Positions 1 to 64,000 of a stretch of 64,000 nt of DNA are shown here, in pieces. A model generated the notes under the pieces. The model had not been told where the DNA came from. It searched no databases and was given only the letters and a program-made list of their open reading frames with translations. The stretch lies in IMG/VR virus record IMGVR_UViG_3300021426_000009, positions 1 through 64,000 of that record, one strand, 5' to 3'. Both the position numbers and the translations under genes were made by a program. Positions within the stretch are counted from its first letter, which is position 1; every line of letters starts with the position of its first letter. Source of the stretch: a virus (taxonomy: Duplodnaviria; Caudoviricetes).

Positions 1-28
1 CGGGTTCGCTGTTCGGCCGGTTCAGTAA
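1..28 (+). CDS. 3' end of DGR target gene (VR/IMH; ...GFAVRPVQ*), probably a C-type-lectin-fold tail/receptor-binding protein
   Basis: Bases 1-25 are identical to TR 1040-1064, followed by TAA at 26-28 where TR continues CTTACA. The xVRPV ending is typical of CLec DGR targets. Confidence 0.85.
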
Positions 29-76
29 TATCGTTCTGCCCAGCAGGACAAAACCAACCCTCTTTCATTCGGAAGC

Positions 77-113
77 GTGCCACCAGGCCGCTCCCCAAGC
101 GGCCACAAGGCAC
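77..113 (+). other. DGR cis-acting hairpin/cruciform downstream of IMH
   Basis: GGCCGCT-cccca-AGCGGCC (86-104), extended by GTGCC/GGCAC (77-81/109-113), about 50 nt after the VR stop. Confidence 0.7.
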
Positions 114-164
114 ACTTCCGCAATGGGAGAGTATCAAAGTAACTAAGAAAAGGAGATAAAGAAA

Positions 165-725
165 ATGACAATAGCAGAAATAAGGGAGCTTGAAGGCTCA
201 AGGAACGAGTCAGGTCAGTTCAACGTCGTGCATTTCGTGAAGGAGGGGAACGGATTCTTCCGTGCCCATGACTGGAGTGCGTGGCTTCTGAAGCAGTTCC
301 CTCCCAATGATGTCATTGCAGACATGAGCGTCACGGCAAAGCGCCTGAAGGACGGCTATATCGATGCCTTCGTCGGATTCCCTGCCACCTCGCTGAAGAA
401 GTATATTCCCGATGCGGAGTCATTATCATTCAGCCCCGTCGATGACAACCATTTCACGGTGACGGTGGAGATTCCCGCTGAGATCGGAGAGGTGAGCTTC
501 GACAACCTCAACAAGATGAAGGAGGAATGGAAGGAGTCACTGCCCCTCCAGAACGGGAAGAAGGAGAGACGTGAGGAACGTGAGGTGTCGGAGCAGGCAC
601 CACGCATCGTCCGCCTGTCGGACCTCGCCAGCCGCCTCGTCTCCCTGCCGATGGAGGATCTGTCGCCCCGTGAGGCATGGGACATTCTCCGTGACCTCAG
701 GAAGCAGGCTTCTGCATTGTTTTAG
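165..725 (+). CDS. DGR accessory protein, MutS-N-terminal-like (MSL type)
   Basis: Lies between VR and TR. VHFVKEGNGFFRAHDWSAWLL resembles the MutS_I-like motif; it does not look like a four-helix Avd. Confidence 0.65.
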   Translation: MTIAEIRELEGSRNESGQFNVVHFVKEGNGFFRAHDWSAWLLKQFPPNDVIADMSVTAKRLKDGYIDAFVGFPATSLKKYIPDAESLSFSPVDDNHFTVTVEIPAEIGEVSFDNLNKMKEEWKESLPLQNGKKERREEREVSEQAPRIVRLSDLASRLVSLPMEDLSPREAWDILRDLRKQASALF

Positions 726-884
726 TGTTAGTCAACAGGAATATAAATCATAAGGATGACGGTTCGGAACGATATTCACAGGTCACACGTCCTTGCACCC
801 ATGTGGGTGTCGGGAAAAATGGAAGATGCCCGATGGTTCATGATGTCCCTTCGGGCGGTCGTGGAAGGTTGTGGCCGGAAAGAC

Positions 885-1064
885 TTTGCTTGCTCAGGCA
901 ACGGAAATGGTACTTCTTGGAACAATCGTGGTTCGAACGGCAACTACTGGTCTGCATCGCTCAACTCCGCAACGAATGGTCGGAACTTGAACTTCAACAG
1001 TGGTGGTGTCAACCCACAGAACAACAACAATCGGTTCAACGGGTTCGCTGTTCGGCCGGTTCAG
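885..1064 (+). ncRNA. DGR template repeat (TR); 5' boundary approximate
   Basis: 17 of 60 in-frame codons are AAY. It reads as CLec-like YWSASLNS...NFNSGGV...GFAVRPVQ, its 3' end matches the VR, and it sits just upstream of the RT. Confidence 0.9.
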
Positions 1065-1107
1065 CTTACAATTCTGAAAGTCGTCCTTTTACTCACAATA
1101 ACGTTGT

Positions 1108-2424
1108 ATGGTTCTGAGTCGCCAGCAGCTGCTGCTCGACCTCTATCAGGCCTTCTACTCTGCGAAGTGCCACAAGTCGAAACGCTCGTATGTCAGGAAA
1201 TGGGAGTCGAATCTCAGGCAGAACATGGAGGAGCTGTGCGACGACCTGTACTACCGCAGGTACCAGCCCCTGCCATCGAAGTGCTTCATCGTGGACTACC
1301 CGAAGAAGAGGGAGATATTCGCTGCGGTGTTCAGGGACAGGATCGTGCATCATCTGTACTTCAACTACACGCACTGCCTGTACGAGAGGACGTTCATTCA
1401 GGACACGTACTCGTGCATCAAGGGACGTGGCACGCACTACGGAATCGGGAGGATAACCGACTTCTGCAGGAAGGAGAGCCGCAACTGGCAGCGCAAGTGC
1501 TACGTCATGCACCTCGACATCAGAGGGTACTTCATGCACATCAGCCGGAGCAGGCTACTGGACATATCTCTCAGGACACTGGAGAAGATGGGTACCCATC
1601 CCATTGCGAAGGGCTCACGGCAGACGTGGCACGACATATTGGACATGGACCTCTTGAAATGGCTCACGGAGGTCATCATCATGCTCGACCCGAAGGTCAA
1701 CTGCATCATAGTGGGAGACCCGTCGGACTGGATAGGACTCGACCCTGCAAAGTCCATGCTGCATCTGGAGGACGGCCTCGGGCTGCCCATCGGCAACCTT
1801 ACCTCGCAGCTGTTCTCGAACGTGTACCTCAACAAGTTCGACCAGTTCATGAAGAGGGAGCTGAAATGCAGGTACTACGGGAGGTACGTGGACGATGCGG
1901 CGGTGGTATGCCACAGCAAGGAATGGCTGCTGTCGCTCGTACCGAGAATCAGGGAGTTCCTGAAGTCGGAGCTCGGCCTCGACCTGCATATGGGCAAGCT
2001 GGAGGTGTCGGAGGTACATCAAGGCACGGAGTTCCTCGGAGCGTTCATCAAGTCGTGGAGGACGTACACCTCGAACCATGCCCTGGAGAGAATGGAGAGG
2101 AAAATATCGGAGTTCGACTACTCGAAGCCTTGGAAGGTCATCAGAAGCGTCAACTCATACCTCGGTATATTCAGGCACACGGCCTCGTACAACATCTGCA
2201 GGAGGCTACTGATGAAGAAAGAGATTCTGCGCATCGGCATCTTCGACGTCAATATGACAAAGATGACGGACAGACTTTTATTTTATAAACATTTAAAATT
2301 TAGTGATTATGAACAAAGTTTTTGGAAAGAAGACGGACTTCGCCCCCATCAGGGAGGACGCAAGCCGGGTGATCGTCAGCTACGGCTATCAGGAAGCAGA
2401 CGAGGAGAATGCCACATGGTTTGA
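1108..2424 (+). CDS. DGR reverse transcriptase
   Basis: RT motifs KKREIFAAVFRDRIVHH, GLPIGNLTSQLFSNVYLN and YGRYVDD; adjacent to TR. Confidence 0.95.
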   Translation: MVLSRQQLLLDLYQAFYSAKCHKSKRSYVRKWESNLRQNMEELCDDLYYRRYQPLPSKCFIVDYPKKREIFAAVFRDRIVHHLYFNYTHCLYERTFIQDTYSCIKGRGTHYGIGRITDFCRKESRNWQRKCYVMHLDIRGYFMHISRSRLLDISLRTLEKMGTHPIAKGSRQTWHDILDMDLLKWLTEVIIMLDPKVNCIIVGDPSDWIGLDPAKSMLHLEDGLGLPIGNLTSQLFSNVYLNKFDQFMKRELKCRYYGRYVDDAAVVCHSKEWLLSLVPRIREFLKSELGLDLHMGKLEVSEVHQGTEFLGAFIKSWRTYTSNHALERMERKISEFDYSKPWKVIRSVNSYLGIFRHTASYNICRRLLMKKEILRIGIFDVNMTKMTDRLLFYKHLKFSDYEQSFWKEDGLRPHQGGRKPGDRQLRLSGSRRGECHMV

Positions 2425-2893
2425 GGTGTACTTCTACAAGAAGCAGGCCTCTCAGGTTTCACTTGCGGACGTCAAGGCCGCCATCATTGCGGACATCGAC
2501 GCAAGGACGGACGAGAAGATTCTCAACGGCTATGAGTGGACAATCCTGCACGGAGACCCACAGAAGGCCAAGAAGCAGCGTCTCATCGGTGAGACCGTGA
2601 AGGTATGGCTGTCCCGTGAGAACCAGTCCAACTACAAGGCTAAGTATGACCTGCACTATCAGAAGCCAGAGGCCCTGACGTTCCCGACCGTCTACAAGAT
2701 TGCAGAGAATGATCAGAAGGAAGCCATCTTCGAGGAGTTCCAGAGCTTCGAGGAGCTGGAGCAGTTCTATCTCGGAGGCATCGCCTACATCGAGGCCACC
2801 GTACAGGCCGGATGGGCTGAGAAGAAAGCCATCGACTGGGCTCCATATGAGTCGTTCTTCCCGACCCCTGAGAAAACTAACGCTTCAGAGTAA
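2309..2893 (+). CDS. hypothetical phage protein (post-DGR, tail-associated family)
   Basis: Clean ORF with phage codon bias behind an AT-rich leader. Confidence 0.75.
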   Translation: MNKVFGKKTDFAPIREDASRVIVSYGYQEADEENATWFEVYFYKKQASQVSLADVKAAIIADIDARTDEKILNGYEWTILHGDPQKAKKQRLIGETVKVWLSRENQSNYKAKYDLHYQKPEALTFPTVYKIAENDQKEAIFEEFQSFEELEQFYLGGIAYIEATVQAGWAEKKAIDWAPYESFFPTPEKTNASE

Positions 2894-2899
2894 AGCACT

Positions 2900-3403
2900 A
2901 TGATGACGATGCTTATCATATCCGCCATACTGGCCGTGCTCTATACGGGTGCGGCCATATGGAGGAACAGGTGCCTGCCTGACTCCATTTCGGCAATGGT
3001 CTATGACCTGCCAAAGTCCGGTAAGTACCTGTGGACTGTCTGGCTGTGGACAGTGACGGAGCTGATATGCCCGCCCCTCTTCGAGACCATTCCCGAGGAC
3101 TACGGTGTGCTGGCCCACTGCTTCGTCACCTGCATGATGTTCACGGGAGCCATGCCGCTCGTCAAGGGAGAGAAGAACAAGGCACACAACGCACTCGGCA
3201 TCACGGCAGGCATATTCTCTCAGATATGCGTGGCCATCATCGATGCCCAGTGGCTCGGTCTGTGGGCTCTGTTCGTCTTCATCATGGGCAGCGTGTTTGT
3301 ACAGCCTGAAGGTGAGCTCGGAAAGGCTGTAAAGGGAAAAGGTGTGTTCGTGGCCGAGGCCGTATGCTGGCTGTCGGTCATGGGAAGTCTTATTTTCAAG
3401 TGA
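2900..3403 (+). CDS. multi-pass membrane protein
   Basis: About 5 hydrophobic segments. Confidence 0.75.
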   Translation: MMTMLIISAILAVLYTGAAIWRNRCLPDSISAMVYDLPKSGKYLWTVWLWTVTELICPPLFETIPEDYGVLAHCFVTCMMFTGAMPLVKGEKNKAHNALGITAGIFSQICVAIIDAQWLGLWALFVFIMGSVFVQPEGELGKAVKGKGVFVAEAVCWLSVMGSLIFK

Positions 3404-3413
3404 TAAGGTAATT

Positions 3414-4007
3414 ATGGACACTTCTACTGGAGCAAAGGGCATCCTTTGGGGAACGATAGGCGCTGAGCTGCTGTCAGTCGTATATGACCTGAGGTACATG
3501 GTGATATGCTCGTTCGCACTGATACTGGCCGACCTGTGGTGGGGCTACTCCGAGAGCTGCATGAGGTACAAGAGGGCCAAGGAATCGGGAAGCGAGTACG
3601 GCATGGACAAGTACAAGTGGCACAAGTCGAGGGCTGGACGGAGGACGGCGAACAAGATCGTCGACTACCTCACATTCCTCGTCGTTGGCGCATTGATAGG
3701 CCTGGCGATAACAGAGCCTATGAACATCTGCACGCATGTCTGGACTGCAGCAATCGGTCTCGGCATAGGGTGCGCCTGTGAGATAGCATCCATCATCGGC
3801 CATGTGGCATACGTGAGGATGGGTGTTGAGATAAGCATGGTTGACGGATGGAAGGCCTTCATGCGCTTCCTCGGCAAGCTCATCAAGGTGAGGAGCAGCG
3901 AGATAGGCGAGGCCGTCGAGGACCTCGGACACGAGCACGCACACCACCACCACCATCACGAATACCATGACGAGTACTATGACAACGAGAATAACATGGA
4001 AGATTGA
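3414..4007 (+). CDS. putative holin with His-rich C-terminus
   Basis: TM segments and a KSRAGRRTANKIVDY motif, directly upstream of the endolysin. Confidence 0.7.
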   Translation: MDTSTGAKGILWGTIGAELLSVVYDLRYMVICSFALILADLWWGYSESCMRYKRAKESGSEYGMDKYKWHKSRAGRRTANKIVDYLTFLVVGALIGLAITEPMNICTHVWTAAIGLGIGCACEIASIIGHVAYVRMGVEISMVDGWKAFMRFLGKLIKVRSSEIGEAVEDLGHEHAHHHHHHEYHDEYYDNENNMED

Positions 4008-4009
4008 CT

Positions 4010-4546
4010 ATGGCAAGATGTGAGACATTGAAGCCGTTCATCCTGAGCTGGGAGGGTGGCTTCGCAAACGTGCCTGGAGACAGGGGTGGCGCCACTAACA
4101 AGGGAGTGACGATAGCCACCTTCCGCAGCGTCTTCGGCAACGACAGGACTGTGGAAGACCTCAGGAGGATGACGGACGAGCAGTGGATGCTAATCTTCAG
4201 GAGGTACTTCTGGAACAAGTGGAAGGCCGACGAGATTGAGTGCCAGGCCATCGCCAACCTGCTGGTCGACTGGACGTGGACATCGGGAAAGTACGGCATA
4301 CGCATCCCTCAGAGCGTCCTCGGTGTGGCCATCGACGGGATGGTGGGACCGAAGACAATAGCGGCCATCAACTCCCATCCCGACAAAAGACAGCTGTTCA
4401 ACAGGCTGTGGACGGCACGCAAGGAGTACTTCGAGCGTATCGGAAAGGGCACTCAGGCCAAGTTCCTGAAGGGCTGGCTGAACCGCAACAACGGCATCGG
4501 ATGGGACAGGCTCGTCTGCAATAACGGTAAGGTGATAAGGTTCTGA
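4010..4546 (+). CDS. endolysin, glycoside hydrolase family 108
   Basis: EGGFANVPGDRGGATNKGVT motif; C-terminal FLKGWLNR peptidoglycan-binding motif. Confidence 0.9.
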   Translation: MARCETLKPFILSWEGGFANVPGDRGGATNKGVTIATFRSVFGNDRTVEDLRRMTDEQWMLIFRRYFWNKWKADEIECQAIANLLVDWTWTSGKYGIRIPQSVLGVAIDGMVGPKTIAAINSHPDKRQLFNRLWTARKEYFERIGKGTQAKFLKGWLNRNNGIGWDRLVCNNGKVIRF

Positions 4547-4548
4547 AT

Positions 4549-4680
4549 ATGGAGTATAGGGAAGACAGAGGGTACTACGAGAGGAAATCCCTCGAGGACA
4601 GCATGAAGAGCTGCCTCATATGCCTCATAGGACTTGTCGCAGTGGCCGTCTCATGTGTCATCTACGGGTTACTGAAATGA
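4549..4680 (+). CDS. 43-aa single-TM protein (not in ORF track)
   Basis: MEYREDRGYYERKSLEDSMKSCLICLIGLVAVAVSCVIYGLLK; its stop overlaps the next start (ATGA). Confidence 0.6.
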   Translation: MEYREDRGYYERKSLEDSMKSCLICLIGLVAVAVSCVIYGLLK

Positions 4681-4802
4681 ACGAGAACGAATATTATGAA
4701 GCGTTATCGAGGCAGGGTATGAGGACGGGCTGCATGCTCTCGTTGCTTGCCGGAGCGGTGGTCTTCCTCCTGCTCTGCCTTGCAAAGACAATGGAGAAAT
4801 GA
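4677..4802 (+). CDS. 41-aa single-TM protein
   Basis: MNENEYYEALSRQGMRTGCMLSLLAGAVVFLLLCLAKTMEK; ATGA-coupled on both sides. Confidence 0.6.
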   Translation: MNENEYYEALSRQGMRTGCMLSLLAGAVVFLLLCLAKTMEK

Positions 4803-5398
4803 ACAAGGAAAGGTATCTGACATACATAGCCGTTGGGCTGTTCGCCTGCCTGATGGTCTCCCTGATGGTCAACTGCTGGCAGTACAGGGAAGCCAAGGGA
4901 CGGACGGACAGGACGGAGATCGTCATAGACACGGTGTACAATGAGAGGACGGACACGGCTCCCAAGCAGAGGAGCGAGACCATGACGGGTGTCATTTCCG
5001 TCCCAGTGAGGAAAATTTCCGATTCAGGGGAGAAAATTTCCGAAAATGCGGGATCTGTTTCCGACAGCACGGACAATGCCCTGGAGATAGCAGGGGACTC
5101 CGTAAGGATTCCCATCACTCAGAAGGTATATGAGGACAGCCTCTATACGGCATACGTCAGCGGCTACCACCAGTCGCTTGACAGCATCACAATACGGGAG
5201 AGGACGGTCATGAAGACCGTCACGAACTACACGACGGAGACGGAGTTCAGAAGGTGGAACATAGGACTCACGGCCGGCTACGGCTACGGGGTCAGGAACA
5301 GGAACCTCGACTTCTTCATAGGTGTGGGACTGACGTACAACCTCTTCCCGAACAAGAAGAGAAAGAGACCGTCTACAGCGGTAGCCGGTGGTTTTTAG
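4799..5398 (+). CDS. spanin-like lysis accessory protein
   Basis: N-terminal TM anchor, last gene of the lysis cassette, beta-rich C-terminus. Confidence 0.55.
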   Translation: MNKERYLTYIAVGLFACLMVSLMVNCWQYREAKGRTDRTEIVIDTVYNERTDTAPKQRSETMTGVISVPVRKISDSGEKISENAGSVSDSTDNALEIAGDSVRIPITQKVYEDSLYTAYVSGYHQSLDSITIRERTVMKTVTNYTTETEFRRWNIGLTAGYGYGVRNRNLDFFIGVGLTYNLFPNKKRKRPSTAVAGGF

Positions 5399-5448
5399 TT
5401 ATTATAAGAATTGTTTTAGGTTAGTAAGTAGTTAGTAGTTTTTTCATC

Positions 5449-5579
5449 GGTAGCCGTCCGTGAGGATAGCTACCATTTTGAAAGGAAGATACGACATCAC
5501 GCAAAAGCGATTCATATAGTTAGTTGGTTAGTTATTAGTATTTTCTTCGTGAACGGCAGTCTGGGAAGATAGCCGTTCA
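5449..5579 (+). terminator. two tandem GNRA-capped hairpins after the lysis cassette
   Basis: GGTAGC..GTCC-GTGA-GGAT..GCTACC (5449-5474) and TGAACGGC..GTCT-GGGA-AGAT..GCCGTTCA (5550-5579). Confidence 0.55.
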
Positions 5580-5621
5580 TTTTTTCAGAACGGAATCAGA
5601 ATGGACATGAAAACGGAACGA

Positions 5622-6020
5622 GAATGGTACAACAGAAAACCTCTCGGAATGCCTTTGTACAAAGGAAAAGCGCCGACCATGCTCACGAAAACGGTACAAC
5701 AAACGGGACAACAAACAGGACAACAAACAGGTCAACAAACGGGACAACAGATGCCAAAACCATGGTTTCGGGATGATGACGGACACAAAACGGGGCAACA
5801 GAATCCTGATGTATAAGCCTATCTCTCAGGCAATTATGAGAAGGCGGTTACGAAAACGAACATCAAACGAGACAACAGATCGACCATTTTTGAAAAATGA
5901 GACAACAAAACGTGCATAGAATGGTACAACAGAATTTGCTTGTAAGTGTATCAAAATCAGGGATTTACGGATAGGCCGTTTTGAAAACGGGACAACAAAC
6001 GAGTCAACAAACGAGGCAAC
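5622..6020 (+). repeat. iteron-like 12-bp repeats (consensus AAACGRGACAAC), about 13 copies; putative replication origin with AT-rich tract 6033-6095
   Basis: Tandem x5 at 5689-5748 and x3 at 5985-6020; dispersed copies at 5622, 5788, 5865, 5895 and 5919; followed by a TATATATATAGTATATAATATATATAG tract. Confidence 0.7.
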
Positions 6021-6144
6021 AGTTTTGCGGCCTATATATATAGTATATAATATATATAGAGTATATTAGTTATTTATTCACTACGTTCATAAATAACCAG
6101 CGTGTACGGACGTTTCAGGCCGTCACTCCCTAAACAAAGAGAAA

Positions 6145-6266
6145 AAGTTAAACTTACTGAAAATCAAGCAGTTGCAGCGAAAATAATCCGAAAAAGGCTT
6201 GGATAATTGCAAAAAAATGACTACCTTTACATCAAATATAAGAAACATCACTAAAAGACAAGAGCA
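6145..6266 (+). promoter_or_regulatory. repeated ~125-bp early-type promoter/leader, copy 1
   Basis: AAGTTAAAC..AATCAAGCAGTTG..TTGCAAAAAAATGACTACCTTTAC..ATAAGAAAC..AAGAGCA-ATG. Confidence 0.75.
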
Positions 6267-6605
6267 ATGAAAGAGTATCGCATTTATCAGGTAAACGATG
6301 ACAGGCAGGATGGCCGTTACATCAAGTTCATGGGTCTGGAGTTCGTAAAGGAGAACGGGCTGTGTGTCATGGAGGGCGACCTCTGCAAGATCGACAGCGA
6401 CCTCTACGACATGGTCTATGAGGGACAGACCGAGGTAGGCGAGGATGAGGAAGCCATCGTCACTCTCGAATACCTGTACATGAAGTTCCAAGGAGAGAAG
6501 CCAGAGGGCTACAAGGGACACAGCCTGTCGGTGTCGGACGTGGTCGTTCTGGACGGAACAGCCTACTACGTCGACGACTACGGCTTCGAGGAGATAGATT
6601 TTTAG
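6267..6605 (+). CDS. YodL-like domain protein
   Basis: LEYLYMKFQGEKPEGYKGHSLSVSDVVVL motif. Confidence 0.75.
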   Translation: MKEYRIYQVNDDRQDGRYIKFMGLEFVKENGLCVMEGDLCKIDSDLYDMVYEGQTEVGEDEEAIVTLEYLYMKFQGEKPEGYKGHSLSVSDVVVLDGTAYYVDDYGFEEIDF

Positions 6606-6629
6606 TATTCACCTATAAACGTAAGAGCA

Positions 6630-7124
6630 ATGGACAAGAAGAGACTGAACGCAGTAATCGATGAGCTTACCTCCATCATCGATGAAATGCAAGGTGAGGT
6701 AAACGATTTCATGGCGGTCAAGAGCCGCTGGTACGAACGTCAGCTGGAGCTGTACCGCAGCGGGCTGATTTCCCATGAGGACTTCGACAAGAAGGTATGG
6801 AAGGAGCATCAGACGATGCACACCTGCTTCGACGATGACCTGTACGCTCTCCAGCGTCTGGCACTCTGCCTCGACAAGAGGTACGAGAACTTCCGACAGC
6901 TGCAGGGGCACTTCGGGCGCATAGCGGTGACAACCAGGTTCGAGATACCGGAGGGACTGAAGGAGTTCGAGGTCGAGTACAAGGACAGCGGGTGTGCCTG
7001 CAACGAGACGGAGCTCTACATCACAAAGGATGCCTATGAGGCCAAGAGACTGTGCCTCGAGCAGGTGAAGCGCGTGTTCAATGAGGTTGACATCATAGAG
7101 GTAAGGGAGGTGAGCCATGAATAA
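6630..7124 (+). CDS. hypothetical protein
   Basis: ORF behind an AAGAGCAATG leader. Confidence 0.75.
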   Translation: MDKKRLNAVIDELTSIIDEMQGEVNDFMAVKSRWYERQLELYRSGLISHEDFDKKVWKEHQTMHTCFDDDLYALQRLALCLDKRYENFRQLQGHFGRIAVTTRFEIPEGLKEFEVEYKDSGCACNETELYITKDAYEAKRLCLEQVKRVFNEVDIIEVREVSHE

Positions 7125-7341
7125 CTACTTGCCAAGCATCGCCCAGCAGATATTAGATACTGCCTGGAGCCAGTTGGAGGATGCCGACTACGAGAACCAT
7201 GCGAGAGTGATTATCGGCAACGACATGGTGCTTGTCGATAAGGATGACTTTGAGGAGCTGAAGCAGGTTGTCACCAATGACAGGGATCTGCAGGACTTCA
7301 GCGAGATTGTTGACGTAAAGGAGAAAAGCAATGAAGACTAA
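7117..7341 (+). CDS. hypothetical protein
   Basis: Overlap-coupled ORF. Confidence 0.7.
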   Translation: MNNYLPSIAQQILDTAWSQLEDADYENHARVIIGNDMVLVDKDDFEELKQVVTNDRDLQDFSEIVDVKEKSNED

Positions 7342-7927
7342 GTATCAGAAGCAGGCGGAGGAGCTCAAGAACAAGCTCCCCTACATCTATGTGACGAAAC
7401 TCGAGAACAACAGGTCGGACTATCGGGCCTGCATCAACGGAGAGCCGTACCTGACCGTCGGGGCGCTGCCGGCATTCAACAGCCTCGAGAGACTGAAGAG
7501 ATGGGCAAGGAAGCACGGATGGGAACAGTCGGACCTGTTCCCATGTATGGCAGGTTCAAGCGACTACTACGGAGCCCTGACGTTCCTTGTCAGGGTGAAT
7601 GCCCTGAAGGAAGGAGGCGACGACCTGAAGAACTACATGTGCAAGAACAAGTTCGAGGCCTTCGAGGAAAGCGACAAGAAGAACTACGACAAGGCCATAG
7701 AGCTGTGTTTCAGGGAATGGCCGACGCATAAGGAGGACTGGAGGTTCGAGAAGAAGCAGATGGAAGACGCTGATTTCGGGGAGGCCTTCAGGGTATGGGA
7801 GGAGCGCAGGCGACTCATCAGGATAAACCCAGATGACGAGGAGCCTGACATCGAGACTTGTATCAGAGTGTTGAAGAAGAACGGCTACAAAATTCAGAAG
7901 CCGGTCGTAACGTATGAGGATGTTTGA
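7331..7927 (+). CDS. hypothetical protein
   Basis: Overlap-coupled ORF with phage codon bias. Confidence 0.7.
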   Translation: MKTKYQKQAEELKNKLPYIYVTKLENNRSDYRACINGEPYLTVGALPAFNSLERLKRWARKHGWEQSDLFPCMAGSSDYYGALTFLVRVNALKEGGDDLKNYMCKNKFEAFEESDKKNYDKAIELCFREWPTHKEDWRFEKKQMEDADFGEAFRVWEERRRLIRINPDDEEPDIETCIRVLKKNGYKIQKPVVTYEDV

Positions 7928-7929
7928 TT

Positions 7930-8430
7930 ATGAAGAAGATTGATTTCTATGAGAAGAAGAAGGCCTTGCATCTTGAAATGCTGGAGGCCATCGTAGCCCT
8001 ATTCGAGAAAGCAGGGTTTGATGAGATAGATTTACTCCCTGACGGAGAGTGGCAGCGTAACGCATACGTCCTGTACTGCCCTGACGGAGCATACAGCATT
8101 CAGGAGTTCAGAGTATGGAAGGTTCGCTGCAGGGAAGGGATCGTTGAGGTACTGGCAGAAGGTGACGAGGATGAGCACTGGATATCCTGCGAGCATGCCG
8201 GAGACATCATGACGGACTCCCTTGACAGTCTGTACGAGGCCGTGTACGATGAGGTGGCAGATCTGAACCATGTGTACTACATTTGCGAGCTGGACGAGTC
8301 TGGGAAACCTACTGGAAAGGTCACGAAAGAGACCTGGAGACTGGAGTATGCAGAGAACATGATGGAGTCGAGAGGATTCATCTACAATGACTTCGAGACC
8401 GCCATGCTGCACGCTCAGTATAAAAGTTAA
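7930..8430 (+). CDS. hypothetical protein
   Basis: ORF in the early cluster. Confidence 0.7.
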   Translation: MKKIDFYEKKKALHLEMLEAIVALFEKAGFDEIDLLPDGEWQRNAYVLYCPDGAYSIQEFRVWKVRCREGIVEVLAEGDEDEHWISCEHAGDIMTDSLDSLYEAVYDEVADLNHVYYICELDESGKPTGKVTKETWRLEYAENMMESRGFIYNDFETAMLHAQYKS

Positions 8431-8557
8431 ACAATCTGAATATCAGGTTGTTAGGGCGAAAATAAAGCCGAAAACATTTGGTCATTTGCGAAAAAATGAC
8501 TACCTTTACAATGTAATTATAAGAAACCCGATTAGTAACGTTTAAACAAGAAGAGCA
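8424..8557 (+). promoter_or_regulatory. repeated early-type promoter/leader, copy 2
   Basis: Same blocks as copy 1 (TTTGCGAAAAAATGACTACCTTTACA). Confidence 0.75.
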
Positions 8558-8791
8558 ATGAACAAGCAAAGAAGAAGCAGATTACAGAAAGTGATTGACC
8601 AACTGGAAGACCTCAAGGCTGAGGTCGCCTCCATCTGCGAGGAGGAACAGGAGGCCTACGACAACATGCCTGAAGGTCTTCAGGATGCGGAGAGAGGTCA
8701 GCAGATTTACGAGAACATCAGCAACCTCGAGGACAGGGAAGGAGACTTCGACGATTTGATCAGCAATCTCGAGGATGTGATAAACGCTTAG
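8558..8791 (+). CDS. small acidic coiled-coil protein
   Basis: ORF behind an AAGAGCAATG leader. Confidence 0.75.
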   Translation: MNKQRRSRLQKVIDQLEDLKAEVASICEEEQEAYDNMPEGLQDAERGQQIYENISNLEDREGDFDDLISNLEDVINA

Positions 8792-8795
8792 CCCT

Positions 8796-9041
8796 ATGCA
8801 GACTCTGGAGAAGAAGTTCCCGAATGGTTCGGTTCACACCTATACGCTGACTGAGCCGGACAAGGCCGGCACCACCTCCCATCGGTGGGCCACTAAGGAC
8901 GGAAAGCCGTTCCTGCACATCATGCCCTCCGAGGAGGGCTACTGCAACCTGTTCATCCATTGCGGTGAGGCAGGGTATCTGAAGCAAGGGGAGCTGATGG
9001 TTCCCTTCGATGATCTGAAAGTAGAACAGATAGCATTTTGA
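8796..9041 (+). CDS. hypothetical protein
   Basis: ORF track. Confidence 0.65.
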   Translation: MQTLEKKFPNGSVHTYTLTEPDKAGTTSHRWATKDGKPFLHIMPSEEGYCNLFIHCGEAGYLKQGELMVPFDDLKVEQIAF

Positions 9042-9044
9042 ACT

Positions 9045-9185
9045 ATGAGCAAGAAAAGGAAGAAGCATAGCGGAAAGATATGCAGCCAATGTGTTTACCT
9101 GTCCAAGGATGGGGATGATTGGATTTGTGGCTGTGGACGTGGATTCGTTGAGCCGTACAACCCTGCTTGCAGGGAGTTTGAATAA
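9045..9185 (+). CDS. 46-aa Cys-rich protein (not in ORF track)
   Basis: MSKKRKKHSGKICSQCVYLSKDGDDWICGCGRGFVEPYNPACREFE fills the gap between neighbours. Confidence 0.55.
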   Translation: MSKKRKKHSGKICSQCVYLSKDGDDWICGCGRGFVEPYNPACREFE

Positions 9186-9207
9186 ATACCAGTAAAAGTA
9201 AAGAGCA

Positions 9208-9459
9208 ATGGAAGAACTGAAAGTGGTAAGAACGACCTTCAAGGTAGAAGGTATCGACGAACCCTGCATCATGGTTGGTGAGGGTTTCGCTCAGGTGAGA
9301 ATCAGCAAGTGTCATCACTTCATCGGCAGGGATAGCCTGTATGTCAGGGAAATCCTCGATGGGGAGTTCAACGCAGAGGACGAGTTTACAGGTGACTTCG
9401 ACACCCTGTCGGATGAGGATGCCATCAGACTGGCAAGAGAGTTTTCAGCATACATATAG
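9208..9459 (+). CDS. hypothetical protein
   Basis: AAGAGCAATG leader. Confidence 0.7.
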   Translation: MEELKVVRTTFKVEGIDEPCIMVGEGFAQVRISKCHHFIGRDSLYVREILDGEFNAEDEFTGDFDTLSDEDAIRLAREFSAYI

Positions 9460-9470
9460 GAGGTTGTAGT

Positions 9471-9920
9471 ATGGATATAAAAAAGTTGATGATTGATGAC
9501 TGGGTGCATGTAAAAGCATATCGTATGGGAATCAATTTCCAGAGAGAGGAGTTCATGCGCCCTCTAAAAGTGGCTGAAGTTGGTGTAAGAATAGTGCTCT
9601 ACGACCCGCTTCCGACATTCGACACGACAATGAGGGAAGAAGAACGTCAGTATACCATTTATCAGGATGCAGATGCAATAGAACCAGTCCCTCTGACTGA
9701 AGAGATTTTGATGAAGAACGGATTCATGTACCATCATGATGAGAAGGGAGCGTATGGTGTAACCATTTCACCTTACTATGTACGAAAGGATTCCCCGAGA
9801 ATCTTCTGCGATGGCAGACCGTTTGCCGTATGGTTCGAGGACGAGGTAGATATCAAGTACGTCCATGAACTTCAGCATTTGTTAAGAATTTGTGGATCAG
9901 AAAAGGATATTGTATTATGA
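9471..9920 (+). CDS. hypothetical phage protein
   Basis: Ends IKYVHELQHLL, a common Bacteroidetes phage small-protein motif. Confidence 0.7.
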   Translation: MDIKKLMIDDWVHVKAYRMGINFQREEFMRPLKVAEVGVRIVLYDPLPTFDTTMREEERQYTIYQDADAIEPVPLTEEILMKNGFMYHHDEKGAYGVTISPYYVRKDSPRIFCDGRPFAVWFEDEVDIKYVHELQHLLRICGSEKDIVL

Positions 9921-10285
9921 AAGCAGAAGAGTTTATCGAGAAAGTCAAGGTCGGAGGTTTCGACCAGGCAGAGTATGTCGGCATAGCCGATGCAATGGAA
10001 GCCGTGAAGATTGCCCACAACGATGCGGTCAAGAAGTGGACGTTGTGGTGCTTCAACTACCAGACACCGTTTGAGAGAGTGATCTGCAGCATATGGGGAG
10101 GAACGCTCTCTTATGCTCAGGGGACGTACTACTGCGGAAACAACCATTTCACCCAGCACCTGATTGAGAAGTGGCAGTCGTTCGAGAGCAGAGGGGACGC
10201 ACGTATGCTGTTCTTCTATTGCGAGCTTGACAGCAATCTCAGGAAGCAGTTGATCGATTGGGTAATGGAGAACTATAGAGGATAG
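9917..10285 (+). CDS. hypothetical protein
   Basis: ATGA-coupled ORF. Confidence 0.7.
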   Translation: MKAEEFIEKVKVGGFDQAEYVGIADAMEAVKIAHNDAVKKWTLWCFNYQTPFERVICSIWGGTLSYAQGTYYCGNNHFTQHLIEKWQSFESRGDARMLFFYCELDSNLRKQLIDWVMENYRG

Positions 10286-10288
10286 GTT

Positions 10289-10495
10289 ATGACGGTAGGA
10301 AAATATATCGAGTATCTGAAGACACTCGACCCAGGAAAGGGGATATGGGTGCGGTATGATGGCTCAAATGATTTTGCAGCCGGAATGAGAAAGCCAGTGG
10401 TAGAGGGCACTGTCAGTAAAGCCCTTTCCGAATACTCAAAGAAATGGCTTGATGAAGATGTTGAAGAAGGTGACTACTTCATCGATGTAAGTTAG
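10289..10495 (+). CDS. hypothetical protein
   Basis: ORF converging on the integrase. Confidence 0.6.
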   Translation: MTVGKYIEYLKTLDPGKGIWVRYDGSNDFAAGMRKPVVEGTVSKALSEYSKKWLDEDVEEGDYFIDVS

Positions 10496-11703
10496 AGTCC
10501 GAGAACGTAGTCAATGACCTTGCGGTTTGCCTCGTCGACCTTCCGATAGTCGGAATTGATATAGATGGCTGTCGTCTTGTTGCCATAGGAATGGCCCAAG
10601 GCGGCAGTTATTGTCTCCCGAGGTATGCCGATGCTGTCGGCTATCGTCGCCCATGTGTGTCTGGCCACATAGACGGACAGGCCGGGAAAGGCGGGATGAT
10701 ACACGAGTGTCTTCCTGCCGTTGACGATGACGTGCTCACGGGTGCCGATCTGCTTCAGAGCCCTGTTCACGGAACTGGTGAAGGTATGGGCATCCTTGTA
10801 TCTCTCGGAGAGGGACAGCAGCTGCCTGGTGCCTCGGTAGCGGTCTATGATTTCCTGAGCCTCGGGCTCGACCTTGATGTTATACATGCGGTAGGTCTTG
10901 GAACGCTGATACACAACTCTCCCATCAACGACTTCGAGGCCGTCACAGAGGTCTACAAGGTTGATTCCGATGAGATAAAAGACCAGCTTAAACAAATCCA
11001 CATACTTCCGCTGATGAGGCAACACGGGGTAGTTGAACAGCTCCCTCAGCCTCTCCACGCTGTAGGCACGCTTGGCGGTTGGCACGGGACGTACCATGAA
11101 CTTGCGGAAGGGATAGTAGGAGGTCACGTCATTGTCGATGGCATCGTTGAACACGGCACGTATGTTCCTGAAATGGATGGAACGTGTGTTCTGCGATGGC
11201 TCGAAGTCCGTCAGGAACAGGTCGAACCTCGTCAGCCAGTCCTTGGTGATCTGCTCGAAGGAGAGTGTGCCAACCTTGGAGTCGAACTGCTGCAGGCGCT
11301 TCATGGTCGCCTCGTAGATTTCACGGGTACGTTTCTTCTTGCGTGTCTGGGTGTACTGCCTGAAGCGCACCATGAAGAGGCTGCCGTCCTCGCTGGGGTT
11401 GAGCATGCCTACGATGGTGTTCTTGATTTGGACGGCCGTCATCTTGGTCAGCTTCCCCTCGGTGGTCAGCCGGAACAGGAGGTTGTCGACTCTCTGCTTC
11501 TGACTCTGCAGGTAGGCATTGATGGCCGTCTTGTTGGGATTGTCCTTGACCCTGCCGTGTTCCTTGTCCCACTGGCTGGGCAGTACCCTCACGTCGAGGG
11601 ATATGTATGCGCCCTGCCTGTTCTTGGTAATCTTGAGCTTTAGGGGAGCGGCCTCCCCATACTTCACAGCCCTTGTGTCGAGATAGAATTTCGTCGTTGC
11701 CAT
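10492..11703 (-). CDS. int: tyrosine integrase (arm-binding, SAM-like and catalytic domains)
   Basis: Likely start MATTKFYLD at 11703; YVARHTWATIA, ALGHS and TTAIY catalytic motifs; adjacent to the att site. Confidence 0.95.
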   Translation of the reverse strand: MATTKFYLDTRAVKYGEAAPLKLKITKNRQGAYISLDVRVLPSQWDKEHGRVKDNPNKTAINAYLQSQKQRVDNLLFRLTTEGKLTKMTAVQIKNTIVGMLNPSEDGSLFMVRFRQYTQTRKKKRTREIYEATMKRLQQFDSKVGTLSFEQITKDWLTRFDLFLTDFEPSQNTRSIHFRNIRAVFNDAIDNDVTSYYPFRKFMVRPVPTAKRAYSVERLRELFNYPVLPHQRKYVDLFKLVFYLIGINLVDLCDGLEVVDGRVVYQRSKTYRMYNIKVEPEAQEIIDRYRGTRQLLSLSERYKDAHTFTSSVNRALKQIGTREHVIVNGRKTLVYHPAFPGLSVYVARHTWATIADSIGIPRETITAALGHSYGNKTTAIYINSDYRKVDEANRKVIDYVLGL

Positions 11704-11708
11704 ATCGG

Positions 11709-12047
11709 TTTGCACGTTATTTGCACGCAAAGTGTTAAAAGACTCTCTCAGAACCCCCTGTTTACGGACATTTCGCAAAAAAGTGCTTTGCACGCTATTT
11801 GCACGCATTCAGGTGCAGAAGAGGTCAAAATGGTGCAAAATGGTTCAAAAGCAAGAATGCCCACCGACGTGGGTGAGCATCCTGAAAGCCCTTTGTTTAC
11901 TGGGGTTTTAGCGGAGAGAACAGGATTCGAACCTGCGAAACGATTTTGTCGTTTACACGCTTTCCAGGCGTGCATCCTCGCTATGTATGTTGTTAATTTA
12001 CAGAGAGTTGCGAACACCGAGTTTTTGATTTGCACGCTATTTGCACG
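11709..12047. repeat. integrase arm-type sites: three tandem pairs of TTTGCACG (11-bp period)
   Basis: 11709/11720, 11787/11798 and 12029/12040, flanking the tRNA-derived core. Confidence 0.75.
11911..11973 (-). other. attP core: 3' part of tRNA-Ser(GGA)
   Basis: Minus strand gives CACGC-CTGGAAA-GCGTG anticodon arm, a long variable arm, GCAGG-TTCGAAT-CCTGT T-arm and TCTCTCCGC; there is no 5' half. Confidence 0.85.
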
Positions 12048-12162
12048 TTTTTCGGTTTCTTGACCCTAATCTAACGTATCAGTAGTGCCCTGCTCGAGAC
12101 ACCATCACCATGAGAGAGAACACATCGGGCATAATGCCCTCAAATGTTAAACATTGTTAGCA

Positions 12163-12221
12163 AATAGAATATTCTAAGGATATTCTTCGTTTTTTCAGAA
12201 ACTTTTTGCTACCTTTGCACT
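12163..12221 (+). promoter_or_regulatory. putative operator repeats plus Bacteroidetes -7 box (TACCTTTGCACTA)
   Basis: AATAG-AATATT-CTAAG-GATATT-CTTCG upstream of TAnnTTTG; matches the 14346-14405 region. Confidence 0.6.
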
Positions 12222-12287
12222 ATCATTTATAAACAATGGTGCAAAAGTACTAAAAATGTACGTGCACACAAAGAAAAGTCCGAAGAA

Positions 12288-12656
12288 ATGTCAGAAACGA
12301 CTGCAATTTTATCAGAAATTAAGGTTTCGGGAGCCAAAAAGCCGTCCGAACGGGATTTCATCAGGGACATCGTCAAGAAGATCGAGGAGCGCATCCTCAT
12401 GGAATGCCTGACAAGTAACGACGTGTTCCTGCGGGTCGACTACAGGTCTGGCAGCGTCGAGGTGAGGATGACGAGCAGTGGAGAGAACGAGGTCGTGGTG
12501 TACCACTCAGGCAACGACCATGAGTCACCAGTGCTCGAGGCCACCATCACGGGCATGCTGCCGGACTGGTGGGCAATCCATGATATGGCGGTCGAGGAGG
12601 ACAGGAAGGAACAGGAATTTCAGAGATACCTGTGGGACAACTGCAGGTACTGGTAA
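12288..12656 (+). CDS. hypothetical protein
   Basis: First ORF after the promoter. Confidence 0.7.
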   Translation: MSETTAILSEIKVSGAKKPSERDFIRDIVKKIEERILMECLTSNDVFLRVDYRSGSVEVRMTSSGENEVVVYHSGNDHESPVLEATITGMLPDWWAIHDMAVEEDRKEQEFQRYLWDNCRYW

Positions 12657-12679
12657 TATTCATCTAAAAGGCAAGAGCA

Positions 12680-12895
12680 ATGAAAGAAACAAGAGAAATG
12701 TTGTCCCTTTGGAAGCATTCAGTACAATGGGAGAAGATGACAAGTAGGCAGAAGGCATTATCGGTATGGTTCTCCCTGTCGTTCGTGATGGTCGGAGCAT
12801 GTGGCGGCGATATGCTGCCCTTGGCCCTGGCCTTGGTGAATTTCGGTGCAGCGACGTACTTCTGCGTGAAAAACGTCCCAATGGAGGAGGAATGA
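12680..12895 (+). CDS. small membrane protein
   Basis: AAGAGCAATG leader; two hydrophobic stretches. Confidence 0.7.
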   Translation: MKETREMLSLWKHSVQWEKMTSRQKALSVWFSLSFVMVGACGGDMLPLALALVNFGAATYFCVKNVPMEEE

Positions 12896-12897
12896 CC

Positions 12898-13098
12898 ATG
12901 GAGAGAATGACAAGAACTGCCCCCACCACCCAGCAGAAGACGCTGTTCGTGGACGTGATGCTGCACGAGAGGTTCGTGTTCACTCTGAAGTACAAGTTCT
13001 GTCCCCTGTTCAAGCTGAAGCTGGAGGACATCGTGGAGAAGGTATTCGAGGCAAGGCCATCCCTGAAGGGCAAGCCGATAGAACTTTACATCGACTGA
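12898..13098 (+). CDS. hypothetical protein
   Basis: Coupled ORF. Confidence 0.6.
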   Translation: MERMTRTAPTTQQKTLFVDVMLHERFVFTLKYKFCPLFKLKLEDIVEKVFEARPSLKGKPIELYID

Positions 13099-13099
13099 T

Positions 13100-13303
13100 A
13101 TGGTAAACGAGGAACCTCAGGTATCTCCGACTGCAAGGTACAGCATAGGAGAGGCGGCACAGATACTGGGCATCCACAGGAACACGCTCAGGAGACACAC
13201 GAACATCGGTCCGTTAGGGATCGACTGTAAGCACAGGAAGTCCAACGGACGTAAGTACTATACGGGGCTGGACATAGTCAGGTTCTGGAGAGCAAGCGTT
13301 TAG
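13100..13303 (+). CDS. excisionase-like MerR-type HTH protein
   Basis: YSIGEAAQILGIHRNTLRRH winged HTH, near the integrase. Confidence 0.75.
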   Translation: MVNEEPQVSPTARYSIGEAAQILGIHRNTLRRHTNIGPLGIDCKHRKSNGRKYYTGLDIVRFWRASV

Positions 13304-13306
13304 GAT

Positions 13307-13579
13307 ATGGCACAGACTATCTTTGATTTCGAGACGAACAGGAATGCGGTGATAATCCACTATCCGCACCTGTACCCGTATGGGCCTGCATACGAAGGCG
13401 AGAGACCGACTGGATGCGTGGTACGCTTCCATGGCTACTCCATCAGCGCCTCAGTCTATCAGAAGGGCTTCAGGGTGTTCAAGAACAGCGAGAACCTGTC
13501 GAAGCCGTTCCCTACTCTCAGGGAGGCAAGGAACTTCATCATCGACAGGGTGAACAAAAGACGAAGGCTTTTCAGCTGA
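13307..13579 (+). CDS. hypothetical protein
   Basis: ORF track. Confidence 0.65.
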   Translation: MAQTIFDFETNRNAVIIHYPHLYPYGPAYEGERPTGCVVRFHGYSISASVYQKGFRVFKNSENLSKPFPTLREARNFIIDRVNKRRRLFS

Positions 13580-13584
13580 AAGCC

Positions 13585-13923
13585 TCACACATCACTTGAG
13601 CCGTCAGCCTTTGGTTGGCGGCTTCTGTTTTTCCACTTGACAGGTACGGGCACGTCGGTGCCGTCACGGAAGACAGGCCCATCCCCAGTGAGCAGCCATG
13701 TGCCGGAGACACCGAAGTCCCTGACGAGCGGTGTAAGCACCTCGGGCTTCAGGACGGTGTTGTCTGGACTCTCCTTGACATGCTGGAGGTTGCGTCTGTT
13801 GATTCCGTACTTGGACGTGTAGGTCTGGAGACCCCTGAGGTGCCTCGCATCGGTCAGCATGTCAATCACCCTGAAGAAGCGCTCGGTGACGGCCAGCCCG
13901 TCCGTGTTGATACTCATTGCCAT
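13585..13923 (-). CDS. XRE-like HTH regulator
   Basis: GLQTYTSKYGINRRNL HTH; FGVSGTWLLTGDG motif. Confidence 0.75.
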   Translation of the reverse strand: MAMSINTDGLAVTERFFRVIDMLTDARHLRGLQTYTSKYGINRRNLQHVKESPDNTVLKPEVLTPLVRDFGVSGTWLLTGDGPVFRDGTDVPVPVKWKNRSRQPKADGSSDV

Positions 13924-13925
13924 GA

Positions 13926-14324
13926 CTATTCGAATTTGCGTTCAAGGATGGAGATCAGCCTCTCGAGGTTCTGAGCGTTTAGCTTGTTGGCCTCGGCATT
14001 CATCAGGTTGGCATCAGCGTTCTTCTTGCCAAGTGCTATGAACTCCTGCATCATCCTCACCATCGCCACCATGCTCGAGCCCTGGTCATCAGTCTTAGGA
14101 TATTCTAAGTCCGTGTCGTGGTTCAGCATCTCACCGAAGCCGGTCTTCAGCCAGTTGACGTTCAGCTCGGGAAAGCCTTTCTCTATGAGCAGCAGGGATC
14201 CGTCCGTGATGTTGTCGTTCACCTTGCTGCAGAATCCGTTCGATAGCCCGCACTTGCGTTCAAATGCGGACGGCTTGAGGTTCTTTGCCTCCAAAAAGGA
14301 GTACAGCCTGTCTTTTATGCCCAT
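13926..14324 (-). CDS. CI-like repressor (XRE HTH, no peptidase domain seen)
   Basis: FERKCGLSNG HTH and LNVNWLKTGFGEM; divergent from the Cro-like gene. Confidence 0.8.
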   Translation of the reverse strand: MGIKDRLYSFLEAKNLKPSAFERKCGLSNGFCSKVNDNITDGSLLLIEKGFPELNVNWLKTGFGEMLNHDTDLEYPKTDDQGSSMVAMVRMMQEFIALGKKNADANLMNAEANKLNAQNLERLISILERKFE

Positions 14325-14345
14325 ATAAGTTAAAAATAATTAAGC

Positions 14346-14405
14346 AATAGCATTTTCTACGGATATTCTTAGGATATTCCGAATAAATTTGCTACCTTTG
14401 CACTA
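14346..14405 (+). promoter_or_regulatory. cI/cro intergenic operators plus -7 box
   Basis: AATAG-CATTTT-CTACG-GATATT-CTTAG-GATATT-CCGAA, then TACCTTTGCACTA. Confidence 0.65.
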
Positions 14406-14438
14406 CCTATTTAATATAATAATGCAAAATTAGCAAAA

Positions 14439-14687
14439 ATGAGCGAAAGAAACAAGGAAAATCAGGAAAAAGTTCGAAAAATGACCCTCAAGGGCTATTA
14501 TTCGCAACTACCAGATGCGACTCATCCGAAGACGGACTTCGTGAATGAGGTGGCCATCGAGGCGGGAGTCTCCGCTGCCACCGTCAGGAACTGGGTCATC
14601 TACGGCATGCGTCCGCAGAACAAGAGTCATGTGGAGATCCTGTCCCGAAAGACGGGTATCTCGGTTGAAGACCTTTGGGAAGATTGA
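14439..14687 (+). CDS. Cro-like HTH protein
   Basis: EVAIEAGVSAATVRNW HTH; divergent from the repressor. Confidence 0.8.
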   Translation: MSERNKENQEKVRKMTLKGYYSQLPDATHPKTDFVNEVAIEAGVSAATVRNWVIYGMRPQNKSHVEILSRKTGISVEDLWED

Positions 14688-14688
14688 T

Positions 14689-15237
14689 ATGGAAGGCTAC
14701 GAGTTCTATACGATTGACGGAGAGGTCTGGTACATCACTTCAGACGGAAGGAACGAGAGGCTGGATGAGTCCAAGACGGAAATTATAGCCCAGCTGATCG
14801 ACAGGATGATGGAGTGCTACCCCGAGGCATACAAGGCTTTGTCCGAGTACTACTCGAAGGTGGCATTGAACGTCAGCCGCTACAGGTTCATGATTGCACG
14901 TCGCTTCTGCAAGTGCAACTTCGGCAACCTCGATACGGCTGAAATGGACTGCAGGCAGTCTCAGGTGTTCAGCTTCGAGAAGGTTCAATGCCCTCTCCGA
15001 GGCGAATGTCCATATGAGAGTATCGTCTGCATGCCGAAGTTCAACTCATCCCTTTCGAAGAAGGAGCTGGAGGTAATGAGGCTTGTCTATGAGGGATGCA
15101 GCAACGAGCAGGTGGCCGAAAGGCTGTACCTCTCGCCATTCACGGTGAAGAACCACATCAAGTCGGTTTACGCTAAGCTGGGCATCCACGAGAAGTCTGA
15201 GTTCATCCAGTACGCTAATAAGAATAGTTTGTTTTAG
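14689..15237 (+). CDS. LuxR-type HTH regulator with Cys-rich middle domain
   Basis: LSKKELEVMRL...VAERLYLSPFTVKNHIKSVYAKLG. Confidence 0.85.
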   Translation: MEGYEFYTIDGEVWYITSDGRNERLDESKTEIIAQLIDRMMECYPEAYKALSEYYSKVALNVSRYRFMIARRFCKCNFGNLDTAEMDCRQSQVFSFEKVQCPLRGECPYESIVCMPKFNSSLSKKELEVMRLVYEGCSNEQVAERLYLSPFTVKNHIKSVYAKLGIHEKSEFIQYANKNSLF

Positions 15238-15271
15238 TTAACATTATGTGTAATTCAAAATTTCAAGAGCA

Positions 15272-16219
15272 ATGAGTTTATTTAAGAAACCAAGCGAGTT
15301 AGAGTTTGTGACCACCATCAAGATGCTGGTCTATGGTCAGCCGGGTATCGGCAAGTCAACAATGGCACTGAGTGCACCCAATCCCGTCCTGTTCGACTTC
15401 GACGGAGGTGTACAACGAGTAAACGTAGCGTTCCAGTGTCCGACGCTGCAAGTGAAGAGCTGGGAGGAAGCACTCCAGGCCCTCGATGAGTTAAAGGCTG
15501 GCGAGGTCGATTGCAAGACAATCGTGATTGACACGGCAGGAAAGATGCTGGACTTCATGTCCGACTACATCATGCGTAACGACTCGAAGATGAAGCAGCG
15601 TGACGGCTCTCTCAGCCTGAAGGGCTATGGCGCCCGTAAGGTGATGTTCCAGAATTTCCTCCTTCAGGTGGCCCAGATGGGCAAGAACATTGTCTTCGTA
15701 GCACATGAGCGTGAGGAGAAGGACGGTGATACAAAGATCGTCCGTCCGGAGATTGGCGGTTCTTCAGCAGGCGACCTGATGAAGGAGCTTGACCTCGTCG
15801 GCTACGTTCAGGCCGTCGGTTCTGACCGTACCGTGTACTGGACACCTCAGGAGAAGTTCTATGCCAAGAACACCTGCAATCTCCCTGCATGGCAGAAGAT
15901 ACCTGTCATCGTTGACGAGAAGGGCAACGTGACACAGCAGAACGACACGCTGCAGAAGGTGTTCGCCTACTACGAGGCCAACGTGAAGAAGATCGAGGAG
16001 ACACGCAAGCGCTACAACGAGCTCCTTGACGAGATTGAGGTGGCCATCGAGAACATCACGGATGCCAAGTCTGCCAATGAGTTTGCCAAGGCCATCGGCA
16101 CGACGGAGATTATCTGGGACAGCAAGGTTCGTGCCCGTGAGCTGTTCAAGGCCAAGGTAGAGCAGCTGAAGCTGAAGTGGAACTCTAAGTCGAAGACCTA
16201 TGAAGACGCTGCAGCCTGA
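15272..16219 (+). CDS. AAA_24 / Sak4-like recombination NTPase
   Basis: Walker A GQPGIGKST; IVIDT Walker B. Confidence 0.85.
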   Translation: MSLFKKPSELEFVTTIKMLVYGQPGIGKSTMALSAPNPVLFDFDGGVQRVNVAFQCPTLQVKSWEEALQALDELKAGEVDCKTIVIDTAGKMLDFMSDYIMRNDSKMKQRDGSLSLKGYGARKVMFQNFLLQVAQMGKNIVFVAHEREEKDGDTKIVRPEIGGSSAGDLMKELDLVGYVQAVGSDRTVYWTPQEKFYAKNTCNLPAWQKIPVIVDEKGNVTQQNDTLQKVFAYYEANVKKIEETRKRYNELLDEIEVAIENITDAKSANEFAKAIGTTEIIWDSKVRARELFKAKVEQLKLKWNSKSKTYEDAAA

Positions 16220-17150
16220 CTACGCATTCTCTCCATCCCTGTTGGATGCCTTCCAGCGCATGGTCGACACCAAGGCAGAAGATTTCTTCTACAAGGACGA
16301 GGCCGGTGCATGGCACCTCAACTGGAATGAGACGGAAGAGACGCTCCACTTCTCCGAGGAGGAGGTGGACGCTCTTCTGAAGCAGGAGTTCATCGACAAG
16401 GTGAACAAGGTTCCAGAACCTCCTTCCGAGGCTGCAAGCAAGGGAACTGCGTTCAACGAGATCGTGGACTGCCTGGTGAAGAAGTGCAAGCCATCGAACC
16501 CTGCCATCGTCATCAAGACGGTGCGCAGCGGTGAGGACCTGTATGATGCTCGGGTCAGGAAGCTCTCATACGAGGCCGACTGCCTCGGCAAGGACGTCAT
16601 GCCAGAGACCCTTCAGAAGGAGGACAGCATGGCTCAGTTCGCAAAGATAGGCTCTCCCTTCATCTACGCTGCCATCGACGGCTTCGAGTTCATGTACGAC
16701 AAGGACTTCTGCCTCGGGGCTGCCGAGTATTTCAAGGACTGCATCTGCCAGTACTACACGAAGAGCCTGATAGAGACCTCCAAGGGTGTCGTGGAGCTTC
16801 ACGGCTACATCGACTACCTGCGGTACGACAGGCTGTTCGATGCCAAGACCACCAAGCAGTATGCCTTCGGCAACTATCAGAAGAAATGGCAGAGGTACAC
16901 CTATCCGTTCACGCTGATAGAGTCGGGCATGATGAAGGACGTCACGTCGTTCGAGTTCACCATCTATGTCCTGAAGGGAGGGTCGAGCCGTACACCGCTC
17001 ATCACGGGCACCCAGTACAAGGAGGCCTACACTTACGACCATGAGCAGGCACGCATGATGCTCACGCAGCAGTGCGAGAGGGTTATCGAGTTCCTTGAGG
17101 AGAACAGAAGTCTAATCACGAACATGAAGGTGTTCGGTCAAACAGAATAA
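16200..17150 (+). CDS. PD-(D/E)xK exonuclease-like protein
   Basis: HGYIDYL..FDAKTT motif; follows the annealase. Confidence 0.7.
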   Translation: MKTLQPDYAFSPSLLDAFQRMVDTKAEDFFYKDEAGAWHLNWNETEETLHFSEEEVDALLKQEFIDKVNKVPEPPSEAASKGTAFNEIVDCLVKKCKPSNPAIVIKTVRSGEDLYDARVRKLSYEADCLGKDVMPETLQKEDSMAQFAKIGSPFIYAAIDGFEFMYDKDFCLGAAEYFKDCICQYYTKSLIETSKGVVELHGYIDYLRYDRLFDAKTTKQYAFGNYQKKWQRYTYPFTLIESGMMKDVTSFEFTIYVLKGGSSRTPLITGTQYKEAYTYDHEQARMMLTQQCERVIEFLEENRSLITNMKVFGQTE

Positions 17151-17153
17151 GCA

Positions 17154-17633
17154 ATGGCATTTCAGATTACAGGAAAGATCGAGCTGATTGGTGAGATTAC
17201 CACCAAGGCTTCGAAGAACGGTGGACAGCCGTTCCAGAGTAGGGAGTTCGTCCTTGATGCCACACGTTTCAACCCTGACACGGGCGAGCCTTGGGAGAAC
17301 CATCCAAAGTTCGAGCTCAGCAGCCGGAACGTGAACATCATAGACGGCTTCCAGATCGGACAGAGGGTGACTGTCGAGTTCGCCCTGAGAGGCGCTAAGT
17401 ATGCTGACAAGGAGACTGGAGAGATAAAGTACTTCACCTCTATCAGTGCGTTCAGAATCACACCTGCCGAGCAACAGCAGGGTCAGGCACAGCAGGGTCA
17501 GGCTCAACAGCCTGCCCAGGCACCAGCAGCTGCACCGCAGCCTGCCGTCCAGCCTGCAGCCCAGCCGTTTCCACCGCAGGTTGACGAGAACGGGAACCCA
17601 GTTAGCGGAAACGCAGACGACTTGCCCTTCTGA
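17154..17633 (+). CDS. single-stranded DNA-binding protein (DUF3127 type)
   Basis: OB-fold pattern, Q/P/A-rich linker, C-terminal DDLPF. Confidence 0.85.
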   Translation: MAFQITGKIELIGEITTKASKNGGQPFQSREFVLDATRFNPDTGEPWENHPKFELSSRNVNIIDGFQIGQRVTVEFALRGAKYADKETGEIKYFTSISAFRITPAEQQQGQAQQGQAQQPAQAPAAAPQPAVQPAAQPFPPQVDENGNPVSGNADDLPF

Positions 17634-17635
17634 CC

Positions 17636-18091
17636 ATGGCGCTGTTCAATCTACACAACCCCTACGAGGCCCAGCAGTTCAAGGCCTACTGCAACAAGGT
17701 CTATGAGGAGTGCATCAAGGCACCCCTCGGCCTTGTGGAGGTCAAGAAGAAGCACAGGCAGAGGTCCGACTCTCAGAACAGATACCTGCATGTGTGCCTC
17801 GGCTACTATGCCTCGGAGTTCGGCTATTCGCTTGACGAGGTCAAGCAGGACATCTTCAAGCGGAAGCTGAACAGGGACATCTTCGAGGTTGAGAGGACGA
17901 ACAGACGTGGGGAGAAGGTCAGGAGACTCAGGAGCACAAGAGACCTCGACACGGCGGAAATGACAACGGCCATAGAGCGGTTCCGCAACTGGTCGAGCGC
18001 AGTGGCGGGTCTCTATATCCCCTCCCCCAACGAGACAGAGGCTCTCTTCGCTGCACAGAAGCAGATGGAGGAGTACGAGCAGTATTTATGA
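17636..18091 (+). CDS. NinB/Orf-like recombination protein
   Basis: RSDSQNRYLH..STRDLDTAEMTTAIE motifs. Confidence 0.7.
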   Translation: MALFNLHNPYEAQQFKAYCNKVYEECIKAPLGLVEVKKKHRQRSDSQNRYLHVCLGYYASEFGYSLDEVKQDIFKRKLNRDIFEVERTNRRGEKVRRLRSTRDLDTAEMTTAIERFRNWSSAVAGLYIPSPNETEALFAAQKQMEEYEQYL

Positions 18092-18107
18092 ACTAAAGTT
18101 TAATGAT

Positions 18108-18374
18108 ATGAAGAAGTTAAGCAGAAAAGAGATTGAAGAGAAGGTCAACGAGATTCTTGTTGACAAGTTATGTGTCACGGAAGAGGAGGTCAAGCCGGAG
18201 GCAAGCCTCGAGGACGACCTTGGAGCGGACAGCCTCGATGCCGTGGAAATCATCATGGAGATAGAGAGGGAGGTGGGCATCACCATTCCTGACGAAGAGG
18301 TGTCCGCCATGAAGTCATGTAATGTCAGCGACGTCTATGACATCGTTGAGAAGATTCAGAACCAGCAACGTTAG
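18108..18374 (+). CDS. acyl carrier protein
   Basis: LEDDLGADSLDAVEIIMEIE phosphopantetheine site; acidic, 88 aa. Confidence 0.9.
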   Translation: MKKLSRKEIEEKVNEILVDKLCVTEEEVKPEASLEDDLGADSLDAVEIIMEIEREVGITIPDEEVSAMKSCNVSDVYDIVEKIQNQQR

Positions 18375-18378
18375 GACT

Positions 18379-18792
18379 ATGGAACAGGAAGTAAGATTGT
18401 ATCTCTCGACCTACGACGCCCTGCAGAGGCAGTTGGAGACCAAGAAGGAGCGCATCGACGCACTGGAGAAGGAGAATGCACGTCTGAAGCAGGAGCATGA
18501 GGACGAGATCAGACAGTTAACGGAAGAGGGCAAGGTACGCTGCATCGGTATCAAGAGACACCCATTCATTCCGTTCTTAGTCTCTGAGGAGAAGGAGTAT
18601 AAGGGTTTCGATGACGTGAAGGCCGAAGTTGAGGAGCATTTCAAGGGAGAAATCCTCGACGATGAGGTGGCCAGGCGCTACGAGAAACTTCTCAAACAGG
18701 CCAAGGAACGTGAAGACCTCATCGACAGGCTCAAGGCCGACAACAAGAGACTAAGGACACGTTCCCTGTGGGAGCGCATCAGAAACAAGTAG
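18379..18792 (+). CDS. coiled-coil hypothetical protein
   Basis: Heptad-rich ORF. Confidence 0.7.
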   Translation: MEQEVRLYLSTYDALQRQLETKKERIDALEKENARLKQEHEDEIRQLTEEGKVRCIGIKRHPFIPFLVSEEKEYKGFDDVKAEVEEHFKGEILDDEVARRYEKLLKQAKEREDLIDRLKADNKRLRTRSLWERIRNK

Positions 18793-18815
18793 AACCATTT
18801 TAAAGTTAGAAGATT

Positions 18816-19535
18816 ATGTATAGTGATTTGAAGGGTTACGTTCCCGAAAACGTAGAGTTTGTACTACCAGAGTACGTGAAGGAGATTTTCCCTGCCCAGC
18901 TGGATTTCTCAGCCATCGAGGGGCAGGACATCAAGAATGCCAACGATGCCATCAAGTTCATCGGCAAGGAGTTCGTGGCCACCTTCCCTGCAGGGGAGAC
19001 TGTCATGAGAAAGCTGGATGACTTCGAGATCAGCAATATCCGAGAGGAATACTGCGTGATGCAGGAGAACGAGGTGCCCAAGCGCAAGATGAACCTCGAG
19101 GAGACTTTGGAGGAAATCAAGGTCATGAAGAAGAAGGCCGAGCAGGCATACGACTCCATCCTCGAAGAGGTTGCCAAGTACGCAGCGGAGGTCAAGAGAG
19201 GGACAAGGGAGGTAGCCCTATCGTCGAAGGAGACGTTCTGCATCGCACTGGCTGGCTACTATGCCATCTACACCTACGACAGGAACAAGAAGGTGTTCGT
19301 GCTGGCCAAGGCCTTCGAGGTGCACGACCATTCTGAGTTGTGGGCCAACGAGGAGAAGAACCGTGAGGCCATGCTGAAGCACTTCGGACTGGAGTTCCCA
19401 GAGGCACCGAAGCCCGAGGAGAACGAAGGCGATGACGATGACAAGGACAACAAGGGTGATGAAATTCCGTTCGCTGGAGAGGGTGACATCAACGACGATG
19501 AACCCGACGAGCAGGGAGACGAATCCGAGGAGTAA
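18816..19535 (+). CDS. hypothetical protein with acidic C-terminal tail
   Basis: D/E-rich tail. Confidence 0.75.
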   Translation: MYSDLKGYVPENVEFVLPEYVKEIFPAQLDFSAIEGQDIKNANDAIKFIGKEFVATFPAGETVMRKLDDFEISNIREEYCVMQENEVPKRKMNLEETLEEIKVMKKKAEQAYDSILEEVAKYAAEVKRGTREVALSSKETFCIALAGYYAIYTYDRNKKVFVLAKAFEVHDHSELWANEEKNREAMLKHFGLEFPEAPKPEENEGDDDDKDNKGDEIPFAGEGDINDDEPDEQGDESEE

Positions 19536-19578
19536 CACGGAGGGAGTAAAATCCCTCCTTTATTCACTTTAGGAGAGT

Positions 19579-20754
19579 ATGCAATATCAGTTAAGAAACT
19601 ATCAGAAGGCGGCAAGCGATGCGGCAGTCGGTGCATTCACCTCGAAGAGGGAGAGCAACGGTCTGCTCATCCTGCCCACTGGTGCTGGAAAGAGCCTGGT
19701 CATTGCAGACATAGCGCACAGGCTGGATGGGCCTCTGCTCATCCTTCAGCCGTCGAAGGAGATACTGGAACAGAACTTTGCCAAGCTGCAGAGCTACGGC
19801 TGCTGGGACGCAGGCATCTACTCGGCCTCCGTCGGCAGGAAGGACATCAACAGGATTACGTTCGCCACGATAGGCAGCGTGATGAACCACATGGAGTACT
19901 TCGAGCATTTCAGGAACGTGATGATAGACGAGTGTCATGGGGTGAACAGCAAAGAGGGCATGTACGAGGAGTTCCTTCATGCCGTACCGAGGAAGGTTGT
20001 CGGACTGACGGCCACCCCCTATCGTCTCGGACGTGGCTCGGAAGGCATGTCCATGCTGAAATTCCTCACTCGTACACGACCGAGGATTTTCGACAGGGTG
20101 CTGTACTATTGCCAGATCGGTGAGCTGCTGGCCAAGGGCTACCTTGCAGACCTGCACTACTACGACCTGACGACCATCAGACTTGACAGGGTCAGGAGCA
20201 ACTCTACTGGAGCGGACTATGACGAGAAGAGCTTGAAGCAAGAGTATGAGAGGAGCGGCTTCTACGACAAGCTGACAACGACCGTGCTCAGGGTCATGAA
20301 GCCGAAAAGCGGCATCCCGAGGAACGGCATACTGGTGTTCACTCGGTTCATCGAGGAGGCGGACAACCTCGTCGACAAGCTGAGGATAAAAGGCATTCAG
20401 GCTGCCATCGTGACGGGAGAGACACCCAAGCGTGAGAGGGAGAGCATACTGGAGAGGTTCAAGGCCGGAGAGATAAGGGTCGTGGCCAATGTTGGAACAC
20501 TCACAACAGGCTTCGACTACCCAGAGCTCGACACCATCATACTGGCACGTCCTACGAAGAGCCTTGCGCTGTACTACCAGATGGTGGGCAGGGCCATCCG
20601 TCCGCACAAGGGAAAGGAAGGCTGGGTCATAGACCTCGGCGGTACGTTCAGGCGCTTCGGCAACGTGGCAGACCTTAGGATAGAATGCCCTCCAGGCACG
20701 AGCAAGTGGGCCGTGTACTCGAGGGGAAGACAGTTGACAAACGTGAATTTCTGA
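19579..20754 (+). CDS. SF2 (RadD/YejH-like) helicase
   Basis: LPTGAGKS, IDECH, GLTATP, TTGFD and QMVGRAIR motifs. Confidence 0.9.
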   Translation: MQYQLRNYQKAASDAAVGAFTSKRESNGLLILPTGAGKSLVIADIAHRLDGPLLILQPSKEILEQNFAKLQSYGCWDAGIYSASVGRKDINRITFATIGSVMNHMEYFEHFRNVMIDECHGVNSKEGMYEEFLHAVPRKVVGLTATPYRLGRGSEGMSMLKFLTRTRPRIFDRVLYYCQIGELLAKGYLADLHYYDLTTIRLDRVRSNSTGADYDEKSLKQEYERSGFYDKLTTTVLRVMKPKSGIPRNGILVFTRFIEEADNLVDKLRIKGIQAAIVTGETPKRERESILERFKAGEIRVVANVGTLTTGFDYPELDTIILARPTKSLALYYQMVGRAIRPHKGKEGWVIDLGGTFRRFGNVADLRIECPPGTSKWAVYSRGRQLTNVNF

Positions 20755-20758
20755 AGAT

Positions 20759-21094
20759 ATGGATAAGAAGATATATTTGTCAGGCCCCATAAGCGGCCAT
20801 GACTATGCAAAGACGAAGGCTTTCTTCTACAAGGTGCAGAAGATGCTGGAGGAGAAGGGATATGAGGTGTACAATCCGATGGCCAACGGACTGCCGGAGG
20901 ATGCGCCCACCCATGACCACATGCGCATGGATTTCAAGATGCTGTGCGAGTGCGACGAGATACTGATGTTCCCAAGATGGAGCCACAGCGCAGGATGCGC
21001 GAGAGAGTTTGAAAATGCGGTGTCCATCGGCTGCAGGGTGAAGTTCCTTGTCAGCGCAGATCCGTTCACCGTGGTAGACACCCAGTTCGATTAG
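20759..21094 (+). CDS. DUF4406-like protein
   Basis: IYLSGPISG..YNP..CD.I....W..S.G...E pattern. Confidence 0.75.
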   Translation: MDKKIYLSGPISGHDYAKTKAFFYKVQKMLEEKGYEVYNPMANGLPEDAPTHDHMRMDFKMLCECDEILMFPRWSHSAGCAREFENAVSIGCRVKFLVSADPFTVVDTQFD

Positions 21095-21097
21095 CCT

Positions 21098-21592
21098 ATG
21101 TTCCAGTGGTACGGAAGAAAGAAGAAGGCCAAGAAGGACGATGAGCCGTCCCTCTTTCCCAAGACGAAGAAGACTACGGGACGCAGGGCTGCAGACCCAG
21201 TCAAGAAGCTCGACAAGGTGTTCAGCGCATACATACGTCTGCGTGACACCATGCCCAACGGATGCTTCCGCTGCATCAGCTGCGGACACATCTTCAGGTT
21301 CGAGGAGGGTGACTGCGGGCACTTCCATTCGAGGGTTCACATGGCGACGAGGTGGGAGCCGGACAATGCGCACATGGAATGCCGTGGATGCAACAGGGTG
21401 AAGGCTGACCATCTGATAAAGTACAGGCGCAACCTCATCGAGAAGATAGGACTCGACAGGGTGGCCAGGCTCGAGACGATGGCTGACTCCACGAAGCACT
21501 GGATGGACTTCGAGCTGCAGGAGAAGATCGACTACTTCACCAGAGAGGTGAAAAGGCTCAGTCAGGAGAAAGGTATAAACGTGAAAATCTGA
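21098..21592 (+). CDS. NinG/Rap-like endonuclease
   Basis: CISCG, DCGHFHSR and ECRGCN motifs. Confidence 0.85.
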   Translation: MFQWYGRKKKAKKDDEPSLFPKTKKTTGRRAADPVKKLDKVFSAYIRLRDTMPNGCFRCISCGHIFRFEEGDCGHFHSRVHMATRWEPDNAHMECRGCNRVKADHLIKYRRNLIEKIGLDRVARLETMADSTKHWMDFELQEKIDYFTREVKRLSQEKGINVKI

Positions 21593-21629
21593 AAAAATGT
21601 TAGCAACAATGCGATTTCTCGGAAAAATG

Positions 21630-21661
21630 TGCTTGATTTTCAATCATTTTTTGTACCTTTG
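21630..21661 (+). promoter_or_regulatory. 17-bp palindrome (TGCTTGA-N3-TCAA..) plus -7 box upstream of replication genes
   Basis: TGCTTGATTTTCAATCA followed by TACCTTTG. Confidence 0.6.
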
Positions 21662-21798
21662 CAAAAGAAATCAAACATTCTGCTTAGTGACATTCGCAGA
21701 AGTAAGTGGAAAGATATTTAGGGTTCTAAGCAGTCTGGCTTCTAATGTCACCTTCGAAAGAAGAGAGGTCAGCTGTTTGGGACCTTTTACATACTGAT

Positions 21799-22686
21799 AT
21801 GGCGACAGGAGACATAAAGTTGAACCGCTTGATAACGGAAGACCCTCTATACAGGAAGGAGCCGTTCACGAAATGGCAGGCATGGCTTGACCTCATCCTG
21901 TCGGCCTGCTATGAGCCCGGAGACATGTTCGTCAGGGGCATCAAGGTCAAGATGAAGAGGGGGAGCGTGTACAAGAGTGCCATGGAACTGGCGGAACGCT
22001 GGAAATGGAGCCGTGGCAAGGTCGAGCGCTTCATAGCCTACCTCGCAGAGGAGAAGAGGATCGTCCTGCAGAAGAGCAAGGTCATCAGCAGTATGGCCAT
22101 CGTAGGATATGACGCATATGCGATTGATGATGACGGCTCTCAGGATGCGGTGCTTCAGAAGCTCATGGCGCAGATGTCGGAACTCAAGGAGAGGGTGGAT
22201 GCGAGCGAACAGCCCATCCTCACTCCCGAGGAGCCGAAGGCTGAGACGAAGAAGACCCCGAGGAAGAAGAACGTGAATCCCCTCATCACGAAGGGCAGGG
22301 AGGTCTTCGAGTCGAAGTACTCAGACTTGTTCGACGGAGCGGCATACTACTGGCAGGCCAAGGATGCGGCAGCCATGGACTCCCTGACTAAGAAGATAAT
22401 ATACGCACGCAAGCAGAAGAACATGCCCACAGAGGATGACGATGTCATCAAGGCCCTCGTGGTACTTCTTGACTCGATAGTCGACCCGTGGGTGACGAAG
22501 AACTTCAGCGTGACGAACATAAACAGCAAGTATAACGAGATCGTTGCTCAGGCAAGGGCTGCGGTCACAAGTGGAAAAGGCAATGGAACTAATCAATCTA
22601 CAAAGGAGGCTCGAGCCAACGATGCAGCCAGCATTATCGCCCGACTTGCAGCGCAAGAAGGAAACGATGATAGCCCGGTACGGTGA
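21799..22686 (+). CDS. replication initiator / replisome organiser
   Basis: N-terminal wHTH (KWQAWLDLIL..LAERWKWSRGKVERF); C-terminal DnaD-like region. Confidence 0.75.
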   Translation: MATGDIKLNRLITEDPLYRKEPFTKWQAWLDLILSACYEPGDMFVRGIKVKMKRGSVYKSAMELAERWKWSRGKVERFIAYLAEEKRIVLQKSKVISSMAIVGYDAYAIDDDGSQDAVLQKLMAQMSELKERVDASEQPILTPEEPKAETKKTPRKKNVNPLITKGREVFESKYSDLFDGAAYYWQAKDAAAMDSLTKKIIYARKQKNMPTEDDDVIKALVVLLDSIVDPWVTKNFSVTNINSKYNEIVAQARAAVTSGKGNGTNQSTKEARANDAASIIARLAAQEGNDDSPVR

Positions 22687-23413
22687 CAGGCAGACGTTCC
22701 TGTCGAAGTTCAACCCTGACCTGCAGATGAGGATCTGCAAGGACAAGCAGCTTTGCTTCTTCGGTGATGCGCCAGTGCTCTCGGAACTGAATATGACCTA
22801 CGGGGAAATGACGGCAACGATGTGGCTGATACCACAGCTGTACGACCTCTCGGAATACTGTGGATGCAAAGAGAAGCTGCAGGGACGTCCCCTCGAGCAG
22901 TGTGCCAGCGTGATAGCGGCAGAGTTCTTCTACCTGAAGGTGTCGGAGCTGATGCTGTTCTTCCATAGGTTCAAGTCGGGAAGGTACGGCAGGTTCTACG
23001 GCTCGGTTGACCCGATGGTCATCACGACGTCACTGAGGACATTCCTCACGGAGCGTGTCACGGAAATCGAGGAGAGGGACAAGAGGGAGAAGGAGATTGC
23101 CGACAGGGAGGCACGTAAGGGAGCGATAACCTATGAGGAGTATGTGGCAAGGAACGGCAGGATGGAGAACGTCACCGCAGACCCTCTCAGGAACCCGATA
23201 GCAGCCGTTGCACGTCCGCAAAGGACGGAGAGGAAGGCGATGACAGAGGATGAGCTCTTGAAGATGGCTCATGACATCGTGGACAACATCTACAATGCCG
23301 ACGAGAGTACGATGGACAGCTTCAGGAAGGCATTCAGGAGATATGCCAATGCCGACCCCGAGGACTATCTGAAGACTCACTCAGGAAACCCTCAAAGGGA
23401 TTCAAGACCGTGA
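22583..23413 (+). CDS. replication-associated protein (DUF6633-like)
   Basis: Follows the initiator; LKVSELMLFFHRFKSGRYGRFYG motif. Confidence 0.65.
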   Translation: MELINLQRRLEPTMQPALSPDLQRKKETMIARYGDRQTFLSKFNPDLQMRICKDKQLCFFGDAPVLSELNMTYGEMTATMWLIPQLYDLSEYCGCKEKLQGRPLEQCASVIAAEFFYLKVSELMLFFHRFKSGRYGRFYGSVDPMVITTSLRTFLTERVTEIEERDKREKEIADREARKGAITYEEYVARNGRMENVTADPLRNPIAAVARPQRTERKAMTEDELLKMAHDIVDNIYNADESTMDSFRKAFRRYANADPEDYLKTHSGNPQRDSRP

Positions 23414-23512
23414 TTAAGACCGAAAACGTTTGACTAAGAGCTGAAAGATGAATAACTTTAAACAATATACAGGAAACAAGATTCTAACGGAAACTGAAAG
23501 AGCAATGAAGAT

Positions 23513-24988
23513 ATGACTTACAACGAGATAACATTATGGAGACACTTCATGCAGGGAAAGGGAGTCCTGAGTAACTTCGAGTACCTGTACAAAGCCCACA
23601 GGTTCGACAAGAGGGACCTCGACAAGTACTTGGAGGACACTCTCGCAGAGGACGTCATCCTGTCGGCATTCGACTTCACGGGAGCAGGCAACACCATCTT
23701 CGGATTCAAGTACTGGAAGGAAATGGATCAGAAGTGGCAGCTGAAGCTCCGTGAGTTCAGGATGTCTGGCAACATGATAGGAGAAATGAAGGTCGTCTGT
23801 CCGCACTGCAACCGCTCTCTCCCGAAATCGAACTTCGCCTACAACCCGAAGGGACAGCTCCACAAGCATTGCAGGGAGTGCGAGTCGGGCGAATGGGACA
23901 GGAAGAAGAAGGAGGCCGAGAAGAAGGCCCTGGAGCAGGAACGTCTTGCCAAGGAGGCACGTCAGCTGGAGAAGGAGATAGCAGAGAAGCAGGCCAAGCT
24001 CGAGAGGATGACTGCCACCATGTCGGACACCCCAGCGGAGCCGGTCCTGAACGGAAGGGAGGAGACGGCACGTCAGCAGATAGCCGAGAGCCAGGCCAAC
24101 CTCGGGAAGACCACGAAGGTATGCAGCCATTGCGGAAAGCGCAAGCTGAAGTCGGAGTTCGACAAGTCGGACACGACGGAGGACGGCCTCCAGTCGTGGT
24201 GCAGGACATGCCAGAGTGCTGCATCCAATGTCAGCAATGAGACGGACTGGCAGTATGAACGTGAGGAGAAGAAGAAGGCCATCATCGCACAGGCGAAGCC
24301 GGTGAGCATAGAGAAGCTGACCGCACCGAGGCTTGGCGAGTATGACGCAACCCTCCACTACAAGTCCAATCAGAAGAGCATCACGTTCAATGCAGTCCTT
24401 TCGGAACAGCTGCAGAAGGGGCAGTTCACGAAATGCTACCTGAACAGCGACAGGTCGCACCGCCAGTTCCTCATCTTCAATCGTGTGGACGGTGCCAATG
24501 TCGTGGGTGTCAGCAGCCGTGCATCCATGCTGCTGGGCATCAACTCGGCAGACATAGTCCGCAGCCTCGGAGCAAGGTTCAACCTGAATATTGGAGAGAA
24601 CTACTACCTGCACATCACTCGCAACCTGTCGAGGACAAGCGACATAGTGACTGTCGAGATACTGGCCGCCCGCACAAGGGAGGAATATGTGAAGATCGCC
24701 CAGCGACGTGAGGAGAAGTCGGGCAGTGAGGAGTCGGAGGTCCAGGAACCTGAGGTGACGGAGGAGAAGCCCGTGGTGGAGACACCGAAGGAGGAAGAGA
24801 GTCAGGCATCCTCCCAGCCCCTGCTGGACTTCGACACCGAGCCGTCTCAGGGTATAAATGCAGAGAAGATACTGGAAAATCTGACAGACCGCAATCTCCT
24901 GTCGGAGCGGGACCTCGCAAAGTTCCTTCACAAGAGAGGATGGAAGCTGCAGGAGCCGGTAAGGTCATATAAGAAGTTCACGCTATGA
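23513..24988 (+). CDS. hypothetical protein with two CxxC..CxxC zinc ribbons
   Basis: CPHC..CREC and CSHC..CRTC. Confidence 0.75.
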   Translation: MTYNEITLWRHFMQGKGVLSNFEYLYKAHRFDKRDLDKYLEDTLAEDVILSAFDFTGAGNTIFGFKYWKEMDQKWQLKLREFRMSGNMIGEMKVVCPHCNRSLPKSNFAYNPKGQLHKHCRECESGEWDRKKKEAEKKALEQERLAKEARQLEKEIAEKQAKLERMTATMSDTPAEPVLNGREETARQQIAESQANLGKTTKVCSHCGKRKLKSEFDKSDTTEDGLQSWCRTCQSAASNVSNETDWQYEREEKKKAIIAQAKPVSIEKLTAPRLGEYDATLHYKSNQKSITFNAVLSEQLQKGQFTKCYLNSDRSHRQFLIFNRVDGANVVGVSSRASMLLGINSADIVRSLGARFNLNIGENYYLHITRNLSRTSDIVTVEILAARTREEYVKIAQRREEKSGSEESEVQEPEVTEEKPVVETPKEEESQASSQPLLDFDTEPSQGINAEKILENLTDRNLLSERDLAKFLHKRGWKLQEPVRSYKKFTL

Positions 24989-25182
24989 GGAAGTCGGAAC
25001 AGATACTGGAGGGCATATTCGAGAGGTTCTTGGAGAGGGCACTCGAATACGGACACAGCAGGGAATCGGCAGAGCTGGTCATACAGGAGACGAAGAATAC
25101 GATACATAGTCAGGACAGCCGCTATGCCAACGTGATAAGTGTTTTGAAACAAAAGTCTAACGAAATATTCAAAAGCGCATGA
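24985..25182 (+). CDS. hypothetical protein
   Basis: ATGA-coupled. Confidence 0.6.
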   Translation: MRKSEQILEGIFERFLERALEYGHSRESAELVIQETKNTIHSQDSRYANVISVLKQKSNEIFKSA

Positions 25183-26333
25183 AGAAGAAAGAGATTGAGA
25201 GGTGCACTCACATCAACCTACGCACCAACCCGAAGGACATTCTCGAGACGATGCTGTTGGAGCTTCCGACGGTGAAGTATTTCTTTCAGAAGGACTTCGG
25301 AGGAAAGAACAAGTTCCTGAAGAAGGAGGACCAGATGCTTGACAAGGCACTGGAGGAGGAGAAGTCGCAGATAACGGACATCAGCGAGTACATATCGCCC
25401 AAGGGAAACCGATGGATGTCCTATAACTTCGTGGAGTTCTTCCCGAGAGCCAAGTATGCACAGGCATGGCCTACGTCGTTCATCTACTATGAGACCTACG
25501 GCTCATGCGGAGCCTTCTTCCCCCTGTACCGCAAGTCGAGGAAGAAGAAGAGCAACGGCAGGATAAGCGAGATTTACGGAGTGCTCGTGTTCACCTCCCA
25601 TTTCTTCCAACGCATGTCTGAGCGTACTGGCAAGGCCTACAGGTCGAGGGAGCTGATTCAGGAGTTCATCACCACCAAGGAGACGCATGCCGGACAGGCC
25701 GACGAGGATGGAGAGGTCATCATGAAGTTCAAGGGCGGTTACGGATTCGGTGTCAAGAGAAGTGACGAGCCGTATGTCCTGGAGGTGAGGACGTACCTCA
25801 CGGACGAGCAACTGTCCCCATCACAGAAGCGCAAGTGCGAGAGAATCGATGCCTTTGCGGAGCTGATAGAGGACGGCACATTCATCAAGGAGGTGTCGAA
25901 CCATACTGCATACCACTCTACGAACACCCCAGAGCAGGACATGGATAAGGCAATGCACAACCTCGAGCTGGCCAAGAAGATCGGTGCAGACCGCTTCATC
26001 ATGCTCGCAGGCATGGTGCATGTGGCCTTCCTGAAGATGATGACAGACATTCTCGGGATGAGCCTCGGTGACATCAGCGCGGCACAGAACGTGTTCATTG
26101 GCAACGAGACCCAGGAGTGCTTTTCGGACTTCGTGAACAAGTACGAGAAATTCGACGGACGGACGGCCACCAAGGAGGAGAACGACAAGTTCATGAAGGA
26201 CCTCGTCGACTCCATGGAAGCTGCCGGAAAGAAGCTGAAGATTAGGAGCATGACACGGGATGCCATAGAGAAGCGCATCAGGGAGGTCGTGGAAAACAGT
26301 AAAGAGACCTGTAGGAAATTCGAAAATGGATGA
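25179..26333 (+). CDS. hypothetical protein
   Basis: 384-aa ORF, coupled. Confidence 0.75.
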   Translation: MKKKEIERCTHINLRTNPKDILETMLLELPTVKYFFQKDFGGKNKFLKKEDQMLDKALEEEKSQITDISEYISPKGNRWMSYNFVEFFPRAKYAQAWPTSFIYYETYGSCGAFFPLYRKSRKKKSNGRISEIYGVLVFTSHFFQRMSERTGKAYRSRELIQEFITTKETHAGQADEDGEVIMKFKGGYGFGVKRSDEPYVLEVRTYLTDEQLSPSQKRKCERIDAFAELIEDGTFIKEVSNHTAYHSTNTPEQDMDKAMHNLELAKKIGADRFIMLAGMVHVAFLKMMTDILGMSLGDISAAQNVFIGNETQECFSDFVNKYEKFDGRTATKEENDKFMKDLVDSMEAAGKKLKIRSMTRDAIEKRIREVVENSKETCRKFENG

Positions 26334-26658
26334 GAAGATGAAGATTCTTGAACTGCCCCTGAAGTCAACATGGTATCTGATGATAGAACTGGGTATCAAG
26401 ATTGAGGAGTACCGTGAGATAAAGCAGTACTGGTGTAAGCGGCTCCTCGGACTTGACACGACTCTCTTCTCATACAGGAACGGCTATCAGTCGTGCAACG
26501 TGAAGGGCTATACGCACGTCCGTTTCCGCTACGGATATACGAAGAGGACAATGCTCTTCAGGATAGAGGACATCGTCATCGGCAGGGGCAATCCAGAGTG
26601 GGGAGCACCTGCGGAGAATGTATTCATCATCAAGATTGGAGAAAGGACTGGAGTATGA
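26326..26658 (+). CDS. ASCH/PUA-like domain protein
   Basis: W...I..G.K.EEYRE..YW..RL..F..GY pattern. Confidence 0.7.
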   Translation: MDEKMKILELPLKSTWYLMIELGIKIEEYREIKQYWCKRLLGLDTTLFSYRNGYQSCNVKGYTHVRFRYGYTKRTMLFRIEDIVIGRGNPEWGAPAENVFIIKIGERTGV

Positions 26659-26813
26659 TAATCGTGGAACATGACAGAGGCTATAACCTCAGCTATATGG
26701 AGAGGGAGGATCTGCTCTCCCTACGAGAACTGATAAGGAACGGAGGACTCACGGAGTCACGAAGGTGGCACGGTGTCCTTGTCGAGATAAACGCAATCTT
26801 AAAGGACAAGTGA
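26655..26813 (+). CDS. small hypothetical protein
   Basis: Coupled ORF. Confidence 0.55.
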   Translation: MIIVEHDRGYNLSYMEREDLLSLRELIRNGGLTESRRWHGVLVEINAILKDK

Positions 26814-26814
26814 T

Positions 26815-27042
26815 ATGGAGAATATGTTTGCCAACGACCCTGCAATGAGACACAGGGACAAGAAAGGCCGCTACGCAACAGCAGAGCGTGCCTATGCCGA
26901 TAAGGCCATTGAGGAGAACAAGATGCTCAGGCATCAGGTCGAGAAATTCAAGCGTGCATGGATGGCTGCCGTCGACAACTCGTCGATGTGGCAGAGGAAG
27001 TACACGGAGCTGCTTACCAAGGTGAGGGAGGTGGCTCTATAA
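26815..27042 (+). CDS. hypothetical protein
   Basis: ORF track. Confidence 0.65.
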   Translation: MENMFANDPAMRHRDKKGRYATAERAYADKAIEENKMLRHQVEKFKRAWMAAVDNSSMWQRKYTELLTKVREVAL

Positions 27043-27152
27043 AACGAAGTTTCGATTATGACAACGTTTTGTTTGATATTCGCAGCCGGAATGGTCGTGG
27101 GCTTTATGCTCGGAATAACTGCCGTAGCACTTTTGGGAATGAATAAGGACAA

Positions 27153-27398
27153 GTGAGCTTTATGGTATTGAGAAACATCATCCAAGACAGGTTCAGACAA
27201 TATGCAAAGATAGCGTTTGAACATGTATTTACGAGGAACGAGATTGAGTACGTGCTGAGTCAGACCATGAGGGATCTGACTGCTTCGCAGAAAAGTCGTC
27301 GTCCCTTCAGGCTGATGGATTCTCTCAGGTCAAGGACAGACCAGGTCATGAAGGCAAGGAAAGATGTTGAGGAACTTTTAAACGAACTGAACCTATGA
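27153..27398 (+). CDS. hypothetical protein
   Basis: ORF track. Confidence 0.55.
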   Translation: MSFMVLRNIIQDRFRQYAKIAFEHVFTRNEIEYVLSQTMRDLTASQKSRRPFRLMDSLRSRTDQVMKARKDVEELLNELNL

Positions 27399-27553
27399 AT
27401 AGAGATTTCTGCTACTGCAAAGGAAGGAACTGCAGGCTCCGTGATCTGTGCAAGCGATACCTCGAAGGGACGAGAATCAACGAGGACGCTGGCAACTACT
27501 GGTGGATAGATAATTGTGACGAGGAGACAAGAGAGTGTTATATCAGGGAATAG
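27395..27553 (+). CDS. 52-aa Cys-rich protein (not in ORF track)
   Basis: MNRDFCYCKGRNCRLRDLCKRY...; coupled start. Confidence 0.55.
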   Translation: MNRDFCYCKGRNCRLRDLCKRYLEGTRINEDAGNYWWIDNCDEETRECYIRE

Positions 27554-27556
27554 GAC

Positions 27557-27844
27557 ATGGCAAAGAAGTACAAGTACAAGCGTGAGCATTTCGACTCCAA
27601 CGAGGAGTATGCCAGTTTCAGGAAGCGTGCTACGGCTGGCTACAGGAAATGGCTCGAAAAGCATGAGAAGGAGCATCCTGAATACAAGGAACGCAGGATT
27701 CTCCGTCAGAGGCTTTACTCGAGGTACTACTGGCATGGGGACGGCAGGCAGACGTTCGCACAATGGCTGGAGGAGAACCTCGGGATAAAGGACATCAAGG
27801 TGGTTCCATTGGAGGATCTGAGGGTCATCGCAAGCAAAAGTTAA
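27557..27844 (+). CDS. basic hypothetical protein
   Basis: ORF track. Confidence 0.65.
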   Translation: MAKKYKYKREHFDSNEEYASFRKRATAGYRKWLEKHEKEHPEYKERRILRQRLYSRYYWHGDGRQTFAQWLEENLGIKDIKVVPLEDLRVIASKS

Positions 27845-27960
27845 ACATTCTGAATATCAGGACGTTAGCCCGAAAATACTTGCGTTTTTCCTTGGTCATT
27901 TGCAAAAAAATGACTACCTTTACACTATAAAAAAAGAAACTCATCTAAAAGTTAAGAGCA
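27838..27960 (+). promoter_or_regulatory. repeated early-type promoter/leader, copy 3
   Basis: Same conserved blocks as copy 1. Confidence 0.75.
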
Positions 27961-28341
27961 ATGGATAAGAAACAAGAAATCGAGATTTTGCAGTCCCTAA
28001 AAGGTGACACCTACTTCGCAGACTTTTTCGGAAGTCATGACATCGACCAGATGTGCGAGAACATCAAGAACGACTTCGGGCTGGAATACTGCTGCACGTT
28101 CTATCAGAAGGCTTCCATCTTCGAGCAGCAGGTCAAGGAAGCCAAGAAAAAAGCCCAGGAGGACAAGCAGAACTTTGTTCGAGGTCTGATTGAGGACTTC
28201 GAGGGTAGCATTCCGATGCAGATTTATGACCGACTGGTTGATGCCGTCGGACAGTTGTTCATCATCAACTTCAAGAGAGAACAGAACTATCCGCTGACGG
28301 AAGCCGAGATCGACTGGCTCGTAAAGGAAGCGAACAAGTAA
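27961..28341 (+). CDS. hypothetical protein
   Basis: AAGAGCAATG leader. Confidence 0.75.
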   Translation: MDKKQEIEILQSLKGDTYFADFFGSHDIDQMCENIKNDFGLEYCCTFYQKASIFEQQVKEAKKKAQEDKQNFVRGLIEDFEGSIPMQIYDRLVDAVGQLFIINFKREQNYPLTEAEIDWLVKEANK

Positions 28342-28398
28342 GAAGTTATAGGTAACGGGAGGGGTAACCGCCCTCCCACTAAGAGCAATATAAGAAAC

Positions 28399-29316
28399 AT
28401 GGAAGTAAAGATTTTAGGATGGTCGCCATCCAAGACATTCAGAGAGGATGGAAGCAACATGAAGATTAACGTTCATGTACGTCTGCATGACGAGTGTAAG
28501 AACGGGCATTACGACTTCAGCATCACAGGCGAGGTGTACAGACAGGCCGCTAACGGACGATGGGTCGATGACAGATGCGGTTGCATCCATGAGGACATCG
28601 AGAGACTGTTCCCTCAGCTGAAGAAGTTCATCCCCCTGCATTGCTGCAACTACCTCGGACACCCGATGTACCCTGAGGCCAACGGCCAGTACTTCATCAG
28701 GGAGAAGGGCAAGGAGGTTGCGATGGAGCAGCTTCGTATCACGGAGAAGGAGTACGACATTCTCAGCCTCGCAGCAGATGACGAGGAGCGTCCGTATTTC
28801 AAGTACCTGCTGTTCACTCTCGGAATCGTTGATCGCTGGAAGCAGGAAGCCGACGAGTTCATCAAGTTCCTCGAGGAGAAGACAGGCAATACGTGGGTCA
28901 ACCCATACAAACCCGAGGAAGAGCGCAACATCATGCGCCTGACAGAGGATGAGCGCAATGAGATTAAGAAGAAGATCGATGAGGGCTACTATTCGGTGGA
29001 AGCCCAGAAGGCACGTAGGGAGGCACGCTACAAGGCTGCCCAGGATGCCATCAGGAACAGAATCATCGAGAGATACGAAGAGACGGAGAGGAAAGCCCGT
29101 GAGGAGCGTGACATCAAGCTGTACATCTTCGACAGCGGGATGCCCATCGACAACGTGATTTACTACGACCACACGAAGCAGGTGGTGTTCAACTGGCAGG
29201 ACTGGGAAAAGAAGGTCACTCAGGAGCAGTTCGTGGATTTCGTCAACAAGGTCGACTACTCAAAGCTGCCGGAGGGTGTGACGTTCCACTTCGGCAAGGA
29301 TGACAGGAAGAAGTAA
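28399..29316 (+). CDS. conserved hypothetical protein preceding the PRTRC cassette
   Basis: 305-aa ORF; RLHDECKNGH..FSITG..GCIHE motif. Confidence 0.75.
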   Translation: MEVKILGWSPSKTFREDGSNMKINVHVRLHDECKNGHYDFSITGEVYRQAANGRWVDDRCGCIHEDIERLFPQLKKFIPLHCCNYLGHPMYPEANGQYFIREKGKEVAMEQLRITEKEYDILSLAADDEERPYFKYLLFTLGIVDRWKQEADEFIKFLEEKTGNTWVNPYKPEEERNIMRLTEDERNEIKKKIDEGYYSVEAQKARREARYKAAQDAIRNRIIERYEETERKAREERDIKLYIFDSGMPIDNVIYYDHTKQVVFNWQDWEKKVTQEQFVDFVNKVDYSKLPEGVTFHFGKDDRKK

Positions 29317-29346
29317 CATGAGTATTAACGAATAAAGATTAAGAGT

Positions 29347-29997
29347 ATGGAATTTTTCAAGACGATTGCAGATTTCCTGCAGGACGGCCAACAGGTTACG
29401 ATGGCCATCAGAAAGAGCGGTGGCAACATCGCAGTGAGTATCATGCCCGACAACCGAGGTGTCAAGGATAAGGCAGTGGAGAACATCACTCCGCTGGTCA
29501 TGAGCGGCACACCCGAAGACTTCGAGGAAGGCTTCAAGGATGCCCTCAAGCCGCTGGCACAGGCTCAGGGACTGGTGTCCAACATCAAGGAGTTCGAGGA
29601 GGGAACGGAGAAGGCAAAGCGTGAGTCCGAAATGGCTAAGAAGCTCAAGGACGAGGCGGCCAAGCAGAAGAAGGAGTTCAACGACCTCATCACTCTCGCA
29701 CGTAAGAACAAGGACGAGCACAAGTTCAAGGATGCACGTTCCATCCTCGCCAAGGCATCGGCACTGCCGTCTGCCGACAAGGCTCTCATCGGTAAGGTGA
29801 TGAAGGAGATCGACGATACAGCCGGTGTGGGCAACATGTTCATACAGGAGGAGGACAAGAGTGACGGCAAGGACTTGGGAGCCAAGGCTCCTGAGAAACC
29901 TTCAGAGGCAAAGCCCGAAGATGCAGCAGCTGCTGACGCTTTTGCTCAGGCAATGGAGTTAGATGACAATGATAACGAAAACGAAGAGGAGGAATAG
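29347..29997 (+). CDS. PRTRC system protein E
   Basis: MEFFKTIA..PLVMSGTPEDFEEGF N-terminal domain; first gene of the cassette. Confidence 0.8.
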   Translation: MEFFKTIADFLQDGQQVTMAIRKSGGNIAVSIMPDNRGVKDKAVENITPLVMSGTPEDFEEGFKDALKPLAQAQGLVSNIKEFEEGTEKAKRESEMAKKLKDEAAKQKKEFNDLITLARKNKDEHKFKDARSILAKASALPSADKALIGKVMKEIDDTAGVGNMFIQEEDKSDGKDLGAKAPEKPSEAKPEDAAAADAFAQAMELDDNDNENEEEE

Positions 29998-30000
29998 TAT

Positions 30001-30213
30001 ATGGCACTGAATGTAACAGGAATGAAGCGTGTGTTCAAGCATGGAACACGAGAGTTGGAAGACCCCGACAAGAACATGTCCCCTGAAGAGGTGATGCAGT
30101 TCTACTCGGCTACCTATCCAGAGTTGACGACGAGTAACGTACACGGCCCGAAGGTCGATGACCGTAACAGGGCTGTGTATGAGTTCAAGACGACAGTTGG
30201 TACTAAGGGATGA
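30001..30213 (+). CDS. PRTRC system protein C (ubiquitin-like)
   Basis: RVFK..LEDPD..SPEEVMQFYSATYPELTT..; ends VGTKG. Confidence 0.9.
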   Translation: MALNVTGMKRVFKHGTRELEDPDKNMSPEEVMQFYSATYPELTTSNVHGPKVDDRNRAVYEFKTTVGTKG

Positions 30214-30217
30214 AGAA

Positions 30218-31405
30218 ATGCAACAAGGAGCTACCAGAGTTTCACAAGGCTTTGTATTCGGTACTGGAGTCAGAACGAAGGCAAGAGTTCAGGGCAAGGG
30301 ACGAGGAGCGGCAACCGCTGCTCCCTCCCTCTGCGCCCCTGCTTTTCTGACCTCCCCGATACGACCGATACGTCCGACGAGCGAAGATACCGCTGCAAGG
30401 CTGGAGATAGACATAGACAAGAGCTATGCCAACGTCTCCGCAAGCCTTAGGCGGTTCTTCAAGGTCGTTGGTATCGAGTACGACTACGAGCCGAAGAAGG
30501 ACCTCACAAGGGCTCAGCAGCTTGGAGAGCTGATAGACTACGGAGAGAAGAAGATGGATTCTCTCGGACTTTCCCTTGCGGTCAGTAAGAAGGATTGTCA
30601 AGGAGGCGATGTCGATACCCTTGAATGTGTGGTGTATCGGTGGGGTAAGGAGTTAGAGGACACGATCGTCATCCTCTATTGTGCCCCTGCTGTATATATG
30701 TCCCCTGAAGGTTGTCAGATGTACAAGCGGTTCATGAAGTTCGTCACGGTGAGCACGGGAATACCTCTCGGCATCCCTGAGCATACGGAGAACTTCTACC
30801 TTGACTGCATCGTCAACATGGATGATGACTACATGTACGAGGATGAAGAGGAAGAGGAAAAAGACCCTGTCATCCTGAAGTACAGGCAGGACGGTGAGTT
30901 CTGGAACCTCTTCGACGAGATTGGAGGACTGCCTAAGGAGAAGCCTGGCGATCTGTATGCAGCACTCGATGACTACCGCCAGCGATGTCCGGATGATGAG
31001 ACAGAGGTGGTGGAGGCCATGATGGAGGGCATAGACATCATCAAGTATGCGAACTACTACTGGTTCGAGTTCAACCCAGACGATGACGGGCTTCCCAACG
31101 AGTGGGGCAACGACAGCGCAGACGGATATGCAAGCAGCGTGTTCGCCTCTGCCATCCTCTTCTCCGAGCAGGACGGAATCTCAGAGCAGCTGCTGGACAC
31201 CGTGAACAACGAAGTGAATGCCGGTATCATGATGACTGGCTGGAATATTCATCAATGGCTGTCACCGAAGACGGCGAAGGCCGACATACTCGAGTTCATG
31301 CGATGCAAGGACCTGTGCGCATCACTCGATGACTGGCTGAGGACGTTCTATCGGGCAACCGAGAAATTTGACTTATATGGGAAATCTGAGCAAGATACTG
31401 AATGA
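30218..31405 (+). CDS. PRTRC system protein F-like (start uncertain)
   Basis: Position between C and B; acidic. Confidence 0.6.
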   Translation: MQQGATRVSQGFVFGTGVRTKARVQGKGRGAATAAPSLCAPAFLTSPIRPIRPTSEDTAARLEIDIDKSYANVSASLRRFFKVVGIEYDYEPKKDLTRAQQLGELIDYGEKKMDSLGLSLAVSKKDCQGGDVDTLECVVYRWGKELEDTIVILYCAPAVYMSPEGCQMYKRFMKFVTVSTGIPLGIPEHTENFYLDCIVNMDDDYMYEDEEEEEKDPVILKYRQDGEFWNLFDEIGGLPKEKPGDLYAALDDYRQRCPDDETEVVEAMMEGIDIIKYANYYWFEFNPDDDGLPNEWGNDSADGYASSVFASAILFSEQDGISEQLLDTVNNEVNAGIMMTGWNIHQWLSPKTAKADILEFMRCKDLCASLDDWLRTFYRATEKFDLYGKSEQDTE

Positions 31406-32075
31406 GAAACTGGAGGCTACCGATGCTTTGGTGTTCTACAAGAGCAACCTCAATGAGGGTGCGTATGTGGAGCATCGTCCAATCATAAACGGAGCGATGT
31501 GCGCAGGTAAGCCTCTCGAAGTCGATGTCATAGCAAAGCTGCTGAAGACGGTCGACAAGTATGCGCACGGAACAACGTCGATGGTGTCACTCCATGGAGA
31601 GATACCTGAGAACCTGCTGTATGCCAGTACGAGCATCGACTCCTACCGACTGGTGTGGTACAGGAAGCCGGAGAAGAGAATGTTCTTTTTCTCCGAGAGC
31701 CTCGGCATACCGAACGGGGAGGTGATGGTTCCTGGTCTTGTCTATGTGACGGACGGCAAAGGCCTCTCGATGTATGCCTTCAAGGGAAGGAAGCCGAAGA
31801 AGCTGCTGTATCAGGCTCCGTTCTTCAATACGAGCACAAACGTATGCCTCGGAAACGGAAAGCTGCCAAAGCCGAAGGATCAGACCTATGCGAACTGGAT
31901 GGCCTACTGGGAGGAGCTGTTTTGGAAGACGGAGTTCTCCCACCTGATGGGCGGCAACCCTGTCAAGGGTAACCTCTCCATCATCATGAAGGAGTGCATA
32001 AGCGGTCACAAACCGTTCCCTGTGAACTCACTGATAGCAACAAGAACAACCCTACAAGCATTATACAGGAAATGA
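31377..32075 (+). CDS. PRTRC system protein B (prokaryotic E2 family D)
   Basis: LVWYRKP..VPGLV..LYQAPFFNT..VCLGN..WEELFWKTEFSH. Confidence 0.85.
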   Translation: MGNLSKILNEKLEATDALVFYKSNLNEGAYVEHRPIINGAMCAGKPLEVDVIAKLLKTVDKYAHGTTSMVSLHGEIPENLLYASTSIDSYRLVWYRKPEKRMFFFSESLGIPNGEVMVPGLVYVTDGKGLSMYAFKGRKPKKLLYQAPFFNTSTNVCLGNGKLPKPKDQTYANWMAYWEELFWKTEFSHLMGGNPVKGNLSIIMKECISGHKPFPVNSLIATRTTLQALYRK

Positions 32076-32848
32076 AGTACAAGCATTATGTTCATCCGTA
32101 CATTTTAGACCCTGCGCATCCGCTGACGGTAGCCTTGATAGGTGCCGGAGGGACAGGCTCACAGGTGTTGACCTCCCTCGGTAGGATGAATTACGCATTG
32201 AGGGAGCTCGGCCATCAGGGCCTGCATGTGAAGGTGTATGACGCAGACATCGTGACAGCTGCCAACTGCGGACGTCAGCTTTTCTCCCCAGTGGAGGTAG
32301 GACGGAACAAGGCAGAGGTGTTGACAACGAAGCTGAACATGTTCTTCGGAACGTCATGGGAAAGCATCCCCGAAATGTATGACGAGAGGACTGGACACAC
32401 GAACTTCGTGATTTCATGCGTCGATACGGTTGCATCGAGGCTGGCCATCAGGAAGAACATTATCAGGGAGGACTCAAGAGCCGCCCGTGGCTATGACATG
32501 GAGAGAAGCTACTACTGGCTGGACTTCGGCAACACGCAGTCCACAGGTCAGGTGATACTCGGAACGACGAGAGACCTCTCCTGCAACAAGCGGAAGGATA
32601 ATGTCGGTCTGTTAAGGTGCGTGACGGACTTCTTCGACCTCAGCAAGGTCAACGAGAAGAAGAGCGGCCCAAGCTGCTCACTCGCTGAAGCACTGACGAA
32701 GCAAGACCTGTTCATCAACTCTACTCTCGCCCAGATAGGCATGGCGATTCTTTGGAAGATGTTCTCGAAGGGAGTACTGGAGACACAGGGTGCCTTCCTG
32801 AACCTCGATACGATGAAAGTGAATCCGATAAAGGTAGAGAAGATATGA
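32072..32848 (+). CDS. PRTRC ThiF/E1-like protein
   Basis: LIGAGGTGSQ, NCGRQ, ISCVD, WLDFGN and PSCSLAEAL.KQDLFIN. Confidence 0.9.
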   Translation: MKYKHYVHPYILDPAHPLTVALIGAGGTGSQVLTSLGRMNYALRELGHQGLHVKVYDADIVTAANCGRQLFSPVEVGRNKAEVLTTKLNMFFGTSWESIPEMYDERTGHTNFVISCVDTVASRLAIRKNIIREDSRAARGYDMERSYYWLDFGNTQSTGQVILGTTRDLSCNKRKDNVGLLRCVTDFFDLSKVNEKKSGPSCSLAEALTKQDLFINSTLAQIGMAILWKMFSKGVLETQGAFLNLDTMKVNPIKVEKI

Positions 32849-33123
32849 AGAAGTTCAAGTTCACTCAGGCCGTCAGGATAGGCAAGAACATCAGCGACAT
32901 CTTTAAGCTGAGGTGTGTTAGCTTCATCAGCAAGAACCCTCCGATATGCGGTCCGCATTTTCACCTGTACCCAGGTCTGATGTGGGACTACAAGGAGGAT
33001 CTGTCGCACAGGCACGTTGCCCATGAGGGTGACTGGCTTTGCGAGGACGAGGATGGTCTTTGGCATATCCTCAGTGACGACGAGTATCAGAAGGACTACG
33101 GAAATGATGTCAATCAGGAATGA
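32845..33123 (+). CDS. hypothetical protein
   Basis: Coupled ORF. Confidence 0.65.
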   Translation: MKKFKFTQAVRIGKNISDIFKLRCVSFISKNPPICGPHFHLYPGLMWDYKEDLSHRHVAHEGDWLCEDEDGLWHILSDDEYQKDYGNDVNQE

Positions 33124-33386
33124 GTATGGGAAGGCCGGTAGGTAACGGACTGATTGAGTTGGTCGATGAGAAGTCTCATGACAGAGGCTTCTTCTGTATG
33201 GAATTGACGGCATTCATCAGGAAGGAGTCAAAGGAGTCTGGACGGACGATAGCCGATCTGTGGGACGAGCGTTTCGGGGAGGCAAGAAGCGGTGTATGCC
33301 GCTATCGCAACACCTGCCACATCTATGCGAGAACGATGGGCAAGGTAGAGAAAAGACCGATACAGCTCCAGTTGGAGTTTCTTTGA
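33120..33386 (+). CDS. hypothetical protein
   Basis: Coupled ORF. Confidence 0.65.
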   Translation: MSMGRPVGNGLIELVDEKSHDRGFFCMELTAFIRKESKESGRTIADLWDERFGEARSGVCRYRNTCHIYARTMGKVEKRPIQLQLEFL

Positions 33387-33431
33387 GAAATGTTAAATAA
33401 CTCTTAAATTAGGCTATTTTAATGCACTTTG

Positions 33432-33464
33432 TGCGTTATTTTCAAGCATTTTTTGTAACTTTGC
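33432..33464 (+). promoter_or_regulatory. 17-bp palindrome variant plus -7 box
   Basis: TGCGTTATTTTCAAGCA followed by TAACTTTG. Confidence 0.55.
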
Positions 33465-33483
33465 ATAATAAATCAAAACATAT

Positions 33484-33882
33484 ATGAAGATATATACAAG
33501 TTATTTCGGAAACCTCAGAGCGTTAGGAAACGCTGGCATAATGCCGATCAGCATAGCAAGATATTCGCCAAAATGGTATGACGGGGCACGTTTCCCTGGT
33601 GTCGCTCCGACGAGTTACATGCTCAGCGGTGCTTGCAGCCATGAGGAATACCTGAAGAAGTATCAGGAGATACTGAACAGACTGGACCCTCATCAGGTGA
33701 TTAAGAACATTCAGGCATTCAGCGGAGGCAGGGACGTGGCTCTCTGCTGCTACGAGAAGCCTGGCGATTTCTGTCACCGACACCTCCTTTCGGAATGGCT
33801 GAGGAACAACGGCTATGATGTGAATGAATGGAAGCCGGAGGAGAAGAAGGAGGAAGTCCAGCAGCTGTCGCTATTCGATTAG
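33484..33882 (+). CDS. DUF488-like protein
   Basis: IYTSYF..LCCYEKPGDFCHRHLL motif. Confidence 0.75.
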   Translation: MKIYTSYFGNLRALGNAGIMPISIARYSPKWYDGARFPGVAPTSYMLSGACSHEEYLKKYQEILNRLDPHQVIKNIQAFSGGRDVALCCYEKPGDFCHRHLLSEWLRNNGYDVNEWKPEEKKEEVQQLSLFD

Positions 33883-33957
33883 GTTGTGTTTTTCTTTAGA
33901 GCCATATAAGTAAAATGAATACTCAGAAGGTCTGCCATCCGTGAGGAACGCAGATTT

Positions 33958-34031
33958 GGACCGATAGCTCAGCAGGATAGAGCGGCTGCCTCCTAAGCAG
34001 CAGGTCGGGGGTTCGAATCCCTTTCGGTTCA
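33958..34031 (+). tRNA. tRNA-Arg(CCT)
   Basis: Full cloverleaf; GCTGC-CTCCTAA-GCAGC anticodon arm; GTTCGAATCC. Confidence 0.9.
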
Positions 34032-34050
34032 CAGACTGGAGAAGATGTAG

Positions 34051-34141
34051 GGGTCAGGGTGAAATCCATAAGCCCTGATGAGTAAAGGGAAGCCAGATGT
34101 GGATGCTGGCAAACATGCAGGTTCGAATCCTGTCAGCTTCA
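34051..34141 (+). tRNA. degenerate tRNA-like RNA with long variable arm (possible GAG/Leu anticodon)
   Basis: GAAGATG/CAGCTTC acceptor (1 mismatch), canonical T-arm GCAGG-TTCGAAT-CCTGT, GCCAG..CTGGC extra arm; D and anticodon arms non-canonical. Confidence 0.5.
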
Positions 34142-34147
34142 AAGGTT

Positions 34148-34217
34148 TAGCAGTTAGCTCAAGTAGAGCGCCCGATCGCTAATCGGGAGGTTAAGGGTTC
34201 GAGTCCCTTACTGCGCA
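34148..34217 (+). tRNA. atypical tRNA-like RNA, GCT anticodon on a short-variable-loop body
   Basis: CCCGA-TCGCTAA-TCGGG, 5-nt D-loop without GG, AAGGG-TTCGAGT-CCCTT, only 5 acceptor pairs. Confidence 0.6.
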
Positions 34218-34305
34218 TCTATATCGGTGTTCCGTTACGGAGCGAGTAAGTCCAGGAAAAGAGGCACGCAGTCCAATCGACATGACCGAAACGGACACCG
34301 AAAAT

Positions 34306-34377
34306 CGCGGAGTAGAGCAGTGGTAGCTCGCTACGCTCATAACGTAGAGGTCGCAGGTTCGAGCCCTGTCTCCGCAA
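34306..34377 (+). tRNA. tRNA-Met(CAT), initiator-like body
   Basis: CGCGGAG/CTCCGCA with C1:A72 mismatch; CTACG-CTCATAA-CGTAG. Confidence 0.9.
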
Positions 34378-34452
34378 CAGAGAGAGTACTTAGCCGTAGA
34401 GGAAACTCCCCAATAAACACGAAACGGCATGAACGTGCGAGTCGTCATGGTA

Positions 34453-34539
34453 GAACAAGTAGCTATAAGTCGGTAGTCCGACATTGGTGAGAGCCCCGTC
34501 GTGTACGGGAGGTTTTGGGTTCGAGTCCCGACTTGTTCA
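34453..34539 (+). tRNA. tRNA-like RNA with expanded D-arm (possible GTG/His anticodon)
   Basis: Perfect GAACAAG/CTTGTTC acceptor, GTCGG-TAGT-CCGAC insert in the D region, CCCG-TCGTGTA-CGGG, GGGTTCGAGTCCC. Confidence 0.55.
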
Positions 34540-34556
34540 CGAGAAATATCATTGTC

Positions 34557-35624
34557 ATGAAAGTAGCAATTATCGGAACTGGGAACGTCGGCATCGCCAT
34601 AGCTGCCGACTTGTCTATCAGGGAGCATGAGGTGTCCCTGATAAAGACGTCAAATGTGAGATCGGAGGCCTATGACAGGCTTCTCAGGAACAACAACCGT
34701 GTGTACTTAAAGGAGGACGGAACCTATACGCAGACCACCATCAAGGAGGTAACACGGGACATCACTAAGATTTCGGATGCGGAGGTGGTCATCGTGACCA
34801 TCCAGAGCACCTACCACGAAGAGCTGTACAAGAGGATAGCCCCGTATCTGAAAGGCAGTCAGGTGGTGCTCATCATCTGCAGCTATATGTCTTCTTTCTA
34901 CCTGTCGAAGTATTGTCAGGTGCTGCCTGCCATCGCAGAGGCTACTGGCCCCTACCTCGAGGGTCGTGTGGAACTGAACGATATGAAGGAAGAGGTGGTA
35001 TTTAGGGTAGGATGCAGGCTTACGAGAAGCCCGCTGTCGGTGTTCCATCCAAATCGTGCCAATGAGTGCATGGAGAAGCTGAAAGCCCTGTACAAGGGCC
35101 TGAGCAACGACTACTCTGTCATAGAGTCAGCCCTGCTGAACCCGAACCTCGTGATTCACACCGTAGGAGCCGTCATGAGCATCCCTCGCATCGAGTACAG
35201 CGACGGGAACTTCTGCATGTATCGTGAGGCTTACAGTCACAAGAACCAGGCCACGCTCAACGTCATGTTCAAGCTGGATGAGGAGAAGAAGAAAGTTCTG
35301 ATAGCGCTCAACAGCAGGGGTATCGACATCTTGGAGGCCGGTGGCTTCCTGAAGGGCATGGAGAGCTTCTATGAGTATTCCGAGTCGGAAGACAGGGCCA
35401 TCAGTCCGACCTCGATACACTCGAGATACATCACGGAGGACGTTTCTCAGGGACTGGTACTGATGGAGAGCATAGCCAACTATCTCGGTATCATCGTGCC
35501 AGTTACGACTTCTCTCATAGACCTCGCAAGCGCAGCCCTCGGCATTGATTTCAGGCTCGAGGGACGCAGTATATTCTCGCTGGATGCCGACAGATACATT
35601 GACCACCTGACGCATAGACTATGA
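34557..35624 (+). CDS. NAD(P)-dependent opine (octopine/nopaline-type) dehydrogenase
   Basis: Rossmann VAIIGTGNVG; LLNPNLVIHT and RYITEDVSQGLV motifs of the opine DH C-terminal domain. Confidence 0.85.
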   Translation: MKVAIIGTGNVGIAIAADLSIREHEVSLIKTSNVRSEAYDRLLRNNNRVYLKEDGTYTQTTIKEVTRDITKISDAEVVIVTIQSTYHEELYKRIAPYLKGSQVVLIICSYMSSFYLSKYCQVLPAIAEATGPYLEGRVELNDMKEEVVFRVGCRLTRSPLSVFHPNRANECMEKLKALYKGLSNDYSVIESALLNPNLVIHTVGAVMSIPRIEYSDGNFCMYREAYSHKNQATLNVMFKLDEEKKKVLIALNSRGIDILEAGGFLKGMESFYEYSESEDRAISPTSIHSRYITEDVSQGLVLMESIANYLGIIVPVTTSLIDLASAALGIDFRLEGRSIFSLDADRYIDHLTHRL

Positions 35625-37696
35625 ATATCGGAGAAGACCTGAAGACCCGAACCTTCGGTGTGGAGATAGAAATGTGTAACCTCGACAGGCAACTGGTCAA
35701 GCTGCCGGATGGTTACTCATGGAGCAAGGATGAGGAAATCGTGAATACGGACGGGTCGAGCAACAAGCGTTTCGGTGGAGAGGTGAACACCCCTCCACTC
35801 TGTGTTTACAGCATGAAGGACCTCCACAGCCTGAAGGCCTGCTATGACTCCATGAGGGAGGCTGGAGGTGTGATAAAATGGACTACCTACACGCACGTCC
35901 ATGTTTATGCAGGAGACCTGACTGTCGAGCATATAAAGAAGGTATGGCTCTTCTTCTATATCTGCTACCCTTGGTGGAAGAGATACACGAAACTCTCCGA
36001 CTGGGACGAGCTGACGTTCAACTGCCAGCCGCTGCCGACAGAGAAGTACTACAAGGGACTGCTGGAGGCAGAGACCTTCGAGGACATCAACAAGCTGTTC
36101 ACGAACCAGTCGAAGAAGGGATTCATCAGGCATGCCTGCAATATCTCAGCATACTTCAAGACGAAGACCATAGAGTTCAGGACATATCACGGCACGAGCG
36201 ATTTCAGGGAGGCCATGAACTGCGTCCTCTCGACGTACCGTCTGTTCTACTATGCCGTCAACCATGATTTGGATGACTACAAATCCATTTCCTCATATGA
36301 GCAGTTTTTGCAGGCTACGGGACTCAAATACGAGGTCCCAAGAGAGCTTGTTCCTCTACTCTACCAAGGAAACCCCTATAGTGCCATCGAGACGTTCCAG
36401 ACGAGATCCCTGCCGTATAACTCGAAGCAGGCATCGGCATTGTGGGAGGCCGTCAAGAATCACGGGCACAAGGAGCTCTGCATCGTGAACGGCTTCATGT
36501 ACTACTACGAGCTGTTCTTTATGGACAAGGTGAAGCTCTCCATCTATGCCCAGGACCCGTACTGCCATCTGCTGTGGATGATAGCCAACGGCAAGATAAC
36601 GCTGAAGTACAAGGAGAAGTTGTCATGGCTGGAGGACTATAATAACGAAACCCCGTCACGGCAGCTTGCGATTGCCTTGTATGCGGAGAAACTGCAGAAG
36701 TTCTCAATGAGCGATTCCAAGAGGAACGAGGCTGTCATCGAGTCGGTCAAGATACGTGCCAAGGAATCCATCGAGAAGACGGAGAAGGGCTGCGAACGTC
36801 TCATGAAGCTGCTGACCACCTGCGAGTACCATGTTGGAACGCTTCAGGATGCCATACCTCAGAAGAGCGTGATATTCTTCAACTACGGCAAGGACAAGAC
36901 GCAGAAGCGAACGTTCAAGCTGATAGCGGAGAACAGCGACTTGGAAATGGAGTTCAACTGCAAGCGCAATGACTACTACGAGGTGATAGAGTCCCTGCCA
37001 AAGGAGTCATACTTCTATTACTTCAGCAACAGCCCGTACCTGCGTAACATGCACAAGCTGGCCATGTGGGACTCGTCAAGCGGAGACAGGTGGTCTGCAG
37101 GCCGTTTCCTGTACTGCAACAAGCCGAGCAACCAGAATCAGGTCAGCACGTCATACAAGTCGAACCATGTGGAGGTGAACGAGATCGTCCCGCCTGATGA
37201 CCTGGTCATCGACAACCCGAACAGCCTGAAGATAGTAAGGGTCAGCTCATCGTCACTCCATTGTCTTCAGAAGAAGTACATCAAGAAGGTCGACCAGTGC
37301 AGCATGTGCACCTATGCCTTCGTCGTGATGTACGAGAAGTACACCCTCGGAGGCTTCGGCTTCACGCTTCCTCAGCACAAGGGCTACGACCTGTTCCAGC
37401 TGACGGATTTCTGCACGAACAACAATATCCCACGACTGGCGAAGCTGATACTGCTCTGCATACAGACGGCCGGTGTGCAGAAGGAACTCTCACGAAGGAT
37501 GCACAAGCTGTGCGAGAAGGTCATATCATGTGCCTATACGCACAAGCCTGTCAGTATGAAGTACAGGGGTGTCTATACGAAGGTGAAGGAGCATTGCACA
37601 ACCTCATACCTCGCATACGAGGGACAGCTGGGCAAGTTCGCCACCAACAAGGAGGTAATAGAGAAATATCGTAAAATGTTGAATAATGGAAATTGA
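35621..37696 (+). CDS. fusion of amidoligase (COOH-NH2 ligase), degenerate adenine-MTase-like and GNAT/Mom-like domains
   Basis: N-terminal RTFGVEIE, GGEVNTPPL, THVHV, KTIEFR. C-terminal LTDFC..RLAKLILL..AYTHKPVSMKYRG resembles phage 'antirestriction MTase/acyltransferase' proteins. Confidence 0.7.
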   Translation: MNIGEDLKTRTFGVEIEMCNLDRQLVKLPDGYSWSKDEEIVNTDGSSNKRFGGEVNTPPLCVYSMKDLHSLKACYDSMREAGGVIKWTTYTHVHVYAGDLTVEHIKKVWLFFYICYPWWKRYTKLSDWDELTFNCQPLPTEKYYKGLLEAETFEDINKLFTNQSKKGFIRHACNISAYFKTKTIEFRTYHGTSDFREAMNCVLSTYRLFYYAVNHDLDDYKSISSYEQFLQATGLKYEVPRELVPLLYQGNPYSAIETFQTRSLPYNSKQASALWEAVKNHGHKELCIVNGFMYYYELFFMDKVKLSIYAQDPYCHLLWMIANGKITLKYKEKLSWLEDYNNETPSRQLAIALYAEKLQKFSMSDSKRNEAVIESVKIRAKESIEKTEKGCERLMKLLTTCEYHVGTLQDAIPQKSVIFFNYGKDKTQKRTFKLIAENSDLEMEFNCKRNDYYEVIESLPKESYFYYFSNSPYLRNMHKLAMWDSSSGDRWSAGRFLYCNKPSNQNQVSTSYKSNHVEVNEIVPPDDLVIDNPNSLKIVRVSSSSLHCLQKKYIKKVDQCSMCTYAFVVMYEKYTLGGFGFTLPQHKGYDLFQLTDFCTNNNIPRLAKLILLCIQTAGVQKELSRRMHKLCEKVISCAYTHKPVSMKYRGVYTKVKEHCTTSYLAYEGQLGKFATNKEVIEKYRKMLNNGN

Positions 37697-38387
37697 AGAC
37701 AGATGGAAGTACGATGTGGTTGACATCAACCTCATCGACGAGGCGGAACTGAACGCCAATGAAATGACTGGAGAGGACTTCGCCACCTTGTGTGAGAACA
37801 TCGGCAAGTCCGGACTGAGCAGTGTCCCGTGCTGCTACAAGAAGAAGAACGGAAGGTTCGGCATGATAAGCGGCCACCACAGGCTCAGGGCATGCAAGAA
37901 GAACCATTTCGCCAAGATCGGCATCCTTTGGTGTGACGAGGATGAGCTGTCTCAGGATGAGATTATAGCCATCCAGCTGTCTCACAACTCGCTGCACGGA
38001 GAGGACAACAAGAGCATCCTGAAGAAGTTGTTCGAGCAGATTCAGAGCATAGACTTCAAGAAGTTCGCCCACATCAACATCGACGAGGTGGCTCCCGTCA
38101 GCACGGACGGCATCAGCATCTTCGCCTTGAAGGAGAACTTCGTGTTCACGATAATACTCTACCCCAACTCGTTCGAGAACCTTGACGAGCTGTACGGGGA
38201 CATACGTGAGCAGGCAAAGAAGAGCGATGCCCTCATTCTCGCAGACCAGACCAACGAAATGCTTCTGCTGAAGCTGCAGCAGGACATCGGCAACCAGTAT
38301 AACATCAAGTCGCCATCCATCACGTTCGCCAAGCTGCTGGAGCTGGCCAAGGAGAGGCTTGAGGAAGTGAAGGAGGGCAAGGAATGA
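37686..38387 (+). CDS. ParB/Srx-like N-terminal domain protein
   Basis: NANEM..MISGHHRLRAC..IAIQLSHNSLHGED. Confidence 0.85.
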   Translation: MEIEDRWKYDVVDINLIDEAELNANEMTGEDFATLCENIGKSGLSSVPCCYKKKNGRFGMISGHHRLRACKKNHFAKIGILWCDEDELSQDEIIAIQLSHNSLHGEDNKSILKKLFEQIQSIDFKKFAHINIDEVAPVSTDGISIFALKENFVFTIILYPNSFENLDELYGDIREQAKKSDALILADQTNEMLLLKLQQDIGNQYNIKSPSITFAKLLELAKERLEEVKEGKE

Positions 38388-39250
38388 TCTGGACGATAGT
38401 AAGCAAGGCCGAAATGGAGGGGTATGCCATCCCTCCAGTCTTCCAGTATTACAGGGAGGTAATAGGCAGGGAGAACATCAGCCTGTCTGTAGTGGACGAG
38501 GATGACCCTCTCGACTTCATCAGATATGGTGATTTGGTGCTGTTACGCACGGCAAGCAGGAAGCTCATCGAGACGATAGAGAGTAAGGGTGTGGCCACTA
38601 CGGCAGAGCACTACTCGGTCTATCAGCAGGCAAGCGACAAGGCAGAGCTGGGACGCTTTCTCTTCGAGCATGGCATCAAGGTGCCGAGACAGTACAGCAT
38701 CGACAACCTCCAGCCGGGAAGCACGTATTTCGTCAAGCCTCGTTACGGAAGCGAGAGCTTCGGCATTACGGAACACAATATATGCCACAGCAAGGAAGAT
38801 GTCAGGTTTCAGGTCATGCGGCTGCAGGAACTGGGCTATGAGAGTATCATCGAGGAGTTCATCGATGGAAATGATGCGACTGTAGCCTGCTATTACAATC
38901 CTGAGAACAGCGTAGTGTATGCCCATGCCATTGCCGTCGATTGTGAGACGAAGGGCTCCATTCAGACGCACAAGGGCAAGTTCGACTACAATGAGTACTG
39001 CTATGCACTGAGAGGATCTGTAGGCAAGAAGGCTTGCGCCATGAGCAGGGAGGTGTTCAGATTACTCGGCATCAGGCATCATGCGAGGATAGACTTCCGC
39101 TTCACGGAGAGAGGTGATGTGTACCTCATCGACGTGAACCTGCTGCCCGGCCTCGGTCCGTCGGCTCATTTCTCGAAATGCCTGCTTCTGACGGAGAACA
39201 TTTCGTATGCGGACACCATCATGAACATTTTGAAATCAGCAAGAGGATAG
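38384..39250 (+). CDS. ATP-grasp ligase (Ddl-like)
   Basis: YFVKPRYGSESFGI, IIEEFIDG, ARIDFR and LIDVNLLPGL. Confidence 0.85.
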   Translation: MIWTIVSKAEMEGYAIPPVFQYYREVIGRENISLSVVDEDDPLDFIRYGDLVLLRTASRKLIETIESKGVATTAEHYSVYQQASDKAELGRFLFEHGIKVPRQYSIDNLQPGSTYFVKPRYGSESFGITEHNICHSKEDVRFQVMRLQELGYESIIEEFIDGNDATVACYYNPENSVVYAHAIAVDCETKGSIQTHKGKFDYNEYCYALRGSVGKKACAMSREVFRLLGIRHHARIDFRFTERGDVYLIDVNLLPGLGPSAHFSKCLLLTENISYADTIMNILKSARG

Positions 39251-39252
39251 AT

Positions 39253-39606
39253 ATGGCAAAGAACATTTCGATTGAGGACATCGTAAAGATGTACGAGAAG
39301 AAGGGTTGCAACATCACGGCAACCTGTGCTGCCCTGAATATCTCCCGTAAGACTTTCTACGAATGGAAGGAGAAGAAGAAGAAGCTCGCAGAGGGTCTGG
39401 AGGAGGCAGAGGAGGCTGTCCTCGACTGGGCAGAGAGCAAGCTGAAGGAGCATATCCAGAACGATGATCTGCAGGCCCTGATATTCTTCCTGAAGACGAA
39501 GGGTAAGAAGAGGGGCTATGTAGAGAAGACGGAGACCGACGTGAACATCAACCAATTCGAAAAGCTCATGCAGGAAACGGAGGATGATGACGATGACGAT
39601 GAGTAA
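39253..39606 (+). CDS. terS: terminase small subunit
   Basis: HTH (ATCAALNISRKTFYEW), IFFLKTKGKKRGYVE; abuts TerL. Confidence 0.85.
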   Translation: MAKNISIEDIVKMYEKKGCNITATCAALNISRKTFYEWKEKKKKLAEGLEEAEEAVLDWAESKLKEHIQNDDLQALIFFLKTKGKKRGYVEKTETDVNINQFEKLMQETEDDDDDDE

Positions 39607-41117
39607 TGGGTAGTTCCGACAAGCGACATAACAAGATGCGAGCGTGGCGCAAGGACTGGTGTTTATTCGCCAAGCAAGTGCTCCACGCTCGTCTCGACAA
39701 AGAGCAGAAGGAAATCCTGCGAGCCATACAGAATGAACGCATGGTTGCCGTAGCTTCGGGTACAGCCCGAGGCAAGGACTATATTGCCGCTGTCGCATGC
39801 CTGTGCTTCATGTACCTCACTCCCCGATGGAAGGACGGCCGTCTGGTGAAGAATACCAAGATTGCGATGACGGCTCCTACCGACCGACAGGTGAGGAACA
39901 TCATGGTTCCTGAGGTCAGACGTCTCTACAAGGCCGCTCAGGTGCTGCCTGGCCGTCTTGTCGGCTATGACATACGAACGGAGTATGAGGAATGGTTCCT
40001 GACAGGCTTCAAGTCGAGTGCGGACAATACGGAGGCATGGTCTGGATTCCATGCCGTGAACACGATGTTCGTGGTGACGGAGGCATCGGGTATCTCGGAG
40101 ACTATTTACAATGCCATCGAGGGTAACCTGCAGGGCAACTCACGACTGCTGCTTGTGTTCAACCCGAACGTAACTACTGGCTATGCGGCCAATGCCATGA
40201 AGTCGGCACGTTTCAAGAAATTCAGGCTCAACTCCCTGAATGCCGAGAACGTTGTCAGGAAGAAGAACGTCATCCCAGGTCAGGTGGACTATGAATGGGT
40301 GAAGGATAAGGTCGAGAACTGGTGCATCCCCATCAGGGAGGAAGATGTCAACGAGGGAGAGGGAGACTTCTTCTGGGAAGGACGCTGGTACAGACCGAAC
40401 GACCTCTTCCGTGTCAAGGTTCTCGGAATGTTCCCGAAGGTGGCGGAGGACGTGCTCATACCATACGAATGGGTGGAGATTGCCAACAGACGATGGCTGG
40501 AGCTTCAGGAGGAGGGCTTCACCACGAAGAAGAAATGCAGACTCGGTGTCGACGTGGCCGGTATGGGTCGAGACTCGTCCGTCCTGTCCCCGAGATACGG
40601 TAACTACCTCGGAGAGTTCGAAGTCCACAACTCCGCTGGTGTGGCAGACCACATGCACGTCGCAGGCATGGTGTCCAACTACCTCGTCAAGAAAGGCACG
40701 AAGGCCTTCATCGATACCATCGGTGAGGGTGCAGGTGTCTATTCGAGGCTGAAAGAACTCGGCTACGACTATGCCTATTCGTGCAAGTTCTCGGAGAATG
40801 CCAACGGCCTCCATGACATCACGGAGGTCTATACGTTCGCCAATATGCGTGCCTACCTGTACTGGGCTGTCAGGGACTGGCTGAACCCGAAGAACGGCTT
40901 CGAGCCTGCCGTACCGCCAAACGATCTGTTTATGCAGGAGTGTACGGAGGTGCACTGGAAGTTCCAGAGCAGCGGAAGCATCATCATAGAGAGCAAGGAT
41001 GACATCAAGAAGCGCCTCGGAAGGTCTCCTGACTACCTCGATTCGGTGGCCAACACGTTCTACCCGAGGGACTACGAGACACTGCAGGAAAGCGAGATTT
41101 TCGGAGATTTCCTCTAA
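39606..41117 (+). CDS. terL: terminase large subunit
   Basis: VASGTARGKD Walker-like motif, VVTEASG, LGVDVAGMGRD nuclease, KKRLGRSPDYLDS. Confidence 0.9.
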   Translation: MGSSDKRHNKMRAWRKDWCLFAKQVLHARLDKEQKEILRAIQNERMVAVASGTARGKDYIAAVACLCFMYLTPRWKDGRLVKNTKIAMTAPTDRQVRNIMVPEVRRLYKAAQVLPGRLVGYDIRTEYEEWFLTGFKSSADNTEAWSGFHAVNTMFVVTEASGISETIYNAIEGNLQGNSRLLLVFNPNVTTGYAANAMKSARFKKFRLNSLNAENVVRKKNVIPGQVDYEWVKDKVENWCIPIREEDVNEGEGDFFWEGRWYRPNDLFRVKVLGMFPKVAEDVLIPYEWVEIANRRWLELQEEGFTTKKKCRLGVDVAGMGRDSSVLSPRYGNYLGEFEVHNSAGVADHMHVAGMVSNYLVKKGTKAFIDTIGEGAGVYSRLKELGYDYAYSCKFSENANGLHDITEVYTFANMRAYLYWAVRDWLNPKNGFEPAVPPNDLFMQECTEVHWKFQSSGSIIIESKDDIKKRLGRSPDYLDSVANTFYPRDYETLQESEIFGDFL

Positions 41118-41254
41118 AAAACTTGTTTGTTTCGGGAAAATTGCCTATCTTTGCAGCGTTTCTTATAATGAAGCTGCGTTTCAGCAGATTCATTGCTCTT
41201 GCCAGTCCAAGTCGTGAGACTATGGGCTGGTTATTTTTTTGTGTGCTTTTGAAA

Positions 41255-41374
41255 AAGTTAAACATTCTGAATATCAAGTTGTTAGCTTGAAAAAAGGCAC
41301 GAAAAAATTTGGAAAATTGCAAAAAAATGACTACCTTTACACTATAAATAAGAAACATAAAAAACAGAAGAGCA
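41255..41374 (+). promoter_or_regulatory. repeated early-type promoter/leader, copy 4
   Basis: Same conserved blocks; perfect IHF-like TATCAAGTTGTTA. Confidence 0.75.
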
Positions 41375-41542
41375 ATGAAGAAAGAAGAATTGAAAAAGCA
41401 GCTCAGAAATCGTTCAAACGAAGAACTGAGGGAGGCAATGAGAATCCTCTACACCGCAAAGGTCCCGAACCACGAGGAACTGGTTGAGACGGCAAACGTC
41501 TATTCGGAAGTGCTGAAGGAAAGAGGAGTAGCAGAAGCATAA
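41375..41542 (+). CDS. 55-aa hypothetical protein (not in ORF track)
   Basis: MKKEELKKQLRNRSNEELREAM...; AAGAGCAATG leader. Confidence 0.7.
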   Translation: MKKEELKKQLRNRSNEELREAMRILYTAKVPNHEELVETANVYSEVLKERGVAEA

Positions 41543-41584
41543 GAGTTATAAGAAACATAGTATTCATCTAAAAAGACAAGAGCA

Positions 41585-41977
41585 ATGAAGGAAGTTAAGA
41601 AGTTTTTGGTTTACTACAACGAAAGTAGAGAGTTGATCGGAATGAGGGAACACCACTTCGATTGGGAAGAGGGTGACACCATCACGACCGATGGAGTAAG
41701 CACCGTGATTTTCGGCATCTTCGAGGGAACGAAGAAGAACCTGAGTCTGGCACACAGGATGTTCGACACCCTCCGCAAGTACCTGCCGAAGAAGAAGGAG
41801 GTGAGAGTCCTCGATGAGGGCTTCGTGAAGACCGGTGATGCGTTCGAGGATATGATGAACGCAATGCTCCACAGCCACTATGAGTTGGTGGACGTTCACA
41901 AGAAGGTATGGAGAGACTTCGATGCACAGCTGGACTTCGTAGACAGCGTGTTCGCAGAAATGGAAGAAATGAAGTAA
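41585..41977 (+). CDS. hypothetical protein
   Basis: AAGAGCAATG leader. Confidence 0.7.
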   Translation: MKEVKKFLVYYNESRELIGMREHHFDWEEGDTITTDGVSTVIFGIFEGTKKNLSLAHRMFDTLRKYLPKKKEVRVLDEGFVKTGDAFEDMMNAMLHSHYELVDVHKKVWRDFDAQLDFVDSVFAEMEEMK

Positions 41978-41991
41978 GAAAGGAGGACGAT

Positions 41992-42153
41992 ATGAGACAG
42001 GTTATCATCGACATCATCAAGGAAGGTTGGAAGAAGAACCAAGATGTACTTGACGTTATAGGGAACATAGTGAAGGCGACAGGACTGCATGAGCGTTTTG
42101 CAAGGGAGCAGTTCTGCAAGCTTGTATTCGTAGCGAAGGAGGAAGAGTCATGA
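41992..42153 (+). CDS. small hypothetical protein
   Basis: Coupled ORF. Confidence 0.6.
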   Translation: MRQVIIDIIKEGWKKNQDVLDVIGNIVKATGLHERFAREQFCKLVFVAKEEES

Positions 42154-42392
42154 AGCATTTGGGAAAGTTCAAGATACCTGAGTATGCTATATGTGCCATC
42201 GAGTATGGGGATTTCAGTGGCCTCTCTGACGAGGATGAACAGAACGTCAATGAGTTCCTGGAGCGTGAATGTCCGAACGGCTGCGTCGTTGACTGGCATT
42301 CGGACGATGAGGATAATGAGCCATACTTCTGCAGCTACCCAGAGTTCGGGCTGGCTGCAACGGTGGTGGATGCTGATTTTTACGAACCATAA
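42150..42392 (+). CDS. small acidic hypothetical protein
   Basis: ATGA-coupled. Confidence 0.7.
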   Translation: MKHLGKFKIPEYAICAIEYGDFSGLSDEDEQNVNEFLERECPNGCVVDWHSDDEDNEPYFCSYPEFGLAATVVDADFYEP

Positions 42393-42404
42393 AAGATAAG
42401 AGCA

Positions 42405-42803
42405 ATGAAGACTGTAGTAGAATGGAAGAATAAGAAAATTGAGGTCAGCAGCCGATATGTCGGCTACGACACCCCTCCCTTCGGTGGTAACAAGCGTAGT
42501 CATTTCAAGGTGTCAATAGCCGTGTCAGGCAAGGGAGGTGACAGGATTTTCAGGTCGGACTTTTGGCAGAGGGACAAGAAGATGAGAGCCCAGGATCTGC
42601 GTGAAGCCCTTGAGTGCTTCTGCAGCGATGCCATCGGAGGAGACATGAGCGTAGAGGATTTCAGGGACGAGTTCGGCTATGATGACATCGACAGGCTGTT
42701 CAAGGTGCACAATGCCTGCAAGGACTGTTTCGAGAACTTCAGGCACCTCGGCCTTGACCCCTATGAGCTGAGCAACTGGCTCAGGGAGAAGTACGATATA
42801 TAA
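42405..42803 (+). CDS. hypothetical protein
   Basis: AAGAGCAATG leader. Confidence 0.7.
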   Translation: MKTVVEWKNKKIEVSSRYVGYDTPPFGGNKRSHFKVSIAVSGKGGDRIFRSDFWQRDKKMRAQDLREALECFCSDAIGGDMSVEDFRDEFGYDDIDRLFKVHNACKDCFENFRHLGLDPYELSNWLREKYDI

Positions 42804-42895
42804 TCGCGATTAGAGCAAATTGATTGCTCTTCAATAGATGAAGACCCCTATGCTGGTCTGTGAAGATAGGCATAGGTTTTTCGGAAACCCTTTAA

Positions 42896-43156
42896 ATGAA
42901 TGAAGATATGAGACTACAAGTTGAAATCCATGTAATGGCAGAGCAGGAAGCTCTCGCAAGTTATCACCTCAACTGGGACGCTGCACTCAGGGAGCAGTTC
43001 GACTATCAGGGTGGTGGTGTATGGTATTCGTCTGGCAGATATGAGGTCGGCTATGACGATGAGGCAGCCAAATCTCTCAAGGAGTTCGCAGACGAGCGAT
43101 TGAAGGAGCATGGTGTGACGGAGTTCTACACCGAGATAAACGAGATAGACGATTAG
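42896..43156 (+). CDS. hypothetical protein
   Basis: ORF track. Confidence 0.65.
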   Translation: MNEDMRLQVEIHVMAEQEALASYHLNWDAALREQFDYQGGGVWYSSGRYEVGYDDEAAKSLKEFADERLKEHGVTEFYTEINEIDD

Positions 43157-43158
43157 CT

Positions 43159-43446
43159 ATGGGCAAGGTATTCGAGAACACGGGAAAGAAACTCTGCATC
43201 TACAGCGACAGCGGAGAGTTCAGGCTGACCGCAACGAGAAGGGCTCTGATGGACGAGTGGAACGGGGCAATGCACTTCGTCGGCTCACGATGGTATATCG
43301 AGACGCACAGGAGAGATGGGTACAACTACGTGCCGTACCGATTCGCAGGTCTGGAGTACATCGTCAAGAAGAAGCAGGACATCATGAACCAGCTCAGACG
43401 GTCTGTCCAGTTCAAGCAGGCATATGCCGAATTGAGCAGCGGTTGA
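43159..43446 (+). CDS. hypothetical protein
   Basis: ORF track. Confidence 0.65.
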   Translation: MGKVFENTGKKLCIYSDSGEFRLTATRRALMDEWNGAMHFVGSRWYIETHRRDGYNYVPYRFAGLEYIVKKKQDIMNQLRRSVQFKQAYAELSSG

Positions 43447-43508
43447 AGGCCGCAGACATACAAAAAGAAGTGAAAACGCTTGGAATTTAGCAAATTTTTC
43501 AGAAAAAA

Positions 43509-43541
43509 TGCTTGATTTTCAAGCGTTTTTTATATCTTTGC
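43509..43541 (+). promoter_or_regulatory. 17-bp palindrome plus -7 box upstream of portal
   Basis: TGCTTGATTTTCAAGCG followed by TATCTTTG. Confidence 0.6.
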
Positions 43542-43564
43542 AGCGTTATAACACTTTTTTGAGC

Positions 43565-45007
43565 ATGCCTTTAGATGAAATTTTCAATGGTGATTCGGCT
43601 GGAACCATCATATCCAAGCTGAAGAAGAAGTCAGTGGAGGTCCCCAGTTGGGATGTTCTGCTGAAGGATTACGAGCCTACCATGCACAAGATCGTCGGCG
43701 ACATCTTGGGACGCAAGGACAGGCAGCGTTCTGACGGTGTCATGGAGTACGCAAGCCGTATCTATGTCGGTATGGAGAAGCTCCTGTGCCGTAGATACAA
43801 CGAGTACACGTTCTCTCTCCCCGTGAAGCGCAACTATTCGAACATTGACGATAACGAGACAAGACAGGAGATTGCCAATGCCATTGAAGCCATCTACAAG
43901 CATGCACGTATCGATGCCGTGAACCTCAAGCGAGGCCTTGCATACTATGCCTGCTGCGAGATATTCACGATATGGTACACGGTGGACAAGCCGAACACTC
44001 TCTACGGCTTCAACAGCCCGTACAAGCTGAAATGCAAGACGTACTCTCCGATGGAGGGCTATTCACTCTATCCCCTGCTCGACGAAATGGATGACATGAT
44101 AGCCATGTCCATCGAGTACAAGAAGAAGATCGACAACACAGACGTGACGTTCTTCGAGACCTTCACGGCAGACAAGCACTACAAGTGGAGACAGGACGGC
44201 AACAGCGTTGACGGATGGTCTCCAGTAGCCATTGAAGGCTCCAAGGAAGGTGAGTCGGTGGGCAGCGTTTCCATCGAGATCGAGAAGATTCCAGGAGCAT
44301 ACCTTTGGAGGCCCGCCCCTGTGTATCACGGGCTGACATACCTGCGTGAGGAGATTGAGTACACCCTCTCCCGCAACAGCGATGTCATTGCGTACAACTC
44401 CGCACCTGTCCTGAAGATTTCAGGAGAGATAAAGGGTGAGGAGGCCAAGGGAGAGTCACGTCGTGCCTTCCGCATGGAGAATGGCGGTGATGTGTCCTAC
44501 GTGTCATGGAACCAATCGGTGGAAGCCCTGAAGTACCATATCGACATGCTGATAAAGCTGTTCTTCATGCAGGCACAGATGCCGGACGTTTCCTTCGACA
44601 ACCTGAAGGGACTCGGTAGCATCGGCTATGATGCAAGGCAGACCCTGTTCACGGATGCGCACCTGAAGATCGGTGACGAGGCAGGACCTTGGGTGGAGTT
44701 CCTTGAGCGTGAGTGCAATGTTATCAAGGCCTTCCTGAAGAAGATGAATGTCAAATGGGCAAATGAGATTGACAATGTGGACATCGAGCACATCATCACT
44801 CCGTTCGTACAGAACGACGAGAAGTACGAGATTGAGAAGTGGATGAAAGCCAATGGCGACAAGCCTCTTGTCGGACATCTTGAATCCATCCGCAAGGCAG
44901 GTGTCTCGGAAGACCCTGATGCAGCATACGAGGAGTATAACAGGGAGCAGAACGAATCGCTCGAGAGCCGTGTCCAGAACATCTTCGGAGGAGCGTCCGC
45001 TGAATAG
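43565..45007 (+). CDS. portal protein (SPP1 gp6-like)
   Basis: About 480 aa, downstream of TerL, typical Bacteroidetes portal sequence. Confidence 0.85.
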   Translation: MPLDEIFNGDSAGTIISKLKKKSVEVPSWDVLLKDYEPTMHKIVGDILGRKDRQRSDGVMEYASRIYVGMEKLLCRRYNEYTFSLPVKRNYSNIDDNETRQEIANAIEAIYKHARIDAVNLKRGLAYYACCEIFTIWYTVDKPNTLYGFNSPYKLKCKTYSPMEGYSLYPLLDEMDDMIAMSIEYKKKIDNTDVTFFETFTADKHYKWRQDGNSVDGWSPVAIEGSKEGESVGSVSIEIEKIPGAYLWRPAPVYHGLTYLREEIEYTLSRNSDVIAYNSAPVLKISGEIKGEEAKGESRRAFRMENGGDVSYVSWNQSVEALKYHIDMLIKLFFMQAQMPDVSFDNLKGLGSIGYDARQTLFTDAHLKIGDEAGPWVEFLERECNVIKAFLKKMNVKWANEIDNVDIEHIITPFVQNDEKYEIEKWMKANGDKPLVGHLESIRKAGVSEDPDAAYEEYNREQNESLESRVQNIFGGASAE

Positions 45008-45030
45008 TCAACCGATAGAATGAGTGTGTC

Positions 45031-45282
45031 ATGGCAGGAAGGGGTGCAAACAAAAATCCTGAGCCGAAGCAGCCGGCCGTCGTGCATTTCTGCAGGGAGT
45101 GTGCCAACTGCACGGAGGTGTGGGAACCATCAAACCTCCTATCTCTCAAAGGAGAGCCGACACTCGGCACATGTCCGTACTGGACTCAGTCAAGATGCGT
45201 ACTGCTCAGCCAGAAGGCATGCAAGGAACATTTCAAACCAAGGAAGCAAGATGCCACCAGTAATAGCGTTCAGCAAGTTTAA
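45031..45282 (+). CDS. small Cys-rich protein
   Basis: CRECANC..CPY..C. Confidence 0.6.
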   Translation: MAGRGANKNPEPKQPAVVHFCRECANCTEVWEPSNLLSLKGEPTLGTCPYWTQSRCVLLSQKACKEHFKPRKQDATSNSVQQV

Positions 45283-45619
45283 GTTCGAGGAGAGCCGTTA
45301 CCATCGTGGGAAGAAGTATTGGATGGCCACCACTCTCCTGAAGGCGGTTCAGGACCAGGAGCTTGAGCCGTTCGACTATCCAGTAGCCGCATATGACATG
45401 AGCAACAGGTATTTCGACCTGAATAACATGGATGATTTCTGCTGGCAGATGAAGAGGACTCTCGAGGCAGACTATAAGAACAACCCGATAATACTTGATG
45501 ACTTCGGACAGGTAGCAGACGGCAACCACCGCCTGTGCCATGCCATCCTTGACGGTGAGAGTACCGTGAAGGCCTATCGTCTGATAAGTATGCCGGAGCC
45601 TGATTTTACAGAGGAATGA
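45251..45619 (+). CDS. small ParB/Srx-like protein
   Basis: PIILDDFGQVADGNHRL motif. Confidence 0.7.
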   Translation: MPPVIAFSKFKFEESRYHRGKKYWMATTLLKAVQDQELEPFDYPVAAYDMSNRYFDLNNMDDFCWQMKRTLEADYKNNPIILDDFGQVADGNHRLCHAILDGESTVKAYRLISMPEPDFTEE

Positions 45620-45620
45620 A

Positions 45621-48134
45621 ATGGCAAGACCAAAAGGTATCAATCAGAAAGCCAAGTGGCGAGCACACTCCATCCGTCTGGCACGTTATGCGGACAGGGT
45701 GCAGTTGGTGTATGATACCTTGAATAGGGAGATTGCCAATTCCGTAGTAAGGGCGGGATATGACGGCACGGAGCCGTTCAGCTTCTCTGACTACCCCCTG
45801 ACGAAGAAGAAGTTCGAAGAGGTGCAGGCTGCTTTCGTTAGCGACCTGCGCTCTGTCATTTTCTCGGGTACGTCACAGGAATGGAAGGAGAGCAACCTCA
45901 TGCAGGATCTGCTTGCGGACAAGGTTCTGAAGTTCTATGGTGTGAAGAAGGACGGCAAGAAGCACCGTGTCTATTACCAGTCGAACAACGATGCGCTGAA
46001 GGCATTCCAGCAGAGGAAGGAGAACGGCCTCGGTCTCTCGGAAAGACTTTGGAACCAGTCGAAGAACTACAAGGAGGAAATGGAGTATGCCATTTCGTCT
46101 GCCATCGAGAAGGGTACGTCTGCCGTCAAGTTGTCTAAGCGCCTGAGTAAGTATCTGCAGGATTTTCCATCACTCAAGCACGACTACAAGGAGAAGTTCG
46201 GAAAGGCCGTCAAGTGTCAGGACTGCGAGTACCGCTCCATCCGTCTGGCGAGGTCGGAGATAAACATGGCTTACAGGACTGCTGAGCAGGAACGCTGGAA
46301 GCAGTTTGATTTTGTATTGGGCTATGAGGTGAAGCTGACTCAGAATGGCCGTCATGTGCCGGACATCTGCGACGACCTTGCAGGCAAGTACCCGAAGGAC
46401 TTCAAGTTCATGGGCTGGCACCCGAACTGCATGTGCTATGTCATCCCAATCCTCAAGACTGAGGAGCAGTTCTGGAACGATGAGGATGCACCTGAGATTG
46501 CCGAGCCTCCTAAGAACTTCACCGACTGGCTGAAGGATAATGCAGAGCGCATTGACAAGGCTGCGGAGAATGGTTCCCTCCCCTACTGGTACACGGACAA
46601 TGAAAAGTATGTGAACTTTAGAGGTAAAAGTTCTTACGACCTTCTTGCTATGCCGGAAGGACTTCCATCGAAATACAGGGAGAAATTTGACGAGTTGGTT
46701 TCAAAAGCTGAAAGCCAAATTGAGAACAAGGAGCAGTTCAGGTCATTCCAAGTGAACATCAAGCGTCTTGCTGAAATGCTTGCTGATGATAACGCAAGAG
46801 GAATGGTCGAGGAGCAGATGGGAGAATATTTCCTTGCATACATGGAAGATTATGCCAAGGGTAAGTCTATATATGTGTTTGAGGACCAAGTAAGAAAGTT
46901 CCAGGAGCGTTCGGGATTTGTCCGCAAACCGATAGAGCTGCGAATGCCAAAAATGGGAACTCTGCCATGTAATGCCGATGAAATTGTACGTTATCTCAAT
47001 TCCGTAGAGTCGTTGGAGGAGTTTTATATAAGATATGGCTATCGGTCATACGATGAGTTCTTTGACGCTATTGGAGGCATAGATAAGATTGAGGATAAGC
47101 TTCAGTCCATAGCCGATGAAAGCCGTGTCTATATGTGCCTTGATTCAAGCACGTTCGAAAAGCAGATTCTCAAAGGTGATGGCAAGTTCAAAAACTCTCT
47201 TGAAACAGGAAAGGGTACGTTTAAGACTGTAGGAGAAGAACGTGCAACAAAGGAGCGTATCATGTTTGGTCTTTCGGATGCAGACTATGATGTTATGCCA
47301 AAGTATGGGTTCGTGGCAGGAAGAGAGACTATGGACTATGAGCAGATCGTCAGCTTTGGATATGGAGATACCTATGTGAGGTTTAGGGACGCTTCTGTTC
47401 GTGGAAGAACATCGATAACGTGCGGTGACTCATATGATGGCAATAGGCTTCTGAAGGGAAGGATGGGATATAGCATGTCCTCTCCAGCTGTACCGTTGGA
47501 TCAGCCGGACGCTAATTTCTCTCTCGGCATTCTGTCTCATTCGAGGGATGGAGAGGTGGCTATCGAGAAACTGACGTCAGCAACGAAGCTATCGGAAATT
47601 CAAACATCTACCTATGTGGAGGCGCAGATATATGGTGTCCTTCGTATAGAAGATGTTGATGCAGTGTTCGTACAATCGAAAAAGCAGATGACTTCTCTGA
47701 CCAAGCTCTTAAAGAAACAGGGTCTGGATATTGAGGTATTGCCGTGTGAATATGACACACGACTAAAGTATCTTGCCGATGGATTTACAAATTATGAAGG
47801 AAAGGCTTCGAAATATGCCCATTCGCTGACGGACGGAGATTTGGACTTGCTTGGGGATTTCTACATCGATGGCCTCACGAAGAGGTTGGCCGACCCGAAG
47901 AACAGGTGGTGGGAAAAGATTTCCATGCCTGACGAGTTTATGGAAACCATGAAGAAGATCGCTGATGGGGCAGCCACTTCATCGGAGAAGAGGGCATGGC
48001 TCAAATCCTACTACGCTGAGCTGAGGAAGAAAGGAAATGGTGTGTTCCCGAAGGTTTGGTGGCAGGACTATTCGCCAAGCTACGGTGGATGGGTATCGGA
48101 TGTTTTGAACGAGAAATTACTGAAAGGATTGTAA
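45621..48134 (+). CDS. MuF/SPP1-gp7 minor head protein with long C-terminal extension (DUF3626/ART-like candidate)
   Basis: N-terminal RLARSEINMAY..CDDLAGKYPK..GWHPNCMC; about 500 extra aa with FKNSLETG, PKYG, TSITCGDS and YVEAQIYG. Confidence 0.8.
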   Translation: MARPKGINQKAKWRAHSIRLARYADRVQLVYDTLNREIANSVVRAGYDGTEPFSFSDYPLTKKKFEEVQAAFVSDLRSVIFSGTSQEWKESNLMQDLLADKVLKFYGVKKDGKKHRVYYQSNNDALKAFQQRKENGLGLSERLWNQSKNYKEEMEYAISSAIEKGTSAVKLSKRLSKYLQDFPSLKHDYKEKFGKAVKCQDCEYRSIRLARSEINMAYRTAEQERWKQFDFVLGYEVKLTQNGRHVPDICDDLAGKYPKDFKFMGWHPNCMCYVIPILKTEEQFWNDEDAPEIAEPPKNFTDWLKDNAERIDKAAENGSLPYWYTDNEKYVNFRGKSSYDLLAMPEGLPSKYREKFDELVSKAESQIENKEQFRSFQVNIKRLAEMLADDNARGMVEEQMGEYFLAYMEDYAKGKSIYVFEDQVRKFQERSGFVRKPIELRMPKMGTLPCNADEIVRYLNSVESLEEFYIRYGYRSYDEFFDAIGGIDKIEDKLQSIADESRVYMCLDSSTFEKQILKGDGKFKNSLETGKGTFKTVGEERATKERIMFGLSDADYDVMPKYGFVAGRETMDYEQIVSFGYGDTYVRFRDASVRGRTSITCGDSYDGNRLLKGRMGYSMSSPAVPLDQPDANFSLGILSHSRDGEVAIEKLTSATKLSEIQTSTYVEAQIYGVLRIEDVDAVFVQSKKQMTSLTKLLKKQGLDIEVLPCEYDTRLKYLADGFTNYEGKASKYAHSLTDGDLDLLGDFYIDGLTKRLADPKNRWWEKISMPDEFMETMKKIADGAATSSEKRAWLKSYYAELRKKGNGVFPKVWWQDYSPSYGGWVSDVLNEKLLKGL

Positions 48135-48136
48135 GT

Positions 48137-48322
48137 ATGAAGGTAAGGTTCCAAGAATATGACAAGAAATGGTTGTACGACACCAAGAAGAAGATGTTGT
48201 ACGACATTGTAGATAACGACTGCTACAAGTCGAAGATTGATATGATACAGCTGACGAAGTTCAATCCCTTCGCCAAGCTGACGCACACATACGTCATCAA
48301 TCCGTATAGAGTCCGAAAATGA
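48137..48322 (+). CDS. small protein after MuF (candidate immunity protein)
   Basis: 61 aa, starts 3 nt after the MuF stop. Confidence 0.55.
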   Translation: MKVRFQEYDKKWLYDTKKKMLYDIVDNDCYKSKIDMIQLTKFNPFAKLTHTYVINPYRVRK

Positions 48323-48336
48323 CGGCCATACGGCAA

Positions 48337-48459
48337 AAGTTAAACATTCTGAAAACCAGATTGTTAGCCGAAAAATACTTTGAAAAACGTTTGGTCATTT
48401 GCAAAAAAATGACTACCTTTACACTATAAAATAAGAAACATTATTAAACAAGAAGAGCA
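48337..48459 (+). promoter_or_regulatory. repeated early-type promoter/leader, copy 5
   Basis: Same conserved blocks. Confidence 0.75.
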
Positions 48460-48759
48460 ATGAAAAATCAGTTGGAAAAAGAAGTAAAGAGCATGATCGA
48501 AGGGTTAATCTCGGATGCCAAGGTCTATGAAGGCCTGAATCAGACGCACGATGATTTCAGGGTGTTTGTCGATGAGGGCAACCAGCAGTTGGCCATCATG
48601 TTCAAGGATGTCACTAACCAGTTCGGTCATGAGTGGAACGGACACCTGTATGAGATACAGGATGATAAACTCGAAATCGTAGAGTATGGAGCCTTCGACT
48701 GCATGGCCATCGAGGACTGGACAAACTGCGATTTCGTTGAAGTTGAATTGAAGTGGTGA
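48460..48759 (+). CDS. hypothetical protein
   Basis: AAGAGCAATG leader. Confidence 0.7.
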   Translation: MKNQLEKEVKSMIEGLISDAKVYEGLNQTHDDFRVFVDEGNQQLAIMFKDVTNQFGHEWNGHLYEIQDDKLEIVEYGAFDCMAIEDWTNCDFVEVELKW

Positions 48760-48819
48760 CCTTTAAGAAGATAAGAGTTATAAGAAACATAGTATTCACC
48801 TATTTAAAAATTAAGAGCA

Positions 48820-49488
48820 ATGAAGAAAGAAGAGTTGAAAGCAGCAATCACGAAGAATTTTGCTGAAAATGAGTTTGACAAGGCAATGGAGCTGAACAAG
48901 GATCTGTTCCAGGAGTATGAGAACGTGGCAGGCAAGCGCAGCCTTACCGCCCTTGTGACCTACTGGAAGAAGAGGTCAGAGGATGAGGGTATCAAGGAAG
49001 AAGGTACTCTCGAGCCTGTCGAGGAAACCATCACATCGGAGGAGTCAGGAGAGCTGGAGGAAGCCCTCGGCATCCCTGCACCCGAAGAGGTGAAGGTCGA
49101 GGAGCCTGAGCACCAGTTCATACTGGGAGAGACACTTGACACGGCACAGATAGAGACCCTGCTGGAGAGAGGCAACAAGGCTCTCACACGCTACTGCATC
49201 GTCAAGGAGGAGTTCAAGCAGATTAGCGACACGGAGCGTTTCATCAAGACCTCAATGATGGTCAAGGAGGACGGCTTCGGATGGAAGAGCTTCGAGTCGG
49301 CTATGGGAGTCCTCGGAGGCAAGAAAGGTATCACTGAGCGCAGGCTCGGCAGCTTCTGGAGATCGGAGTGCGGACTACCTGTCGGAGAGGAAATCACGAA
49401 GAAGACCATCTACAAGGTCGGAGAGGCATTGCGAAAGTTCGCCTTCCGTCTGAACGAGTCTGCCATCACATGTGTAACCAGCATCTAA
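48820..49488 (+). CDS. hypothetical protein
   Basis: AAGAGCAATG leader. Confidence 0.7.
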   Translation: MKKEELKAAITKNFAENEFDKAMELNKDLFQEYENVAGKRSLTALVTYWKKRSEDEGIKEEGTLEPVEETITSEESGELEEALGIPAPEEVKVEEPEHQFILGETLDTAQIETLLERGNKALTRYCIVKEEFKQISDTERFIKTSMMVKEDGFGWKSFESAMGVLGGKKGITERRLGSFWRSECGLPVGEEITKKTIYKVGEALRKFAFRLNESAITCVTSI

Positions 49489-49502
49489 GGAAGGAGGACG
49501 AT

Positions 49503-49703
49503 ATGTTAGGACTGACTGAGAGTGTAAGCCGTAGTCTCGAGATTTCCGAAGAGGAGGCTGACAAGATAATAGATGAGCAGGCACAGCTCGGACTGGACAT
49601 GATGTCCGATGAGGGACTGGACATAGAGGACGTAGAGGATCTGATGGCGGACATGGGAATAGAGCCGGACTTAATGGAGGAGTTCCTACTGCGAATGTGC
49701 TGA
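49503..49703 (+). CDS. small acidic protein
   Basis: MLGLTESVS...; preceded by AGGAGG. Confidence 0.65.
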   Translation: MLGLTESVSRSLEISEEEADKIIDEQAQLGLDMMSDEGLDIEDVEDLMADMGIEPDLMEEFLLRMC

Positions 49704-49731
49704 CTACCCTCACAACTATCCACCTGTAAAG

Positions 49732-49767
49732 AATTAGGGGCCTAAGCAAGTTCTTAGACCCCTAATT
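49732..49767. terminator. bidirectional hairpin terminator
   Basis: AATTAGGGGCCTAAG-caagtt-CTTAGACCCCTAATT between convergent genes. Confidence 0.7.
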
Positions 49768-49773
49768 TAGTGT

Positions 49774-50088
49774 TTAATCGACCTCTTTCAAATGCCTATC
49801 GAGAACCCATACTTCCCTGCCTGAAGAAAGCCGAACTTGGACTTTCCAGTCCTTTACCTGAAGGATTGTGCCAAGCTGTCCGTTGAACAGAAGGATTGTG
49901 CTGTCGGATTCCACCATGCTGTCGAACTCCGCAGCATTCTTGTTGGTTGCATGATATGTCAGCTGCTCCAGACAGCTCTCACTATAGCAGCCGACGCAGT
50001 TGGTCTTGACTTTCACCTTCGAGCCTGTCTTGATTCCTCCACAGGCCGTCAGGATGACGAGAATGGATATAAATATGATTTTCTTCAT
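49774..50088 (-). CDS. putative lipoprotein (moron)
   Basis: MKKIIFISILVILTA-C lipobox; opposite strand to the structural operon. Confidence 0.75.
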   Translation of the reverse strand: MKKIIFISILVILTACGGIKTGSKVKVKTNCVGCYSESCLEQLTYHATNKNAAEFDSMVESDSTILLFNGQLGTILQVKDWKVQVRLSSGREVWVLDRHLKEVD

Positions 50089-50160
50089 GCCGCAAAGTTA
50101 GGAAAAGTTTTCGAGAATGTGCAAAGGTAGATACAAAAACAGGCGAGTTTAGAAAAATTA

Positions 50161-50177
50161 TGCTTGAAAATCAAGCA
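50161..50177. promoter_or_regulatory. perfect 17-bp palindrome TGCTTGA-AAA-TCAAGCA upstream of the head operon
   Basis: Direct reading; three further copies elsewhere. Confidence 0.65.
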
Positions 50178-50313
50178 GATTTGAATAAGAATTGATAATT
50201 TTGTGGCAGAAAGCGTATGCAGATGCGCAAAATGAAGGCCCTGCTCTTTTGGAAGGTACCTGCAATGCGTTCATCGCAACGCAAGAGTAGTAACCATCTA
50301 AATTTGTAGTTCA

Positions 50314-51093
50314 ATGAACAAGAGACAGAGAAGGGTTTTCACCCTGTTGAGAACGAAGACTAAGGCAATCGGTCTCAATCGTAAGGAGTTAGAGAGTCTT
50401 GCTATCAAGATTGACAAGAATCTGGAACTCGAAGAAGATGCCTCGGACGAGGACGTTGACGCTGCAGCAGAAGCTGCGATTGATGCGGCACTCCCGTTCT
50501 TAGAAGTGAGCCAGTCCGTGGCTCAACGCTCTATCCAAACAGCTTTGCAGCGTCGCCAGACCCAGCAGGACGATGACGATGATGATGTGATCGACGATGA
50601 TGATGTCAATGATGATGACGACCCCGATGACGTCAACCGACAGAACCAGCGTCAGCCGAAAGGAAAGGGCAAGAAAAACCGCAGCACTAAGTCGGAGGAC
50701 AGTGAACTCTTGAAGATTCTGAAGAAGCAGAACGAATCCATCGAAGCGTTGCAGAAGACGATTGCCGGCATGCAGGGCGACCGTGTCAACGAGACGAGAC
50801 GTGCAAGGCTGAAGAAGCTGGTGGAGAACACAGGCACGTTCGGCAAGGCCGCACTCAGGCAGTTCGACCTGATGACCTTCAAGGATGACGAAGCTTTCGA
50901 TGATTATCTCGACGAGGTGCAGAAGGATTTGGACGACCTCAATCAGGAGCGTGCTAACGAGGGCCTCGGCAAGCTCGGAGACGTGCCTGGCGGTGGAGGT
51001 AAGAAGAACCCAGAGACTCAAAACAAGCCGGAGGTGATGTCTGACGAAGCTATCATTGCTATGGCAGGCGGAACTCCACAAACAACAAAGTAA
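50314..51093 (+). CDS. capsid scaffolding protein
   Basis: Acidic, coiled-coil, upstream of the capsid genes. Confidence 0.7.
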   Translation: MNKRQRRVFTLLRTKTKAIGLNRKELESLAIKIDKNLELEEDASDEDVDAAAEAAIDAALPFLEVSQSVAQRSIQTALQRRQTQQDDDDDDVIDDDDVNDDDDPDDVNRQNQRQPKGKGKKNRSTKSEDSELLKILKKQNESIEALQKTIAGMQGDRVNETRRARLKKLVENTGTFGKAALRQFDLMTFKDDEAFDDYLDEVQKDLDDLNQERANEGLGKLGDVPGGGGKKNPETQNKPEVMSDEAIIAMAGGTPQTTK

Positions 51094-51105
51094 AAGTAAA
51101 AGATT

Positions 51106-51516
51106 ATGGGCGCACAAGCTAATTTGAACCAAGAAGGCATGAAGATCCTGTCAGCCAATGACAGCATCATCATCCGCAAGTATGGTGCAGGTATCAATGG
51201 CGGTCGTACCCTTGACATGAGCGATTTCCCCGCTTCGGAGAAGTGCATCAAGGCCGGTCACGTTGTTATCCGCAGCATTGAGGACGAGACGCTTTACAAG
51301 CCTATGCCTGTCTCTGAGGACGGCAAGAGCTATGCCTCTCTCCCTGAAGGGTACGAGTATGTTGGTGTAGTCGTAGCCACCAAGCCTGTTGACTATCCTC
51401 TCGTAGGTATTATGTACGCAGGCGAGGTGAACGATGTGGCCAGCCCCTACCCAGTGAGTGATATAAAGTCCGACCTGAAGACTGCACTTCCCGGACTCGT
51501 GTTCATGCACGACTAA
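51106..51516 (+). CDS. head decoration protein
   Basis: Between scaffold and MCP; IKAGHVVI and GIMYAGEVN pattern. Confidence 0.7.
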   Translation: MGAQANLNQEGMKILSANDSIIIRKYGAGINGGRTLDMSDFPASEKCIKAGHVVIRSIEDETLYKPMPVSEDGKSYASLPEGYEYVGVVVATKPVDYPLVGIMYAGEVNDVASPYPVSDIKSDLKTALPGLVFMHD

Positions 51517-51551
51517 GTTGCAGAAACGACGTATAAACAGAAGATAAGGAT

Positions 51552-53144
51552 ATGCAAGAATCATTGTTTATTCAGTTTGTCATGGCTCTCTTCCCGAAGC
51601 TGTCGCTTTACGTGAAGACGAAGGTCAACAACGGCCAGGCCATGACCTACCTCCACAAGACGATGCTGAACCCTGTGTACAGTGCCGATCAGAAGTGGGA
51701 GGGTACCTCTGCCAATACGGTGTATGTAGCTGCTGACATGGTGGCCATGGATTCTCCCCTGCCCATTAAGAGACGTGACTCTATCGCTACGTCGAACGGC
51801 AAGCTGCCAAAGATTGGTATGGAGAAGAAGAAGGGTGAGACCGACATCAACACCCTGAACATCATGAATGCGCAGTATCAGGCAATGGTGGCCGTCGGCA
51901 ACCAGGCTGCTGCTGCCTCTCAGCGTCAGCGCATCATCCAGCAGTTCGCAAACGACTCTGTCTATTGCTCTGTTGGTATCGACGAGAAGAACGAGGCCAA
52001 CTTCCTGACCGCACTCTCTGACGGTGTCATGGCTGTTCCCGATGAGGAGAACACTGGTACCGCACTGCGTGTCAGCTTCGGCTACGAGAAGTTCCCTGGC
52101 AACCACTTCGGTGTAGAGGTGAAGGGCCACGTCAGCCGTGAGGACATCGAGCGTGTGTTCACAAAGGCTGAGCAGTTGGGTATCACCATCACCACTATCG
52201 CCATCGCCCTGTCGACCTATCGTAACATGAAGAAGGAGCGCTGGGCACGCGAGCTCGTCGCCAACGCTAAGGATATGTCGTACACGGACGACACGAAGCT
52301 CCCCATTCCTCCTGCAGAGGCATTCGACGATGCCTTCGCTACGGAGTTCGGTGGTGCTCAGTTCCTGAAGATCGACCGTACCGTGTACTTCGAGAAGAAC
52401 GGCAGGCGCACACCTGTTAAGCCGTTCAACCCGAACAAGCTGGTGTTCCTGACCTCTACGATGGTCGGTTCGCTTGTATGGGGTACACTTGCTGAGGCAA
52501 GCCATCCCGTTGCCGGTGTCCAGTACGCTACCATCGACGAGTACAAGCTGATTTCGGAGTTCTCTACCACTAAGCCCCTCATCGAGCATACTACTGGTGA
52601 GGCACTTGTCATCCCTGTCATCGAGAACGTTGACAACATTCTCACTATCGACATCACTGATGCCGAGGAGATCGACCCGAAGGCCGAGGAGGAGGACGTT
52701 GAGGACAGCTTCGTGACCATCGGAGGCTTCACATACAGCAAGCTCGAGGCCATCGCCAAGCTGAAGGCCCTCGGCCAGAACGTTCCTGCCAAGGCAAGTG
52801 ACAATGATGTCATCAAGGCATTCAACGGCCTGAGCGACGAGGAAGAGACTGCATTCCGCAAGGATGTCATCTATGTTCCGAAGCTGAGCCCGAAGAGCCT
52901 GTCATTCGCAGCTGCCGCTGACGAGACTGGCAAGACCGTGAAGGTGTCGAGCAACGACAAGGACAACCTCGCAGCCGCTTCAGTAGCTGCCGACAAGGAA
53001 TGGATTACCGCCTCTATCGCCAATGGCGTGGTGACCGTCAAGGTTGCAGCCAACAGCGGTGAGGGTGCTGCAGAGCGCTCAGGTAACGTGACCGTTACCG
53101 TAGGCAGCCGCAGCGCAGTGATCGCAGTGACTCAAACCGCCTAA
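51552..53144 (+). CDS. major capsid protein with C-terminal BACON-like Ig domain
   Basis: About 370-aa capsid-like region, a linker, then EWITAS..VTVKVAAN..RSGNVTVT..IAVTQ. Confidence 0.8.
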   Translation: MQESLFIQFVMALFPKLSLYVKTKVNNGQAMTYLHKTMLNPVYSADQKWEGTSANTVYVAADMVAMDSPLPIKRRDSIATSNGKLPKIGMEKKKGETDINTLNIMNAQYQAMVAVGNQAAAASQRQRIIQQFANDSVYCSVGIDEKNEANFLTALSDGVMAVPDEENTGTALRVSFGYEKFPGNHFGVEVKGHVSREDIERVFTKAEQLGITITTIAIALSTYRNMKKERWARELVANAKDMSYTDDTKLPIPPAEAFDDAFATEFGGAQFLKIDRTVYFEKNGRRTPVKPFNPNKLVFLTSTMVGSLVWGTLAEASHPVAGVQYATIDEYKLISEFSTTKPLIEHTTGEALVIPVIENVDNILTIDITDAEEIDPKAEEEDVEDSFVTIGGFTYSKLEAIAKLKALGQNVPAKASDNDVIKAFNGLSDEEETAFRKDVIYVPKLSPKSLSFAAAADETGKTVKVSSNDKDNLAAASVAADKEWITASIANGVVTVKVAANSGEGAAERSGNVTVTVGSRSAVIAVTQTA

Positions 53145-53157
53145 CCATTAACAAGCG

Positions 53158-53487
53158 ATGAAGACAGTCAGGCAGGCGCTCCTCGATGAGATTATCTACC
53201 CGATGCCCGAAGGGCTTGTGGAGAACAAGATGATAGCCCGTGGTCTCACTGGAGACAGCGAGTACGACCACGAAACGGCCATGTCGAAATCCTTCAAGGG
53301 ATGCTATGCCGACTGCCTCGTTGCATTGGTTCAGACCGTGAATTTCTCGGAAGCCGACAAGAGCGTGGGCTCTCTCTCCGACGAGTCGAAGAAGAGGCTT
53401 CTGAAGATAGCCAACAATATCTATGATGAGATCGGTGAGGAGGAGGTAGAAGCCGAGGCCAAGCCGACCGTTTATATCAACTGCTGA
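53158..53487 (+). CDS. head-tail connector
   Basis: Synteny and size. Confidence 0.7.
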   Translation: MKTVRQALLDEIIYPMPEGLVENKMIARGLTGDSEYDHETAMSKSFKGCYADCLVALVQTVNFSEADKSVGSLSDESKKRLLKIANNIYDEIGEEEVEAEAKPTVYINC

Positions 53488-53488
53488 C

Positions 53489-53827
53489 ATGCCCGTACTG
53501 AAGATGATGCCCCACAAGCTCTCCGTGCTTTCCGTCAGGGAGGCATACGAGGACGAGAACGGTGACTTCCACAAGGGTACTGAGGAATGGGAAGAGCTGT
53601 GCAGATGTGATGCCGTACCAGCCGGAGAGGCAAGGGAGATAGCACTTCCTGACGGCACGAAGACAGCATACAGCTATACCATCTACCTTCCAAAGAAGAC
53701 GAGGGAGTTCAGGACTGGCGAGAAGGTACGCATCAGCTTCTTCGGGAAAGGCATGTTGGAGGAGAAGAAGGAGTTCACGGTGAAAGGGTTCCACGCTTAT
53801 CAGCACCAGTGCAAGATGTGGGTATGA
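53489..53827 (+). CDS. head-closure protein
   Basis: Synteny and size. Confidence 0.65.
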   Translation: MPVLKMMPHKLSVLSVREAYEDENGDFHKGTEEWEELCRCDAVPAGEAREIALPDGTKTAYSYTIYLPKKTREFRTGEKVRISFFGKGMLEEKKEFTVKGFHAYQHQCKMWV

Positions 53828-54315
53828 AGGATATCAGGCTTGCCACGTCAACAAAGGCCATCGACGAGCTGTTCCGAAAAGCTGCGGAAATTCTCGTAGA
53901 GCGCATCAAGTACAACCTCAACTATCTCGGCCTTACCTGTGTCAGGAGAATAAAGGACAGAACGGGAAGTGAGAGCTGGTACGACCAGACGGGAAACCTC
54001 AGGAGTTCAATCGGCTATGCCATCTATTCATACGGAAGGAAGCAGATAGAGTCCAAGTTCCAGTCGGTGCTCAACGGAAGCGAAGGTGCCCAGAAGGGAC
54101 GCAAGATGGTGGATGAGTTGGCAGGCAGCTACTCGGAGACCTACGCACTGGTAGTCGTGGCGGCAATGGAATATGCGGAGTACGTGGAGGCGATGGAGTC
54201 GAAGGACGTCCTCGCATCGACTGAAATCTATGCCAAGCAGGAGGTTGAGCGATACCTCCAGAAGGCTGTACGTGAAGCAGAGAAGAAAATCCAGCAAATC
54301 GAAATCACCCTATGA
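53824..54315 (+). CDS. HK97-gp10-like tail-completion protein
   Basis: DQTGNLRSSIGY and YAEYVE motifs. Confidence 0.8.
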   Translation: MKDIRLATSTKAIDELFRKAAEILVERIKYNLNYLGLTCVRRIKDRTGSESWYDQTGNLRSSIGYAIYSYGRKQIESKFQSVLNGSEGAQKGRKMVDELAGSYSETYALVVVAAMEYAEYVEAMESKDVLASTEIYAKQEVERYLQKAVREAEKKIQQIEITL

Positions 54316-54707
54316 GGTCAGACGAAGACATAAAGACGGACATCTTCAAGTTCATCAAGGGATCTGAGCTGCATCGCTCGGTCAGCGGTAAGCTGAGCAA
54401 GAGGAAGAGGCCGAAGGGCTCCGACAAGGAGGACATCTTAATCTCCATCCTCGCCAACGAGAACGGACAGGTCCAGACGGCATACGTCAACGTGAACATC
54501 TATGTCAGGGACGTCAACGTCGACGGACAGGATGAGGAGGACACGCTCAGGATAGCCTCTCTCTCCACACTCGCAGACAACCTGCTTGGAGAGTTCTACG
54601 GACAGGAGTACACCCTCAAGATGCTCTCGCAGAGGGTACTGGAGGTTCCTGGAGCCGCAGAGCATGTGATAAACAACAAGGTAGAATACAAAACTTTAAA
54701 CGAATAG
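54312..54707 (+). CDS. tail terminator
   Basis: Synteny. Confidence 0.65.
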   Translation: MRSDEDIKTDIFKFIKGSELHRSVSGKLSKRKRPKGSDKEDILISILANENGQVQTAYVNVNIYVRDVNVDGQDEEDTLRIASLSTLADNLLGEFYGQEYTLKMLSQRVLEVPGAAEHVINNKVEYKTLNE

Positions 54708-54711
54708 AACT

Positions 54712-55167
54712 ATGGCAGTAAAGAAGCTTATCGGTTGGGGCAAGTGCTCGGTCAAGGACGGTACCAAGACCTATGATGACATCAAGGAGGGAACCGCCAG
54801 TCTGTCAGTAGAAGAAGGCAGCATCGAGGAAGCCCTCATTGAAGGTGGTGAGGCAGAGGCAACTCGCTCAATGCCCGACAAGTATATCCTTGAGTTCGAC
54901 CGTCGTATCGGTGCTGAGGCAGAGGTGACCCCAGGCTATACTGAGGATGCCGGTGACGTTATCATCACTCCTCCGACAGTCGGTGCCATCGGTGTCAAGC
55001 TGATGAACGTATGCCGTAAGATTACCCTGAAGGGTGACTCTACGGACGGTCTGATGGCTCACTACTGGTACAAGACCAAGGGTGCCCATGACGATAACGG
55101 CAACATCACGGATGTCGTTGCAGTCAAGAAGACCGCCACACAGAGCGGTTCGGGCACTGGAAACTAA
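54712..55167 (+). CDS. major tail (tube) protein
   Basis: Synteny; beta-rich, 151 aa. Confidence 0.65.
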   Translation: MAVKKLIGWGKCSVKDGTKTYDDIKEGTASLSVEEGSIEEALIEGGEAEATRSMPDKYILEFDRRIGAEAEVTPGYTEDAGDVIITPPTVGAIGVKLMNVCRKITLKGDSTDGLMAHYWYKTKGAHDDNGNITDVVAVKKTATQSGSGTGN

Positions 55168-55240
55168 AGATTCCTCCTTTCATTAGAGAGACGTGTGGAG
55201 AGACACCCCTTGGAAGTTCGGCAGGATAGAATTTCCGCAT

Positions 55241-55314
55241 GCGGAGATAGCTCAGCTGGTCAGAGCGTGGCAATTCCATTGTCAAGGTCGGTGGTCCGAC
55301 TCCACCTCTCCGCT
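55241..55314 (+). tRNA. tRNA-Gly(TCC)-like element inside the tail operon
   Basis: GCGGAGA/TCTCCGC-T acceptor, GCTC/GAGC D-stem, TGGCA-ATTCCAT-TGTCA, GGTGG-TCCGACT-CCACC (non-canonical T-loop). Confidence 0.7.
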
Positions 55315-55316
55315 CT

Positions 55317-56057
55317 ATGGATGAGAAGAAGACTAACATTGAATATGACATCGCAGACGTAGTGATCGGTCGCCCCTATGGATTCTCCGTAGGGAAAAAG
55401 CATTTCAATCTCTACCCAGTGACGCTTGCGAAGATGTACCTGCTGAAGAGGCAGATAGACAACCTCGCAATCGACCAGGCCATCCTGAAGGTGAACCCGT
55501 ACATGGAAGCCATCCGTCTGGTGAAGAAGGACAGGGAGACATGCTGCAGGATTCTCTCATACCATACAGCCCCGAACACATATAAGGATCTGTACGACCA
55601 GAAAGCCATCACCATCCGAAAGAACCTCTTCGAGAAGGAACTGACGGAAGAGGAGCTGGCAACCATGCTTATCATGTGTCTCACGTCGGACAAGTCAGAC
55701 CAGATAATGAGCCACCTCGGCATCGACAAGGAGAGGGAAAGGCTCTCCAGTGTCATGGAGGTCAAGCGCAGGAGCGACAAGAACAACGTGTCGTTCGGAG
55801 GACTCTCAGTGTTCGGGACATTCATCGGACAGCTCAAGGAGATGGGATTCACCACCGACGAGATACTGTACGAGAGGAGCTATGCGTTCCTGCGCCTGAT
55901 GCTCGCAGACAAGGTGACGTCGATATACCTCACCGACGAGGAGAGGGATCAGGTGTCTGCCCTGCAGATGGGAGGCGTGGACGCAAGCAACCCAGAGAAC
56001 GCAGACATGGTGCTCGCAGCCTTCAAGAACAAGGAGATACCCATCGAGGAGGAATGA
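55317..56057 (+). CDS. tail assembly chaperone
   Basis: Between the tail tube and tape measure genes. Confidence 0.7.
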   Translation: MDEKKTNIEYDIADVVIGRPYGFSVGKKHFNLYPVTLAKMYLLKRQIDNLAIDQAILKVNPYMEAIRLVKKDRETCCRILSYHTAPNTYKDLYDQKAITIRKNLFEKELTEEELATMLIMCLTSDKSDQIMSHLGIDKERERLSSVMEVKRRSDKNNVSFGGLSVFGTFIGQLKEMGFTTDEILYERSYAFLRLMLADKVTSIYLTDEERDQVSALQMGGVDASNPENADMVLAAFKNKEIPIEEE

Positions 56058-56123
56058 GCCCGAGTTAACGAAAGTAACAGCCCACACGCACGTGCGAGGC
56101 CATCACGATAAAAGAGAAGAACA

Positions 56124-59100
56124 ATGGCATTGAAGTTTGACATCGTAGGAGACAACCGCAATTTCCTTCAGGCGCTCGACCAGAGCGTTGACGGAGTCCA
56201 CAGGGCTTCGAGGGAGATTCAGCAGAGTGGCATGGGCATAGAGGATATGTTCAAGCGCATAGCTGCTGCAGCCGGTATTGCCTTCACGCTCGACCAGGCC
56301 AAGGGCTTCGTGAATCAGGTGATGACCGTCAGGGGTCAGTTCCAGCAGCTGGAGATAGCATTCTCAACCATGCTCCAGTCTGAGGAGAAGGCCAAGGAGC
56401 TGATGGATCAGTTGGTGGAGACGGCAGCCAAGACTCCGTTCGACCTGAAGGGAGTGTCAGAGGGTGCCAAGCAGCTGCTTGCATACGGCATTCAGGCAGA
56501 GGAAGTCAACGAGACGATAACGAGGCTGGGTGACATTGCGGCTGGACTCTCCATCCCTCTCGGAGACCTTGTATATCTTTATGGTACTACGATGACTCAG
56601 GGCAGGATGTTCACGATGGACCTCCGTCAGTTCATGGGTCGAGGTATTCCGATGGCCGAGGAGCTTGCCAAGCAGTTCGGGGTGGCCAAGGAAGAGGTGG
56701 CCGGACTCGTCACCGCAGGCAGGGTCAGCGCAGAGGCTGTCAAGAATGCCATCTGGGGCATGACTGAGGAAGGAACCAAGTTCGGTGGACTCATGGCGAA
56801 GCAGTCAGCAAGTATCACGGGTCAGATTTCGAATATTCAGGATGCCATCGACAATATGTTCAACGACATAGGACAGCAGAATGAAGGTCTCATCAACTCA
56901 GGCCTGAAGGGTGTGTCCTACCTCGTCGAGCATTATGAGGCTATCGGAAAGGTTCTCCTGCAGCTCGTTGCCATCTACGGAAGCTACAAGGCTGCCGTGA
57001 TAGCATATGTCGCCATACAGAAAGTCCATGCCACATGGATAGCCCTGGAGCAGACGGCACACCTTCAGAACGCTCTGGCCACGGAGGCTGAGATTGCAGC
57101 CAAGGGTAAGGCTACTGTCGCAACGGTAGTCCTCGACAAGGCTACCAAGGCTCTGAATGCCACGATGCTTGCCAACCCCTATGTGTTGGTGGCAGCCGGT
57201 ATCATGACGCTCGTAAGTGCCATCTACCTGTTCGGCAACCGAACGGACGAGGCAGCTGAGGCTCAGAAGAAACTTGACGAGGCCACAAGGGACCTGAAGT
57301 CGGAGATAGCCTCTGAGCGTGCCAATATAGACACCCTCTTCAACAAGCTGAGGAATGCCAAGGAAGGCACGGAGGAATACAAGAAGGTGAAGGATCAGAT
57401 TCTCGGCCAGTACGGAAAGTACCTGCAGGGTCTGAGTGATGAAATATCCACCCTGAAAGATGTGGAGGGTGCCTACAAGGCCGTCACAAAGGCTGCAAGG
57501 GAGGCATCCATCGCAAGGGGCAGGGAAGCAGCCCTGAAGGACGTTCAGGACACCTACGGCAAGAACTACGCATATAGCATAGAGAAGCTTCAGAACGCTC
57601 TCAACAGCCGTGTCGGAGGCAAGCAGGCTACCGATGCGCTCACCAAGATACAGACTGAGCTTCAGAAGACAGGAACCATCAGCGCCAAGACGGAGCAGCA
57701 GATTAAGGAAATGTTCCGTGGCACTGCCGACTACGGCAACTCGGGAGCATGGCTTACAGGCCTGAAGAACAACGAGAAGTACCTGAATGACTACACCAGG
57801 CTTGTCGAGCAGAGATTCCAGTTCGAGGATGAGACAGGCAAGAAGGCCAATGAGTCCAAGAAGAAGAGGAACAAACAGGCCATCGAGGAGGAACGCAAGA
57901 ACCTTCAGGGTCAGCTTGAAGCCCTCGAGCAGTCGGAGGCCATCGGCAAGAAGGGTGCTGAACTGAAGAGGAAGATCGCTAACCTCGACAAGGAATTGAA
58001 AGCCTACAACACGTCGGGCAAGTCAGGCTCCAGTGCAGCCACAGATGCAGCAAACCGCAGGCAGAAGGAGTTCGAGCTCGACCTCAAGCAGACGGAATAC
58101 CAGGCTGCACAATCACGGGCAACCCGTGATGCCATTGAGCAGGCACGTATCGCTGCCATCAAGAATGACGGTGAGCGTGAAAGGGAGGCACAGGAAGAGC
58201 AGCATCGTCTGAACCTTCAGGCCATCAGTGACAAGGAGGAGGAAATGAAGAAGGCTCTCTATGCGTACAACAAGAGCGTATGGGAGAACCAGAACAAGAA
58301 CAAGAATCAGAAGTACTCGGACACAGAGGAAGGAAAGGCCGGCTGGGAGGCCGTCTCTCTCTCCGAGGACCAGATAAAGGAGCTGAAGGCACTCCGAGAC
58401 AAGGAGAATGCCGACTATGAACGCTCCATCCGTGACCGCTATAAGGAAGAGGCACGTCAGATGCGTGAGTTCCTGAAGCAGTACGGCTCGTTTGAGCAGA
58501 GGAAACTCGCTCTTGCAGAGGAATACAGCCAGAGGATAGCCGATGCACGCACAGAGGGTGAACGTCGCTCACTCAGGAAGGAGCAGGCACAGGAAGAGGC
58601 CAAGCTGCAGTTCGAGACCATTTCTATGGGCATCGACTGGAAGTCGCTCTTCAGTGGTGTCAGCAACCTGAACAAGCAGATGATGAAACCCATCATGGAC
58701 CAGCTGAAGGCCTACACCCAGACCGATGAGTACGCACGTGCCAATGCTGATACGCAGCAGAGGATAGCAGACCTCATCGTGGAACTGCGTACATTCCTCG
58801 GCAGCGACCATGATGCCACATGGCAGAACCTCGAGACGGCAATGAACGACTTCATGGCTTCCGTTGACAAGTACAACCAGGCCGTGGAGAATGAGAAGGA
58901 GGCCGTGGCAAGGCTCACCTCTGCGAAGACCCAGCTCGACAATGGCGAGATCAGTCAGGAGGAATATGACAAGCTGAAGAAGGAGACGGAACAGCTCGGA
59001 GAGGAGACGGCCAATGCCAAGGACTCTATGGGCAACTTCGCCAGAGCGTTGAACAACACTACGGATGAGGTGGAGCATTATACGTCAAGCCTCTCGACAT

Positions 59101-60824
59101 TCCTTAACAACCTGAAAGGCCTGAACGGAATAGAGGGCGGCAATGAGCTGAAGGTGGCCATATCCAACTTCGATGCCTTGAAGGGAGACTTCGATGCCAC
59201 CCTTGCAGGAATGCAGGATGGCACGACGAAGGAGATTGGCTCAGCCATTTCCAACGCTATCGGTGAGGGCATGAACTTCATCGGCAACGGACTGACAAGC
59301 ATCCTTGGCGAGGGTATCGGAAGCATCGTGCTCATAGTGGCACAGATACCGAAGCTGATTCTTCAGATTGTCGGAGCCATCAAGAACATCATCACAGGCA
59401 TCCTCGATGCCATCACGGAGCTTATCTCTCTCCGATGGATAGACGACCTGATTAACAGCATCCTCGATGCCATAGGCAATCTGATAGACACCATCCTTGA
59501 CCTGCCGGAGAATATCGCCAAGGTCATCGGTTCGGTGCTCGAGGGTGTCGGCGGTCTCGTCGAGGGAGTCCTCGGACGTGTAGGCAACATCGTCACTCTC
59601 GGCCTTCTCGACAGCAACTGGCTTTCGAACTGGCTGTTCGGTGACAACTCGGCATACGAGGCTGCCATAGACAAGTGGGGATGGCTGCTCGACACTTGGG
59701 AGGATAACCTCGAGTACGAGAAGAGCCTTATGGAGAAGGCCTACGGTGAGAATGCCATCGACATTCAGCAGTACACGGAAGGTATGCTGAAGAACACCAT
59801 GCAGGCAGCGCGTGAGGTCTATGAGGGATGGGCTGGCTCAGGTGCCGGTCTGTTCTCGCACTCCAACGGCTACGATGCTAACAATGATGCACGTTGGGAC
59901 TACCTCATAAAGTCGAATCCCGAGATTGCAAAGAAGCTCGGAGTCTACAATGTGCATACCAACTGGTTTGACTTCGTTGCTGGTGGAGACATTTCGAAGC
60001 TGTTCGACCTTGACTGGAAGGAACTCGATAAGCTGAAGCATGAAAACACCCAGTTCTGGCAGTCGCTGTATGAAGAGGCCAGGAACTACCTCGACCAGTA
60101 CATAGAGGCTGGCAAGGCCATCGAGGAAATTCAGAACACCCTCAATGAGCGTCTTACGACCACCACGAAGGAAAATGTGTTCGATGATTTCCTGAAATCC
60201 CTCTACGACCTCGCAGACGGTTCGGAGGATGTGTTCGACAACATTGCCGACGCATGGCAGAAGATGGTCAACAAGATGGTCATCAACAACCTTGTCGGCA
60301 AGCAGTTCCAGCAGAGCCTCGAGGAATGGTACCAGAAGCTCGCAGACATGCAGAGACAGCGTACAGAGGGCAACATGGATGACGAGTGGTATAAGGATCA
60401 GCTGGAGTCATTGAAGAATGAGTACAAGGGCTATGTGGAGGATGCACAGAAGCAGATAGAGGATCTGCGCAGCATGGGAATCATCAATGCATCGGGCGCA
60501 AGCAGCAGCAGCGAGTACTCTCAGGAAGCCTCCAAGAGAGGTTTCGCCTCGATGTCTCAGGACACGGGCGAGGAGCTGAACGGAAGGTTCACGGCCCTCC
60601 AGATAGCGGGCGAGAGCATCAACAATCAGGTGATACTCATCACCTCGCAGCTCGTGGCGATGGCAGAGCTCCAGACGGGATGCAACAGCTACCTTAGCGA
60701 GATACGCAACATGATGATACAGGGCAACTCGTTCCTCGAGGACATTGCCAAGTATTCGAAGAGGATATACCTTGACTTCCAGGAGAAGATCGAGGACATT
60801 GTAAAGAACACGAAAAATATGTAA
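56124..60824 (+). CDS. tape measure protein
   Basis: 1566 aa helical; AAKTPFDL..LGDIAAG..GIPMAEELAK tape-measure domain. Confidence 0.95.
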   Translation: MALKFDIVGDNRNFLQALDQSVDGVHRASREIQQSGMGIEDMFKRIAAAAGIAFTLDQAKGFVNQVMTVRGQFQQLEIAFSTMLQSEEKAKELMDQLVETAAKTPFDLKGVSEGAKQLLAYGIQAEEVNETITRLGDIAAGLSIPLGDLVYLYGTTMTQGRMFTMDLRQFMGRGIPMAEELAKQFGVAKEEVAGLVTAGRVSAEAVKNAIWGMTEEGTKFGGLMAKQSASITGQISNIQDAIDNMFNDIGQQNEGLINSGLKGVSYLVEHYEAIGKVLLQLVAIYGSYKAAVIAYVAIQKVHATWIALEQTAHLQNALATEAEIAAKGKATVATVVLDKATKALNATMLANPYVLVAAGIMTLVSAIYLFGNRTDEAAEAQKKLDEATRDLKSEIASERANIDTLFNKLRNAKEGTEEYKKVKDQILGQYGKYLQGLSDEISTLKDVEGAYKAVTKAAREASIARGREAALKDVQDTYGKNYAYSIEKLQNALNSRVGGKQATDALTKIQTELQKTGTISAKTEQQIKEMFRGTADYGNSGAWLTGLKNNEKYLNDYTRLVEQRFQFEDETGKKANESKKKRNKQAIEEERKNLQGQLEALEQSEAIGKKGAELKRKIANLDKELKAYNTSGKSGSSAATDAANRRQKEFELDLKQTEYQAAQSRATRDAIEQARIAAIKNDGEREREAQEEQHRLNLQAISDKEEEMKKALYAYNKSVWENQNKNKNQKYSDTEEGKAGWEAVSLSEDQIKELKALRDKENADYERSIRDRYKEEARQMREFLKQYGSFEQRKLALAEEYSQRIADARTEGERRSLRKEQAQEEAKLQFETISMGIDWKSLFSGVSNLNKQMMKPIMDQLKAYTQTDEYARANADTQQRIADLIVELRTFLGSDHDATWQNLETAMNDFMASVDKYNQAVENEKEAVARLTSAKTQLDNGEISQEEYDKLKKETEQLGEETANAKDSMGNFARALNNTTDEVEHYTSSLSTFLNNLKGLNGIEGGNELKVAISNFDALKGDFDATLAGMQDGTTKEIGSAISNAIGEGMNFIGNGLTSILGEGIGSIVLIVAQIPKLILQIVGAIKNIITGILDAITELISLRWIDDLINSILDAIGNLIDTILDLPENIAKVIGSVLEGVGGLVEGVLGRVGNIVTLGLLDSNWLSNWLFGDNSAYEAAIDKWGWLLDTWEDNLEYEKSLMEKAYGENAIDIQQYTEGMLKNTMQAAREVYEGWAGSGAGLFSHSNGYDANNDARWDYLIKSNPEIAKKLGVYNVHTNWFDFVAGGDISKLFDLDWKELDKLKHENTQFWQSLYEEARNYLDQYIEAGKAIEEIQNTLNERLTTTTKENVFDDFLKSLYDLADGSEDVFDNIADAWQKMVNKMVINNLVGKQFQQSLEEWYQKLADMQRQRTEGNMDDEWYKDQLESLKNEYKGYVEDAQKQIEDLRSMGIINASGASSSSEYSQEASKRGFASMSQDTGEELNGRFTALQIAGESINNQVILITSQLVAMAELQTGCNSYLSEIRNMMIQGNSFLEDIAKYSKRIYLDFQEKIEDIVKNTKNM

Positions 60825-60827
60825 GAT

Positions 60828-61289
60828 ATGCCAGCAGGACAGTTGTACATAAAGAATGCAAGCGGAAGCTATGTGGATGCCTACACGACATGGGGCATCA
60901 GCCTCACGGACAGCTCACTGGCCGCACTGATGACACCTCCTCCCATCAAGGAGCTGATAGAGAGCACCTACCGCAAGAAGGCAGGCAGGATAGTCATCAT
61001 GAAAGATGCGGTGTATGCAGACAGGGACGTAAGCCTACAGATGCACCTCACGGCTGCGTCGAAGTCGGAGTTCCTGAGCCGCTACCAGTCGTTCTGCAAC
61101 GTGCTGGCCAAGGGAAAGGTGGAACTGCAGACCACGCTCATGCCTGGTGTGTATTTCCGCTTCATCTATGTTTCATGCGTGCAGTTCTCGGAGTTCATGG
61201 GCAGGATGGCCAAGTTCTCCCTGAAGCTGAACGAGCCGGACCCGACGAACAGGGCGGCAACTGACAAGAATACGAGTTTTGTAGACTGA
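60828..61289 (+). CDS. distal tail protein
   Basis: Follows the TMP; KLNEPDPTNR motif. Confidence 0.7.
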   Translation: MPAGQLYIKNASGSYVDAYTTWGISLTDSSLAALMTPPPIKELIESTYRKKAGRIVIMKDAVYADRDVSLQMHLTAASKSEFLSRYQSFCNVLAKGKVELQTTLMPGVYFRFIYVSCVQFSEFMGRMAKFSLKLNEPDPTNRAATDKNTSFVD

Positions 61290-61293
61290 GGAT

Positions 61294-64000
61294 ATGGGAG
61301 TGCTTGAACTAAGGAGATTGGACGGAACGCTGCTCAGGAGCTTCAACGAGGTTCCCGAGGGTACTGTTGTTCACCGTGAGATAATGGGTGAGCACTACCT
61401 GAAGCTGCCCTTCACGACGAAGAGCCCGTTCTACCTGCGTATCGGTGACTATGTGAACACCGACTACGGCAAGTTCGAGCTGACGAAGCCATACAAGCCG
61501 AGATACAATACCCGTACCAGCGGCTATGACTATGACCTCCAGTTGGATGCGTACTACATGAAGTGGAAGAACAAGAAGGTACGCTACATGCCGGAGTACG
61601 GAGCCAAGGAGGTCACCTTCAAGCTGACGGCTAACATCGACACCCACCTGAACGTGGTGCTGAGGACGGTCAATGCCCTTGCCACGAAGGATGCGAACTT
61701 CAGGTACAACGGACGCAACTATGACGTGCAGCTGCTGAACTTCCCTGCCGACAAGCGCACGACCGCCAAGTACTACCTGTACGACAGGACGGACATCATA
61801 TCGGCCCTCGACGGACTGGCACAGCTCTATGACTGCGAGTGGTGGGTAGAGGACAACATCATATTCTTCGGCAAGTGCGAGATAGGATCTGACAGCATTG
61901 AGTTCAACATCGACGTGAATGTGGACGAAATGTCACGCTCGGAGTCCGACACGCAGTATGCCACGAGGCTCTATGCCTTCGGCTCGACACGAAACCTCCC
62001 ACATAACTACGAGGACGTTGGTGCAGACGTGACGGTGGACGGAGTGGTTCAGAAGCGCCTCCCCCTGCCTGCCAGCCTGTGTCCCAACGGCTATCTGCAG
62101 GACGTGCAGGTGAGGAACGAGACGGAGGCCATCGAGGGTGTGCTGGTCAACGAGGACATCTATCCGAAGGTGGAATGCGTGGTCGGAGAGGTCACAACCT
62201 ATGACTCTGAGGTCGAGGAGGATGACGGCACGACCACCAAGCAGACGTTCTACCGCCTGAAGGACTCGTCGGGCTTCCAGTTCAGCGAGGACATGATTCT
62301 CGAGGGCGAGAGCCTTCATATACTCTTCCAGTCGGGAAGCATGAACGGCATGGACTTCGAGTGCCACTACGATAATGAGGGCAAGTACTACGAGGTCATC
62401 GTCAACGAGGACTACGGACGTATGCTGCCGGATGCCACCCTGCATCCAGAGGTGGGCATGAAGTTCGTGCTGTACAACTGGGATGCGACGAAGATCGAGA
62501 GCACGGGTATCATCGAGACTGCCAAGAGAAAGCTCTTCGACTACACGTTCGAGTACCTGAAGGAGTCGAAGATAGACCCGTCGACATACGACTGCACCAT
62601 GAAGAGCGTATGGGTGTATAACGACGGCCTTCACTTCAGGACGTTCGACATCGGCTCGAGGGTCAGGCTCGTCAACGATGCCTTCTTCGAGGAGTCACGC
62701 ACGTCAAGGATAATAGGCTTCGAGATAAAGCTTGACAAGCCCTATGACACCCCGAAGTACACGGTCGGTGAGAAGGCTGCCTACTCACGTCGCAAGGACA
62801 TGGAGAGGCAGATAGAGTCCGTGACGGTCAACGGCAATGCCTATGCGCCATACAGCGGCTCTGGCATCGGTGGCGGTGGCGGCACTGGAGGCGGAACCTC
62901 CATATACGTCATCAAGCGCTACGACGGTGCCATCCCGTCCGACTACAACGTGTTCTCTGCCAAGCGTGCCCAGGATGAGTTCCTGAGCCGCAAGGACAAT
63001 GACACGGCACTGGGACACATCAACTTCAAGAAGGGCCTGACGGCAGAAATGCTCTCCAAGTTCATCGGAGGCGCATACTTCGGCACGTTCATAGAAGGCC
63101 TGAAGGGAGGAAAGATAGACGAGAACGGTGACGCTGAGCTGAACAACCTCATCGTGCGCCTGAAGGCCGTCATCAACGAGCTGAAGGTGCAGGGCAGGTC
63201 GGAGTTCGGTGACTCGCTGATGTCCGACGATTTCACGTCAGGCTTCATCGGAGGCAAGGGCTGGGCCATCATGAAGGAGAGGGTGCAGAACGCTCTGGGT
63301 GTCTATGAGAACAAGTACACGGGCGAGTTCGACAACCTCGTGATACGTGGCGCACTGAGGATATTCACTCTTGTGGTGAGCCAGCTGCTGGGCGAGAACG
63401 ACAACCGCATCTTCACGGCCATGCTCGAGGTGCACCACTACGACCCGACAACGGGAAGGGTGTGGTTCGACACCCGCAACGGCAAGCTGTACAACCCCTT
63501 CCGTGTGGGTGACTACATCATGGTGCAGCAGTACAACGGCATGCCGGACAGCTCCAATGAGTACTATGTGACGAAGCACTACGAGTGTGTGGTCACTGGA
63601 GCCGGACTCGGCAATATGTCGGACGGAGAGAACCGCCTTGACTGGGTGACCATCAAGAACTTCCTCTCTGCCGACGGCAAGCTGCCAAACGACGTCATCA
63701 AGAAGGGTGACACCTTCTGCCGTGTGGACAACGAGACGGACGCTGACCGCAAGGGTATCATCCAGATTATCACGGTTGGTGCGCAGACACCTTATATGGA
63801 TATTCACTACGGACTGAAGACAAGTCCGCAGGACGCTCATAAGGGACGTATCGGAAATCTGAAGGGCATCAACCACTATCTGTTCGGACAGCTGCAGGAC
63901 TTCGGTGCCTATCTCATCAACCTGTATGCGGTTGGTGACTTCCGTGTCAAGCGCACTGGCGAGAGCGTGGATGCTCAGATCGAGATGCTGAAGAACCAGT
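61294..64000 (+). CDS. large tail/baseplate protein, 3'-truncated (not in ORF track)
   Basis: MGVLELRRLDG...; read as an open frame ending ...ESVDAQIEMLKNQ at the window edge; TRLYAFGSTRNL motif. Confidence 0.85.
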   Translation, partial: MGVLELRRLDGTLLRSFNEVPEGTVVHREIMGEHYLKLPFTTKSPFYLRIGDYVNTDYGKFELTKPYKPRYNTRTSGYDYDLQLDAYYMKWKNKKVRYMPEYGAKEVTFKLTANIDTHLNVVLRTVNALATKDANFRYNGRNYDVQLLNFPADKRTTAKYYLYDRTDIISALDGLAQLYDCEWWVEDNIIFFGKCEIGSDSIEFNIDVNVDEMSRSESDTQYATRLYAFGSTRNLPHNYEDVGADVTVDGVVQKRLPLPASLCPNGYLQDVQVRNETEAIEGVLVNEDIYPKVECVVGEVTTYDSEVEEDDGTTTKQTFYRLKDSSGFQFSEDMILEGESLHILFQSGSMNGMDFECHYDNEGKYYEVIVNEDYGRMLPDATLHPEVGMKFVLYNWDATKIESTGIIETAKRKLFDYTFEYLKESKIDPSTYDCTMKSVWVYNDGLHFRTFDIGSRVRLVNDAFFEESRTSRIIGFEIKLDKPYDTPKYTVGEKAAYSRRKDMERQIESVTVNGNAYAPYSGSGIGGGGGTGGGTSIYVIKRYDGAIPSDYNVFSAKRAQDEFLSRKDNDTALGHINFKKGLTAEMLSKFIGGAYFGTFIEGLKGGKIDENGDAELNNLIVRLKAVINELKVQGRSEFGDSLMSDDFTSGFIGGKGWAIMKERVQNALGVYENKYTGEFDNLVIRGALRIFTLVVSQLLGENDNRIFTAMLEVHHYDPTTGRVWFDTRNGKLYNPFRVGDYIMVQQYNGMPDSSNEYYVTKHYECVVTGAGLGNMSDGENRLDWVTIKNFLSADGKLPNDVIKKGDTFCRVDNETDADRKGIIQIITVGAQTPYMDIHYGLKTSPQDAHKGRIGNLKGINHYLFGQLQDFGAYLINLYAVGDFRVKRTGESVDAQIEMLKNQ

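Follow-up and report, generated by a model that had tools for sequence, protein, structure and literature searches.

On balance, we favor reading the four-gene cassette at positions 34557-39250 of the window as a pathway, expressed late and linked to packaging, for post-replicative hypermodification of the phage's own DNA, with adenine N6 as the most likely site. The window is the whole 64,000-nucleotide stretch of DNA that was analyzed. Its source record holds a complete phage of 74 kb that has direct terminal repeats; the hosts are Prevotella/Bacteroidales, and the phage is a rumen Prevotella phage. No paper describing this set of genes, or joining an opine dehydrogenase (ODH) with phage hypermodification, was found in the literature searched, in line with the original prediction, which knew of no characterized phage pathway containing such an enzyme. 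The tRNA array between the DUF488 and ODH genes (33958-34539) was called by ARAGORN, Rfam and folds. The features of the locus are listed below.

33484-33882, + strand: DUF488-N3a protein, 132 aa (Pfam PF22751, 3.3e-11; phrog_2450, 8e-39)
33958-34032, + strand: tRNA-Arg(CCT) (ARAGORN; Rfam tRNA, 66 bits)
34041-34141, + strand: tRNA-like element (Rfam tRNA, 22.9 bits)
34147-34219, + strand: Ser(GCT)-like tRNA without a long variable arm (Rfam tRNA, 49.7 bits)
34306-34378, + strand: tRNA-Met(CAT) (Rfam tRNA, 63.8 bits)
34453-34539, + strand: 87-nt tRNA-like element directly 5' of the ODH gene (Rfam tRNA, 29.7 bits)
34557-35624, + strand: ODH gene (ORF)
35621-37696, + strand: three-domain fusion gene, 691 aa (ORF)
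35621-36349, + strand: fusion domain 1, residues 1-243, glutamine-synthetase/YbdK-like carboxylate-amine ligase (Amidoligase_2; Pfam, VIA)
36407-37126, + strand: fusion domain 2, residues 263-502, Dam-type N6-adenine methyltransferase fold (Pfam, VIA)
37208-37636, + strand: fusion domain 3, residues 530-672, GNAT-fold acyltransferase (Pfam, VIA)
37686-38387, + strand: ParB-like gene (ORF)
38384-39250, + strand: Ddl-like ATP-grasp ligase gene (ORF)
39178 (or 39208)-39606, + strand: terS, terminase small subunit (phrog_309, 8e-12)
39606-41117, + strand: terL, terminase large subunit (phrog_2, 1e-29)
55241-55315, + strand: tRNA-Gly(UCC) with T-loop UCCGACU (C55) (ARAGORN, alignment)

The ORF coordinates and overlaps agree with the original prediction of four overlap-coupled genes running straight into terS and terL, and profile searches bore out the gene content that it named (an ODH, a 691-aa amidoligase fusion, a ParB-like protein and a Ddl-like ATP-grasp ligase). 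Starts overlap the preceding stops by 4 nt (ODH/fusion), 11 nt (fusion/ParB-like) and 4 nt (ParB-like/ATP-grasp), and the ATP-grasp gene overlaps terS by 43-73 nt, depending on which terS start is used. terL shares position 39606 with terS, and by this overlap geometry the cassette is translationally contiguous with both. No convincing internal terminator was found when the cassette was scanned. The dN/dS values against close relatives were 0.02-0.17 over all four genes, which indicates purifying selection on each of them.

The fusion is the central protein of the proposed pathway. HMM and structure searches, which the original prediction had called for, resolved it into a ligase, a Dam fold and a Mom-like GNAT. 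Pfam Amidoligase_2 matched domain 1 with 60 bits (4e-16), and a VIA search with the model of this domain gave Z scores of 11.6 against YbdK (1r8g) and 11.3 against plant GCL (2gwc); it is also structurally like Dop/PafA. Ten of its residues are invariant (E15, E17, G52, T57, P59, H94, R170, T183, E185 and R187), and at least 90% of members have G53, E54 and N56. Domain 2 matched Pfam DAM-like-phage2 with 318 bits (1.6e-95), and its model aligned with E. coli Dam-DNA complexes over Dam residues 11-270 (Z 10.2-10.5). The DPPY and FxGxG motifs were sought in this domain and found in none of 24 family members, and residues 246-468 hold no position that is invariant among the members. Invariant catalytic-type residues occur in the ligase and GNAT domains and not in the Dam-like domain, which has no catalytic or SAM-binding motif (motif I and DPPY are lost) and is catalytically dead; presumably it serves as a scaffold that binds DNA and presents the base.

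Domain 3 matched Pfam GNAT-phage-like (PF22559) with 141 bits (5e-41). Residues G577, D596, S645, K647, Y648, R649 and Y666 are invariant and common to two-domain relatives; all 24 full-length members also have G650, which at least 90% of the wider set retains. In the structural ranking of about 1000 chains, phage Mu Mom (8bv8) came first (Z 10.9-11.0, rmsd 3.0-3.1 over 134-135 residues), although it leads generic GNATs by only about 1 Z unit, the next GNAT scoring 9.8-9.9. The modeled domain is therefore a GNAT fold closest in structure to Mu Mom. The likeness to Mom holds for structure and not for sequence: the fusion gave no match to Pfam Mom (PF25680) at E <= 0.01, and hhalign of the GNAT domain against Mu Mom gave a probability of 0.1%.

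Mom transfers glycine from Gly-tRNA(Gly) to N6 of adenine in dsDNA (Silva et al. 2026, PMC13219725), and in addition to the GNAT fold it has in common with the present set of genes a phage late function and a link to tRNA-Gly. In the cultured actinophages MenE and Wyborn, true Mom homologues lie directly 3' of a ParB-like gene, and the sole tRNA above the Rfam cut-off in the MenE genome is a neighboring tRNA-Gly. However, the GNAT studied here belongs to a different Pfam family, shares one polypeptide with a dead Dam fold and a carboxylate-amine ligase, and has DUF488, ATP-grasp and ODH proteins alongside; the final adduct should therefore exceed carbamoylmethyl in size. Another counterpart is found in two-domain DAM-like-phage1 + GNAT-phage-like proteins (phrog_7858 type, about 425-450 aa), whose GNAT has the same invariant G, D, S-x-K-Y-R and Y. 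The single long locus of this type that was fetched (L097) holds DUF488, terminase and, just after terL, a tRNA-Gly. These proteins do not have the N-terminal amidoligase domain, and the examined loci are without ODH and ATP-grasp genes; the system in the window is an extended version of theirs.

The ODH protein (355 aa, beginning MKVAIIGTGNVG) belongs to the NAD(P)-dependent opine dehydrogenase family. Pfam Octopine_DH matched it with 94.2 bits (cut-off 30; 1e-26), and the Rossmann N-domain was also matched. CENDH (1bg6) aligned with it over the full length, placing H201/R290/D295 opposite the catalytic triad H202/R292/D297. The likeness to characterized opine dehydrogenases (CENDH, octopine DH 3c7a and the staphylopine CntM type) thus extends to full-length homology, the Rossmann motif and the aligned His/Arg/Asp triad, but identity is only about 20-25%. 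Unlike those enzymes, this one is phage-encoded, lies within a proposed nucleic-acid-modification operon and has no assigned amine or keto acid substrate. Its dN/dS is 0.06-0.10.

The ATP-grasp protein (288 aa) matched Pfam Dala_Dala_lig_C (53 bits, 3e-14) and ATP-grasp_3 (35 bits, 2e-8), with PDB matches to Ddl/VanA. The ParB-like assignment, to a ParB/Srx fold, is the weakest of the gene calls. This 233-aa protein matched phrog_7405 at 6e-72, PHROG ParB-like families at about 1e-9 and TIGR00180 at 1e-5; Pfam ParB_N stayed under its cut-off on the window protein (14.9 bits), and ParB_N matches are on record for orthologues. The motifs ISG(H/N)HR and QLSHNS are conserved. A precedent for a ParB-like activator comes from phage DNA thymine dioxygenases, which such proteins switch on; ParB-like proteins are also found together with terminases (PMC13229309).

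Comparison with relatives separated a core from accessories. The DUF488-N3a, fusion, ParB-like, terS and terL genes are kept from 90% to 24% fusion identity, and the ParB-like gene lies directly 3' of the fusion, before the terminase, in all lineages examined. DUF488-N3a, found 5' of the fusion at 76 of 80 close IMG/VR loci (many from one sample and so not independent) and in all deep lineages for which the contig extended upstream, is a conserved core member, although the proposed pathway gives it no defined step. ODH is absent from 14 of the 80 close loci and from most deep lineages, and is a lineage-specific accessory gene. The ATP-grasp gene is missing from several deep lineages, and the P0006, P0018, P0028 and P0032 loci lack it; where fusions are 68-90% identical, ATP-grasp proteins are only 28-88% identical and fall into at least four types. 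It is an accessory too, and of all members the one that diverges fastest. In other lineages the variable slot holds an Acetyltransf_1 GNAT or, in two lineages, a 282-298-aa protein with weak Ala_racemase_N/D-Ser-dehydratase matches, and so varies among amino-acid-chemistry enzymes. The four genes of the original prediction are therefore not one invariant unit: the fusion and ParB-like genes are constant, ODH and ATP-grasp are not, and the core also takes in DUF488-N3a. A PRTRC ubiquitin-like cassette lies just 5' of these genes in the window phage. PRTRC genes are absent from all relatives with fusion identity under about 80% and therefore are not members of the set.

A tRNA-Gly is found directly 5' of the cassette at most of the 80 IMG/VR loci and at 9 of 10 GTDB loci with upstream DNA, including L092, L094 and L112 (39%, 35% and 35% fusion identity). 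In the relatives this slot holds a tRNA-Gly that is often structurally aberrant. Against the favored reading stand four deep lineages (L086-L088 and L090) with no tRNA in the fetched DNA, and the window itself, where the element adjoining ODH is an unassignable 87-nt tRNA-like RNA and the tRNA-Gly(UCC) lies about 20 kb downstream of the cassette. Its acceptor stem (GCGGAGA/UCUCCGC, U73) is that of the relatives' aberrant cassette-adjacent tRNA-Gly. In two 69-73-kb relatives, the only tRNAs found were the cassette-adjacent tRNA-Gly pair and one 108-nt tRNA-like element. Among 21 aligned cassette-linked tRNA-Gly, C2, G3, C35, C36, G71 and C72 are invariant and G1, C70 and U73 occur in at least 90%, while all four nucleotides occur at position 34; many of these tRNAs carry A33 or an abnormal D- or T-loop. 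As judged from this alignment, the GlyRS identity elements are preserved and position 34 is free to vary. The cassette-linked tRNA-Gly is the likely acyl donor, which the original prediction did not include. A comparable case is FemXAB of Staphylococcus, a GNAT-fold aminoacyl-tRNA transferase served by dedicated non-proteinogenic tRNA-Gly isoacceptors, whose altered D- and T-loops divert them from translation. The FemXAB acceptor is a peptidoglycan precursor, whereas DNA is proposed here, and diversion of the phage tRNAs is suggested by their sequences only.

The Dam fold, the Mom-like GNAT and the constant ParB-like gene before the terminase fit a DNA-base modification built from amino-acid chemistry, and to this extent the original prediction stands. 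Alongside the observed gene order, folds and conservation pattern, we infer a DNA substrate and an opine product. The dead Dam-like domain would bind DNA and present the base, with the ParB-like protein as loader or activator. The GNAT would move an aminoacyl group from a charged tRNA onto the base, the donor in most relatives being glycine on a phage-encoded, partly non-decoding tRNA-Gly. The fused ligase would at once join the tethered group in an amide bond, perhaps by capping its free alpha-amine with a gamma-glutamyl-type residue, trapping an intermediate that in Mom rearranges spontaneously. In the window lineage, the Ddl-like ligase would attach a further amide-linked residue, and ODH would reductively condense an alpha-keto acid with a free amine of the adduct or its precursor, leaving an N-carboxyalkyl (opine-type) end group. 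The fusion, ParB-like and DUF488 proteins would form the engine, ODH and ATP-grasp interchangeable decoration modules. The step order and the substrates of the ligases and ODH are purely conjectural. The window ORFs that were scanned include no nucleotide-precursor modifying enzyme, in keeping with a route that acts after replication. Thymidine hypermodification clusters of phages likewise build amino-acid or polyamine DNA adducts after replication with combinatorial accessory enzymes, and uncharacterized amidoligases have been noted in them (Lee et al. 2018, 2021; PMC5889632, PMC8989533). However, that route starts from 5-hmdU and a kinase, and the window ORFs that were scanned yielded no hydroxymethylase, kinase or aGPT-Pplase; here, the Dam-like character of the domain that handles the base suggests adenine.

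Three other readings were weighed. ODH and ATP-grasp may produce an opine or a D-amino-acid dipeptide as a free small molecule, independently of the fusion, the position in the cassette reflecting co-expression only; such a product could be an anti-defense metabolite or nutrient signal. The two genes are gained and lost independently of the core, and to our knowledge all characterized opine dehydrogenases, the CntM type included, act on free small molecules. This reading is unlikely: both genes occupy fixed slots in a translationally coupled operon (ODH between the tRNAs and the fusion, ATP-grasp between ParB and terS), and other amino-acid-modifying enzymes fill the same slot elsewhere, a pattern typical of the tailoring steps of one pathway. 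A free product could, moreover, still be the carboxylate installed by the fusion ligase.

It is also improbable that the enzymes act on a private tRNA or aminoacyl-tRNA, with the methylase-like domain binding RNA and the GNAT, ligase and ODH altering the aminoacyl moiety or an adenosine (A37, for example); this might provide a decoy, allow evasion of host anticodon nucleases or retune late-infection translation. The linked tRNA genes are close by and many are non-canonical, for TacT-type toxin GNATs Gly-tRNA(Gly) is the substrate and not the donor (PMC13219725), and the rRNA methyltransferases AviRa and KsgA-like 2h1r are among the lower-ranked matches of the middle domain. However, that domain is closest to Dam-DNA complexes, along the entire Dam chain (Z 10.2-10.5, with an rRNA methyltransferase reaching 9.5), the ParB-fold partner and fixed slot before terS/terL point to DNA, and several deep lineages (L086-L088 and L090) hold no tRNA within the fetched DNA. 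Modification of a virion, packaging or host protein is more doubtful still. Here the GS-like and ATP-grasp ligases would tag the target with amino acids or peptides, in the manner of pupylation or RimK-type tailing, and a lysine or an N-terminus would be acylated by the GNAT. The likeness to Dop/PafA, the neighboring PRTRC cassette, the peptide-tagging roles predicted for phage amidoligases in Aravind-lab surveys, as cited in PMC11318856, and the protein-modifying roles predicted for RimI-like GNATs in phage proteins (PMC5512222) are consistent with it. A whole Dam fold retained in the enzyme and Mom as top GNAT match argue against it; protein tagging would have no evident need of the obligatory ParB-fold partner or of the tRNA-Gly linkage, and the PRTRC genes are missing in the more distant relatives. 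In the favored pathway, the finished adduct would shield the DNA from host nucleases and, if the reading is true, would be a DNA modification not seen before.

The phage record is complete (74,120 bp, with direct terminal repeats), and the window is its first 64 kb. A tyrosine integrase at 10492-11808 in the window indicates that the phage is temperate. It was found in gut and rumen metagenomes of sheep, goat and bovine, and Prevotella genomes harbour close relatives of the cassette, that is, the genes for DUF488-N3a, an opine dehydrogenase (ODH), a three-domain fusion protein, a ParB-like protein and an ATP-grasp ligase that lie ahead of terS and terL (33484-41117 with terS and terL included, + strand). 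The last four of these ORFs show successive start-to-stop overlaps:

34557-35624, + strand, opine dehydrogenase, 355 aa
35621-37696, + strand, fusion protein, 691 aa
37686-38387, + strand, ParB-like protein, 233 aa
38384-39250, + strand, Ddl-like ATP-grasp ligase, 288 aa

The ATP-grasp ORF also overlaps terS, and terS abuts terL. The original prediction of four overlapping genes leading into terS/terL is borne out by these ORF coordinates and overlaps, and a terminator search across the cassette ORFs gave no convincing terminator interrupting them. All four genes are under strong purifying selection (dN/dS 0.02-0.17). RNA-library contigs from two studies contain pieces of the cassette at a depth of 2-8; these were discounted as evidence of expression because they are assembled contigs with possible DNA carry-over.

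Directly upstream of the cassette, the window contains a PRTRC ubiquitin-like cassette (29347-32848) consisting of PRTRC_E (PF19556), a PRTRC_C Ubl (TIGR03738), a 415-aa unknown protein, PRTRC_B (TIGR03737) and a ThiF/E1 protein (TIGR03736, 256 bits). PRTRC_B, ThiF and the 415-aa protein were seen only in the closest relatives (loci L002-L007). Membership of the ParB-like gene in this neighbouring cassette was rejected because the gene stays with the fusion in all relatives without PRTRC genes. On the downstream side, many relatives have an insertion hotspot between terS and terL with 1.3-2.5 kb of extra ORFs, which is absent from the window. In locus L015 (12000-13385) and many other loci the terL match falls at ~13.3-14.5 kb rather than ~12.0 kb.

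Gene content was compared in two sets of relatives. The close set comprised 80 IMG/VR loci, many from one metagenome, with fusions 68-90% identical; the deep set comprised seven lineages on contigs of varying upstream reach. The fusion, ParB-like, ATP-grasp and terS genes occur in fixed order in 80 of 80 close loci, with DUF488 upstream in 76. ODH is missing in 14 of the 80, and there DUF488 and tRNAs directly precede the fusion. In the deep lineages DUF488-N3a lies upstream wherever the contig is long enough, and the fusion, ParB-like, terS and terL genes then follow. ATP-grasp is present in three of the seven and ODH in one, the lineage with 44% fusion identity. In two independent deep lineages (L094:2897-3745 and L090:3904-4800) the slot before the fusion is occupied by a 282-298-aa protein with weak Ala_racemase_N and D-ser_dehydrat matches, and in other deep lineages by an Acetyltransf_1 GNAT or unknown small proteins. 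Judged by these matches, the 282-298-aa proteins may be fold-type III PLP enzymes that supply a D-amino acid. This pattern of retention across close and deep lineages identifies DUF488, the fusion and ParB ahead of the terminase as the engine, and ODH and ATP-grasp are swappable amino-acid-chemistry accessories. Thus, the expectation that the genes travel together holds for the core of DUF488, fusion and ParB, but only in part for the predicted four-gene set, from which ODH and ATP-grasp are variably absent. The full cassette, with two tRNA-Gly genes, is also carried by two cultured Prevotella strains, P. vespertina A2879 (a prophage in NZ_VVIQ01000002.1, about 181.8-191.9 kb) and Prevotella sp. 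KH2C16.

The fusion protein matches the Pfam families Amidoligase_2, DAM-like-phage2 (1.6e-95) and GNAT-phage-like (5e-41), as well as phrog_2443. An AlphaFold2 model was built from 24 family members (mean pLDDT 88.2) and matched to solved structures with VIA. The N-terminal domain (residues 2-243) matched YbdK (1r8g, Z 11.6) and plant glutamate-cysteine ligase (2gwc, Z 11.3), and the protein scored 60 bits against Amidoligase_2 (PF12224, cut-off 22). By HMM and by the fold of the model, this domain is a carboxylate-amine ligase of the glutamine-synthetase/GCS2 fold. Its structural neighbours all activate a glutamate-type carboxylate. The invariant ExE, His, Arg and TxExR residues are kept: E15, E17, H94, R170, E185 and R187 are invariant in the 24 members (22-73% identity), and E54 is present in 96%. 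By analogy with the family, these residues would form the metal/ATP site.

The middle domain of the fusion (residues 263-502) matched E. coli Dam-DNA complexes with Z 10.2-10.5 over almost the whole Dam chain (Dam residues 11-270), and in the model it has a Rossmann-like methyltransferase fold with a Dam-type DNA-binding region. The motif IV pattern [DNS]PP[YFWH] (DPPY) and the SAM-binding FxGxG of motif I were each found in none of the 24 members, the domain has no conserved glycine-rich motif, and no position between residues 246 and 468 is invariant. For these reasons the domain is a catalytically dead methyltransferase, and the best reading makes it a scaffold that handles nucleic acids.

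The C-terminal GNAT domain (residues 530-672) matched Mom, the DNA-modifying GNAT of phage Mu (8bv8), with Z 10.9-11.0 and an rmsd of 3.0-3.1 over 134-135 residues. Mom was the top VIA match and was fourth by Foldseek E-value; it leads generic GNATs by about 1 Z unit (next GNAT 9.8-9.9). The closest fold is therefore that of Mom, yet the fusion has no sequence homology to it: the Mom HMM PF25680 gave no match at E <= 0.01 (Mu Mom itself scores 253 bits), and an hhalign comparison of the fusion-family profile with Mu Mom gave a probability of 0.1%, no relation. The invariant residues of the domain are D596, S645, K647, Y648, R649 and Y666. Catalytic residues of Mom are R111 and S124 (also D149 and R151).

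In a search of 1.8 billion representative proteins, full-length three-domain clusters numbered only about 25-30, the most distant at 24% identity. The search also returned ~430-aa two-domain relatives composed of the Dam-like and GNAT domains, in which D596, the S-M-K-Y-R-G motif and Y666 are also kept. Searches of PDB sequences with the fusion, singly and as a profile, gave nothing meaningful. A tblastn search of 50,697 cultured-phage records gave weak GNAT-domain matches in mycobacteriophages and no full-length relative. ODH gave only marginal matches in the same records.

The window ODH is a member of the opine dehydrogenase family, predicted from its sequence to carry out the NAD(P)H-dependent reductive condensation of an amine with an alpha-keto acid. 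It scored 94.2 bits against PF02317 (the C-terminal helical Octopine_DH domain, cut-off 30) over residues 187-327, and Pfam matches to ApbA and NAD_Gly3P_dh_N cover residues 2-107. Its N-terminus, MKVAIIGTGNVG, is a GxGxxG Rossmann motif for NAD(P) binding. In a full-length phmmer alignment to N-(1-D-carboxyethyl)-L-norvaline dehydrogenase (CENDH, 1bg6), H201, R290 and D295 fall on H202, R292 and D297, the catalytic His/Arg/Asp of CENDH. The ATP-grasp protein has a short N-domain and matches Dala_Dala_lig_C (53.4 bits, cut-off 24) and ATP-grasp_3 (35.1 bits, cut-off 23.2). Its assignment as a true Ddl was rejected, the best score against the NCBIfam equivalog/subfamily models being 51.8 bits against a cut-off of 243. 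Across the 80 IMG/VR loci it is by far the most divergent member of the cassette (28-88% identity, at least four types), and its type is independent of the presence of ODH.

The ParB-like protein scored 14.9 bits against ParB_N (PF02195), under the cut-off of 26.3, and matched TIGR00180 at 1e-5, also below cut-off. PHROG ParB-like families match it at about 1e-9, and ParB_N matches are recorded for its orthologues. The GxxR box of ParB is GERRxRA; in the alignment to 4umk, GERRLRA is matched by an ISG(H/N)HR(L)RA box, which 12 orthologues as little as 32% identical have kept. The DUF488 protein had no match among PDB sequences, and Atlas gave its own family alone.

One precedent for this set of genes has ParB-like proteins as activators of phage thymine dioxygenases, in systems that co-occur with terminases (PMC13229309). 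In the cultured actinophages MenE and Wyborn, a ParB-like gene stands immediately before a true Mom homologue. A profile made from the cassette ParB showed only generic ParB-fold similarity (probability 57%) to the partner of the MenE Mom homologue, and no match to the ParB-like protein of Wyborn. tRNA-dependent DNA modification was first shown in 2026, for Mom. Mom moves glycine from Gly-tRNA(Gly) to adenine N6 in dsDNA; the base-bound glycyl intermediate goes on to rearrange (PMC13219725). In Microbacterium phage MenE (PQ362677.1, 29392-30651) the ParB-like gene overlaps the Mom homologue, and next comes an atypical tRNA-Gly(CCC); no other tRNA in the 38.5-kb genome passes the Rfam cut-off. 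MenE thus lends itself readily to experiments on whether a private tRNA acts as donor.

Relatives of the cassette have a tRNA gene, mostly tRNA-Gly, 70-100 nt ahead of the first enzyme gene. Of ten GTDB loci with upstream DNA, nine had a linked tRNA-Gly, odd Gly-like forms counted. The linkage extends to the deep lineages L092 (39% fusion identity), L094 (35%) and L112 (35%); several deep lineages had no tRNA in the fetched DNA. ARAGORN identified a cassette-adjacent tRNA-Gly pair in two 69-73-kb relatives, whose only tRNA matches in a whole-record Rfam scan were one member of the pair and a 108-nt tRNA-like element. Within the linked tRNA-Gly set (n=21), C2, G3, C35, C36, G71 and C72 are invariant and G1, C70 and U73 occur in >=90%; together these are the identity elements for bacterial GlyRS. 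All four bases (A, C, U and G) occur at position 34 on otherwise near-identical bodies, and in one case C36G turns the anticodon of such a body into that of Arg. A subfamily without G18G19 has G55, and deep-lineage copies have A33. This pattern is what would be expected of a tRNA selected for charging rather than decoding; a known example of a charged, non-decoding tRNA is the non-proteinogenic tRNA-Gly that serves FemXAB. A role as mere codon-usage supply was judged less likely because position 34 flips among all four bases (once with an Arg anticodon) and several copies have A33, G55 or C55, or lack G18G19.

In the window itself the pattern is less clear-cut: the slot before ODH contains Arg, Ser-like (without a long arm) and Met tRNAs and two unassignable tRNA-like elements. 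A Gly-type tRNA at 55241-55315 shares the acceptor stem of the linked tRNA-Gly and has C55. In the closest relatives, L003 and L004, an aberrant Gly-like tRNA is still directly before ODH. The two tRNA-like elements (34453-34539 and 34041-34141; Rfam 29.7 and 22.9 bits) have good acceptor and T arms and aberrant D/anticodon regions; the first, of 87 nt, ends 17 nt ahead of the ODH start. A single tRNA body with acceptor GCAGUUA.../...UACUGC, in no case with a long variable arm, has differing anticodons in close relatives:

window 34147-34219, GCT
L002:6614-6689, GAT
L003:6741-6812, CCT
L004:6764-6838, GCT
L006:2736-2808, GTT

Given these sequences, this phage tRNA may switch its anticodon or be non-decoding. 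In addition, a conserved tRNA-like gene of ~108 nt lies 14-20 kb downstream of the cassette in L083 (128-236), L084 (107-215, - strand) and L085 (99-208). It scored 42-45 bits against the Rfam tRNA model, and ARAGORN reads it, as Trp or Arg, only if a 16-19-nt 'intron' is allowed in the anticodon loop.

Taken as a whole, the best-supported reading is that the cassette would modify DNA adenines after replication. This is inferred from the Dam fold, the likeness of the GNAT to Mom, the obligatory partner of ParB fold and the position before terS/terL, and from a scan of window ORFs in which no precursor-modifying enzyme turned up. The less likely rival readings are that the target is tRNA, that the cassette tags proteins, or that its product is a free opine or dipeptide.

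The fullest version of this reading is put forward tentatively and considered doubtful as a whole. In it, glycine would be loaded in the manner of Mom from a private, non-decoding tRNA-Gly, amide extension by the ligase and ATP-grasp and reductive N-carboxyalkylation of the tethered amine by ODH would give a peptide- or opine-type adduct on adenines of dsDNA, and phage lineages would swap the accessories, and so diversify the adduct, in an arms race with restriction systems. Within the main reading, the fused GS/YbdK-like ligase could acylate the tethered alpha-amine at once, which would explain the fusion of ligase and transferase. The Ddl-like ligase and ODH might then elaborate the adduct. 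ODH chemistry on the amine of glycine has a precedent in strombine-type enzymes, and ODH products carry a D-alanine-like centre, which fits the sharing of the variable slot by ODH and a racemase-like gene. Compared with Mom, the cassette would be a tRNA-dependent modification of the same type plus two amide ligases and, uniquely, an ODH.

The domains of the cassette are already catalogued in Pfam and PHROGs. Searches by Pfam names and accessions, by DUF488 with amidoligase and by ODH with phage hypermodification, partial in coverage, found no paper describing or testing the cassette. Known phage DNA hypermodification chemistries are few. Each has brought new enzymology and tools, restriction-resistant DNA and base-specific labelling among them. 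The hypothesis is directly testable, since the two cultured Prevotella strains carry the full cassette, and it offers testable roles for the 'known unknown' Pfam families DAM-like-phage2, GNAT-phage-like and DUF488-N3a and for the ParB-like genes common beside terminases. If the full scheme is true, its opine dehydrogenase would be the first with a role in modifying nucleic acids, and the enzymes together would form a small non-ribosomal assembly line on DNA. The phage would also have dedicated tRNAs that perhaps do not serve translation. The tRNA-dependent principle would then cover the stepwise building of amide and opine groups on DNA, and would reach a large enzyme family, unrelated in sequence to Mom, that is abundant in rumen and gut Prevotella phages.
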